From the NCBI GenBank assembly GCA_002104905.1, contig MCFE01000374.1:20824-84823 (forward strand): a stretch of 64,000 nucleotides of DNA, read 5' to 3'. Both the position numbers and the translations under genes were made by a program. This stretch comes from Basidiobolus meristosporus CBS 931.73. Lineage: Eukaryota; Fungi; Basidiobolomycota. Shown piece by piece: positions 1 to 64,000 of this stretch (its first letter is position 1; each line of letters begins with the position of its first letter). The notes below the pieces were generated by a model. The model had not been told where the DNA came from, did not search any database, and saw only the letters and a program-made list of their open reading frames with translations.

Positions 1-1369
1 GCCACTGGTCGCGGCGGTGGTGGCTGGTGTTGATGTGGTTGATGACCGTTATGCAAAGTGTACATTCCTCCATTCTGAGTGCCCTCTAGTCGTCGCTGCA
101 GAGTGTTGGCCTTGTTTTTGAGCCGCTGGTTTTTGCGCTCTAGACGCTTGATAAAGTCCACCGCCTTGAAGAGTATTGTGGACTTGCTGTTGTTCATGTC
201 TCGAAGGGATGGCACGATCTCCGTCAGATCACGGAACCCGGACCGAATCATATTGCGTCGCTTTTGCTCCGAGGCGATGTGGTTGGCCCTCTTCTCCTCC
301 TCCGTTAGTAGTTCTTTGTTGCCCTTGCGTGAGCGGTCTGACTTCGGGGTGTCCTCCTTCAGTTGGTCCATGGCGCTTGGCGTGGGTGACTGCGAGTTCT
401 GCCCGGTCTCCTGGTTCGAGTCGTTGTTCATGCTCGAGCGCGACTCGGGGCCAGCTTCCCTGATGGGCTTGCTAGTCTCGTGCTCTTTCTTCATGGAATA
501 CTTGCGTGGCTTGATGTCGCTGCCTTTCCGTTTGGCCGGGATGATGGGGCTGATCTGATTGGCGATATCCGTGTTGATATGCAATGGTAAGGCTATGGAT
601 GAGCTGCGCTTGATGGGCTTGGGGGGAGGGGAGTGGATATTCGTCGGCGTGAGGGCTTGGAGCGTGTGGCTATCGACAGGCGAGGGCATTCCGGAATGGT
701 GGTTCATGAATAAACTGGAGGGTGTGGTGGGGGCAGGAGTCGGTGTACCATGCATGCTAGGTTCTCTAGAATGTTGGTGGAGCATATCGTAGAGCGAAGA
801 GTGTACAGCGGATTTGTGTTGAGATTTCTCCATGGGAAACGTGTGGGGATGACTAGTGGAAGGTCCAGGGGTGAAGTAGTGGGCGTTGTCAAGGGTGGGC
901 GGTAGCGGATTCTCCGTGAAGAGGTTTTCCTCGAAAAAGATGTTGTCTAAGAAGTTGTCAAAAAACCGCTGCTCCGTTTCGTCAAAAAGCTTGGTGTTGG
1001 GGTTGGTGGCGGATCTAAGGGAGGGAGAAGAGGGGAGTGTTGCTAGGTCTTCCTCCGTCAAACCGAGTTGATGTCCAAGCTCTGGTGAGCAAGAATGACG
1101 GTTAGACAAGTATTGGGCATTCCGTGAACAAGGAAATTACCTCGGAGCTCTTGAGCCAAGTGTACGGATATCGAAGGGTCTGGAAGCGTAGCCAAGGGAT
1201 GTGATGGGATCGGCGGTGGTGAGATAGAAGGGGGAGCGAGTACTCCATGATTCATAGATTCCAACGGCGAAGGAGAGTGCAATTGCGAATGGTGAGGATA
1301 AGAATGGTATGCGGGGTGGTAAAGCCCAACGTTTGCATTCTGTGAGGGAGGTTTGTTGTTGGCATTCAA
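1..1369 (-). CDS. bHLH-ZIP transcription factor (Max/Mlx/Ino4-like); 3' end runs off the window, 5' start uncertain
   Basis: Minus strand near 80-320 reads ELLTEEEKRANHIASEQKRRNMIRSGFRDLTEIVPSLRDMNNSKSTILFKAVDFIKRLERKNQRL, a canonical bHLH plus zipper. One GT-AG intron at 1082-1140 (gtaatt...ctaac...cag) joins ORF 1058..1369 to the long exon. No stop before base 1. Confidence 0.9.
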
Positions 1370-2403
1370 CGGAAGTTTTGAGGGTTGGCGATGTTCGATG
1401 GATAATACCCAGAATTGTTCATTGCTATGTTACGATTGGTGTGGTTCATTGTTGGAGGATATATAGTAACTTCACAGGGTATTGACAAAGAGCGATAAAA
1501 TAATGGAGGGGGAAGAATAGAGAGAATCAGACTCAATCAATCAGTTGAAGCAAGTATCTATCCAACAATCGACAGAGAGGAGGGGTTGTGGGCTCTACCG
1601 TATGAGTTGAGGGAATTTTGCAGGTTAACTAACTCTGAAGCCAAGGGTTTGGCTATATGCGAGTGTTGTAAAGGTAGCACTAAGCAGAGTTGATGAAAAT
1701 GGCGAAGTAAAAATTGAGCACCAAAAGGACGGGGTGTGCTTAAGACTTCACCCAACTGTGCCCTGCCATTGGTGCAACAATCACCATTTTTGGATGTCCT
1801 ATAATGTTCACGTCTCAGACAGTGGGAAAATGATGTTGGTTAGCTAAATCTTAAAATATGCAAAACAACCCAAATATTAAGTGGATTCTAGGATCCCATT
1901 TTCACATGATTTTGGAAAACAATTGTTGGTTTAGAGTGTGGAATCGGCCAAGCGTGACATAATGTTTGTGGAATACACAACTGAAGGCGCTTCTATCTAG
2001 TTGGCTCACAAGGTTATGGTGCTTGCGATCAATCTTACAAACTTGAAACCTGATTCGACATGAAAGCCCGATAAAATATTTCTTCAAATGTTACATCAAA
2101 TAATTGATGTGGGAACAGTTGCTGTGTGTTTCCAGTGTTTTGTCAATGTTCTCTCCACTGTTTGTTGGCTGGTGGCTGCAGGCACTGGATTGGCCCAACT
2201 ATTGCACACTTGCCGAGATACCGAGAGATGCTCAGCCATGTAGGAATGTTTCATATAAGGAAAAGCATTGATTTATTTGAAGCGTGAATGTCCGTTTTAT
2301 GTCATTCGTTACTTTTACCTAGGATAGCGAATTAAGCTTAAAGTATACATAAATTGATACTCTTCCCTACTTTGACATAGAACTCTTTCTACAATAAAGT
2401 CAC

Positions 2404-4118
2404 ATGCTTTCATTTCCACATGCTACTTCTTCAATACGAAGGAGACATTCAATAGTGTTTCTGTGTGCTTTGAGCGTAATCATAAGTTATGCAGGTTTGG
2501 ACAGCAACTAATTAACTTCAGGAGAGGACATTCTGTTAACTGGTAAATACTTCATTCCAGATCGCTCCAACATTTCCATCGCTATCATACCTATGTCAGA
2601 AGAGTATTCATGGTCGTCTACAACACAGGGCCTCATACTGTCGGCCTTCTTTTACGGTTATATCTGTACTCAAGTTCTGGGAGGTTTTTTAGCGGATAAA
2701 TTCGGAGGAAAGAGTGTCCTAGCTTTAGGTATGTAAAATTTTCAAGTTTTAGTGCTGGGAACACATACTCAATGGAAAACCATATAAAGGTGCCTTTTTA
2801 TGGTCCCTTTTCACGCTGGCTACACCTTGGGTAGCTCACCACGTGTTCCTTCTATTTGCCTGTCGAATGCTGCTCGGTGCTGGAGAAGGTTTGTTAAGCA
2901 TCATAGCCTCTTCTCAAAGCACATTCTAAATAGGATTCCTCTTGTTTCAAAGGTCTCGGGTTTCCAGCAATCCACTCTTTAATAGCACAATGGATTCCGC
3001 ATCATGAGAGCTCTCGCGCAGTAGCTACCGTCACTGCTGCATCGTATGCTGGGGCAATTCTAGCACTCCTGATATCTGCGCCTATTGCGGCTTCGTCTCT
3101 TGGCTGGAAATGGATTTTCTACATTTTCGCAATTATGGGTTTCGGATGGAACATCCCGTGGTACATATTTGGCGCTAGCACCCCAGATCAATGCTCCGAA
3201 CTCTCATCATTGAGATCCATGTACGATGGCAAGAAAGATAACCAGATCCCATCGTACACGCCCCTAGGGGGTGACCTGGAGTCAGTGACCGAGGGAGGAG
3301 AGGAGTACCATAGAGACTTGGACAGCTCTAAGGCTGTGGGTGAAGAAGAGGTTCTAGTGCAGAACAACCAGCAGCGATTGGATAACAGGATTCCCTGGTG
3401 TAAGATCTTGCGAGCAAAAGAAGTCTGGGCTATATTGATCAACCAGTTTTGTAATTCCTGGGGATTTTACGTGCTTTTGAGTTGGTTGCCTACGTATTAC
3501 AAGGACGTATTCAATGTAGACTTGAATGAATTGGGCTATTTCTCAGGTACGTAGTTGGCTCAAGCTCTATCAGATTTCGTTTCTCACTATTGTCCTCAGT
3601 TTTGCCGTATATTGTACAAGGATTAGTTGGTCTAGCCAGTGGGTTTATTGGTGATTATGCAATTTATAGATTGGGGATACCTGTGGTTACTGTCCGTCGG
3701 GTTGCCCAGTGTGTCGGGATGCTGGGCCCAGGGGTGTTTCTCCTATTAGCGGGCTATACTGCCACTTCAGTTACCATCGGCATGGTTTATATATCCCTCG
3801 CATTAGGTTTCAACTCGCTCACTTTAATTGGTGTTTCCATTTCGCAGTTGGATATTGCTCCTAGGTTTGCTGGAATCATCTTTGGGATTGGGAACACTGC
3901 TGCTACACTTCCTGGTGGGTTACTGAGTAGTAAATTTCATTGCTTAGCTATTTCCCTGACAAACCATCATCAGGTATTCTAGGGTAACAGTGACTGGGCT
4001 TTTACTAGAGTCCAAAGAAGCGTGGCCGCTTGTTTTTGGATTGGCCGCAAGCTTCTATTTTGTTGGGGCCTGGACATGGCTTTTCTGGGGTGGAGGAAGT
4101 CAAATTGTTATACCATAG
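2404..4118 (+). CDS. MFS transporter, SLC17/anion:cation symporter (sialin/PHT4-like), about 5 introns
   Basis: Spliced translation MLSFP...ISYA|DRSNISIAIIPMSEEYSWSSTTQGLILSAFFYGYICTQVLGGFLADKFGGK; later WAILINQFCNSWGFYVLLSWLPTY and LDIAPRFAGIIFGIGNT; TAG at 4116-4118. Confidence 0.9.
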
Positions 4119-4316
4119 TGGCTACCTCGAAACTACTCAATGGTTCACGTTCTTCTGGTGTAGACTCGGCGTTTTCAACGCTGCATAAATTATTGAAACC
4201 AAATAGACGAAGTAAACTTTTATTCATCGTACAGGCAACCAGAGAGTCTCAACTTGTAATGAAGTTGTTTATCTGATGACTTTCCACTCCGGAACCTACT
4301 TCTCCTATCTATATGA

Positions 4317-5358
4317 CTAGTTGATTGCGCTCAAGCCTGACAGAATATTTTTGGATTGGAACCACAGAAAGGGGCTTTCTGGTGTATCCTGCTCCATATC
4401 AATAACACTCCCATCGGAGTGCAAGCTTATGATTTCCTCAGCATCTGCATCAACCTCATTGCTTATGTGGTTGCTTTCCAGTGTGATCACAGTAATCTTG
4501 CCTTTCAGCTTTGAGTAATTGAACATTTGTTTCGGAGTGAGAAAATCCAGTGGGTGTTCACGTGTTGTTTCTACCAATACGAAAGTGCGCGTTGGTCCTA
4601 GAGGCGGTCAAGATGCTCATCAATAGATTGGACATCCAATTGAGCATACATCGAAGCATACTTAATGTCGTTTCGTCGCTTAAATGTTGCACCAAGGTGC
4701 GAACCAGCTTTCGCTCACATGCATTGAGGATCTTCAAGTTATTGTTAAGATCAGTTGAGTGGATAGGAGGTAAAACGATCAGATATGCTGCTTTGGGGGT
4801 AGTGATGGTGGTTCCAATCAGCACCAAAAATCGGATTTGCCCCGCTTCTCCATTTTCTACACGCTGGCATGCCTTCTCTATATCCGCGAACAAAGCCTCC
4901 CCAGAGGCCAGCAACTACAAGCACGTCATTAGACAACGGGTACATGATTTAACTGAATATGTATTTACTTACATCGATGGCCTTTTTGTATTTTCGCTTG
5001 AAATGTTGTGGCTACAAAGGGAATTGATCTTAATCGAAGGGGTAGTTCAGACTGGATCTCAGCTGAGAGCCGAGTAAAACTTACGTTTTGGCTATTTCTC
5101 TCCATCTCTACCATGCTCTGGAGTTGCTCCCAAGAACTCATATGGGTTGAATAGGTACCTGTTAGCGTAAGTGTGTCAATCTCGAGTCCAAGAGCAAACC
5201 TACCATGGAAGCTGCCCTCGAATTAGAAGGATAAACTTTACAATCGTTTTCAGTAGCCGAGTGGTGATCTCTGGAATGAAGGGGGCATCTAGCTGAACTG
5301 TGATTTCCTCTAAGCTGGGCGGTGAGGTTTTAGAGGTCGCTCGGTTCATACTGCTCAT
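4317..5358 (-). CDS. MAD2L1BP: p31comet / MAD2L1-binding protein-like HORMA protein, spliced
   Basis: ATG at 5358 gives ...RLLKTIVKFILLIRGQLP(C)SWEQLQ; later exon ...IRFLVLIGTTITTPKAAY...CERKLVRTL. These resemble the p31comet motifs (ILYQRQQLP..YEQL; LILLG....PKE) as I recall them. One splice acceptor is ambiguous. Confidence 0.65.
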
Positions 5359-5566
5359 TGCATCGCCGCCAAATCCAAGTGATCACCGCGACACTGGTGG
5401 CACTATATATGATCATTGAGTCACCATTCACGAGAATAAACATGCATTTAACCAAACATCAATCAATGCAAATAGTGCGAGCTGATTTGAACTACCCACC
5501 AAGGTGGCATGGCAGTCATTCCATAATAATAAATAAAAAATACTCCAACTACATGCGGTCCGTGAG

Positions 5567-7797
5567 ATGGACTCAGTATTCACACACCGAACGTCAGACG
5601 TTCTTATCAACGAAAATGTCACCTTCGATACGCTGATATCAAATCCGTTGCTTTTGAAGGGACTAAACCAATCTGGCTATCGAAAGCCATCGCCCATTCA
5701 ACTGAAGGCCCTTCCCCTTGGTAGGCTCGGCCTGGATCTGGTGGCGCAAGCCAAATCCGGGACGGGAAAAACCATAGTATTTAGCGTCATCTCTTTGGAA
5801 GCAGTTAATTTGCATGTCAATTTTCCCCAGGTATACGCGTTCTACCATTTCACACGAAACAAACACCTTTCATTCAACTCACGCTTTCGAAATGAAGGTT
5901 CTCGTTTTGGCGCCAACAAGAGAAATTGCCGTACAAATCAAAGAGGTCATGACAGCTGTTGCGTCTTTCATCGAAGGTTTGCAAGTTCAGGTGTTCATTG
6001 GAGGTTTACCCATCTCGGAAGATCTATCCAAGCTACGAAATTGCCACATTGCCGTCGGAACTCCGGGTATTGCTCACTTTATTTCGAACGCCTACACAAT
6101 TGACTTCTGACAAGGGGTTGCTTTTTCTCAGGCAGAGTGCAAGCACTTATACAAGCCGGTTCTTTTCCCACTCATGCGCTCAAGCTGTTTGTCTTGGACG
6201 AGGCAGATAAATTGATGGAGGATGTATTCTTTGTTCAAATAGAGTAAGTGGCATGCAAAGCACCACGTCAAAAGGTGAACCCCAGGCTGTGTAGTTAACC
6301 GACGATTCGTTCCATCAGAGTAATCTATAAATCACTCCCACAAACCAAGCAATCCATGGCGTTTTCCGCAACTTATGACAACGGGCTATTGGAAAAGATA
6401 AACCGATTCGTTCACATGCCCCAGTATGTTATGCTTTGTTCGGAAACTCCCTCTCTTGAAGGTTGTATTGCCAAGAACAGCTAAGTCTGCCCAGGATAAT
6501 GTAATAACATTGGATTCCATCGCAGGGGTACAGCAGTACTACGAGGTTGTTTCCAGCGATGGTGACAGCAATGCGATTCAAAAGTTTGCTGCCTACAAGG
6601 GCAAGTTCAGACGCTTAGAAGAGCTTTTGAGCAAGGTTCCCTTTTACCAGTGTATCATATTCCTCAACCACCGTGGCAGGTATGTACGCAGTAGTCCAAG
6701 AGTAGCAGCATTTCATAGGAATCAACTCTCTTATGTGTATAGAGCAGTGGAATTGTCGGAGAATCTCACTCGTAAGGGATGGCCTGCGTTATACATTTCA
6801 GGTATTGTAGCATGCGGCCGATTTCCTACACCCACTATTCACATATCTTCACAGGGGGTTTAAATCAACGCGAGCGCCTAGCAACTTTATCAAAGGCTCG
6901 GAATTTTCAGTTACGAGTCTTGGTCTGCAGCGATCTGGTATTAAATTTCACTATGCTGGCGAATGAACGAAATATATTAACTGTAATGTAGATTGCTCGA
7001 GGTGTGGATATTGAAAGGGTGGATCTGGTTGTAAACCTCGATATGCCCAGAGATCCAGAGACATACTTCCATCGCGTAGGGAGAACAGGAAGATTTGGTA
7101 ATATACAGATGCCGCTTGGGTACCGAGCACTTCACTTACCTGAGTCATAGGCACACGAGGCCTTGCCGTTAGTTTTATCGATCAAAATGAGGTGACGGCG
7201 ATCCAGCGGCTTCAGCAGACATACGCAGTCAAATTGCAGCAGTTGCCCGGTATTGATAGCCATTACGCATAGGAGGAAAATCGTTGCTAATCGTATTTTA
7301 GATCAAATCACGGAAGAGCTTATTGAAAAGAAAGAACTTTCCACAGTGGACCACAAAGCGCTCCAAAAGCTTGAGGATATCCGAGCCAGCGCAAAGTTGG
7401 TAAGTTCCACCGATGTTTTTTCAGATGGTTTGGCTACCCTTTAACCTATACTTCGTAGGTTGCTTCAGACGAAGCGGATACATATAGCGAGGAGCCCGCA
7501 ACCAGAATCCCGGAAAGCATTCAGGACAGTCGCAGAAAGCCGAAAAAGGAGAGGAAACGCGATACACCGCATCAACAAACTAGTCCAAGTGATGTGCCTG
7601 CACCAACCTCGGACTCGCATAGTACTTTCCCTGTGTATGCCACTGAATATACCAGGCAACCCTATTATCCACCACAATATCACCAAACTCCCCCAAACAA
7701 CCCACATCCCATGATGTACCCTACCTACATGTACCAATCCAATACCCGGCCTAACACTCGCACTGCAACCTTCTTCCCCCCTGACCTGACATTTTAA
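5567..7797 (+). CDS. DDX20: DEAD-box RNA helicase, DDX20/Gemin3-like, many introns
   Basis: Q motif/motif [46 protein letters not shown]..., [42 protein letters not shown]. The '[10 protein letters not shown]' and 'DVL..E...F' context is typical of DDX20. Low-complexity Y/P/Q tail ends at TAA 7797. Confidence 0.85.
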
Positions 7798-8038
7798 CAA
7801 GGAGCACATCACATCCACCGAATGTAGAGCCAGGCTAATTGACTGGACCTCAATCCAAATTGGATAGGAATCTACTCAAGATCAGATCAAAATGAATAGA
7901 ATAAAAAAAAATCGATCTTAAAGTACCGGGGAAAGCGAATCCGCGAAAAAAAATTCCACCAAAAGTCACCACTGTAATCCCCCCACCGGCCCCGACTCTC
8001 TGTGTCAATAGAGTTGACTGAATCTTTTCAAATTCACC

Positions 8039-9225
8039 ATGTCCGACGTCGAGAAAGAAGTTCAAGAGATGCAAGAGGATACTGTACGTTCGCCTGATCC
8101 ATTACGTTCGTGTGTGTGTACGTGTGTCGTGCTGTATTTACTTACCTGTTCTCCAACTGTTACAACAGAGCCTCTTGTTCGATACTTCCATGAAGAAGAA
8201 AAAGAAGAAGAAGAAGGCCATCGTTGAAGAAGAGGCCGTTCCCGAGGAACCCCAACAAGAGCAAGAAGAGCAACAAGACGGAGAAGGTAGGTGATTCAGG
8301 AGAGGGCTCGGATCGAGTGGCTTACTGATCTATTCCAAAGTTGAGGAAGCCGAGGAGGATTCTTCAGCCATGTTCGCCGATTTGAAAAAGAAGAAGAAGA
8401 AGAAGGCTGTTAAGGAAGTGGAGGGTGAGGCTGAGGAGGAGCCTGCTTCCACCGAGGCCTTCGACTTCGGAGAGATGAAGAAGAAGAAGAAGAAGAAGTC
8501 CAAGAAGGCTGACATGGAGGCTTTCGAGGCCGACCTCAATGATGATGATGAAGAGGGCAAGAACGAGTCTAGCGAAAAGCCTGGTAAATTTTTACTTCCC
8601 ACCCGAGTTCTACCGAACCTCGACCTCTAACCCTTAATTTTCTCTCAGCCGGCAAAGATTCTTGGCTCGGTACCAACCGTGATTACACCTACCAAGAGCT
8701 CCTCGGCCGTATCGTCAACATCCTCAGACAGAACAACCCCGAGCTCATCTCTGAGAAGAGACGTTACACCATGGTTCCCCCCTCCATTCACAGAGATGGT
8801 AGTAAGAAGACCTCTTTCACCAACATCACCGATATCTGCAAGAGGTAAGACCCACTGGGGACCACGTCGCGACGCGACCGACGCTAACGCACTTTTTGGA
8901 AACTAGAATGCATCGTCAACCCGAGCATCTTATTCAGTTCCTCTTCGCCGAATTGGGTACCAGCGGTTCCGTGGACGGTCAAGGCAGCTTGATCATCAAG
9001 GGCCGTTTCCAGCAGAAGCAGATCGAGAACGTGTTGCGTAGATACATCGTCGAATACGTCACCTGTAAGACCTGCAAATCCCCCGACACCATTCTTACAA
9101 AGGAGAACCGTCTCTTCTTCTTACAGTGCGAGGCTTGCGGTTCCACCCGTTCCGTCTCCGCCATCAAGACTGGTTTCATGGCTCAAACCACCAAGAGAGC
9201 TGTTGCCCGTCGTGCTGCTGCTTAA
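8039..9225 (+). CDS. SUI3: Translation initiation factor eIF2 beta subunit
   Basis: Three poly-Lys boxes; C-terminal [18 protein letters not shown]...[16 protein letters not shown]...CEACGS zinc ribbon; several GT-AG introns. Confidence 0.97.
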
Positions 9226-9405
9226 ATCTGAATCTTCCAAACATGTCAATCTCTATAAAAACTTAGACACATCAAACCATGATTTCTGTTGTTAATGTTG
9301 TTGTTTCGAATGTATAATGATAGAAGAATATTGCTGGGTGGATTTATTATTTTAGTGATGTAAAGTACATGGCACCGGCTGAGGTCGGGGGTTTGGCGGA
9401 GTTCC

Positions 9406-12400
9406 CTACTCCTCACCTACCGAGAAGTTGGCCTTCTTGTGTAATCTACCCCCGCCACCAGCCTCCCCTACGTGGATGCCACTCTGCGCGCTAAGCTGCA
9501 ACTCGCCATTGATCTCCTCGACCCGCTTTTTCAACTTCTCGATCTCGCTGAGTTTCTTCTCGAGCTCCGCCACTTCATTGTCAACGGACATCCGCTCTTC
9601 CTTGGTTCCGATTCTGGAGAACTCCCAGCGGCCGTGGTCTCCTATCAATCGAAGCAGATACTTGTGATACTTGAACAACGTGGGTCGATGCGAGATGGTA
9701 ATCAGTGCTATGAGGGTGCAGACATCAGTTAGCAGGGCCGTTGGCTTGACTTGTTCTACTGAACCTACTTATTCCCATCTCCTTGGCATGGCTGTACATC
9801 AGGCCCTCGACGTCGGAGCTGACCGCACTGGTACATTCGTCCAAAATCGCGAACTTGGGATGGTGGTAGAACAGTCGGGCCATGTTCATCTACAAAACTC
9901 ATTTAGCTCACTCCTTCGATGGGGAGGTTGAGGTGGACTTACTCGCTGTTTCTCTCCGCCAGAGAATACATCCTTCCACTCCTTCACGGTCTCCCAGCCA
10001 CCTTCTCTTTCAGGGATATAGGCGAGGTGAACCGCTTTGAGGATCTCGAAGAGCTCCTGATCGGTACGGCCATCTTGCAGCATCTGTGCGTAGGTGTGTG
10101 GGTAGATCACTCTGGAATTTCCCCAAGTTAGTCATCAGGTTCATGTGGAGAATGGGTCTCGACGTTGACATACTGTTCGCGTAGAGTGCCCAAGGATAAA
10201 TAGGGTCTTTGAGGTATATAGAACATGTCGACGGGCTCCGGTTCTTCAAGAGTCCCACCTATACACGACATGTTGGTTGGTGAGTTTAGACCAATCTCGA
10301 TGTCCTACTGGAGGCTACTTACGGAACACTGGCCATAATCCACTGATCACTCGAGCGACAGATGTCTTGCCTACGCCGTTGGGACCGGTGATCAACAGAT
10401 GGTCGCCCTTGTTGATGTCCATGTTTAGGTTCTGCACAAGTAGCTCACCTCCTTTGACATTTGTAGGGTTGGGGGTGACGATGGGAACGTCCTTGAACTG
10501 GATCCCGTTGATCCCGTACTCCACGTGCCCGCGGATGTCGGTGAGGGAGTAGATCTCGTCGATTTTCTCTTGCAGCAATGCCTCGTCCACAGCGGAGGTA
10601 TACTCGTTGTTGTTCAATGAGTGCAGGACCGAGAGAAGATTGTACACTCGAGAGGTGAAGCCAGCCAACTCGGCCAGTTCCTTGTACGAGTACATGATAC
10701 GGCCACCGGCGTCTGCCAAAGAGATCATCAGCCTGGCCCATGGAGTTAGATGGAAGTGTGAAACATAGTCCTAGCATGCTACGTACCTCTTGTTGGTGAT
10801 GAAATCTTGGGTACGGGCCCCGGAGCGATCTTTCGAAGCATTCGAGCCTCCGGTCAGCTCCTGGCGTCCCCCTTTCCCACCCCATTGAGGAAAGAAGACC
10901 GGAATGGAGCAGACGCCCAACCCGATGGCGCTCCAGCAATACTTGATCACGAAGTCCTCAAACATGTTGTAGCCGATGCGGAGTTTGTATACCCGGTTCA
11001 CATGCCGAATTAGGTGCTGGTATGCTCGATTCAAGATCGATTTCTCAAGGTTGGCGCCATGATAAAACGCGATCTCCTCAGCATTCGTGATCAACCGGGT
11101 GTGAGCGGAGCGGAAGTCGCCCTAGACATTGAAACGCAGGTAAGTATATTTGTATCCTGGGGGTGAAGGGTCAACGATTATCTGGATGACCTCTAGTTTG
11201 GCCTCCTCAGCTGCCATTTTGCCAAATGCTGGGGAGATGGCTCGCAAGATGGAGGCGCTTAGGATGTAGTTGAAGAAGAGCCCAATCATCCCGGAGGCAC
11301 CAAGGCTACTTGCGAGTTGGTAGTTGAAGATGAACAAGTCTAACAAGGGCTTTCCGATGTTGGAGTACAGAGACGACAGGGAATCGCAGAATCTGGCGAT
11401 ATCGGTGGTGATGTATCTAAAGTGCACGTTAGACCGATGCCATGGGTCAAGCAATACTACCGCTGCTCTTACTGGTCAGGACCATCCACACGCCCATCAA
11501 GGTTGAGAAGCTTGTAATAGGTTTTCTTTGGGCTGAGGTAGAGATCATGCACATATCGTGTCAAACGAGTTCGGAATGCAATGGCCAGTTTGGACTGGAG
11601 ATAACGGATCTATTCAAGAGCAATGTTACCCATCGTATGCTTAGGCCTAGCCGACGGCTCTCAACTTACCATGCTATTCGTGTAAGTCGCTGGCACGGCA
11701 ATGGCAAACCAATAGCCGATTCCCTTGAGGAATTGCCGCCCATTTCCATGCACCTATTCCAAACAACATGTGAGCTCAAAGTCCATCCAAGGCTATCGCA
11801 ACCATCTCCACTCACCAGATCCTTCACGATTTTCCCGTCCAGCTTCGCAACCACGACACTCAACCAGGTTCTCAAGATCAAAAAGGCGGTGTGGAGCATC
11901 AGGATGAACACCTCTTTCGACCGCATGGACGGTATGATGATCATAAAAATCGCCTTCATCTGTCGGAAAAATTCATTATCCACGGCCACCTTGGTCCCAG
12001 GCTTGATGGCTTGGAAGTGTTCCCTGTGTTGCTCATACACCAAGTTCGACACCTTGTTCCCCATAGGGTGGTTCTTCTCTATGACAAGCCCTGAAGAAGC
12101 TCCGTTGGAGGTGGAGATGGTGGTTTTTTTGGCTTTCGAGTAACGGTACATGCGGTTTATCACTAGACCGCTTAAGGAAACCAGGAAGAGCAAGGTTCGC
12201 ACGTTAGCGCCCTGGCCCAATCGATCACGGCGCACGTTTACAGTCATGGCTGCCAATCAATCAGCGTATATGCTGGCAAGAAGAGTCTGGTTTGTAGAAG
12301 TAAGGTTAGTTTCTATCCAAGTTGGCAAGCTCCTGAATAGTGGTTTGGCAAGAATATCGAGGGCTTTCAACTGCACTGGGGCAACAAGGGAGAGAGGTGA

Positions 12401-12527
12401 AAATAAGGAAGCCCAGGTGAGAGGAATGATTCAATAAGTAAATACTGGATTACCACGACTGTGAAAATAGTACCTTTCCTAAAGAGGATAATATGGGTTG
12501 CTTTTTCGTGTTACTGCTGAGCTCCAT
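9406..12527 (-). CDS. PXA1: Peroxisomal half ABC transporter (ABCD family), Pxa1-type
   Basis: EAA region [49 protein letters not shown], Walker A GPNGVGKT, signature [14 protein letters not shown]; ATG at 12527 (MELSSNTKK...). Confidence 0.93.
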
Positions 12528-12705
12528 TCATGATCCCTAAACCCTGAGCCCTGACTCAATTTTGACATATGGTGGAATTGTATTCATTCGCATTCATTCA
12601 CATTCATCCACTTTACATATATTCCCACTAATCCCACCTTAATGGAAAATCCCTCCCTCCATTTCATCTCCCAACCAATCTGATTTGTGACCACGATTAC
12701 TGACA

Positions 12706-12905
12706 TCACATGCTTGCCATCAGTGGTGCAGTGGTGCAGTGGTGCATTAGTATCCTGTGGTTTTCACGAGGTTTGATCAATCGATTGATTGATTGATTAG
12801 TGGGATCTTCACATGTCACTACTTCTCACTAAAGATCATGTTACGCGTAACATCATGTGAAAGTCAGCCATGACATCAGCTGGTAAGATGCATAATGTTC
12901 ACATG
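12706..12905. promoter_or_regulatory. Cluster of four TCACATG/CATGTGA E-box motifs plus (CAGTGGTG)x3 and (GATT)n upstream of PXA1
   Basis: TCACATG at 12706, 12809, 12899; CATGTGA at 12854; tandem 8-mer at 12721-12744. Function is inferred. Confidence 0.45.
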
Positions 12906-13108
12906 CAAATGAAACACTCATTCTCTACTTTTAATTCACAGCGTACGAGTGGTGGTGGTACATTCACATCACAATCGAATACGTTCCACTGCTTATCATC
13001 AATTGCTTGCCCGTAGAAGTGTCAATCCCGTTGGGCATTATCTTGCTGGACCCGATTGGGAAGGAGAGTCAAGGAATTCACCGCATACTACCTGTATGCC
13101 ACCGAGTG

Positions 13109-14807
13109 CTACTCCATCTTGGACATCATCTCGAAGATCTCGACGTTCCGCAAATGTCGGGCCATAAACCTCATGAATTCAACGGTGTTGTTTTCGGGAC
13201 TCATATGCTTGTCCAGAAAGATGACCGCCAGAGTAATCTGAGCGTCAGCTCGGATTAGGTAATAGGTGCTGCCGACCTTTTTGTCGTAAAAGTGAACGTA
13301 TGTGGTCCGAATACTTGACAGGGAGATATCGTTTGTTTGCATGATTGAGATCAAATTCGGCCAGTGTTCGTAGGGGGGATTCTTTGGTACACAAAGGTTA
13401 CAAAGCTGAATAACTCTAATCAAAACAAATGATAGTGTTACCTCTGGATAGCTATAAATGCATGGGAAAGACATCAGTCCAGACGGTGCCTCATATTTCC
13501 CGGTTAAGAAAACATGGCCCTTCTTGTGAAATGGCTTATCCGGAGTTACCTCGTATATCAGTGATATACTATGGGCGCCTGAGCGTTTCCGAAAATTTCG
13601 GATTCTGGAGAGTGTAGAATGGTGAGGGGGATGTAAAATCTGAGCGAGTAACAAACAGACTTACAACGTAGAGTAGTCAGGCTCAACCCGTTTCCAGAGC
13701 GTCTTCAGTTCTCCCCCAATCGATCGCTCTTTTTCCAATAAGGTCTCCTGAAAATAGAGGGTCATTTTCGACATCAGACCATTGATGAATTGCGTGGTCC
13801 AACTCAAATTGTTGGGTAGTATCGGGGTATTTCGAAATGGACGGGTGTTTCTCTAAGAACAAAAGGTTATTTGGAGATACATGAACTGATCGGGCCATGA
13901 ACCCCTACATCTTGAGCCTCTGAAAGTGAGCACGCCTTTTTCCACTCAAAAAGCTCGTTTTTGGCAAGGTACAAGTTTACAGTCGACTTCTTGAAGTTGT
14001 ATTCTCCTAGGGCAATCTGCGTACTGAATATATGATATAGTACATCAAGTTCTTTCCTAGTGTTGATGCCAAATTGAGTATGGTTCAAATCTCTTCAAGA
14101 TTCATATCGTAGCTGATAATATCTTACTTGAGCACATATGATAGTAGCCCAAGGCTCTCTCCTAAAGGCATTTGCTGCAGTCTAGTTTGTATGTTGGAGA
14201 TTTTGTCGCGAACTGCCTCATATTTCGTTCCTACAGACTCTCCGGATAAACTGCGATAGCTGGGAATAAGAATAACTTAGCACGATATCCGCCACCAAAA
14301 GATACAGCCAACGAGGCATACATGTTGATCTGCTCCTGACGTATGATGGCCAAGTCATTCAAGGCTCTGCAGAGCTGGTTCAAAAATGCAGAGGCAGCAG
14401 ATTCCACGGGCGTAGGACTTCCACCTGAAAATAATACTTTCGCTTCTTTTATGGCGTCGTTACCAATGGTAGCGTACAAAATATTCAAAAACTAAAACAA
14501 CAGTGTCTTCGAGTTAGGGATTTTTCGAAACGATAGGAACTTGTTGAAAGATTACGTTTTCTCTCCGAAAGAATTTAGGCTTTAAGAAAGCAAGGCTAGT
14601 ATATAGTGCTTCACAAGTTGCCAGCCGTGTTAGTATAGTTCCTACAGAGGGCGATAGCTAACAATTCGGCAAACCAAATAAATTATCGACTCAGGTATCG
14701 AGAGGCTCAGGTATACATACCTTGTGAAGTTTTGAAGAAAACCGGTTAGCCTTGAAGTATTCGAAACCACCGAGAGCGTTCAGGTAGTCTTTACATGCGG
14801 CTTCCAT
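13109..14807 (-). CDS. KICS2: KICSTOR subunit 2 (C12orf66/DUF2003)-like protein, spliced
   Basis: N-terminus MEAACKDYLNALGGFEYFKA...LATCEALYTSLAFL..KFFRREN; C-terminus HWPNLISIMQ...YVHFYDKKVGSTYYLIRADAQITLAVIF. Both match my recollection of human C12orf66 (HLGIFSYDKA; LAAAEKVYHSL; HWPNVIMIM...[27 protein letters not shown]). Confidence 0.85.
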
Positions 14808-15092
14808 AGCATACAATCACAAATCAAGATATGCTGGAAATTTTGAGTACTTGTCACTGTGAATTTTTTCCGGTATACCCGAAATCTTGTATTTAAATTT
14901 CCACCCTTAGAAGAAGGCCGATGATTACCGAAAATCGGCCCAGCCGAAAATGAAGTCGATTCAAGTTTGGCTTTGTTGTTTGTTTATACTTGAATAGACT
15001 AAAGGGACAGGGTTGGGTAGGACCGGTGTTTGCTCCTCTCCTTTAAATCAATTCACACTTAGTTTGTCTCATATACCTTTTTTCCTACTGAG

Positions 15093-15789
15093 ATGGAAGA
15101 ACCACGTGCGCTTATCAAGCAAACCATTGATACTTTCCAACCTTCGGGGGACCTAGACGTTATTCGGTACGTCAACAAATTACTTACCCAAACTGAAGAG
15201 CTAAGGCAAAAACATGCGAACGAGTGCAAAGACATCAACAAAAGTAAGTAAACCGTGTAAGAAACTGCACACACGAGCAACCTACTAACACGAACTGTTT
15301 TAGCACTTGAGAACGAGCTTGAGCTGGCCAAATCAAGCACCACTAGTTACAAATCCCTTGCTAATGACTTGAAGGGAGAAAACGTCCATAATCTTGAGCG
15401 TGAAAAACTCTTCTTATCAAAGCAGCTCCAGGATTCTGAAACCAAACTTGGCTCCTTGAAGACCGAGCTCGAGCAACTGGAATCCGAATTGGCTGAACTA
15501 ACCAGCCTTCCTGTTGAGGATGAGCTAGCTCCTGACCAGACAATGTAATCCCGCGATTTCTACTCAAGTGTGCTTGACCATTTCTAACCTCATGCCTTTT
15601 TTAATTCCCTGCAGTTTGAAACTCCAAATCTACCGCTCTTTGGGTGTTGATGTTATCCCAGACGAACTCGGGAATCTGAACAAGATTCGGGTTCGCTCGA
15701 CCGAAAAGAATGATATTCATACATTGTCGTTGGATGAGAATAGCTCCAAATACTCCCAAGTCAACCATTTGTGGGATCTATGCTCTTGA
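15093..15789 (+). CDS. SPC24: Kinetochore Ndc80-complex subunit Spc24, 2 introns
   Basis: MEEPRALIKQTIDTF, a coiled coil, then LKLQIYRSLGVDV...DIHTLSLD...NHLWDLCS (Spc24 RWD tail). Confidence 0.85.
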
Positions 15790-15969
15790 ATCCCAGTTTT
15801 CTATGTAAATAAGTGTTTCCTCAACCGCTGTGGCAGACTATCGCTTGCAATGTTCCGTTAGATTTACCTTCCGAGATGCGTAAATTGTGAAGAATGTAAA
15901 ATGGTCGTAAACCATTCAATAAAGTGGTTTTATTAAATCATTGTTTCTAATGCTCTAAATGCTACAATA

Positions 15970-17611
15970 CTATTGGACGTGCTCAAACGGCTTGACATCA
16001 ATCCCAAGGAGGCTGTACATGGATCGAACCTTCTCTTCCATCTTCCCGTAATCTCCAATGAATGTAATGACTTTGCCACGCTTCCCCATTCTGCCTGATC
16101 TACCGGCCATATGGAGATAACTGGTTGGGGATGAGGGTAGTCCAACGATGAATACATGGCTCAGATCGGGGATGTCGATGCCTCTGGCCACATGCTCTGT
16201 CGCGATGTAGATACGCTGCTCTTTGGATCCCAAGTTGGATTTGTGGTAGCGTTGTGAAAGCTCGGTGGGGCTTATCCCGTATTCTTCCAGGCGGAAGATG
16301 AAGTCCGATATGCTTGTGCCGGAGGGAACAAAAATAACCGCTGATTGGACATCCTCGGCCTGGCAGGCCGCGGCAACACTCTCCAGCATGACATCGTCGC
16401 TATCCGAGAATGGCTCCACTTTCTCAACATTCTCTTCATATCGATTACTAACCATCTCAGGATCGGGCGTGAGCTCTATGTTACGAATCAATTCCTGATT
16501 GACCATGAGGCAGTGGTGCACGATCTTGGCCGGTGGTGCCGTGCCCTTGGTAGCGTCAATAAATACTGCGTCTCCGATCCATCCTTTACCAAGCAAGAAA
16601 TGACGCAGTGGGCGATTGATGGTGGCCGAGGAGGCAATGAATTGGGGTTTTGCACCTGACTTGGTGGCACTCTTGAAGATTAGGTCAGCCAGCAGTTGAG
16701 CGGGTTTTGGATGCTTCTCACGGATGTATATTTCCCGAGTTGACGCGTAACGCTTGGGAAGTCTCAACATATGATCGGCCTCATCCATCATTAACAGCTC
16801 AAGTTGAGACAGGTCCAACTGGTTGGATTCGACAAGTTCCAGTAATCTACCGGGAGTACCAACAACGATCTGTGGAATATTATCTTGTAACCTTTTCACC
16901 TGGGATTCGAGCTGTGATTTATCTGTGATCAGGACTTGGAGCAAAGGGTCAAGATTGGTTACTATATCGGCGGGAACCAGTTCCCTTGTCCACAGTAAGA
17001 TCTGATTAGCCAATTCGATACTAGGCACCACCACCACACACTTGACCGCCTTGGCGGGTTGGGTCAGATTGATATATGGCAAGCTGAGTATGCTTACGAC
17101 CGTCCCAAACGTTTTTCCTGACCCGGTTTGATCTCTTAATAATATATCTTGTCCCTTCAAAATAGTTGGCGTTAAGACTTTTTGTACAGCGGTCGGGGTA
17201 TGAATGTCGAAATTTTCTTTGAGAGACTGGCACAGAAGCGGTTTGACTCCAAGATCCTATGTTACCAAGCAGGGCGAGTTAAGGGTCAATGTTGCGAATG
17301 GAGAAGGGTTGAAGCAAAGATACCTTGAAGCTGGTGATCTTACGAGTGGAGGGGGTGCTTACCCATCTAGCCTGTTTACCTCCTACACTGTAGAAAAGTT
17401 TAGCTTGGCGATAGCGTACATCCCGAGGTAAATCGACTTACGAGAATGCCAAATTTCTAGCTGGAAGTGCTCTGCTAGTTTGAATGGAAGTCACTAGGCA
17501 TGACTTGTAACCGGCTGTTGCTGTGTGTAGCTTGCTCAACGAACCTGCAGCAGAGTATAAGCCAAGTCTATTCCGATTCAAGCTTATAGCCCTTCTAGCA
17601 AACGAAAGCAT
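15970..17611 (-). CDS. DEAD-box RNA helicase with probable mitochondrial presequence
   Basis: QTGSGKT, GTPGRL, DEAD, SAT, ARGIDIP, HMAGRSGRMG. First exon from ATG 17611 (MLSFARRAISLNRNRLGLYSAA...) is Arg/Ser-rich with no acidic residues; intron begins near 17448. Confidence 0.85.
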
Positions 17612-17852
17612 GATGATATGGTGTCAAGCCAGAGAAATTGGCTTAATTTAAAAAGAATAATTCAACAAAATTTTCAGGGACCAATCCTACGACTGGAGTC
17701 AATTTGTGACTTGAGAAAATGAACTACCTATCATTCGTCAACAAAATGCCCACCACTAGAGTTTATTATGCAATATACGAGTGATCCAATACAATATTTA
17801 AAAAATGTCAGCTAAAATAATAACGATATAACTATTAATATGGGTTAGAGCT

Positions 17853-20495
17853 TTAGATTCGTGGCTTTCTTTCAACGTCTGTACGGGCCTCATGAGAAGG
17901 CTGTAGGTTATACGCCTCAGAGCTCCACTTGGTAGGTTCAGATTTAGTATGTTGAGCAGGAAGCGGTTCAATTTTGGATTCAGTCTTTCTTCTTTCGGCT
18001 TCCTGAAGCGCTTGTTCAGTAGCAAGTGCTATCTTGTTATCAAGGTCAAGCAGCATCTCTGTCAGCTTCTTTGGGACCATCTGTTGGATGACTTTTTTCA
18101 CCTTCGAGTTGATGAATGGCGCGAGGAGTTTGTAGGTGGTGCTGTGTCTGGTCCCATGGATCTTCAGCTTCAGGTCATGCACCCGAGTATTGCAGTCTAA
18201 CACCTCATACAGATGCGCCTTCTTCCCTTTCTCTGGGCTCACATTGAGCAGCAGATCCAGCTCAATCCCCTCCTCTGGCATGTCCACATCCATGTACCCA
18301 ACATCGGTCATCTTGGGGAATGTCTTCTTGCGGTAGTAGAATGCCGCATCCCTCACCTTCACCTGGACATTGCTCAGCTTGATGTACACCTTGTTGCGGA
18401 GGTTCTGCTCTGCCTTGAGGTTGGTGTCCACCACCGTCTGGGTGTTGATGTGCACAAACTTGGGAAGGATGTTGCTGCACTGGATCACCACATTGTCCAA
18501 CACCACGTCCAGCTTCTCGTCCGACTGCTCAACTCGTGGCAGTGGGACGTAGTCCATCTTCTCAGCGATGATCGGAATCAACCTGGCAAAGTCCTTGACC
18601 AGGTCGTACTTGAATGTGGGCTTGCCAAATTCATCCATGAACAAGTCCTTTGTGAACGCCTCCAGATCCTGAACAAACCGCTTGCTCGTCTTGTCTTGCT
18701 TCAGAGCAGCATTGAAGTTGCTCAACTCATCGCTGATCTGTGCAACTAGCCCGCGATATCTGTTCTCCACGATGGAGTGGCCACGCTCCACAATTCGGTT
18801 GGCGTCATCGGTGTACCCCGGACGATCAACATAGTCGTACTCGCGGATAGAGCGGTGGACGAATGTCTTGATGTCGCGTAGGAGCTCCGCCAAGTCATGA
18901 TCTTGATTGGCTTTGTTAAGAAGCACCCTGACAGAGTCGAACAACGGGTCCAGCGACTTCTGCCCAGCAAAGTTCTCCACAAGCTCTTTCGCATTTGCTC
19001 TAGCAATCGACAGATCATCCTGAGCAACTTCGTGCTTGGCTGCGGTGGTCTCCTTGGCGGAGCTGGTCACATGACGGCCATGGTCCTTCAGCCCAGATAA
19101 GACTGAGAGAAGCTCGTCGACAGCCATCTGGAAGTCAGGATTGCCTTGGACCTCTCTGAAGATGGCCTTGACCCGCTGGATCAGGTGGGTGCGTTGATCT
19201 GGAGTCAGTCGCATGTCGGTGACCTTTTGCTGCAGCCCTGTTTGCACCTCCTTGGCTACCCCAACTGCAGCATCCAGCGGGGAGATCTCGCCTTGTTCAG
19301 CCTTGTGGACATACGGGAGAGCCGTCTCTTTGGCGTTGAAGTATACCGGGGCCATGGAGTCTTTCATAGTGTTCCTCAGTTGGTCCCTCGCCTCACCAGG
19401 CATCATCTCACGGTCCTCACCATGATGAACACTGTTCGGAACTCCTTGTGCTTGAGTGAGGTCGTGTGGGTGTGCATACGATTCAGCTCCATGTGGCCCT
19501 GTGGATGAGCCAATGACTGGCTGTTCCAGTTCGCCTCTGCCATAAGCACCCTCGGTCTGTGCGGTTTGTGCGAAGGGCACGCCATCAACGTCACTACCAA
19601 TTCCACTCTGATTGGTGCGGTGATGGTAGCCAGGCTGATCACTGGCAAGTGTATCTGGTGCGGAGGTTGGTGCGCCTGCAATCCCTTCTGACGGTTGAGC
19701 CATATGGTTGGCGAATCGTCCTCCCTCTGAATCTCCGTTGCGAGTGAAGCTGTCGCCAGTGTGGTTATTGATGTCGATGCCATTGTTGGCGCTAGCGTAG
19801 TTGTTAGGAGCTCCTACTGGGACCCTGGTCTGTTGGGCAGTTTGCATATCCGGATAGGTTGACTCACCAGTGTGTGGATCTACTGTTGTCTCTCCATTCT
19901 GTGCTGGATGTCCGGGAACATTGGAGGTGACTGTCTCTTGCAGGATGTTCGTCACGTCATTGATCAGTCGGCGGAACTGTGAGGAAGTGACCAGTAGCCA
20001 GGCTACCTTCGAGATGCTCTCCACCCCATCCGAAGCCAAATCCTTCGCCTCGCCAACTGTCCCGGAAAGCTCGCCCTTGGCCCCGGCGAGTTCATCCCCA
20101 TCCTTCATGGTGTTACCAGCCTTGCCGCTGTGGTAGATGATGTTCTGTAGCTGATCATTGTCATTCTTCTCGGCGAGTAGGATTTGGGCCGACTCAACAA
20201 GACGCTCCGCGTTGGCCATCATTCTCTTTCCCTCAGGGCTCATATCCGAGGCTATGTCATGGAAGTTGTTGTTCTCGGTTAGCTTCTCCAGGCCCTGGTT
20301 GATCTGATTGGTGGTTGGCAGTCTGCCTTCCTGGAGCGCCTTACCCACCTCCTGGAGATGTTCTTTTCTGCGAATGACCTTCTCCTGTTGGGTGCCCTGT
20401 TTCGGTGGCAAGCTCTCACCAGGAACCCCGATCTTTGTAGAGTCATTGATATGAGTTGAATGATCAGTGTTTGTGTTGGAGTTAGAAGGGCTCAT
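17853..20495 (-). CDS. HAM1-like (DUF5923/DUF4449, BPI/TULIP-like C-terminus) protein, copy A, intronless
   Basis: GRLPTTNQI..GL; IPLPRVE.SD..LD.VLDN; FYYRKKTFPKMTD.G..DV motifs of the fungal HAM1-like family. First ATG is 20495 (MSPSNSN). Confidence 0.8.
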   Translation of the reverse strand: MSPSNSNTNTDHSTHINDSTKIGVPGESLPPKQGTQQEKVIRRKEHLQEVGKALQEGRLPTTNQINQGLEKLTENNNFHDIASDMSPEGKRMMANAERLVESAQILLAEKNDNDQLQNIIYHSGKAGNTMKDGDELAGAKGELSGTVGEAKDLASDGVESISKVAWLLVTSSQFRRLINDVTNILQETVTSNVPGHPAQNGETTVDPHTGESTYPDMQTAQQTRVPVGAPNNYASANNGIDINNHTGDSFTRNGDSEGGRFANHMAQPSEGIAGAPTSAPDTLASDQPGYHHRTNQSGIGSDVDGVPFAQTAQTEGAYGRGELEQPVIGSSTGPHGAESYAHPHDLTQAQGVPNSVHHGEDREMMPGEARDQLRNTMKDSMAPVYFNAKETALPYVHKAEQGEISPLDAAVGVAKEVQTGLQQKVTDMRLTPDQRTHLIQRVKAIFREVQGNPDFQMAVDELLSVLSGLKDHGRHVTSSAKETTAAKHEVAQDDLSIARANAKELVENFAGQKSLDPLFDSVRVLLNKANQDHDLAELLRDIKTFVHRSIREYDYVDRPGYTDDANRIVERGHSIVENRYRGLVAQISDELSNFNAALKQDKTSKRFVQDLEAFTKDLFMDEFGKPTFKYDLVKDFARLIPIIAEKMDYVPLPRVEQSDEKLDVVLDNVVIQCSNILPKFVHINTQTVVDTNLKAEQNLRNKVYIKLSNVQVKVRDAAFYYRKKTFPKMTDVGYMDVDMPEEGIELDLLLNVSPEKGKKAHLYEVLDCNTRVHDLKLKIHGTRHSTTYKLLAPFINSKVKKVIQQMVPKKLTEMLLDLDNKIALATEQALQEAERRKTESKIEPLPAQHTKSEPTKWSSEAYNLQPSHEARTDVERKPRI

Positions 20496-23400
20496 ATTGA
20501 ACAGCACGATGAATTATCAGATTATTAACAAAGAATGTACAAAGTTGGAAAGTTTGAACTGTTCCCGAAGAACGCAACTTTTTTTATAAAGCGGAAGCCG
20601 GTATAGAGTGTGACAACAACCCGTTGAAAATAAATTGAAACGGTGACGTTGATGAGAGCATAGTGATTGATAGCATACCACTATTCTCGATCTAATAGAC
20701 CTTCATATCTCATTGCTATTGCCAGACGAACTTCAACCATAACAATCAATTGTAGTTGGTGATTTAATTCATCCCCATTTTTGGTATGGTCTGATGTTAG
20801 TATTACATAATACGCTAGACATTTATAATGAAATTGGCCATCATGACACCAAACTGAGTCGGAAATGGAGATACTTGCAACTTATTTTCATTAAGAGGTC
20901 CAACTATGGTTGGTTCAGTTTGACCAGAACTAACGACAAATCGGGGCGGAAATGGCAATGTTAATCACTGCTGAGCTAATTACTTTGGTGAAGGTTGAAA
21001 TCATCTTTTGCTCATCCACAAAGTCGACGTCATCTGGCCTGCTTTATGAATGAACCATGATAGAATCTATATAAACGCTGTGAGAAACTTGGGTTTCTCC
21101 AGAATCCGCTTTGTATATTCTTCGTTAATAATCTATTAATTCATAACATGAACCCTACTAACTCCAACACAAACACTGATCATTCAACTCATATCAATGA
21201 CTCTACAAAGATCGGGGTTCCTGGTGAGAGCTTGCCACCGAAACAGGGCACCCAACAGGAGAAGGTCATTCGCAGAAAAGAACATCTCCAGGAGGTGGGC
21301 AAGGCGCTCCAAGAAGGCAGACTGCCAACCACCAATCAGATCAACCAGGGCCTGGAGAAGCTAACTGAGAACAACAACTTCCATGACATAGCCTCGGATA
21401 TGAGCCCTGAGGGAAAGAGAATGATGGCCAACGCGGAGCGTCTTGTTGAGTCGGCCCAAATCCTACTCGCCGAGAAGAATGACAATGATCAGCTACAGAA
21501 CATCATCTACCACAGCGGCAAGGCTGGTAACACCATGAAGGATGGGGATGAGCTCGCCGGGGCCAAGGGTGAGCTTTCCGGGACAGTTGGCGAGGCGAAG
21601 GATTTGGCCTCGGATGGGGTGGAGAGCATCTCGAAGGTAGCCTGGCTACTGGTCACTTCCTCACAGTTCCGCCGACTGATCAATGACGTGACGAACATCC
21701 TGCAAGAGACAGTCACCTCCAATGTTCCCGGACATCCAGCACAGAATGGAGAGACAACAGTAGATCCACGCACTGGTGAGTCAACCTATCCGGATATGCA
21801 AACTGCCCAACAGACCAGGGTCCCAGTAGGAGCTCCTAACAACTACGCTAGCGCCAACAATGGCATCGACATCAATAACCACACTGGCGACAGCTTCACT
21901 CGCAACGGAGATTTAGAGGGAGGACGATTCGCCAATCATATGGCTCAACCGTCAGAAGGGATTGCGGGTGCAGCAACCTCCGCACCAGATACACTTGCCA
22001 GTGATCAGCCTGGCTACCATCACCGCACCAATCAGAGTGGAATTGGTAGTGACGTTGATGGCGTGCCCTTCGCACAAACCGCACAGACCGAGGGTGCTTA
22101 TGGCAGAGGCGAACTGGAACAGCCAGTCATTGGCTCATCCACAGGGCCACATGGAGCTGAATCGTACGCACACCCACACGACCTCACTCAAGCACAAGGA
22201 GTTCCGAACAGTGTTCATCATGGTGAGGACCGTGAGATGATGCCTGGTGAGGCGAGGGACCAACTGAGGAACACTATGAAAGACTCCATGGCCCCGGTAT
22301 ACTTCAACGCCAAAGAGACGGCTCTCCCGTATGTCCACAAGGCTGAACAAGGCGAGATCTCCCCGCTGGATGCTGCAGTTGGGGTAGCCAAGGAGGTGCA
22401 AACAGGGCTGCAGCAAAAGGTCACCGACATGCGACTGACTCCAGATCAACGCACCCACCTGATCCAGCGGGTCAAGGCCATCTTCAGAGAGGTCCAAGGC
22501 AATCCTGACTTCCAGATGGCTGTCGACGAGCTTCTCTCAGTCTTATCTGGGCTGAAGGACCATGGCCGTCATGTGACCAGCTCCGCCAAGGAGACCACCG
22601 CAGCCAAGCACGAAGTTGCTCAGGATGATCTGTCGATTGCCAGAGCAAATGCGAAAGAGCTTGTGGAGAACTTTGCTGGGCAGAAGTCGCTGGACCCGTT
22701 GTTCGACTCTGTCAGGGTGCTTCTTAACAAAGCCAATCAAGATCATGACTTGGCGGAGCTCCTACGCGACATCAAGACATTCGTCCACCGCTCTATCCGC
22801 GAGTACGACTATGTTGATCGTCCGGGGTACACCGATGACGCCAACCGAATTGTGGAGCGTGGCCACTCCATCGTGGAGAACAGATATCGCGGGCTAGTTG
22901 CACAGATCAGCGATGAGTTGAGCAACTTCAATGCTGCTCTGAAGCAAGACAAGACGAGCAAGCGGTTTGTTCAGGATCTGGAGGCGTTCACAAAGGACTT
23001 GTTCATGGATGAATTTGGCAAGCCCACATTCAAGTACGACCTGGTCAAGGACTTTGCCAGGTTGATTCCGATCATCGCTGAGAAGATGGACTACGTCCCA
23101 CTGCCACGAGTTGAGCAGTCGGACGAGAAGCTGGACGTGGTGTTGGACAATGTGGTGATCCAGTGCAGCAACATCCTTCCCAAGTTTGTGCACATCAACA
23201 CGCAGACGGTGGTGGACACCAACCTCAAGGCAGAGCAGAACCTCCGCAACAAGGTGTACATCAAGCTGAGCAATGTCCAGGTGAAGGTGAGGGATGCGGC
23301 ATTCTACTACCGCAAGAAGACATTCCCCAAGATGACCGATGTTGGGTACATGGATGTGGACATGCCAGAGGAGGGGATTGAGCTGGATCTGCTGCTCAAT

Positions 23401-23572
23401 GTGAGCCCAGAGAAAGGGAAGAAGGCGCATCTGTATGAGGTGTTAGACTGCAATACTCGGGTGCATGACCTGAAGCTGAAGATCCATGGGACCAGACACA
23501 GCACCACCTACAAACTCCTCGCGCCATTCATCAACTCGAAGGTGAAGAAAGTCATCCAACAGATGGTCCCAA
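18071..23572. repeat. Large inverted repeat: arms ~18071-20485 and ~21158-23572 (~2.4 kb, ~99% identical), spacer ~670 bp
   Basis: Direct comparison of the reverse complement; about 16 substitutions counted by eye. Confidence 0.97.
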
Positions 23573-23778
23573 TGAAGTTATCCGAAATGTTGGTTGATCT
23601 TGATGATAAAATTGCCTCGCAAACCGAAATCACGCTTGCAAAAGCATCCTTGAGAAAAGCCGAGATAGAGGAGGAGAAAAGAAGTTTAGATATGTCACAA
23701 GCCACGGCGACACCTGAAAAATGGGCTTCGGAGGCCTATGATCCTCGTTCGACTAGTAAAGACACGCCTGTGCAGTAA
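21148..23778 (+). CDS. HAM1-like protein, copy B, intronless
   Basis: 876-aa ORF, 3 aa different from copy A over the ~810-aa core; C-terminal ~65 aa diverged but alignable. Confidence 0.8.
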   Translation: MNPTNSNTNTDHSTHINDSTKIGVPGESLPPKQGTQQEKVIRRKEHLQEVGKALQEGRLPTTNQINQGLEKLTENNNFHDIASDMSPEGKRMMANAERLVESAQILLAEKNDNDQLQNIIYHSGKAGNTMKDGDELAGAKGELSGTVGEAKDLASDGVESISKVAWLLVTSSQFRRLINDVTNILQETVTSNVPGHPAQNGETTVDPRTGESTYPDMQTAQQTRVPVGAPNNYASANNGIDINNHTGDSFTRNGDLEGGRFANHMAQPSEGIAGAATSAPDTLASDQPGYHHRTNQSGIGSDVDGVPFAQTAQTEGAYGRGELEQPVIGSSTGPHGAESYAHPHDLTQAQGVPNSVHHGEDREMMPGEARDQLRNTMKDSMAPVYFNAKETALPYVHKAEQGEISPLDAAVGVAKEVQTGLQQKVTDMRLTPDQRTHLIQRVKAIFREVQGNPDFQMAVDELLSVLSGLKDHGRHVTSSAKETTAAKHEVAQDDLSIARANAKELVENFAGQKSLDPLFDSVRVLLNKANQDHDLAELLRDIKTFVHRSIREYDYVDRPGYTDDANRIVERGHSIVENRYRGLVAQISDELSNFNAALKQDKTSKRFVQDLEAFTKDLFMDEFGKPTFKYDLVKDFARLIPIIAEKMDYVPLPRVEQSDEKLDVVLDNVVIQCSNILPKFVHINTQTVVDTNLKAEQNLRNKVYIKLSNVQVKVRDAAFYYRKKTFPKMTDVGYMDVDMPEEGIELDLLLNVSPEKGKKAHLYEVLDCNTRVHDLKLKIHGTRHSTTYKLLAPFINSKVKKVIQQMVPMKLSEMLVDLDDKIASQTEITLAKASLRKAEIEEEKRSLDMSQATATPEKWASEAYDPRSTSKDTPVQ

Positions 23779-23842
23779 AGTGAGCATGCAAAACAATAAA
23801 ATCATAGCTAATAATATTCTCAATCAAATCCGATTTTATTCT

Positions 23843-24321
23843 TTACAAGTTATACTTTGGACGCCCGATTATTATGGGGACCATGTTGATTTTTTTGAAT
23901 TTTTCCACCCGTTTCTTGGTAGTCGTGTAAGTGGCGTTTCCATGGAATTTCAAGGAATATTTTCCCAATGGTATGGACCTAGGTATCATCCATTCTTGAT
24001 TAACCACCTTGTTCCAGTTGCCGGTTCTTCTTGAAGTAGAGGCCAACTTGTAGATCACTGTTCGATTGGTTTTGTCCAGGAGATCCACTCTAACGTAGTC
24101 CAAGTATGCAAGATCTTGTTGAAGCAACCGATACTTCAGCTGTACCCTCTGCCCACGAGCAAACTTGGCGTTTGGTTTGGGAGCCAGAACCTGAATTTGA
24201 TCTTTTAGGAATGATTAGTACGGCGTTATATGAATAGGTTTTCATCACACCAAAACCTACCTGCATGAATGAACCCAAACAACAACATGATACCAATTGG
24301 GAAATAACCAGATAAATACAT
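23843..24321 (-). CDS. Small secreted protein with Ig-like/Kre9-N-type domain, one intron
   Basis: ATG 24321 MYLSGYFPIGIMLLFGFIHA|D (signal peptide), GT-AG intron ~24203-24260 with ACTAAT branch point, then QIQVLAPKPNAKFARGQRVQLKY...WMIPRSIPLGKYSLKFHG, joining ORF 23843..24127. Confidence 0.7.
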
Positions 24322-24781
24322 TAGAAGTGGGTTAAATTAAAGGAAAGCCAAAAGAAAACGAGATGAAGGGGTTAAGTTTTTCAACTAACCAGTCCTCCCA
24401 GGAGATCCCCATTCATTATATATTCCTGCTGTCAATCGACCCACAACACAACAAAAACATAGGAAAACAGAAGAGTGCACTGATGGACATTTATATCGAT
24501 GTTTCATCCATCACGGAATTCCAGCAACTCGAGCCAGTTATTTCTTGAACCTGATCAGGCGCTTCTTTGTTCTAATTGTTATGGAAGCTAATCCCTCTTC
24601 AATCACGCTCATGAAGGTATGAAGGAAAATCGATCATCAACGCGAATACCTTGAAAGAGGTGAATGTTTTGAAGTGATTCATCGAAGTGGCTTTAATCTA
24701 TCCATGTCTATATAACCAATCCATCACCGCTCTTGGGACTTTATAGAGTGTCTCCTACTCTATTGGCACCTACTCTTCGAA

Positions 24782-25084
24782 ATGGCAGCACTAAGCCCGG
24801 ATTTTCTGAAAGATGCAGAGCGTTTCTACTCAAGGTTATCAGAAAGACGCAGGAACGATTCGGAGAATGTGCCCACTTACCGACGAAGATCTGCATTACC
24901 CACGCTCGAGGAGGCTCGCAGAGTTGGGGTAAGAAGTCGGCCTTACAAATCCAAAAATCGAGTAGATTCTACCGAAGTGTCCAAGCGACTTAAGGCCTAC
25001 CTAGGAAGTAAAGAGACGCACCCTTTACCCACGCTGTGCGCAGCAAAACCCAGGCTCCTTCAAGAGCGGGATATTTTAATCTGA
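24782..25084 (+). CDS. Hypothetical 100-aa basic protein
   Basis: aaATGGCA start, TATATAA about 70 bp upstream, own intergenic space; no recognised family. Confidence 0.45.
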   Translation: MAALSPDFLKDAERFYSRLSERRRNDSENVPTYRRRSALPTLEEARRVGVRSRPYKSKNRVDSTEVSKRLKAYLGSKETHPLPTLCAAKPRLLQERDILI

Positions 25085-25444
25085 AGGCCTTGTTTGGATG
25101 ATGTCCACTCCTGCATGTGCAACTAAAGAGATATGTAAAAAAAGCAAGCTAATGTAATTTGATGGTTAGCTAATACAGAGATTCGGATTCCAAATTCCTG
25201 TCCATACTAACCCATCGTTTACACTACTCGATAACCTAGCAAGAAAATCCAAGCCACATGAATCGGTTCTGTCTGTACGCTCTCGCTAATGAACATGTTC
25301 CATTTCCAAGCTAAATTTGGGGATTTCTTCAGCGGTCACACACCAATAAAGCAAATGGAAATGCATTGTCTCAGCCAAGCCCTAGCGGCCTATAAATTCA
25401 GATACTACCCTCTTGGACACACAGACCCCTTTCATTACACCTCA

Positions 25445-27976
25445 ATGGATGTTGCTAATTTAATATATTCCGGTGATGTGGCTGCAATACAGAAGAATAT
25501 TCTTCCTGCTTCTGTTAATCAACTTGACTCTCAGGGAAGATCCGCCTTAGGAATCGCTGCTACAACCAACAACGTGGCCATCGTGGAGAAACTGCTAGAG
25601 ATTGGAGCAGACGTTAATCTAAGACATGAAAATGGCGCGAGCCCTATTTCTATCGCTGCTGAGTATGGCTACTTTCAAGTGGTAAAAGCAATCGCCAGAC
25701 ATGAGTGGGATGTGAAGGAGCAAGGGCCCCAAGTGCTACTGAATTGTATTCGACACAACAACCCACATATCATCGATTGGCTGTATGCTCAGGGAGTAAC
25801 CCCTGGTTTATTTGAAGAGTCCGAAAAACTCCCAATGGTGCAAGCTGTGTATCACGGTCATTTGGAGAACGTTAGGAAACTGGCTGAACTTGGATTTGAT
25901 GTCAATAAGTTTGAATCCCACGGTAGTAACCACTCAGCACTGCTAACTGCTTGCTACTGGAACCAAATAGATATTGCACAATATTTGTTGAGTCTACCCG
26001 AGATTAATCTGGGCTATAAACGACAGGGCTATCAAGGTTTAATGCTGGCCATTGGGGGAAATCATCCTCGCATAGCTCGTAAATTGCTTGAAGCAGGCGT
26101 GGATCCCTCGGATTACGATCCGGAAACAGAACAAGCACCAATGGTTCAAGCAGGGTATGTGGGTTCGACTGAAATAGCCAAAGAACTAGTCAATCACGGG
26201 GGAAGATATGAAGCACTTGACAGTCGAAATGATACCATGCTTATGCTTGCCTCATATTGGGGGCATGCGGAATTGGTGCGATACTTACTGTCAGAAACAA
26301 TTGATCTTTCGATCCATGACCAGGGGAAGAGAAGTTTGCTCAAGGCAATTGAGCAGGATCACGACAGAATAGTTAAATCGCTACTAGAGTATGGCCAGAG
26401 CCCAAACCCCGACGACCCAGAGGTGGACACAGTGCCTATCATACGAGCCAGCTACAAGGATAACGTGAAAATCATCAACTTACTTCTAAAGCATGGTGCT
26501 GACAGTAATACAGTGGGCCATGACTCCTCGACATCAATCACCACTGCTGCCTATTGGAATCACGAAAAGGCCTTGGTATGCTTGCTCGAACATGGGGTGG
26601 ACTTCAACAAAGAGAAGCAAGGGTTCCGTGCACTCATTATCGCAATCGAGCGAGGCCATTTTCGCATCGCTCGGAAATTGCTTGAAGCTGGTGTGGATGC
26701 TGAGGACTACGACCCTGAGGTCGATCCAGTACCCATGGTGACTGCAGGCGCAAATGGCAGCGTCAAAACGTTGGAAGTTTTACTCAAGCACAGTCTTGAT
26801 ATCAACTCGATACGGCATGACGACCATACTGCGTTGACTATTGCTACTTATTGGGATCACTATGCTGCTGTGAAAGCCATCATCGAGGCCGGAGTGGATA
26901 TGGAAAGCCACCGTCAAGGCTGGAGGGCTTTGATAATCGCTGTAAATCGAAACCACCATCGAATACTGAAGCTATTGCTTAACACAGGCATGAAGATGAA
27001 TCTACCGGTCGAAGGGGACGATCCGAATCCCATCCTGATCGCCGCCCGTGATGGGAACACGGAAATACTAAAGCTATTACTTGGTGCTGGTGCTGGTGGT
27101 GATCTGAACCAATATTGGGGAACCGTCAGCTGCCCATTGATGGCAACTATTTCCTCCAACCATTACGATGCTACAAAATACCTAATCGAGAATAGCTCAG
27201 CAGCACACAACAAGGAATTACTCGAAAATGCCCTTCAGGAGGCTGAAAAGCGCGGTCTTTCAGAGCACTGCCAGCTGTTGCAAGAATCCCTGCTAAAAAA
27301 AGAGGACTCGGCCAACGAAGACATATTTGCATGCATAAAATCTGGGGAATTAGCCGCCGTTCGTGAATGTCTGTCACGAAGTCCAGAGAGGATATATTCG
27401 AGGCTGGCGCCAACAGAACAAACGCCCTTGATAGTTGCCAGCAGGGAAAATCAGCCAGAGATAATCGAGTTTCTCCTGGAAAAGGGTGCCAATATCGATG
27501 CAAGCGACAACGAACGACAGACACCTTTGATTCTTGCCGTTCGCTTGGACCTACAAGAGATCGTCCACATTCTACTGAAACGTGGCGCCAATCCAAACTT
27601 ATGTACGGGGCCGCAAAACAAGACACCTCTGATGTTTGCGATAGAAAACGATCATAAGGAGATATTTGAACTGCTACTCCAACATAATGCCTCTGTATGT
27701 TATCCTGATTTACGCTTAAGAACCCCATTGATGTACGCAGCTGAGGAAGGGCGCGACCACTTCTTACCCCCGCTGCTGGAAAAGGGAGCCCGCATCCAAG
27801 AACGGGATGACTCGGACACCACAGCCATAATGCTCGCCTCATACAAACACCATCAAAAAACTGCTCAAGTTCTCATTGAAAATGGGGCCACCATTGAAAA
27901 ACGGGATCTTAACAAGCTTAGTGGGATTGGATGGCTCATGTCACTGATAAAACGATCACTATCCAATTTCTTCTAA
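25445..27976 (+). CDS. Intronless ankyrin-repeat protein (~20 repeats)
   Basis: Repeated G.S/TAL..A/TPL..A...GAD.N motifs throughout. TATAAA at 25391 favours the ATG at 25445 over 25289. Confidence 0.92.
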   Translation: MDVANLIYSGDVAAIQKNILPASVNQLDSQGRSALGIAATTNNVAIVEKLLEIGADVNLRHENGASPISIAAEYGYFQVVKAIARHEWDVKEQGPQVLLNCIRHNNPHIIDWLYAQGVTPGLFEESEKLPMVQAVYHGHLENVRKLAELGFDVNKFESHGSNHSALLTACYWNQIDIAQYLLSLPEINLGYKRQGYQGLMLAIGGNHPRIARKLLEAGVDPSDYDPETEQAPMVQAGYVGSTEIAKELVNHGGRYEALDSRNDTMLMLASYWGHAELVRYLLSETIDLSIHDQGKRSLLKAIEQDHDRIVKSLLEYGQSPNPDDPEVDTVPIIRASYKDNVKIINLLLKHGADSNTVGHDSSTSITTAAYWNHEKALVCLLEHGVDFNKEKQGFRALIIAIERGHFRIARKLLEAGVDAEDYDPEVDPVPMVTAGANGSVKTLEVLLKHSLDINSIRHDDHTALTIATYWDHYAAVKAIIEAGVDMESHRQGWRALIIAVNRNHHRILKLLLNTGMKMNLPVEGDDPNPILIAARDGNTEILKLLLGAGAGGDLNQYWGTVSCPLMATISSNHYDATKYLIENSSAAHNKELLENALQEAEKRGLSEHCQLLQESLLKKEDSANEDIFACIKSGELAAVRECLSRSPERIYSRLAPTEQTPLIVASRENQPEIIEFLLEKGANIDASDNERQTPLILAVRLDLQEIVHILLKRGANPNLCTGPQNKTPLMFAIENDHKEIFELLLQHNASVCYPDLRLRTPLMYAAEEGRDHFLPPLLEKGARIQERDDSDTTAIMLASYKHHQKTAQVLIENGATIEKRDLNKLSGIGWLMSLIKRSLSNFF

Positions 27977-28206
27977 GTATTTCAAACATTTCCTTTAATT
28001 AAATACCGGCTTAGCTGACTCTGTAATCATGAGCAATTGATCGATTTCACAAGCCCACCTCCGTCTTATTTTAAGGTTGGCTGAATGTGATGTGATTTGG
28101 TGGGCTTTGCGCAGAAGTGACTAGCATCGTTTTGGCATTGGCTTGGGGGAAGGTTTGGATTTAATGCAACCCACCCTCATCAGCTATAAAGCAAACTGCC
28201 GCTATC

Positions 28207-28671
28207 ATGTTCAAGAAGAGTTGCGGCTGTCTTGACTTGAGGTTTAGCTGTCTCTTCCTCACCATCATTCAGATGGCTTGGGGTGTACTCTCCATAATCA
28301 CCTCTGGACTGGAGCTGATAAAGCTAAGAGATTTCCATGCAACGACGGAGAATGCCAACCTGGCCCGTAGTGGGATGTGCGTTTTCATCACCTCCGGGGT
28401 AGCTACCCTGCTGGTTGGCGGGTGCGGTTACTTCGGCACTCTTCGGAGCAAACCCAACATCCTGCTGGCATACTTGATACTCGACACAATGTCGATACTG
28501 ATCTCAGTGGCAGCAGTGGTGATTGTTTGGCAGATAGGTGAAGGATTACAGGTGGTGCAGATCATAGCCTCGGCAGTCTTCCAAGGAACATTCTCGTTTT
28601 TCATAGCGGAATACCGCAAACTGATTATGCTTGATGCCCACACCGGAAAGATCCATGCAGATGTCCAGTAG
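28207..28671 (+). CDS. Small four-TM membrane protein (tetraspanin/LAPTM-like)
   Basis: N-terminal SCGCLDLR, four hydrophobic segments, TM2-3 motif LLVGGCGYFG..R.K..LL.Y; TATAAA upstream near 28185. Confidence 0.7.
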   Translation: MFKKSCGCLDLRFSCLFLTIIQMAWGVLSIITSGLELIKLRDFHATTENANLARSGMCVFITSGVATLLVGGCGYFGTLRSKPNILLAYLILDTMSILISVAAVVIVWQIGEGLQVVQIIASAVFQGTFSFFIAEYRKLIMLDAHTGKIHADVQ

Positions 28672-29314
28672 CGTTTAGTGGCAGAAACTGCTCCACTTGC
28701 AATGAGGCCATATATCGGGCCATTTCCCGACAGATTCCGGTCAAGAACCATGCAATCATCAACATTCAAAACTGGATAGATTGATGTGACCAATTCCCAT
28801 TCTGAGGCCTTCCAAATATATGACGAAATAAACGAAATGGGGTATTTTTCCCAGAGCCAGCCACTCCCCATGGATGCAGGGGGATAAATTTAGAATCCAT
28901 CAACAGCCCGCTTGATTCGAGGATCCCCAATGGCGCCCGTGTTACAAAGTGATCTGATTGACTTGTATAATGAATTGGAATATTGGTGCTAGCATGCTTA
29001 ACATATCGTGTTGGAGATATATTCTACATATTAGCAGCAATTCATGTGAAATGGGTGTGCAACGTCAGGTTTGGCTTTAATACTTCATCGAATGGATGAA
29101 TATGGGAATAGCTGTAGCGTCAAGATGTATGACATCGGTTCCATTTGCATCATTGGCTTGGATCAGAAAGTTTAAACCGTTTTAGTGCGTCTAGTACGTT
29201 TTAGCGTTTGGCTCTTTGGGGTTGCTCAGATCTTTTTTTAGATTCTCCACCGTTCGCGTATAAATACCGCTGGGCAGCTTGGGAAGTGAGCCACATTATC
29301 CAGTTTCCCGAAAG

Positions 29315-29887
29315 ATGACTGCTGTTCTTTCCAGTGCCAACTCCCCCGCCAAACCCGCGGTCACCACCCGCGTGCGCAACACCTCGCCCATTCGACCTGG
29401 TCAGATTGCGTTCGAGATTGGGCTGGGCGAGAACGAGCAAGCGATCGTTCGCACCCACCACCAAACATACTACACCATGACGTTGAAGAAAGGATTGTTC
29501 GGTAGCAAAGTGAAAGTTTACGACGCGATTGGCAAGAAGGAGCTGTTCGTTGCGAAGAGTAGAGCGGCGCTGGGCTATATCCAGGTGCATAGCCCTTGCT
29601 TCGAAACCCGTCTCCAGTTCTCGCGACCCGCCTCCAAGAGTGGGGTGTACGGGTTCGAGGTGCACGGGGAGAAGTATTTTTGGGATTACCTTCACAACTC
29701 CCACTTGCGATGCTTTGTCGCTTCTACCAAGACTTTGGTAGCCCAGTTCCAGTACAACTTTGACGAGGATTGCCGGAAAGTGGGCCAACTCGTGTTGGCC
29801 GAGCAAGCAACCCAGCCCCATATCCAGCCCTTCCTTATCCTCACTGCCCTCTTATTCCTGAAGCCCAAAATCTGGTGCTCCGAGTAA
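29315..29887 (+). CDS. Tubby-C/LURP-one-like (DUF6593-like) beta-barrel protein
   Basis: Alternating beta-strand pattern, F...G.KY.W, LVAQF, and a C-terminal hydrophobic helix (LILTALLF); GC-rich coding bias. Confidence 0.65.
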   Translation: MTAVLSSANSPAKPAVTTRVRNTSPIRPGQIAFEIGLGENEQAIVRTHHQTYYTMTLKKGLFGSKVKVYDAIGKKELFVAKSRAALGYIQVHSPCFETRLQFSRPASKSGVYGFEVHGEKYFWDYLHNSHLRCFVASTKTLVAQFQYNFDEDCRKVGQLVLAEQATQPHIQPFLILTALLFLKPKIWCSE

Positions 29888-30236
29888 CCGCTTCGTTTCT
29901 CCGTAAAGCTGGACTCTTTACCTTTACCTGTTCATTGTTGTTCCCCCATTCACCCCATTGGATCCACGTAAATTTCCCATGATCCAGGACTTATGATGCA
30001 GTTGACCGCTCCACCAAATCCGTAGATATCGCATCGATCACCCATCTGTACATAATAAACCTCTCATCACATCAAAATTTTCTTCACAGTTCTAGAAATC
30101 AGGGCAATGGTTTGAAAAGTAGGTTCGAGGCCCGACTGCACCGAATGTAGCACCATCGCTTGTGCACCATTCGATCTCAGTCTTTCGGGACTCGGATAGG
30201 CTGTGGGTTCCAACACAACCTTGCGCCAGTCTCGAA

Positions 30237-30716
30237 TCAGCACTTGGCCCACGGGTGGAAAGCATAAAGGGACTCGAGGCCATTTTCGGCCAGTTCGTTG
30301 CCCGATTCGAGGGGGCTGAGGATTGTCGTGGCGGTTGGGAATCGGGCGTTTTTTTGGCAGTTGCAACACATGCTGGAGTTCTGGTTTGTGATGGGCAAAG
30401 CTAGCGCCAATCCCGCTTTAGTTAGATTGGATATGGGAATGTTGGCGGATTTCTTGTACACAACATTCACGGGATATGCTATGCGCTTCTTTAGAAACAT
30501 TAACTCCATTTCCGTATCTTTCTGATTACACCTAGTTCGCTTACTTTGGCCCTGAAATGGCATGTTTTGGCAGCATGTAGTGACGAACACCCTCCACCTT
30601 AGCCTGAACACACACCTTTGAATCGATTGTAGTCGACTATTGATTTGGTGCTCGCTACCGAAACCTAAAATCCAATAATGTTGGCCTTGGGGTATAGTTT
30701 CTTCCGGAGCATGCAT
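30237..30716 (-). CDS. Possible hypothetical protein (boundaries uncertain)
   Basis: 159-aa ORF in the last CpG-rich segment; no motif recognised. Confidence 0.25.
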   Translation of the reverse strand: MHAPEETIPQGQHYWILGFGSEHQINSRLQSIQRCVFRLRWRVFVTTCCQNMPFQGQSKRTRCNQKDTEMELMFLKKRIAYPVNVVYKKSANIPISNLTKAGLALALPITNQNSSMCCNCQKNARFPTATTILSPLESGNELAENGLESLYAFHPWAKC

Positions 30717-31099
30717 CCATATGCGTTGAGCTATTCAGGCAATCGGATTGGTCAATTTGGACGTTCACTCCATCGGATCCCACCTTGTCCCAAATTTTCG
30801 AGAAATGATTCATTGGCCCCACTTTGCCGCATTCAATTGACCTCGATTCTTGTGCCCTCCTTCCTGCAGAAACGGATTTGCATTGTTGGATGATTCATGC
30901 TTGTACCGTGTGGTCGACGGCTGATGGCTGACTGGGGAGAGGGAGGGGGAGGGGATTGGATTTCTCAACACCGAAACAAATGTCCCGTGGTTGAAGATGG
31001 AGGGTGTATGATATGGATTTTTATAGTATTCCCAAAGCTGCGGAAAATTTCTCTTGGCACTCAGGCAGAATATTGCAGCTGAGCCTACACTGATAATAT

Positions 31100-31460
31100 C
31101 TCCGGTTTTCTACAATTCAAGCTTGGCTATGAACTGTTTGAGGCACCTTCAGATGTTGTAGGTGATTAGGAAATCAAGTACTCTGTGGCCTTCACTTATT
31201 TTTGGTAATTGGTGCACTGCTAATTCTCTCACTTTCTGATCCTGAACACTCAATCACCTCCTACACTTGTGTACATTGATTGGCTATTGCCTCTTTCTCA
31301 CACTCCTTACTTCCTGACTCATCCAATGCTCTTACTTTTCATGCATGCAAATTTGTTTATAAAAATTGAATCTTCAGTTGTCAATTGCCAATTGTACTGA
31401 CCTGTACAAGTCTCTATACAGAAGTAGTAATAAGTCCTTAATCCACATTACTGAAATTGG
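31100..31460 (-). mobile_element. Degenerate LINE fragment
   Basis: 31240-31450 is visibly similar to 44265-44470 (LINE ORF1/endonuclease junction). Confidence 0.5.
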
Positions 31461-31539
31461 TGGAAACACACTGGTTCTTGAGCCAATACATCACATCATT
31501 TGCTAGTAAATGGGCAACAGGGTTCACTAGGCTCCATAA

Positions 31540-32115
31540 TGTTGTAAAAATTTGTATTTCCACCTAAATATTCACCTAACTTAGTCACTTAGATCATTAC
31601 CCTCAAATCCTAGAGAATACTGACCAAATTCCTTGTTGGGATTTACTTAGAATATTTTCACCAAAATACCTGGTACCCAGAACATGAAAATTCTCAAAGT
31701 TGTCCAAACAGCCCCAAACTTAGCACACATGCTCTTGGGACCTTTCTTAACCTATTCTACATGTTTGTTATGCCAAGACCATGTAAAAGTATAAATACTA
31801 CTTTTACATTCAATAAATCATTAAGTGAAACCACATAATCTACTTGTTCTCCCAATCACTTCCAATATCTCCAAGACTCTTACAATAGGTTATGAGCCCC
31901 AAGCTGTCACTCTCTGCAATGTCTACTACTGCTATTACTGGAATTTTTCCCTTTGCTGAAAAGTTGGATGGATCTAACTACCAAGTGTGGAAGGTGAAGA
32001 TGAAGATCCTGCTACAAGAAAGAGGCCTTTGGGATATTGTCATGGGAGAAGAATGCCCTCCTAAAAACATGGGAGAGGAAGCCTTAAAGTACCAGAAGAA
32101 AGAACAAAGTGCCTT
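31540..32115 (+). mobile_element. 5' part of a Ty1/copia element: LTR 31540-31887, PBS GGTTATGAGCCC 31888-31899, truncated gag
   Basis: TGTTG start; copia-type half-tRNA-iMet PBS; gag N-terminus LDGSNYQVWKVKMKILLQERGLWDIV breaks off near 32115. Confidence 0.85.
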
Positions 32116-32208
32116 TGATGATCACTGATTTGCAATGGCTTGATTCGGATCGCAAAAAAAAAGGGTTGTTGGGATCATTACAAATGTGAGCGATTCACAG
32201 CGATCGCA

Positions 32209-33480
32209 TCATCTTCTCCTGGGTTTTTTTCTCACAGGGATTACTACTGAAGCATTTGGTAGTGACTCACTTTGCACACCTATACTACTTCCTGGCTGAC
32301 TATCATCTTGGCTACTTGTGTATTTGTAGTCAGTATTTTGCCTCCTAGTTGATGAGTGCGATGCTGCAGCTTGGCCGCGCTGAATCGCTCTGACTGAACC
32401 AACTGAACCAACTGAACTGGCCTGTAGTGCCACGCACTGACGCGTTCTTTTACTTGCCAAGGGCTCCGGTGGTTGAGTCACTTCATGTTGGTCATCATCA
32501 GTCAGTTCACCAGATGTAACTTGCTGATGGTCAGGCAAAACAGCACGCGCAGGCGCGCCTTGACGTGTTGAGATGGCCCTTGGCTGAGTTTGATGTGATG
32601 CCGCATGTTGACGCGACTTGGTCTGCTCCAATGGACTTGTGTCTAAGTGAGCAGTTTGGCGAGTTCTGGTAGTTTTGCTCTGAAGCGCGTGCGTTGACCC
32701 GACGCGTGTTGACTCAATGCGCGTTGACTCGACGCGGGGCGTTCTGGTAAAGGGTGTTGGCGTGGTCTGGACTGACGTGCGCCGGCGCGCTGTGGTTGCA
32801 AGAGATGGTAGGGAATCCAGCAAGGCGTGCTGGCGCAATCTGGACGATGTTGCTCGCGGTCTGTATTCTTCCTCCTGAAGCTCACCATCTGATTCCTCAA
32901 GGTATTTACTTACCCTCTGTCTGATACTTTGGAGCTGTTGCCTGGATGAGTCCTGTGTATATTGCTCTTGGAAGCCACTTAGCTCTACTAATATATCACG
33001 TAGTACATTAGTCATTTGAGGCAAAAACTCATTCAAAATCTCTTTGGTTCCCAAAGTTGAGGCACAAACAGATGCGTCCGGCCCGTACTGTGCAAATTGC
33101 GCGCAAAATTGTTCCCGCGCGGCTTCCTCGTCAAATCCCCTCACTCTCAGCTCATTCTTGATTTCAATACTTGTGTTGTTATATATCTTTTTACATACAT
33201 CGGCTGGCATCTTGATGTAGAACTCATACCACAGCTTTCTACTCAAATTCTTCCATCTTTGTCGACTCTCTGAGGTATCTAGTTCTGCTAGATTAATCAG
33301 TAGTGCCCAAATATCTGTATGAAGGCTCATCATAGACACTTGGGCCATACTAAAATCATTTGGCGAGAACTCGAACGGATCCGACATCGACTTTTCCGGT
33401 CCAGACCGCGCTTGTGAGCTGGGGGATGGGTTTTGTCTGGGTTGTACTAAAGATGAGTTGAGGCTTGGTATGGGGACCAT
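32209..33480 (-). CDS. Orphan ORF (up to 423 aa; probable start MSDPFEF), helical N-half and disordered S/T/R/Q-rich C-half; possible transposon accessory gene
   Basis: Long open, CpG-rich frame inside the TE block; weak trihelix-like RQRWKNLSRK motif; divergent from the transposase. Confidence 0.55.
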   Translation of the reverse strand: MVPIPSLNSSLVQPRQNPSPSSQARSGPEKSMSDPFEFSPNDFSMAQVSMMSLHTDIWALLINLAELDTSESRQRWKNLSRKLWYEFYIKMPADVCKKIYNNTSIEIKNELRVRGFDEEAAREQFCAQFAQYGPDASVCASTLGTKEILNEFLPQMTNVLRDILVELSGFQEQYTQDSSRQQLQSIRQRVSKYLEESDGELQEEEYRPRATSSRLRQHALLDSLPSLATTARRRTSVQTTPTPFTRTPRVESTRIESTRVGSTHALQSKTTRTRQTAHLDTSPLEQTKSRQHAASHQTQPRAISTRQGAPARAVLPDHQQVTSGELTDDDQHEVTQPPEPLASKRTRQCVALQASSVGSVGSVRAIQRGQAAASHSSTRRQNTDYKYTSSQDDSQPGSSIGVQSESLPNASVVIPVRKKPRRR

Positions 33481-33839
33481 AGCAACGGATTTGGATACTT
33501 ATACAGCAGTATATTGGCATCAACCTGGTCTTATATGAAATATATATGAAAACTAAAGTGATTGCTGAATTTTCCATATATTATGCATGATGCATCTCGG
33601 ATCGCGTTGACACGGATCAGATCACATCAATCGCAGATTTCCTATTTGATTATAGACCTATGATTAAAGCATCAATAAAAGTACCAAGGCATTGTTTGCG
33701 GATGATTTTTGCGACATAATGATGGGATACATGGCAATTGATGGAGATTTAACCATAATGTGTTAAAAATCAGATAAATAACGCAGATCGCGCCGAATCG
33801 ATTCAAACCGCCTCCATACGATCATCCATCAATTTTAAT

Positions 33840-34724
33840 ATGACTTACTCATCTGAATGGTCTCTTCTCATCAATCCCATCACTACCACTGGATTTCCTT
33901 TTGACACACTGGAGGAGATCTATTCCAAGTACTGTGGACCATCAACCCCAATCTACTCAAGGAGATCCCTTGTTAAGCTTCTCTGCTATTACAAGAACTA
34001 ATGCCCTACAAGGTTTCATCCCACCATCCATGGCAACAAAAGTCCTAGAAGCTTTCATTCCCAGCTGACAGCAATGGAGAACCACCTTGCAGAGGGTATG
34101 AATGACTTAGAGCAAGCTTGGAATACTAGGTTCAGAAGCTCCAATAGACTTCCATATCCCAGAGTGTTCAGCAACAGGTTCTATATCAGGAGTATTTTGG
34201 ATACCTTCCCAGTGAGGATTAACAGACCTTCTAGAGGGCAGAGGCACTTTTATTCTGGCAAGTACAAGGCACACTGTGTGAAGTTTCAAGCACTGTCTGA
34301 CATTGAGGGTAACATCATCTGGTTTAGTGGGCCATTTGCTGGAAGTAGGCATGACAAAGCACTCTGGGTAGAGAATCATCCTGAATTCAGTAGAGGGGAG
34401 AAATGTATGGCAGACTTGGCCTATATAGGAGAGGATTGTCAGAGATTAGGATGTATTACAGCTTATAGGAAGCCAAGGAATGGTGTGCTTAGCAGGAAGC
34501 AGAAGCTCTACAATGAGATATTTAATCATTTCAGAGTAAGGGTAGAGCACACATTTGGATATCTGAAGAGATTCAGCATATTGGCAGGTAAATACAGAGG
34601 AAAGTCATATATAGGAGAAAACAGCAGAATAGGTAAAATAGTTAAGATACTTATCAATGCACAGTATGTTCATACAAGAAGACATCCACTGAGAGAAATG
34701 TGTCTGGAGCATTATGAAGAGTAA
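33840..34724 (+). pseudogene. IS5/ISL2/PIF-Harbinger-like DDE_Tnp_4 transposase with one in-frame stop (~33998)
   Basis: LDTFPVRINRP...FYSGKYKAHCVKFQ, GSRHD, ADLAYIG, RVRVEHTFGYLKRF (D-D-E). Upstream ATG 33840 is in frame across a single TAA (YYKN*). Confidence 0.88.
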
Positions 34725-34817
34725 ATAAAGCAAGGAAAGCACTATTCTGAGCAACATAAGTAAGATTGAGTAAAATTACCAGTAACTGTATCATACCACT
34801 GGCATCATGGTAGAAAT

Positions 34818-34906
34818 TATAGTGCCAGATAGTGCCGTAGAGTGCCAGATTGATCCGGCACTATAAACCGGCTGGCACTATGTGGCACTATCCAATGGAA
34901 CAAGTC
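34818..34906 (+). repeat. Right terminal repeat of the DDE_Tnp_4 element (...GTGGCACTATCCAATGGAACAAGTC|TA)
   Basis: Same terminus and TAGTGCCA/TGGCACTA motifs as 37366-37689 and 52542-53273. Confidence 0.75.
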
Positions 34907-34908
34907 TA

Positions 34909-37365
34909 ATGTATAAATACTATATTTTACATTCAATCAATGATTAAGTGAAAACCACATAATCTACTTGTTCTTGCAAGCACTTCCAATATCTCCAAGA
35001 CTTGTGCAACAGGATATAAGCCCTAAGCTGTCACTCTTTGCAAAGTCCACTATTGCAATTACTCCAATTTTCCCCTCCATTGAAAAGTTGGATGGATGTA
35101 GCAATCAAGTGTGGAAGGTGAAGATGAAGATGCTGCTACAAGAAAGCAGTCTTTGGGATATTGTCATGGGAGAAGAATATGTGGGTTATTACTTACTGTT
35201 CTTTGTGAGTGGGAGAGCATGTAGGTCAAGTCAGTACCACTTGGCTCATAATAGCTTCCAATAGAAGGTAGCAAGGTAATAAAGACCTGTGCTTATTCTG
35301 TCCAAATCTTCCTGTCCTCCCACCTTGTTCAATTGGATATATATATATATATATAACACTTGGGGGGGCTTAGATAATAGACAATGTACTATAAAATAGG
35401 GGTGTGAACACCTTCCTGTCATGGTAAGTGTTCTAACTAGATAAGGGGAGGGATAGGAGGGAGGACACAAGGGGGAATCATAGGGAGGATACTGGGGGAC
35501 TTTGGGTAGGACTCTGGGGAGAACTCTTGGGCAAAGAGTGGGTTCTACATTTAGTACTCACAGAATGCTCTCCTAAAGATGTAGGAGAGGAAGCCTTAAG
35601 GTACCCAAAGAAAGAGCAAAGTGCCCTCAACTACATCTGCCTTAATGTCAAAGACAAATTGCTATTTCAATGCCCAAGCGCAAGAACTGCAAAGAATGCC
35701 TGGAAGACATTAGAACACACCTACCAGTCATGTTCAGATGCTAAGAGAATGTATTCTAGACAAAAATTCTTTACTACAAAGACCCTGATAGGAGAAGAAA
35801 TGAAAAATCTAATTAATAGAATTACCCTGCTGGTAGATGAAATGAATCTGTGGATATACCAACTACTAATAAGGATGTGATTGTTGACACCCTGAATGGC
35901 CTGACTAACAGGTTTCAGGGCCTTGTATCAGTTTTAGAGTTCCGAACTGCAGATTTAATCTTAAATTATGTATATGGAAGGCTCCTGGATGAAGAATTAA
36001 CAAAATCAAGCCCTAGTAAGAAGGAAGAAGAAATACTTCAATAAGCAATGATTACCAACAGAGGAAATACTCAAGACCCTTTAAAGAAATAGCAACATGC
36101 TTTGCAACTATAGCAAAAGCAGAGGATCCACATTAGACCAATGCTCCAAAAAGAGAGATACTCAGCAGAAAAGGCCTGAATATTGGGATGCTGCAACAGC
36201 TGACAAGCAACTAATAATATATGCACTAAATGTCACCACAAACAATGATTTGCAGGTATAATACATTGACTCTAGTGCATATTAACACTTTACACACCAA
36301 AAAGAACTCTTACCCTATATCAAAAAATTTCAATTAAAAAGGTTTTCATGGGTGATAATAGAATACTTGATGAATGGGAGAAGGAACTATCCAAGTAAAC
36401 CTTAGAAGCAGTCAAGGAAGCCATACACTGACCATCAAAAAAGTACCCTACATACAAGAAATAGTCCAGAACCTACAGTCAGTAAGCAAGGTCACTGCAG
36501 ATGGACTCAGTTTCAGCTTTGACAATTCTTGATGCAGGATCACTGATTAAAATGGTGCTCATATTGCTCTGGGTAAAAGAGATCAGAATCTATACAAGTC
36601 AAATTATATTCTGTGATATCAGGAAGCCAATATAGGCATCTAGAATGAAGAAACACTAATGCTTTGGCACAGGAGATTTTGACACATCAAATGTGATTAT
36701 TTGTGCAAAATGATGAAAGATCAGCTAATTTCTGGAGTAAAATTGATCCCCCAGTTGATTTGAAGAATTGTGAAACCTGCATATATGGGAAACAAGCCAG
36801 AAAACTGCTCAAGAGCTCTGGGTTAGTCAAAACCAAGAACAAACTAGTTCTAATTCACACAGATATGTGTGGACCAATGCAAAACTTATCCTTAGGCAGG
36901 ATGAAGTATTTAATCAATAATATTGATGATTACAGAGGAAACCTGTAGGTCTACTTCATGGGGAGAGCAAAAGAAGCTCTGTCTAAGCTCAGGGAGTTTA
37001 AAGCCATGGTGGGGAGAGAAACTGGTGAAAAAATCAAGAAGATACACTCTGACAATGGAGGAGATTATACCTCAAACTCTTAATCCTCCTCAGCACAATT
37101 TATGGGATAAAGCAAGTGACTACTGCATCATACTCCCCACAACAAGATGGAGTAGTAGTACATGCAGACATTTCAATAAATGATATGGAAAGATCTATGA
37201 TCTGTGATTAAAAATATCTTATGATATTTGAACAGATTCAGTTGCTATAGCTGTATACATCAGAAATAAGAGTTAAGACAAAGCAATTTGTGATTCTACT
37301 CCATTTGAAGCATGGTATGGATACATACAAGTGCAGAACATCAAATCATATATGGGTATATAGTA
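34909..37365 (+). mobile_element. Second degenerate Ty1/copia copy (partial LTR, gag, protease, integrase start)
   Basis: Repeats 31790-32110; YIDSSA protease remnant near 36265; LIHTDMCGPM integrase near 36850; many stops and frameshifts. Confidence 0.85.
35180..35562. mobile_element. Solo LTR (383 bp) inserted in copia gag
   Basis: TGTG...CACA ends, TSD GAATA/GAATG; removing it restores gag (GEE-C). Confidence 0.75.
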
Positions 37366-37689
37366 GACTTGCTCCATTGCATAGTGCCACATTGATCCAT
37401 GAGTACCAGAGAGGCATAGCAGACCTAAACTTGACCACAGAGTGTGAAACATAGCTCTTCATCTTCATGCAAAGCCACCCCTGTGTCTCACCCATCATAC
37501 TGGAGAAAATCCATTTTTTGACCTTTTTTTATGTCAATGTTGTGCAGGATGTGTAAGAGTGCAAAAGGATTGAAGACATGCATCTGGTACTCAATACCCA
37601 TGGCACACTGCATCCAGTTCCTGTGGCTTATATTACATCACAAAAACACATGCCACTATCATGGTCCACTGGTGCTATGTGGCACCATA
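37366..37689 (+). repeat. Single copy of the long TIR arm
   Basis: TA|GACTTGCTCCATTG...GGCACCATA, colinear with 52542-52887. Confidence 0.85.
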
Positions 37690-37699
37690 TTCAAGTATT

Positions 37700-38830
37700 A
37701 GTCCTAAACCTTAAGAAAGATAATTTGGTCTTGTGGGAGGATTCAATCCTGATCAGCCTTCAGGATCCTGCAATGAGTCCATTGAAATGCTGGTGTGGTG
37801 ATATAGAAGTACAGCTGGGAGAAGCTACAAAACTCAGGGTGTGTGAGGTGTCTAAAGGGTGCAATAACCTTTGGGTCTAAGCAGCTAGTGTCTCTATCAC
37901 TATATAACTTTGGTAAATGCTCCTGCTTCATGAGCTTCTTAGGTGCTCCAAGCATCTCCAAAGGTCTTTGTGGATTCCTCATATTCAATGTTCAGGACTT
38001 CAGCTGGATCAAAGTAGTCAGAATTTTCTTCTATGTAGATGTAAACCTTTCTTTTGTGAGAGGTAACTTGCTTGTAGAAAACTCTCAATCCTCCTTAGTC
38101 ATATGTTGTAGATAGTGTGCTGTCATGCTTACTGGTTGGATATCCCTGAGGGCTATATGGGACAGCACCTTTAGATAATAAGGACTGAAGTGCTTAGCAG
38201 TTTTGCTTGGAATAATTGGTAGTGTCATACCATATGAATGTACACTTGACTTCTTTCTCTACTGGTTTCTGCCCATGTGCTTGGCTGTCCCAAAGCAAGG
38301 AAAGCTTCTCTAGTTGTTGTGCCAGCTCCTGAGATTGAGGGTTTGCTTACTTAAATGAGGTAAATTTTAACTATCTTGGTTTTGTGCTGCACTTGAAAGA
38401 AGCTCTCTGACTGATGAGGTCTTTTCAGTAGTAAGTAGAATATTTTAGCCAATAGAAAAGCAGCTCTCACAGTAGAATCATCTTCCAATACAAGGTCCTG
38501 TAGCAGTGCTCTGAGAAGATTAGCAAATAAACTGAGGTCAGTGATAACTCCTGGGGCTTTTGGTGGCTCTCCAACTTGCTCAAGGCCACTTGGGGATTCT
38601 TTCTATGATAGTGGCCCAAATTTGCTATATGCAAAGTTCTCCCAATATCAAAGTGTATTGATGACCTGCTTCTAACCATATTTACCAATCAGGTGGCCCT
38701 TCAGGAGGGTTCAATTTCAAAGGAGGTCATTTCCTACTAATCACAAGAGCATGATTGCATCAGTGCTGTAATGTTGCATCTCTTCAGCCACAATGGATTA
38801 ATCTTTATTTGCTTACCAACAACTACCTTG
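37700..38830 (-). mobile_element. Degenerate non-LTR retrotransposon, post-RT region (tentative)
   Basis: Broken frame PKAPGVITDLSLFANLLRALL resembles the GGLG..D...F..ALL motif. Confidence 0.35.
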
Positions 38831-38836
38831 GGTACT

Positions 38837-39534
38837 TGTTGTATCCAAGAGAAAAGTTTAATACAACTCCTGAATTGTCTAACTGAGCCTAAGTGACAAC
38901 CAAATGCAGAACCTTAGAATTGTCAGAAAGTGGTGGAAATATTAGCAGATTGGTTCTGGTCTAATATTGGTCTTGAGTATAGCTGGGTTTGGCAACAAAG
39001 GTAATGGAGCTGGTTTGCTATGCAGGCTGGGACTTGTGTTTTTGGGAGTGTTACATATGCTAGGCTTGGGTGGAAACAAGAACATGATTGTTCAGTTCTT
39101 AATTTGCTAAGACACAATCTTAATTTTGTTGAGACACACACAAAGCCAAAAGGCTCAGTAAGCTTTATTTATACTTTTTCAATCAAGTTGAATTAATAAG
39201 TGCTAAGACACTGGACTAACTGAGATCTGTTGGGATGTTGATAGGTGCATAGAATAAATGAAAAATTGCATCATTAATCACCTGATGTCTTGGCAACTGC
39301 ACAGTTGTTGGATATATTTCAGATGACTAGTTTGGCAGATAGTTTGATAATGTAGTGGCCACATGATAGTTGATCAGGTATGACAGCTAATAATATATAC
39401 TGAGATCAGATAAAATAAATCATAACTGGGATTAGATATGTTTGGGGTAGGGAAAATCAGGTTGGGAACTAGACTAGGTATTGGATTTTTTAACAGAGTA
39501 AAATTGGCTAAGTCTTAAATGTTGATGCACAATA
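38837..39534. mobile_element. Solo LTR (~698 bp), family B
   Basis: TGTTGT...ACAATA ends, TSD GTACT/GTATT; inverted homologue at 40513-41211. Confidence 0.75.
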
Positions 39535-41655
39535 GTATTACATATATAGTTTGAATCAAAAAATGCTATGGCCTTCTGCTCACTATCTTCTACAAACACA
39601 CATACCTGCCGCAATTGACATACTTCTGTCACCTCAACTTCACAGCTTTTTAGTGTGTTATCTACAAAGTTGCCATATACCTTTTATTGCTCGTAACATA
39701 TACTTCTTGCAAACATATGCTTAGTTGCTGCCTCTTGTGCCATGAATACCTACTGAATATCTGCAAAGTGTTTTTTTATATTATACCATAATATTTCTTC
39801 TCCCTGCTGGATTCTAGTCCCCCTTATAGGTGTGCTCTGGCGCTTGTTTGTGTGAATTTTATATTGAATGAGGTTGAAATTGGCTTGTGACCAAGAGAAA
39901 TCCTGCATACCATGGTAGAGTTTTCCTAATAAAAAATAGTTGCTTGTTGCACCCAACCCAACTTTGCATATCTTAACTGATTACCCACACATTGGGGCTG
40001 CTTAGCTCCATAATGCCATAGGCACAGGTGTCACCATGTGCACTTCTGGCCACAGTATTTTCCAACTCTTCCTGGCTATCCTCAAAGTGCCAACTCATCA
40101 TATCCATGATGAGCTTGAAGGTAATACTCCTGATGAGATTGGGATATGGTAGTACCTACAACTTGACTAGTCTTTCTATCTCCCCACATATTCACTGCAT
40201 AGAAAACCTGCCAAAGGTGAAGCAAGGTCCAATATTCTCAACACACCAAGCAAGATGGAGTAGGGAATGGTTACATTAGCAGCAGAGAACTACATGTTCA
40301 GCTTTATGTTTGCAGTATAGCTGCTCTAATCCCATCACAAACTCCTTACACAAAAGCTGTAGATGCATCAAGCTGGCATAGGTGATCTACCTTCAGATAA
40401 ATATTGCAACAATGTCCACATATAACCCACCAATGTTTCCAATGTACTCATGGTAGCAATGGCTTCAGAAGGATACTTGTATCAATATTTATCCAGTTCA
40501 TCCAGTCCTTACTGTTGTGCATCCACATTTAAGACTTGGCCAATTTCACTCTGTTAGAAAATTTAGTACCCTAACTGATTTTCCCTAACCCAAACATAAC
40601 TAATCCCTGTTATGGTTTATTTTATCACTTCTCAGAATCTATTTTTAGCTGTCACACCTGATTAATTTTCATGTGGTCATCACGTACTCAACTGATCTGC
40701 TAAGCCTTTCTAAGTGATTAGTCATCAGAGATTTATCCAACCACTTAGCACTTGCCAAGACATCAGCTGATTGATGATGCAATTTTTCATTTACCTTATA
40801 CACCTTTCAACACCCCAATAGATATCAATTAGTCCAGTCTCTTGGCGCTTACCAATGCAACTCAATCAGAAAAGTATAAATAAAGTATACTGAACCTTTT
40901 GGTTAAGTGTGTGTCTCAACAAAATTAAAATTGTGCTTCAGCAAAATTAAGAATTCAGCAATTCTGTTCTAGTTTCCACCTAAGCTTAGCATATCTAGTA
41001 TTCCCAAGAACACCAAGCCTAGCCTGTATAGCAAACCAACTCTGTTGCCTTTATAGCCCAACTCAACTATATACAAAACCAATATTAGACCAGAACTTCT
41101 CTGCTAATATTTCTGTCACCCTTGACAATTCTAAGATTCTGAACTTAGTTATCACTTAGGCTCATTTAACTCATTCAAGAGTTTTATTACACTTTTCTCT
41201 TGGATACAACACTTGCACTTGTTTTGCTGATTTGCATATGAATGCCAATTGGAGCCAATGAGAAGCACTTAGGGTAGCAGATACTCAGAAATATCTTGCC
41301 AATTCTTTCAAATTTCTTCAGTACCACAAAGTGATTATTTAGCGTGAAATGCCCCATGTACAACTTGGTCATCAGTATAGGAATATTGTAGAAAAGCAAA
41401 TGCATTGCTCCCAGTAAAGAGCCTATGGTCCAACAGATACCCTCTATCCTGAGTATCTCCAGTTTCCAATTGATTACATATTTCAGCCAATGGCTTATAG
41501 CTTGCCCACTTTGTTGCAATTGAATGCTGACTTCTGTACATTCTCTTTGTGGGAAGATGCCATTGTTGGTGTTGGTTTGTGGCTTATAATAATGTGTGCA
41601 AGTTATGGAGTAGGTGCCCTTGATCTCATACATTTGACAGCAATACTGTCCATTG
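39535..41655 (-). mobile_element. Degenerate CACTA/EnSpm (Tnp2-type) transposase, 3' part; continues at 54016-54400
   Basis: GAMHLLFYNIP..L..LYMGHF and KDWMNWI...S.LLKPLLP motifs; colinear with the 48380-50500 copy. Confidence 0.75.
40513..41211. mobile_element. Solo LTR (~699 bp), family B, opposite orientation, inserted in the CACTA transposase
   Basis: TGTTGT...ACAACA ends, TSD CTTAC/CTTGC. Confidence 0.8.
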
Positions 41656-42749
41656 TGTTGCAATATTCTGAGGAATATTGGAGGTGATATGGGAAACTAG
41701 AGAATTTGCACTTTATTCACTTGCAGATTTATTAATCAAAAGTATGGTATTTATACCTGTGATAAAGTGGAGAAAAAAACATAGAGAGTTTACTAAGGAA
41801 GGTCTCAAGAATATGTGTGCAAAGTTTGAGGGCTTTTGGATAACTTTGAGAAAGACAATAATCTGGGTACTTGATAATAGGTAAAAATTTTCTTAGTAAA
41901 CTCCAACAAGAATACTTGGTCAGGACAGATTGCTAATAAAAAAAAAAAGATCTTTGTGACTATGCTAGCATGAATATTTAGGAGACAACTCAGCAATTAC
42001 AACACTCCCACTCAACAAACTATTCACAAGTAAAAAATACATATGAGAGTGTGCAATCTTTAATAAGTATATAAGGTTCACCTGTGTTTCATACTGGACT
42101 AATATTTTATTGAACAGTATATGTACTTGTGTTGATCTTTATTGAACAAGCAACTTGTAATCTAATGTGCATTGCTACTCAATAGTATGCCCAAGTATCA
42201 GAATCATCTGATCATAATACTAATCATGTGCCTTAATTGGTTTTACAGGCTTGAATAGCGCTCTGAAACTAAGTATCAAATTGTAATGATGATATATAAC
42301 CTCTGTGCTATCCAATGCTTCTTATTTGAGCAAAATTGACCCGCTTTGGGTCAAGTTAAGACTTTGTCATATATGGCAGATCAGAAATTTCCTTATTTAC
42401 AGGCAAAAGCTAAATCATTTAGACAACTTCACTGTGTATCTATATTAGACTCAGGGACAGGTATTTTCTTCATATAGACTCTATATGAGGTAAAAAAAAA
42501 TGGCCTATATTGGGCCAAGTTAAGGTTTTGTCATTTGGGGCTGATCCAGATTATCCTCATGTCCTGGCACTGTGACTTGTACAACATGGTCAAAAATATT
42601 TTCTCTCAACTAGGAGCTGGGATGACCTACTCCCGCTTGAGCAACATCTGTTTGGTGATTCAGATCTACAAAAGTGATCTAGAGTAGTCATCTTTGTCTT
42701 AAGTAGCCATAACTTTCTTTAGTCTGCATACTCCATTCACAGTAGATTT

Positions 42750-45700
42750 AAAGTCCATTTGTTTCTTGATTTACCCAGTTTAGTATCAAAAAGTACCATT
42801 GGTTGTTTGGTAGGAATTTATAGAGTGTGCTACTGACTTGGATGGTTACAGCTGCTTTTGTCTTATCAGAATATACATGTAGAGTAGAGACTGGAGCTTT
42901 TCCAGAAGTAAGATTCTCCTGCGCAAGAGCTTTGAGTATACTTATTCTCCTGATTGTTATTTTCAACCTTGAACTTGGTTTACAAGTTTAACTAATCTCC
43001 TCAGCATCTTCAGAACTCTTAAAATCAAGCTGGTTGATCCTTGCACCTTTTCTTTCAGCTCCATAGATACCAGACATTGAGACTTTTGCTTGCAGGCTTT
43101 GTACAAGAAGCTCCATGGAGCATATCTGCACTGCCAGATATTCCAAATGTAGCCTACATAGGTTTTGGCTCCATTTGGGAAGTACCTCATTGTGAGGTAG
43201 TTGTACTTTCCCATTTTTTTCAATTTCTTTTTCTGCTGATCACCCAAAGGAAGTTCCTTTTGTGTGAAGGTTCTGAACTCCCTTACAGGTGATATAATGG
43301 TGTGTTTTACCATAGAAGTCCTCTGGACATCACTAGTCCAGAACAAACGACTATTTGAGGGAGATATAATCCAATTGGCATCCACTTAGATCAATCATAA
43401 CCATTGATAAAGTTGACCAAGTTTGATCAAATAAACTGTATTTGAAAGCTAGCTTCATTAGTACTGTGGTATTAGACTACAATACATCAGCTTTTTGAGT
43501 TGCAGAGCATGGTGGTGACTTGATCAATTGCAGTTCTTCAGCTCTGATTGAGAGGATCAAATATCTATAAGTGTTCTCTCCCACAGTAATAAGTGATATA
43601 TATATAACAGGTATAAAGTACTATGTCATCTTCTAAGTGGCTCTTAGCTGTATAGTGGCCAACTGTTGCCTGGTTGTATACTTCAATCAGGCTTGCAATC
43701 ATTTGGTTCACTCTTTTTGGCTGGTGGTAGAATTTCCTTGAGTTGAATTTACTTGACTTTTATAATAATTTCTCCTACTATCCTGAGACTCAAACAGAGT
43801 GATAGCAAGTCTAACAGCCCCAAAATTAGCTACTGGTACATTGCTTTTGGTACCAAAGCACTTGATACAACTATAGCATTCTTCCATTGATTTTGTAGCA
43901 CATATCTGTACTCCAGATGGATTTGTGAATTATGTATTAGTAGCATCCTAACAGTTGAGGAAGCTGTTTCTGTGATCTTCTCCTATCAACAGGTAGTCCA
44001 AAATAGTGGTTAACAGCTCTAGTAGTTACATTCTCAGCCTTATTTAGACCCTATGAGAAGTTATTGAGATGATCCCATCAAAAGGCTGTCACAAAGTTAA
44101 AGTCCTTTGACTAAGAGGTATTGATCCTGTCAGGACACCATCTAGAGATCATTAAAAAATGATTGCACCCCAGATCTCACAAGAAACTTAGTCAGAATTC
44201 TTCATCACAACAATGTATAAGTGGCGTTTGATTGGTTCCCTGCCAATTTGCTCACTTTCCAATTCCAGACACTCTATCACCTCCTACATTTGTGTGCAAT
44301 GATTGGCTTTTGCCTTTTTTTACATTTGTTGCTTCTGGACTTAACCATTGCTATTACTTTTCATGCATACAAATTGAATTATTTCTGTTGAAGCTTTGGT
44401 TGTACCGCAATTGCCAATTGTATGAACCTACACAAATCTCTATACCCCACACTAATATTAAGTCCAATCCCCCATTGAACAAGTAACTCCATTAAAATGT
44501 ACCACTCAATAAGTATTATTGGTGTAATGCTTTGGTTCCACAACTTTGGCAGGAACCCAACAGCTTTATACCATTGTTCATTTACTGGTTCCCACATGTC
44601 CTGGTCTTCTGCCAGCACTGCAAGGTCTAGCACCTCATCTGCCAGTCTTTGCAATAAATCCTTGCAATATTCCAGTGCATTTTCTTGAGCACTGCTCTTA
44701 AAGAAGTACTGGAACCTCTTGGTGTGCCTATTAATGTTCCAAAACTCTACTGAAGGCATTGTGATAGTCTTTTGAGCTCTTGACATTTTAACCTTGTCTG
44801 TCAGTGGGATCTCCACTCTATCAACAATGGGGGATGTGGAGGCTGTGGTGGACAAGTTGCCTTTTTCAGCAAACCCATCTACCTTGCTGAAGAGTAGTTC
44901 AACTGGCTGCGCTTCCAACTCTTATGAAAACAGCTGTTTTCTTGTAGGTAATTGTTCATGGCTGTGATGGGATTCAGTCTGTTCCTGGCTTGCGGCATTA
45001 ATTGGCAAGAACAGCAGTATTTATTGCATGCTTCCCTGTCTCAGGCTTAGGTAGACATTTTTCCCTTGACCTTTTCCTTTGGCACTGCCAGGTCTTTCAC
45101 TGCTACTTGGTCTGAATGCTTCTTTTAAAGAACTACCTTTTCTCCTGGACAAATTCTGCTCTGACGCATCTGATTTGGCCTGCTTGTCCCTTGCTGGCAC
45201 TCTTCTGGATACCTGACATTTTCTTTCTGCTTATTTTAGGCTCTCAACTGTAGTTGTGATGGGCTCCTGTATAAGTAGCTGGTTTTATCACTGCCAGGTC
45301 CTTCACTGCTACTCTGACTAGTTGATTCTTGAGTAGTACTACGCTTTTTCCCTGATAAATGTTGAGCTGGTGCATTGGTGTCTGCCTGCTTGTTCCTAAT
45401 TGGCACTCTTCCAGCTACTTGACATCTCTTTGATGCCTGTCTAGAGCTTTTGGCTCTGCCTGTAACAGGCTCTTGAGGAAGCCACTGGCTTTTAGCCATG
45501 GCACCCTTGTTCTTCTGCCTCTGATAGTTTCTGCTATTCTTAAGATACTTTCTTAGCATACCAATGCTGGCCCAAAATCAGTTTGCCTGTTGAATCTAGG
45601 ATAATGCTCATGGAACAAGTCAATTGCATTCTGCTTGGCTTTTAGTCCCTGATGGTCCCATGGTATGCTGGCCTCAAGGTGATGGTGTGCTAGACTTCTG

Positions 45701-47456
45701 ACAGCGTCTGTATATTAACCTGCTCTTCATTATTGCACTTAACGGCTTCATGGAGCTTGAGTGTCTTTTGATTTTTAGGCTTTGGTATCAACACCACATT
45801 GTCTCCCTCCAACACTGTGATAGGTTTTTCTGTGGGCTTTATCTTTGGGCACTGTTGTTGTACTTCAAAGACTGTACCGTGTTCCTCTGCTGTTACCTCA
45901 GGAAATGGCACAGTTCTTAGCTGTGATATTGAGCTACCTGAGTTCCTTCCTTGCAGCAAAGATACTGCTTTCTCTACCTGGGATATTGATTGCTCTACAT
46001 GTATTATCTGCTCATCCTGTTTCTGAACTATTTCCCAATTTCTCTGGGCCAATGCATCTATCCTATCAGCCACTGCACCTAATTGCTTCATTAATGCTTT
46101 GGTATGAGCTGACAAAATACTTGCTAATATGGGAGGTTGTGATGTTATTATGGCCACTTGCTGATCTTCAACTGGTGGTACTGCATTTGCTACATTCTCA
46201 TCTGCCTGAGCATAGCAGTTGGCATATGGCTCAGTGGAGGTCCTCAATTGTCTACTTGACTCAGAGCCTGAGGAGTCCACATTTTTACCTTCAGTGGGCA
46301 CACCATCCACAGGGCCTTTTTTGGATGTAGCCCTGCTTGTTGCACTGAATGTCAAAGCAAGCGGTGTAGTGGGGTCACAGTGACACCCACAGGCAGATTT
46401 GCTCATTCTCATACGTTCACTTCCCTAAAAAGGATCACCCCCCTTATATTAGTATCATCCCAAATTGCAATATTTTCTATCTGTCTATGTGATTATTACT
46501 ATGCAACCTGGCAAACTATTTGTCACTATTAACCCATTGCACAAGCTATTCCTATTCCTTGCCAAGATGCCAAGATAAGATAGTAACCATAAAAGACAAG
46601 TGCCCCCAACAGTGCCTATGTCATGTGACCATCCTGGTTTCATAACCCCCCTATGCTACTACCATATGAGGTAACTACATGACACAGAGGTTTCATATTA
46701 CCACTATCTGATTGGCTAGGTGCTACTATGTCTCATGGAACAATCCACCAAGAATTTGAGCTATTTTTAGTACACAATGACATGATTGGCTGTCTACTAC
46801 CTTCTGGAAACTTCCAGAAAATATTCTCTAGTATGAATTAGAGCAGCACAAAAGTATATAAGGAAGGCTATCCCTTAAAATAAATCATCCCACTTCCAGT
46901 ATTCCAACTTATTGATTAGTGAAATCACTGCTACCTATTACCACTACTTTCTGACTCAGACCTGACAATACTCCCAGGAACCCGCATTGACAGCCAACTG
47001 ACCTTGGAGGCACTACTTGTGAGGAATACTCAGAGTAGGTACATTTTATTATATGATTGTTTTCCCAGGCTTGTTCTTTTACAGACAAAGATACTTTTCA
47101 GTCTTTGTAACTATTGGTCAAAGCTGCATTCTTATCAAGTCCCTGTTGGTGGAGTTTACAGTTGTTTTGACTTTGGAAGCTTTAGTACACTGTCATCTCA
47201 AAGGATGTTGAAGCCATTATAAACTTTTGTTAAGATGCCAACTAAGTTGGGGATTGTACTTCAATAGTTTTCCCTTAACAAGCTTGAGGCTTTATCCCCC
47301 TTCACATTAGATTAGACAAAAGACCCAGTATTCCTAGCAAGCTTTTGCCAGAGGTTATTGCACCCAGTGAACACCCTACACACCTTCACACTTGAGAAGT
47401 GTTGGCCATATTTTGCCCTTTGGACTTATACACCACCACAGCAGTTGTCCAACCAT
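42750..47456 (-). mobile_element. Degenerate LINE-like element: coiled-coil ORF1 (ATG 47456, split by a solo LTR) and AP-endonuclease remnants
   Basis: ORFs 45690..46412, 45236..45559 and 44379..44918; removing the LTR gives in-frame MVGQPLALTF; endonuclease-like remnants at 42750-44250 are weak. Confidence 0.5.
46365..47440 (+). mobile_element. Solo LTR (~1076 bp), family C
   Basis: TGTAGTGG...CCACCACA ends, 4-bp TSD GCGG/GCAG, internal CCAAT-like boxes and TATATAA. Confidence 0.8.
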
Positions 47457-47699
47457 TCTTCTGTTGCCATCAGCAGTGGGGTTTGGTTGAAAACCAGATG
47501 ACTTTGCTTTATTTTTTGGCTGCATATATATGGAAGTGAGTCAAGCCAAAGGGGAAATAGTGTTACATATATGCGTGTATATGGTGCCACAACTTTATTC
47601 ATAATGCTTACTATGGCAGGTCATCACTGAATCTTATATTCATGTAGGTGCAATGTCTCAAATACAAGACTGTCTTAAGTTCACATGAATATTGACCAA

Positions 47700-50530
47700 A
47701 AAGTGATATAATAGCATTACATTGTTGAAGGTTGAACTGTTTGCCCCATGGACAAGACTTCTTTGCTCAATGTTATAAGAGAAGAGAAAAAAGATCATGT
47801 AGCTATTGTGGAAAGCCTCTCAGCCATGAAACACACGGACAGCTTAGTAAGTATTACAAGCATCATGGCCAGTGTTTGGCCACCCAAGTCATATTTGACC
47901 ATTCATTGGTCACCACTGTACCAGCATTATATTGCTGGCCAGTTGATACTTCTGTATTGACACCTGGCTGTATTTGTCACCATGCGCAAACTGAGTCAGG
48001 TGTGTTTGTGACACCCTTAGGCTTACCTCAGCCTGCTGAATATGGCATGCAGAGTGATAGCTCTGACAAAGAAGGTTCACTGATGAATTTTGAGCCTATC
48101 TCCCCTAACAACAGTACCATGTATGAGCCTGGTCAAATCACTATATGCAATGAGACAACACCCTTTGAAACAAATGCCAAGGATAACTTATGGAGCCAAG
48201 TAAGCCCAGTAATCCATCTACTGGTGAATGATGTAAAATTGTGGCTAGAGAAGTGGTGCATTTCCACTAATATCAGTAATGGGGGCTCTGAGGATTTATT
48301 ACTACTTCTTGCCAAAGTCACATCAACTTACCATGTACATGGTACAAGTGGACAACTGTCATGCAGCTGGCAAAATATACCCCAGCCATCAGCAAGATAG
48401 CTGGTTTTCTGGGCATAATGGATGGTATTGCTGTTGAATGTGTGAGATCTAGGGGACTTACTCCATAACTCACACACATTATTATTACCCAAACACCAGC
48501 ACTAAGAACATCAGCTTTCCACAGAGAGAATGTACAGAAGTAAGCATGCAATTGCAGAAAAGTTGGCAAGCTATAAGCCATTGGCCAGAATATGGAAACA
48601 ATTGGAAGCTGGAGGTACTTAAGATAGAGGGTATCTGTTGGAGCAAACGCTTTCCACTGGGAGCAATGCATTTGCTTTTCAACAATATCCCTAAGGTGAT
48701 GAACAAGTTGTACATGGGGCATTTCAAGCAAAATGAGCCCTTTGAGATATCAGAGAAATTTGAAAGAATTGGCAAGATATTACAGAGTGTCTGCTACCCT
48801 AAGTACTTCTCACGGGATCTAATTAATATTCATATACCTATGCAACAATGCAAATTCAAAGACTGGATGAACTGGATATGTATTTATACAAGTGTTGTTC
48901 TGAAGCCATTCCTACCAAGAGTACATTGGGAGTCATATGTGGACATTGTAAGAATACTTATCTAGAAGTGGATCAACAATGCCAACTTGACGCATCTACA
49001 GCTGTTGTGAGAGGAGCTTGTGACGGGATTTGAGCAGCTATACTAAAAACATAAAGCTTAATGTGTAGATCTCTGCCACTACTGTATCCGTTTGTCAATC
49101 CATCTTACTTGGTGTGCTGAGAATATTGGGCCTTGCTTCACCTTTTGGGAGTTTCCTATAGAGTGGATGTGTGGGGAGATAGGAAGACAAGTCAAGTTGC
49201 AGGTACCAATATATGCCAATCTCATCATGAATTTTACCTTCAAGTCAGTTATGAATGTGATGAGCTGACACACAGAGGACAGCCAGAAAGAGTTGGAAAA
49301 TACCAAGGACAAATGTGCACATGGAGACACCTATGCCTATGGCATTATGAAGCTGAGCAGCCCCAATGCGTGGGTAATCAGTTAAGTAATGCAAAGTTGG
49401 GTTGGGTGCAACAAGCAACTAATTGTTATCAGGAAAGATCTACCAAGGTATGCTGCATTTTGTATGGTCACAAGCCAACTTCTGCACCTGTCATGATCAC
49501 ATGACAACCATGAACACCCATGCCAAGTTTCAGCTTCCTAGCTCAATTTCTAAGAGATTCCTTCTGGAACCTTCTACCATCTTCCAGAAAGTTCCTAACC
49601 ATTCCAAACCATTGTTACACAATGGAACATTCCATGGAAGCTTCCCATTGTATTTTTCATAGTCCAATACCATATATGGAGATACCAGGTCACATGACTT
49701 AGTCACATGATCAGGTGACCCAATCCATTTCCCCATCCTGTCTCAGTGCCATGCCTTTTATATGATTATCCCCAGCACTGCTGCTGTGCATCACCCCACA
49801 ACCCCATTAGTATTAGCTAATATCTCTTGGCATCAGTATAGCCAAAAAGTATATATAGTCCTATCCCCCCTTAAGTATTCCTCAGTCTGATAAACACAGG
49901 TCTTGAATAAACAGCCTTGGCTTGGAAATCTGCCTTGCCTTGATGGTCCACACCTAAGTCCTTTCCTGGCATGCCTAGCTTTTCCTCATGCCTTGTGTCT
50001 ATTCATAACAACACCATCCAATACAGAATTCTCACAAACAAAAGCCAGTGCACACCTATAAGGGGGACTATAATCCAGCAGGGAGAAGGAATATATTTGC
50101 TAAATACCAGCAAGTTTGTTGCAGATATTCAGGAGGTATTCATGGCAGAAGTGGCAACCACCAAACATATGTTTGCAAGATGTATATGTTACCAGCAGTA
50201 CAAGGTATATGGCAACTTTGCAAGCATCACACCAAAAAGCCATAAAGCTGAGGTGATAGAAATATGTCAATTGTGGCAGGTGTGTGTGTTTGTAAAGGTT
50301 AGTAAGCAGGAGGCTATAGTTTTTTTTGATTCAAACTATATGTGGAATACCCAAGGTAGTAGTGGTAAGCAAATAAAGAGGGGTGATTCTACATTAGAAC
50401 ATATGAATTGCACAAGGGGAGGTAGAAAAAGGAAATACCATTTGGTAAATTGGTATGGTAGCATTATACAGAACTAGTGGTAGGCTGTCATACTGCCAAT
50501 ATATTGCCATCAGAGTCTCACTGTGGGGCC
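47700..50530 (+). mobile_element. Degenerate CACTA/EnSpm element copy
   Basis: Cys-rich N-terminus, GHNG..CC..C.I.G, GAMHLLFNNIPKV, KFKDWMNWICIYTSVVLKPFLP; internal deletion of the WP..LNLP core. Confidence 0.75.
49489..50010 (+). mobile_element. Solo LTR (~522 bp), family D
   Basis: TGTCATGA...TCATAACA ends, TSD GCACC/ACACC. Confidence 0.8.
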
Positions 50531-50532
50531 GT

Positions 50533-51603
50533 TGTAGTGGGGTGACAGTGACACCCTCTGACAGATGTGCTCATTCCCTTATTTTCTACTTCCCTATATC
50601 TCTACTACACTTATTTTAGTTTTATCCCATTTGTCTTACCCAATCAGTACTATCCCATAAGCCGGTTGACTATCACACCTGCTTACCTTATTGCATAAGT
50701 TACCCCTCACTTTATGTAAGATTACTATCTATAAGTACTTCTATATTAGGCAAGTAACCGCGCCAGTACCCGTGACACATGATCAACCCGTGTCACCATC
50801 CCTACCATTTCCATACTATATATGGCATCCCCATGTTACACAGGTTTCAGAATACTGATTCCTGATTGGTTGGATGTGCTGTGCCTCTTAGAACCTTCTG
50901 GCACCTACTTAGAACATTCTTAGGTCATTCTGATGTCATTAAGATTTCTATTGATATCCGGAACCTTCTGGAACACCATGATTAGTAATTACTTAGCCGG
51001 TAAGAAAAGTACATAAGGGAGGCTATCCCTCAACAATAAATCATCATCCCTTTTATCAATATACCAACTTGTTGATTAGTGTGATCACTGCTACCTGCTG
51101 CTACCTGAACTTCCAACCCCAGACCACAGGACACTCCCAGGAAACCACACTGACAGCCAACTGACCTTGGAGGCACTACTTGTGAGGAATACTCAGAGTA
51201 GGTATCTTTTATTATATTTGATTCTTTCCCAAGTTTGTTCTTGTACAGGCAAAAATACTTTTCTGTCTTTGTAACTATTGACCACAGCTGCATTCTTATC
51301 AAGTCCCTGCTGGTGGAGTTTACAGTTGTTTTGACTTAGGAAGCTTTAGTACATTGTCATCTCAAAGGACGCTGAACCCAGCACATACTTTTGTTAAGAC
51401 ACCAACTAAGTTGGGGATTGTAGCTCAATAGTTTTCCCTTCACAAGCTTGTGGCTTTATTCCCCTTCACATTAGATTAGAGACAGAACCCAAGTATTCCT
51501 AGCAAGCTTTTGCCAGAGGTTATTGCACCCAGTGAACATCCCACACACAAAACACTTGAGAAGCGTTGGACATATCTCTACCTTGGACCTATACACCACC
51601 ACA
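50533..51603 (+). mobile_element. Solo LTR (~1071 bp), family C
   Basis: Colinear with 46365-47440; 4-bp TSD CCGT/CCAT. Confidence 0.8.
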
Positions 51604-51677
51604 CCATCAATATACCATCAAAATACTGTCAAGTTTCTTGTCAAATAAGGCAATTGGATGTCCAGGTCAACTGGATC

Positions 51678-52204
51678 TGTTATGAATAGACACAAGGCAG
51701 GAGAGTAGGGCTAGGTAAGGCAGGACCTGGAAAGGACTTAGGTGTGGATCAACAAGGCAAGGCAGATTTCCAAGCCAAGGCTGTTTATTCAAGACCTGTG
51801 TTTATCAAACTGAGGAATACTTAAGGGGGGATAGGACTATATATACTTTTTGGCTATACTAATGCCAAGAGATATTAGCTAATACTAATGGGGTTGTGGG
51901 GTGACACAGTAGCAGTGCTGGGGATAATCATATAAAAGGCAAGGCACTAAGACAGGATGGGGAAATGGATTGGGTCACCTGAACATGTGACTAAGTCATG
52001 TGACCTGGTATCTCCATATATGGTGTTGGACTATGAAAAATACAATGGGAAGCTTCCATGGAATGTTTAATTGTATAACAATGGTTTGGAATGGTCAGGA
52101 ACTTTCTGGAAGGTGGTAGAAGGTTCCAGGAGGAATCTCTCAGAAATTGAGCTAGGAAGCTGAAACTTGGCATGGGTGTTCATGGTTGTTATGTGATCAT
52201 GGCA
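51678..52204 (-). mobile_element. Solo LTR (~527 bp), family D, inverted
   Basis: Reverse complement of 49489-50010; perfect TSD GGATC. Confidence 0.85.
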
Positions 52205-52541
52205 GGATCCACTTAAAGTAGTTACAGGGCGCAAAACATTGCAACAATACCATGGAAATATTGTCAGAGCATCAATAAAAATTGTCAAGATTTATCCCTT
52301 TATTTGGTTGTAAAATTTGCAAAACACCGTCATGATCCTGCCCTAATATTGCTAGGAGGGTCACTAATTCCAAGCTCCTGGTATTATGATGGTCTCTAAA
52401 TGGGATCCTGATGGCTGATCCTGAATGGATACACCCTCAGGACCAAATTATTTTCATAGGGTAGGGTGGCAACTGATTTGGTAAAGTCTTCCTCTGGCAA
52501 TCATTCAATAATGATCAATTTTTTTGCAACTCAGGATAGTA

Positions 52542-53273
52542 GACTTGTTCCGTTGGATAGTGCCACATTGAACTATGAGTGCCAAATAGTGCTAATGCAT
52601 GCCAGAGAGACATAGCAGACCTAAACTTGGCCCTAGAGTGTGAAACATAGCTCTGCATCTTCATGCAAAGCAGCCCCTGTGCTTCACCCTTTGTGTTGGA
52701 GAAAATCCATTTTTTGATCTTTTTTTTTGGATCAGTGTTGTGCAGGATGTGTAAGAGGACAGAAGGGCTGAAGACATGCATATGGTACTCAATACACATG
52801 GCACTCTGAATCTAGCTCCTGTAGCTTGTATCATGTCACAAAAATGAATGACACTATCTTGGTCCACTGGGACTATCTGGCACTATAAGTGCTTTGTATA
52901 GGTCTTACTTTAGGGCTAATATTTAAATATAGTGCCAGATAGTACCAGTGGACTAAGATAGTGTCATTCATTTTTGTGACATGATACAAGCTACAGGAGC
53001 TAGATTCAGAGTGCCATGTGTATTGAGTACCAGATGCATGTCTTCAATTCATCTGTGCTCTTACACATCATGCCCAATATTGATCCAAAAAAAAAGGTCA
53101 AAAAATGGATTCTTTCCAACACAAAGGGTGAAGCACAGGGGCTGCTTTGCATGAAGATGCAGAGCTATGTTTTACACTCCGTGACCAAGTTTAGGCTCAC
53201 TTGGCCCCCCTGGCACACTATGGCATCAATTGGCACTCATGACTCAATGTGGCACTATCTACCGGAACAAATC
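52542..53273. mobile_element. Non-autonomous foldback/MITE-like element: two 346-bp inverted arms, 40-bp spacer, TA flanks
   Basis: Arms 52542-52887 and 52928-53273; TA|GACTTGTTCC...GGAACAAATC|TA. Confidence 0.9.
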
Positions 53274-54015
53274 TAGTATCTTACACAAAAGCTCATCTAA
53301 GAATCAGTTGAGGTCATTTGAAAGCATATAGTAATATACTCTATTGTAGATCTGGACCCACATTTGCTAGATTATGCAACTTACTTCAGTAGTTGTAGAG
53401 CACCAGCATACTCTATTTCTTGACATATTTATATATTAGCTTGATGGACTCTCCATCATTACTAGCATGAGTAGGTGCTGAATGATTCTTTGGAAGGCAA
53501 GGCCTTCTTCTCCACAGGAATGTCCTCTTGAACATAGTCCTTTTGGCAGCAGTAGTCATCTTTAACCTTTGCAGAGCAATGGTGTGGAACGTTGTTCTCC
53601 AGACTAGCAGAAAAGGATACAATGCAAAGTAGACACCAAGAGGACACCATGCTTGGGGCTCATAACCAGTTGCAATATTATAACAACTATTGGAAGTAAT
53701 GTTGAGCACTAGTGGATTTGCAGATTATTCACTTGCAAATTTATTAATCAAAGTATGGTATTTATACTTGTGATAAAGTAGAGCAAACAAATTTATTAAT
53801 ATTGCTCAAGAAGGTCCCAAGAATATATTGGCAATGTCTGGTAGCTTTTGGAATACCTTGAAAAAGAGAATAATCTGGGTATCAGATAACTTGGTGAAAA
53901 TATTCTTAGTACATCCAAACAAGAAATTAGGTCAGGACAGAATGCTAATCATAGAATAAGAGCTATGTGACTCAGTTAGCATAAGTATTTATGTGACAAC
54001 TTAATAATTACAACA

Positions 54016-55595
54016 CATTGTGCCCAGAAAAGCTGTCTATTTTGCTGATGGCTGGGGTATCTCATATGAAGATAATAATATGCACTTTGATATGATATCC
54101 ATTTGAAGTTATCCCACTGGAAAGCATACAAAATTCATCCAGCAGTGAATACAGGTGATTATCCAGGTTGGAAAGTGATTTAGGCTCAGATACCAGTGCG
54201 ACTACCATCAGATCTCTGCTCTGATACCGTACGATATGTGGCAGATTCAGGTTAATAAGAATCAATGGCCAGCAGGATTTGCTGGTTAGGTACTTGTTGA
54301 ATGAGGAATCTATCAAGTTCCAAGGCAAAGGCATGGTCATACATACCTTCAAATTAGCCCTTGCTTCTTAGCTGTTTGCAATGTTTGCTATCACACATAT
54401 TAGATATGTTTGCACTTGATTAATACTAAGTGTGGTACCTTATAGCTTCACAATATTTGTTAGATTGTATGAGATTCTTTAGACAGGGTATTGCCAATAT
54501 ATATATGGGGTGCAAACAAAGTTTTCACCATACGGTGGTGGATTCCTGACAAGTTGGACACCTTGCAATGATGTCATTTTCCGATGTGTGCTGAATCAGG
54601 TGAGTTTGTGGAACCTTTAGGCTCACCTTAGCTTCAGAATATGCCATGCAGAGTAATAGTCTGACAAAGAATATTCACTCATGGATTGTGAGCCTATATC
54701 CTCTAAGAATAGTAACCTTCATGAGCCTGGCAAAATCCCAATATGCACAGAGTTAACACCCAAAGAAAGATATGCTGAAGATACATTATGGAGCCAAGTG
54801 AGCCCAGTAATATATCTAATGTTAAATGATGAGATGTTGTGGCTAGAAAAATGGCATGCTTCCACATATAACAGTACTTGGGGCTTTGAGGATATACTAC
54901 TACTTCTTGCCAAAATCATTCTGGGAGGCAACTTACCTTATACATGGCACAAACAGACAACCATTATGTGGCTGGCAACATATGACCCAAAGACTGTCTT
55001 GATATCTACATGCATTGGCAGTTACATGGCATTCACATAAGAATTTGTCACCATTACAAGGTATCCAACTTGTCAGAAACTCACCACCATAGGAGGAAAG
55101 CATTTCCCACACTGCAGATATATCCCAGTAATACCCCATCTGAAGAAGCTCATTCAGTCCAACAAATAGTGTGAAGCAATAAAGAACTGCATCCAGCCAG
55201 TACATCCAATTGCCTTATATGGCAAAAACCTGACTGTATTTTGAAGGACTCATTGCAAGTCTCTGATGTCATTTTCAAGGCAGAATGGCAGCCTACAGCT
55301 AGTTCTGTATAATGCCACTATACCAATTGTCCAAATGGTTTTTTCTTTTCTACCTCCCCTTGTGCAATTCATATTTTTGATTGTAGAAACACCCCTCCTT
55401 ATTTGCTTACCCACTATTACCTTGAATGTTCCATATATAGCTTGAATCAATCAATCAATTTTCTCAGCATGCCAAGTAAGATGAAGTAGCAAATGGATAC
55501 AGTAGTGGCAGAGATCTACATGTTCTGCTTTATGTTTTCAGTATAGCCACTCAAATCACATCACACACTCTTTTCACAAAAGCTGTAGATGCATG
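54016..55595. mobile_element. CACTA/EnSpm fragments (Tnp2 core on the minus strand 54062-54352; rearranged copy 54590-55590)
   Basis: SCWPLILINLNLPHIVRY...EPKSLSNLDNHLYSLLDEFCML is the Transposase_21 core motif. Confidence 0.8.
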
Positions 55596-55599
55596 AACC

Positions 55600-58500
55600 C
55601 TATAAAAAATCTTAAACTTGGAATTCATCCAATTTTTAGCTGATATTCTGCTGGTATATGTTGCAATTTAAGAAGTGATTTGGATATAAGGAACTTATCA
55701 AGAAATAGTGATAATAGTTGAACTGTTATTTATTCATAAAGAAGCTCAGTATTTATACCTTTGTAGAAGTAATACAGCTGTAACACTAAGTAAGGAGGGT
55801 TTCTCAGTATTCAGGAGCATTCTGTAAGAGTTTCAAGGTTAGTACATAATGTTTGGTAATAGTGTTAATTTGATCCTGACTTTAGGGGAATAATCATAAG
55901 ATCATATATCTGGAGAAAGTGGCAAAGTTAAGACAGTAAATGAGTCCTACAGTGACTAAGACTAGTCTAGAATTGTTAAGTAAATTTTTAGCTGCTGAAT
56001 GATACCCAATAGTCCAATATTTCAACACTCCCCCTCTACTAAATAATTTCTTAATCCCAATTTCTCTCTAAGGATCTCAAACTGTGGCCTAGCTAGTGGT
56101 TTTATCAATATGTCTGCCACCATTTTGTCAGTTGGGCAGTAAACTAACTCTACTAAGTTATTTTCTACAGCTTCCCTCACAAAGTGATGCTGTATATCAA
56201 TGTGCTTAGTTCTGGCATGATTGATAGGATTTCTAGCTAATGATATACAACTTTGATTATCCTTGTAATACATGTTGGTTCATCTGAGTTAAAACCTAAG
56301 TCTTTGAATAATTTTTGTAGCCATACAGCCTCCTTAGTTGCTTGACATGCAGCCATACATTTGTCTTCAGTTGTAGATAGTGCCACAGTTGGTTGTTTCT
56401 TGCAATTCCAAGTAATAGCTGCACCAGCATAGAGAAATATATAGCCTGTGGTAGAGCGTCTGTCAATCAGATCCCTACCCCAATCTGAATCACTATAACC
56501 ATCAAATTTTTGCCTATTAGCTGCTCCAGAGTATTCCAGTACCATATTTATGGTACCTTGTAGATATCTGAAAATTTGCTTAACTGCTGCAACTTGATCT
56601 GATCCATAATTCTGCATGAATTGACTGACTATTCCAACTGCCACTGCAATATGTGGACATCCATACACCATCAAGTACATTAGGCTACCAACCATTGATT
56701 GATAGGGATGTTATGATCTGCCCCTTGAATGTTTGAGTTAGATCAGTTTTTAGTCAAATCAATTAGTATATGTTTAGGTTATCAGTATATCAGTATTATC
56801 TATGAAATCAGTAGCATTAGTCAGCAAATGAATCAGCAGACCCTTATCGGACAGAAATAGATATATTAAGTAGGATCTTATTGGGTGATGATGATGCAAT
56901 CAAATGAGTCATCAGCCACAACCTACATTAGGAAATATAATTAGTCAGCAATTGATCTGGTAAAATGTATATAAGGAGCTGCTGGAACCTCAATAAAAAT
57001 CAGTTCAAGTTTTAGTGAATACAATACTAGCTAAACTCCCTATTCCTCTACAACTCTTATACCAAGACTTGTAACATTGGTAGCAGCAATAACCAGAAAC
57101 CTCCCTCCTGAAGAAAGAAGAAACCACCCTCAAGATGTTGGACAATCAAGAATGGAAGAATGCCATGCAGCAAGTCCTGGCCCAACTGCAACAGTTACTC
57201 CGGATCCTCAGCCAACAGCAACAAAGAATGACTACCATGGCTCAGAGCCAGCAAAGCCCTGTCAAGAGCAACTTTAGTGTGAAGGTCAACCGGTACCATG
57301 GCAGAGTCAATGAAAACCTGGGAACTTGGCTGTTTCAGATTGAAGAAGCTTTTCAAGCTAAAGGAATTGCTCCAGAGAGCAAGTTGCATTATGCAGCTTC
57401 TTACCTGGCAGATGCAGCTTTACAGTGGTACCACAACAAGCCCAGGTTGGCCACTATGATGGGATGCGCTACAATCTCTACCTGGGATGAGTTTGTGTCG
57501 GAAATTCAGGATGCTTTTGAACCTCCACACCAGCAGACACTACTAAGAAGGAAGTTAAAGACACTCAGACAGAAAGGAATGGTGCAAGAATACATCTATG
57601 AGTACAGATGTCTACTTGGACAAATTGAAAGAATGGACCCCTTGGATCAAGTTGAATACTTTATTGATGGGTTGAAAGAAAGAACTTGCAAGGAAGTGAA
57701 ATACCAAAGACCTCAGACTATTGAAGAAGCCATCAAGATTGCCATTGACTATGACCCAGCTATGTTTGGAGTTGGGAAGCCTACAGTGACTAATCAGAAA
57801 GGCTATAATCATTATGAAAGAAGACAATCAGAAGCAGTACCAATGGAAATAGACGCTATGCAGAAGAATCCCTCCTCAGAAGAATGCAAGAAGAGAGGAC
57901 TTTGCTTCAATTGCCATCAGCAGGGACATATTGCAAAGTACTGCCCTCAGAGAAGAAGTGGACACCAGCCAATAAGAACCTTCAACCATATTGAGTCCCA
58001 TGAACACAGTAATGTGGAAGATGAGCTTGAAGAAGACTTGGAACTCACCTTCCATATGACAGAAGAGTACTTGTCCCAAATGACTTCAAACTCAGGGAAG
58101 TTATTGTACTTGAATGGAGTAATCAATGGAGTACCTGCCAAGATCATGATTGACTCAGGAGCATTGCATGAGTACATGTCAGAGCAATTTGCTTTGAAAG
58201 CTGGAATCAACTCGGAACCTACCAAATCAACTTCAGTCTCCACAGCTGATGGGAACTCCCACATAATCAACCGTATTACCCAGCCAGTAAGAATGAAGAT
58301 CAATGACTATGAAGAAGACCTACAGGCTTATATATTTGGGAACTGCAAGTTTGACCTTGTACTTGGAAAAACCTGGCTATTTTGTTGTAATCCATCAATG
58401 AACTGGAGAACCCATGCTACTCAGATCCAAAAAGACAACAAGACCTATGAGCTATTACCTGCCAGGCTGGATTTCAACTTGGTCAGTCCCAGTGTGTGTG

Positions 58501-61500
58501 AGACAAGTGAACTTAGCAAGACCCAGTTCTGTAGTGCACTTAGAAAAGGTACCAAGATGTTCCTCATGGCGGTATTGCAGGAGGATTCCTCTACCCCAGC
58601 ACCCCAGCAGGTCCAGACTCTCTTGAAGAAATATTCAGATGTGTTTCCAGATGAGCTTGTAAGCCAACCACCAGTCAGAGACGTGGATCATGCCATTGAC
58701 ACAGGAGATAGCCCTCCAGTGAGCAAGACACCTTACAGAATGAGTCCATTGGAATTGGAGGAAATGAAGAGACAAATTGATCAGCTATTGGAGCAAGGAT
58801 ACATCAGGCCCAGCAAGTCACCCTGTGGAGCACCAGTGCTTTTTGTGAAAAAGAAGGAAGGGACACTTAGGATGTGCATTGACTACAGAGCCCTGAACTC
58901 AGTTACTGTCAAGAATAAGTACCCCATACCATGGATTGATGAGCTTTTGGACCAACTTAATGGAGCCACTATTTTCAGCAAGATTGACCTCATGTCAGGA
59001 TAAAACCATATTAGGGTGAAACCAGAAGATATTCCTAAGACAGCATTTGGGACCAGATATGGACATTACGAGTACTTAGTCATGAGTTTTGGTCTCACCA
59101 ATGCCCCTGCAACTTTCATGACCCTGATGCAGACTGTCTTCCAGGAGTACTTTGACAAGTTTGTCATAATCTACCTAGATGATATACTGATATACAGCAA
59201 GACAGAAGAGGATCACTTGGTGCACATTGAAAAGGTCTTGAAGAAGCTAAGAGAGAACAAGCTTTATGGCAAGCTATTCAAGTGTGAATTCTTTAAGGAA
59301 CACGTAAAATATCTGGGACACATAGTGACTAGCACAGGAGTAACCTTAGACCCCAAAAAGGTGGAAGTAATCAAGAATTTGAAGCAGCCCCATATCATAT
59401 CAGAACTCAGATCCTTCCTTGGAATGGTTTCCTATTATTGGAGATTTGTCAAGTCATTTGCAAGTATTGCAGCCTCTTTAACTGATATCCTCAAGAAAGA
59501 CAATACCTACAAGTGGGACATAGCTTGTGAGACTGCCTTCCAGACGCTCAAGAATGAACTTGCTAAGCTGCCAAGCTTAAGAATACCAGACTTCAGAAAA
59601 GAGTTCACTCTATGCACAGATGCTTCTGATTATGCAATTGGTGGAGTGCTGAGCCAAGAACACAAGGGAAAGGACTACCCTGTTGCCTTTGAATCCAAGA
59701 AACTGAACTCAGCAGAACAAAACTATCCAGTCCATGAGAAGGAGATGCCTGCTATAATACACTGTTTGAAGACATGGAGATGCTATATCAAAGGAGTCAA
59801 ATGCACTGTGAAGACCAATCATGCCTCCCTCAAGTATATATTTACTCAGAAGGTACTCTCTCAAAGAATGACAAGATGGAGTGAATACATTCAGCAATTT
59901 GACCTGGAGATTGTCTACTGCCCTGGAAAAACCAACATGGCTGCTGATGCCTTATCAAGATTAGATCAAGTTGCACAACTCAACTTGGTGCATGAATCAG
60001 ATTGGCCTAGCCTATTACCAAAGTACTTGGAGGACCAAGCCATTCCTAATGAGGTGGATGAAGATATCAAGAAGATAATCCATGATGAAGCCAGCAAATT
60101 TGTTGTACAGGATGAAACACTCTACCAAATTGTTGATGGAAGCCCTATTGCCTATTGTCCTTATGTTGCTTGCCTGGATTTAATACATAAGCTACACAAT
60201 GGATATGGACATCTTGGGATTGAAGGAACCTATAGCCTTGTGAAAGCCAGAGCATGGTGGCCCAGAATGAAACAAGACATTGACAAGCTAGTAAAAACAT
60301 GCCCAAACTGCCAAATCAATCAAGGCCAGCCACAAAGAATTGCCAAACTCTTCCCTTTGGAGCCTGTAAGACCATTTGAGAGATGGGGAATTGACTTTAT
60401 TGGAAGACTGCCAACTACTAGGAAATGCAACCGATGGATCCTAGTAGCAATTGACCATGCCACTAAATGGCCAGTTGCTAAAGCTGTACCAGTAGCCAGT
60501 GAACAAGAAGTTGCAAGTTTCTTTTACCATGAGATCCTGATGAAGTTTGGATGCCCTGTGGAGATCTTATCTAGTAGAGGTGCAAACTTTATGGCAAAGA
60601 CATTAGAGGCTTACCTGGAAATGCAGCAGATCAGACACTTGAAAACCTTGGCATATCACCCCAGAACTAATGGAATCACTGAGCGGTTTAATGGATTATT
60701 TGGAAAAATGCTGACCAAGTATGCAAATGGAGTTGTCAGTGGATGGGATGAGTATATAGACCAAGCACTCTTTGCATGCAGAGTCAGAGTACACAACACC
60801 ACCCAGCAATCACCATTTTACTTGGTTTATGGATGTGAACCAAGGATTCCAGGAGATCTCACACAACCAAAACTTACAGACACCCTAGAAGATGAACTCA
60901 GTCAGCCAGGTAGACACCAGCAACTGGAACAAAGACGTCAAGAGGCACAGACCAAAGTATTTCAAAGTGCAGAAAAGATGAAGCAGAGATTTGATAAGAC
61001 TATAACACCAGAAGCATTGACAGTTGGGAACTTTGTATTGCTAAGAAACAACACTCGGAAGAAGTTTGAGCCACAATGGACAGGACCATTCAAGATCATC
61101 AGAGAATGTCCATTTGCAACTTACCAACTGGTGGACAAACCAGGCAATATCCGGGAAAACTTAGTGCATAGGGACAGACTCAAGGTTGCAAGACTTGCAG
61201 ATAATACTGAACCATCAAGATATTGGTATCACAAGAAAAGAGATTCAGGAGAACCCTCTCAACTTTAGTAGGGGAGAATGTTATGATTTGCTGCTTGAAT
61301 GTTTAATTTAGATCAGTTTTTAGTCAAATCAATAAGTATATATTTAGGTTATCAGTATATCAGTATTATCTATGAAATCAGTAGCATTAGTCAGCAAATG
61401 AATCAGCAGACCCTTATCAGACAGAAATAGATATATTAAGTAGGATCTTATTGGATGATGATGATGCAATCAAATGAGTCATCAGCCACAACCTACATTA

Positions 61501-64000
61501 GGAAATACAATTAGTCAGCAATTGATCTGGTAAAATGTATATAAGGAGCTGCTGGAACCTCAATAAAAATCAGTTCAAGTTTTAGTTCCCTATTCCTCTA
61601 CAACTCTTATACCAAGACTTGTAACAGGGAAAGTTTTGGTCCATATTTGAGCCATTTTCATCTATAACTGGCTGAGATTTGCTTAACTTCAGGTTATTGT
61701 CCATAGGGGTTGCTGCAGGTTTGTAGTTTTCCATTTGGAAGCATCTAATAATGTCCCTGATGTACTCAGACTGATTCAGCACAATTTTCTGCGTAGGTAT
61801 GTCAAATGTGACCTCAATTCCAAGAAAATAGCTCAATTTTCCAAGATCTTTCATCTCAAACTTGCTGAAGAGATCTGATTTTGTCTGTTTAAGTGCCTCA
61901 AGGTCACTTGTAGCTATAATTAGGTCGTCCACATAAAGAACTAGGATGATCACACCCTTTTTGAGCTGTTTCACATATATACTGTGATCTGCAGTGCTAC
62001 AAGAGAACCCAATTTCCTCTAGATGGGTGTTAATCTTGTTTTACTATGCTTTGGGTGCCTGCTTAAGTCCGTACAACACTTTTCTAAGTCTGCACACCTT
62101 ATGGGGGCCTTTTGGATCGGTAAAACCTTGTGGTTGCTCCATATATATAGTTTTATGCAAATCCCCATTTAGAAAGGCTGTTTTGACGACCATTTGGTGT
62201 AGATCTAGACTGTGTACAGCTGCCAGGGCTAGAACTGTCCTAATAGAGTTAAAGTTGGCAACCAAAGCAAATGTTTCCTTAAAGTCTAGTCCCTGGATCT
62301 GGGAATAGCCTTTAGCTACCAATCTAGCCTTGTACTTATCAACAGCACCATTTGAGGTTATCTTGAACTTGTAGACCCATCTACATCCTATTGGCTTTCT
62401 CCCATTTGGTAAATCTATCAGTTCCCACGTTTTTGCCTTGATCAGTTATTGGTACTCCTCCTGCATGGCTTGTTGCCACTTAGTAGCATCTGGACTTTGC
62501 ATTGCCTGTTCCAGATTCTGAGGTTTGGCACATAAGGCAAGATAAGCTTCTTCATGATCATTGGATGTCTGCCACCAGGATCCAGGGGCATTTCTTATTC
62601 TGGTAGATCTCCTAACTGGAATAATCTGTTCTGATCTGGAACTGGTAGAAGTATCTTCCATATCTGGCTGGATTTGGTATGTATCTTCTTCATTAGTGTT
62701 GATTGCATTATCAGGCAGCTGACCAATGATTTCTGTGGCTTTCTGATCTGAATTCTCCTCAAATACAACGTCCCTGCTCTTGATCAGCTTCTGAATTTTG
62801 CCATCATACACTCTATACCCTTTAGTATCTTCACAATACCCAAGAAAGATCCCTTTCCTACTCTTTGGTTCCAACTTTGAGCATTTTTTGTCAGGGATGT
62901 GATAAAAAACATTACTCCCAAAGATCTTGAGGTGCTGGAGATCTGGGTTTTTGCCTGTATATGCTTCAAAGAGTGTAGAATCACGTAGTGCTGTTGTTGG
63001 GCATCCGTTCTTACAGCGGCAGCAATGTATTCAGCCCAAGACTTGTAGTCCATTCCCTTATCATGTAGCATAGATCTTCCCATCTCTACTATTGTTCTAT
63101 TTGCACATTCTGCGTGGAGTATGAGGAACGGTGGTCTGTTGAAGTATACCAGTAGACAAGCAGTATTTTGCAAACTCCTTTGAGCAGTATTCTCCTCCAT
63201 TGTCACTTTGTAGTACCTTCAATTTACATCCAGTTTGTGTTTCTGCCATGTTCTTGAAGTGCCTAAACATCTCTAAAGCTTCATCCTTTGTTTTGAGGAA
63301 GTACACCCATGTATATCTTCTCTTGTCATCAATAAACGTCATAAAGTATCTCTTGGCTCCAAAGGACAGTGTTCTCATGGGGCCACATATGTCTGAGTGT
63401 ACAATAGCCAATATTTTGGTGATATTGATGCCTTCTGAGCTCTTGAAACGTTGCCTAGCTTGTTTGCCATATAAACATCCCTTACAAACATTCAATTTGA
63501 TTGGAATTGAGTACTTTAGGCCCAAAAAAGCTGATTTTTCACCAATTGGCTCATTTTCTGTTCCCCAATGTGTCCTAGCCTCCTATACCACGTTTCCCAG
63601 TTGGTTTCATCAGTTTCAGCAATGCTGACATACTCAGGTACAATGATCTTGCATTGTAACTTGTATATATTGTGGTCTCTGATTCCTAAAGCTAATTTTT
63701 GTCCATTTTCACTCAATATTGAGCAGCTCAGCTTAGTAAAGACAAATTTCAGTCCCTGAGTAGTTGCTTTACTGACTGAGAGTAGGTTTTTAGCTATTCC
63801 AGGTACATAGAGTACATCAGTCAGTTTTGCTGTTGTTGCCCCTGAGTTATCACTCATATTAGTTGTATAGACCCACTGGCAGTAGCTTCCAATGCAGAGT
63901 TATCTCCCAAATAAACCTTTCTTATGGGAATAGTCTTTAAGTTGCTGCACCAATCCTTTATACCACAAATATGCTGTGATGCTCCAGAGTCAATATGCCA
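55600..64000 (-). mobile_element. Ty1/copia element (protease, integrase, RT, RNase H, 3' LTR ending at 56027); 5' end outside the window; interrupted by gypsy
   Basis: WHIDSGASQH at the window end, VHSDICGP, FKARLVAKGYSQIQGLDFKETF, LYVDDL, GYSDSDW, TKHIDIQHHFVRE; PPT AGAGGGGGAG at 56028-56037. Left LTR boundary is approximate. Confidence 0.95.
56709..61626 (+). mobile_element. Near-intact Ty3/gypsy element: LTRs 56709-57076 and 61279-61626, gag-pol 57135-61268 with one stop at 59001
   Basis: TG...CA LTRs, PBS TGGTAGCAG (tRNA-iMet-like), PPT AGGGGAGAA, 4-bp TSD GGGA; CCHC knuckle, DSGA protease, YLDD RT, RNase H, HHCC/DDE integrase with GPF motif; no chromodomain. Confidence 0.97.

Follow-up and report, generated by a model that had tools for sequence, protein, structure and literature searches.

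The window, a stretch of 64,000 nucleotides from the genome of Basidiobolus meristosporus CBS 931.73, carries on its minus strand, at 13109-14807, a gene of the KICS2 family, here called copy A (ORX90566.1 / K493DRAFT_339926). The coding region is intact, with the start ATG at 14807 and the stop at 13111-13109. A reading of the sequence combined with spliced contigs gives a model of eight exons and 1263 nt, i.e. 420 codons plus the stop; all seven introns are of the GT..AG type and measure 56-71 nt. Divergent from KICS2 lies a gene for Spc24 of the Ndc80 kinetochore complex (15093-15789, plus strand; PF08286, E 6e-15), with two introns, 15244-15303 and 15545-15614, whose removal is seen in spliced contigs. 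The start codons of the two genes are separated by 285 bp (14808-15092), presumed to be a bidirectional promoter. Downstream of the KICS2 stop, at 12733-12800, there are three tandem copies of CAGTGGTG, followed by a run of GATT units.

Other parts of the window hold further genes and mobile elements. Two HAM1-like open reading frames are found in inverted orientation, at 17853-20507 (minus strand, 884 aa) and 21148-23778 (plus strand, 876 aa), and both match HAM1-like N-terminal domains with E about 5e-103. Mobile sequences are represented by a DDE_Tnp_4 (Harbinger-type) transposase frame at 34074-34724 (plus strand) and a Ty3/gypsy-type retroelement at 57135-61268 (plus strand), which consists of two adjacent open reading frames with gag, protease, reverse transcriptase, RNase H and integrase domains. 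A DEAD-box helicase gene and an ankyrin-repeat gene are also present further along. None of these is TORC1-related.

The exons of copy A, all read on the minus strand, can be followed one by one. Exon 1 (14721-14807) begins with the ATG at 14807 and encodes residues 1-29, and exon 2 (14556-14657) encodes residues 30-63; the joint 14657/14721 in a spliced contig links the two, the joint 14491/14556 links exon 2 to the next, and the intron positions in the paralogue are equal. Exon 3 (14322-14491) starts with residue 64 and ends after the second base of codon 120. Its 3' boundary, with the donor GTATGC, is predicted only; an identical phase-2 intron is present there in the paralogue, and the model aligns across it without gaps to a Basidiobolus ranarum protein, P0001. 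Exon 4 (14128-14259) follows from the model and the paralogue, with an X3 joint at 14055/14127 (cut +1). From exon 5 onwards matches to the Pfam profile PF09404 run collinearly: exon 5 (13909-14056) has a weak match to profile positions 185-224, exon 6 (13665-13852), which holds residue D272, matches positions 250-293, exon 7 (13442-13604) matches 296-348, and exon 8 with the stop (13109-13381), which holds Y370, matches 352-434 with E 8e-20. Contig joints delimit exons 5 and 6, and the joint 13604/13665 in an X3 contig marks the start of exon 7. Intron 7 (13382-13441) is in frame and 60 nt long; an X3 contig skips it and the Pfam positions are continuous across the join.

The contigs come from a public run, X3, labelled 'DNA?'. 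They are treated here as a transcript assembly because they are clearly spliced, though no listed run is recorded as RNA. They span only about 13360-14236 and 14332-14772, and both transcript ends and the 14260-14321 junction fall outside. Within these limits six of the seven introns are confirmed by contig joints (14720-14658, 14555-14492, 14127-14057, 13908-13853, 13664-13605 and 13441-13382), whose ends read CT..AC on the plus strand, which fits a gene on the minus strand. Copy A is expressed and correctly spliced. The seventh intron, 14321-14260, is probably real as well: its position and phase are shared by an intron of the paralogue ORY02227.1, it is used in the deposited gene model, and further support comes from the gapless alignment of the 420-residue model to P0001 (420/420). 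A single long intron, 14720-14492, was also considered, but the spliced contigs rule it out, as they show the 102-nt exon 14657-14556 inside it. At 14179 an X3 contig has C where the genome has A, which changes codon 147 from CTG to CGG (L147R). The site is 53 nt from the contig end, and the mismatch may be allelic, reflect a strain difference or come from an error of assembly.

The deposited protein, P0115 (ORX90566.1), is 428 aa long and identical to the 420-residue model in every exon save for two splice choices. It keeps the in-frame 60-nt intron 13441-13382, which adds 20 residues, and in exon 7 it uses a later acceptor (13568-13604 region), by which 12 residues are lost just after a conserved EPDY motif. 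At both places the transcript contigs favour the 420-residue version. The outside homologues agree. On a profile built from 25 non-Basidiobolus homologues, the 420-residue model scores 455.6 bits in one piece covering positions 2-440 of 442, whereas P0115 scores 392.2 bits in two pieces; removal of intron 13382-13441 and correction of the exon 7 acceptor raise the score from 392 to 456 bits. The deposited model ORX90566.1 is thus in need of two corrections, supported by transcripts and profile, and the product is a protein of 420 aa.

What is this protein? The last 164 residues (13112-13603, minus strand) match PF09404 (C12orf66_like, 'KICSTOR complex C12orf66 like') with 89.8 bits and E 2e-25, against a gathering threshold of 22 bits, and the deposited protein matches the same profile with 137.5 bits (E 6.6e-40). 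When the N-terminal exons were searched singly against Pfam no useful match was found, since the pieces are too short; whole-protein profiles do cover the N-terminus. With the C-terminal piece as query, 108 relatives were found among 1.84 billion representative proteins. The best is P0001 (KAK9695180.1, 420 aa), a hypothetical protein of B. ranarum that is 73% identical to the 420-residue model, and a second search with P0001 as query found P0115. This close relative took the place of the spliced copy A protein in the comparisons with the PDB and with known folds. At the sequence level residues 38-415 of P0001 align with human KICS2 (25gf_D plus four more entries; 9o5a_F) and mouse 2gnx_A, with E from 3e-39 to 1e-36, and nothing besides the KICS2 chains 25gf_D, 9o5a_F and 2gnx_A was found in the PDB at E up to 0.01.

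The fold points the same way. An AlphaFold model of P0001, made from a 28-sequence alignment, has pLDDT 89.3 and pTM 0.88 and is disordered only at residues 215-223. It is predicted to consist of an all-helical N-terminal domain (about 1-285) and an alpha/beta C-terminal domain (about 286-420). A Foldseek search with this model at E up to 0.001 gave six matches, all of them KICS2: five chains from cryo-EM structures of human KICSTOR or KICSTOR-GATOR1 and one from a mouse crystal (2gnx). Of these 9van_D superposes best (TM 0.83/0.88, rmsd 2.5 A); the five cryo-EM chains have a query-normalized TM score (TMq) of 0.79-0.83, and the mouse crystal structure, which is truncated, one of 0.55. Far weaker matches follow (E 0.03-0.4), to the roadblock-type domains of Rag GTPases, LAMTOR and MglB, and these suggest, in a loose way, that the modelled C-terminal domain of KICS2 may be roadblock-like. 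Taken together, membership of copy A in the KICS2 family is virtually certain. The initial annotation had proposed an intact fungal homologue of KICS2 (C12orf66) at 13109-14807, and that proposal is borne out: the frame is open from ATG to stop with canonical splice sites, the DUF2003/PF09404 match is far over the cut-off, both sequence and fold match human KICS2, and the exon structure agrees with spliced contigs at six of seven introns.

The human KICS2 disease alleles p.Asp296Glu and p.Tyr393Cys show weaker binding to SZT2 (PMC11866974). Alignments made via P0001 place D272 and Y370 of the copy A protein opposite human D296 and Y393. Both are conserved, and Y370 is nearly invariant among 28 homologues. 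The alignments show that the copy A residues equivalent to those tied to SZT2 binding in the human protein have been kept.

How does a KICS2 gene in Basidiobolus stand in relation to the published record? Until 2025, reviews called KICSTOR vertebrate- or mammal-specific; one from 2021 (PMC8534245) describes it as mammalian-specific and absent from yeasts and Drosophila. The statement in the initial annotation that KICSTOR had been described as lacking in yeasts is correct on the evidence of that review and of Wolfson 2017 as quoted in PMC11836306. The latter paper (Sci Rep 2025), on KICSTOR in non-Dikarya fungi, explicitly corrects Wolfson 2017 on the absence of KICSTOR. It reports homologues conserved across Mucoromycota, Entomophthoromycota and Neocallimastigomycota, with all four subunits present in the early-diverging fungal group, and several fungal phyla that hold only part of the subunit set. 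The idea of a retained KICSTOR arm of TORC1 control agrees with this report, and by analogy the complex may assemble in Basidiobolus also. The implied novelty did not survive: the 'duplications' sheet of PMC11836306 already gives ORX90566.1 together with ORY02227.1 as a KICS2 duplication in B. meristosporus CBS 931.73. The Basidiobolus KICS2 gene is a published one, and the present analysis is a confirmation, not a discovery.

The same source offers candidates for the partner subunits. Its homologue table, which gives no organism names, lists ORY06833.1 under ITFG2, ORX89644.1 under KPTN and ORX93034.1 under SZT2. Entries that are named as B. meristosporus in PMC11836306 run from ORX81913.1 to ORY06737.1, and the three partner accessions fall within this span or just past it. 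The span also includes at least one foreign accession, ORX82336.1 of Anaeromyces robustus. The candidate ITFG2, KPTN and SZT2 accessions, putatively of B. meristosporus by accession proximity, point to a full subunit set.

The roles of the KICSTOR subunits in the human system are described in PMC11836306 (Table 1) and PMC8534245. By analogy, and given its homology to human KICS2, the Basidiobolus protein most likely binds an SZT2 orthologue, and the two would combine with orthologues of KPTN and ITFG2 into a scaffold like KICSTOR. Through it GATOR1 (SEACIT: Iml1/Npr2/Npr3) would be anchored to the membrane of the vacuole or lysosome. There GATOR1 would act as a GAP for a RagA/Gtr1-type GTPase, by which TORC1 would be turned off when amino acids are scarce. 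The literature searched yielded no data on KICS2-SZT2 association or GATOR1 recruitment in fungi. Assembly of the complex, its location and its effect on TORC1 in Basidiobolus are projected here from the human system, and a mechanism of this kind appears reasonably likely.

Does KICS2 of Basidiobolus necessarily work within a complex? The main rival explanation is a stand-alone KICS2-like protein that functions outside any KICSTOR, in another process. It would fit with fungal phyla that keep only some of the subunits (PMC11836306), and with partner subunits in B. meristosporus that are candidate accessions only. It is nevertheless unlikely. The residues linked to SZT2 binding in human KICS2 are conserved, the whole fold is kept over the full length in the P0001 model, and KICSTOR is reported as conserved in Entomophthoromycota by PMC11836306, whose tables contain candidate accessions for all three partners.

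The paralogue of copy A, copy B (ORY02227.1, P0109), is on contig MCFE01000059.1 and its protein falls in the same 90% cluster as P0001; over the last 420 residues it shows 91% identity to P0001 and 72% to copy A. In its deposited model (10001-10840 of the copy B region) 133 extra residues with a weak C2 domain (E 2e-6) precede the KICS2 part, across an unusually long intron of 385 nt, and two gene models may have been fused here. In an exact spliced alignment copies A and B agree in the position and phase of all seven introns. Nonsynonymous divergence between the two (dN) is 0.16, with saturation at synonymous sites (LWL85 dS 1.5; NG86 not computable), which gives dN/dS of about 0.1 or less. 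With dS saturated, such a ratio means that selection has kept both copies over a long time, and both paralogues are under purifying selection.

The duplication is larger than the KICS2 gene itself, as MFS transporter genes are found downstream of both copies. They are in the same orientation, with about 70% nucleotide identity, at 2558-4116 in the window and at 18779-20367 in the copy B region. This partial collinearity suggests duplication of a segment or of the whole genome, or else a hybrid genome. A tree built from 18 sequences places fungal KICS2 in a single clade (100/100), to which the sequences of Nematostella (an animal) and Balamuthia (an amoebozoan) do not belong; this is consistent with vertical descent. 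Horizontal transfer of KICS2 is unlikely, given that the fungal sequences form a single clade. The three Basidiobolus sequences group together (99/100), and copy B pairs with the B. ranarum protein (99/96) with copy A outside that pair, so that the duplication, or a hybrid origin, predates the split between copy B and its B. ranarum counterpart.

Two further ideas bear on what the pair of genes does. The first is that the paralogues have divided the job and build distinct KICSTOR variants, e.g. for different nutrients or life stages. The 72% identity, the purifying selection on both and the partly collinear duplicated regions are noted beside this idea, which is speculative and rather improbable. 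If it were true, Basidiobolus, which is culturable, would offer a natural system for separating KICS2 functions. The second is that copy A is a redundant duplicate drifting to loss while copy B does the work. In B. ranarum one KICS2 copy is seen, in a fragmentary assembly, and an orthologue is known there for copy B only, at 91% identity; this, along with the one non-synonymous transcript difference, L147R, could be taken as a sign of decay in copy A. Such decay is very improbable, however, since the frame of copy A is intact with canonical splice sites at all seven introns, its transcripts show correct splicing, dN/dS stands at about 0.1 although dS is saturated, and copy A does as well as copy B on the profile of 25 non-Basidiobolus homologues (455.6 vs 456.6 bits). 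As to a chance chain of open reading frames or an annotation artefact, for which nothing speaks besides the N-terminal exons that alone lack a Pfam match, spliced transcripts and end-to-end homology refute it. Overall, copy A is probably best explained as one of two KICS2 paralogues with a KICSTOR-type role.

What is added here to the published record is a corrected, RNA-supported gene model; the fit of Basidiobolus KICS2, by way of the P0001 model, to the newly solved (2025-2026) human KICSTOR structures; the conservation of the two residues tied to SZT2 binding; and a description of the duplication, with its identical introns, its dN/dS of about 0.1 and an age greater than that of the split between copy B and B. 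ranarum. The presence of KICSTOR in early-diverging fungi places an inhibitory TORC1 arm in the ancestor that fungi and animals share, with later loss in Dikarya, a point already made by PMC11836306.

Comparison with known KICS2 proteins brings out both constancy and change. Human KICS2/C12orf66 (9van_D, 9v6e_D, 9o5a_F and 25gf_D; mouse 2gnx_A) and the Basidiobolus protein share PF09404, the two-domain fold and the equivalents of D296 and Y393, and collinear similarity covers nearly the whole protein (E 3e-39 with P0001, which is 73% identical to copy A). Identity between human KICS2 and P0001 in structural alignments is about 22-25%. The fungal protein is some 25 residues shorter than human KICS2 (420 vs 445 aa), mainly at the N-terminus, and P0001 differs also in its disordered loop, 215-223. 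The nearest known relatives, ORY02227.1 and KAK9695180.1, are 72-73% identical to copy A without gaps. Further away are the KICS2 homologues of Mucoromycota, Glomeromycota and Mortierellomycota, which are of the same family and length class with 32-48% identity, and of which one from Entomortierella parvispora (P0129) is annotated as 'KICSTOR complex protein C12orf66'. These phyla differ from that of B. meristosporus, Basidiobolomycota in current NCBI taxonomy, and many Mortierellomycota members are longer (510-670 aa). Yet all of them form one fungal clade with Basidiobolus, and they are catalogued together in PMC11836306.
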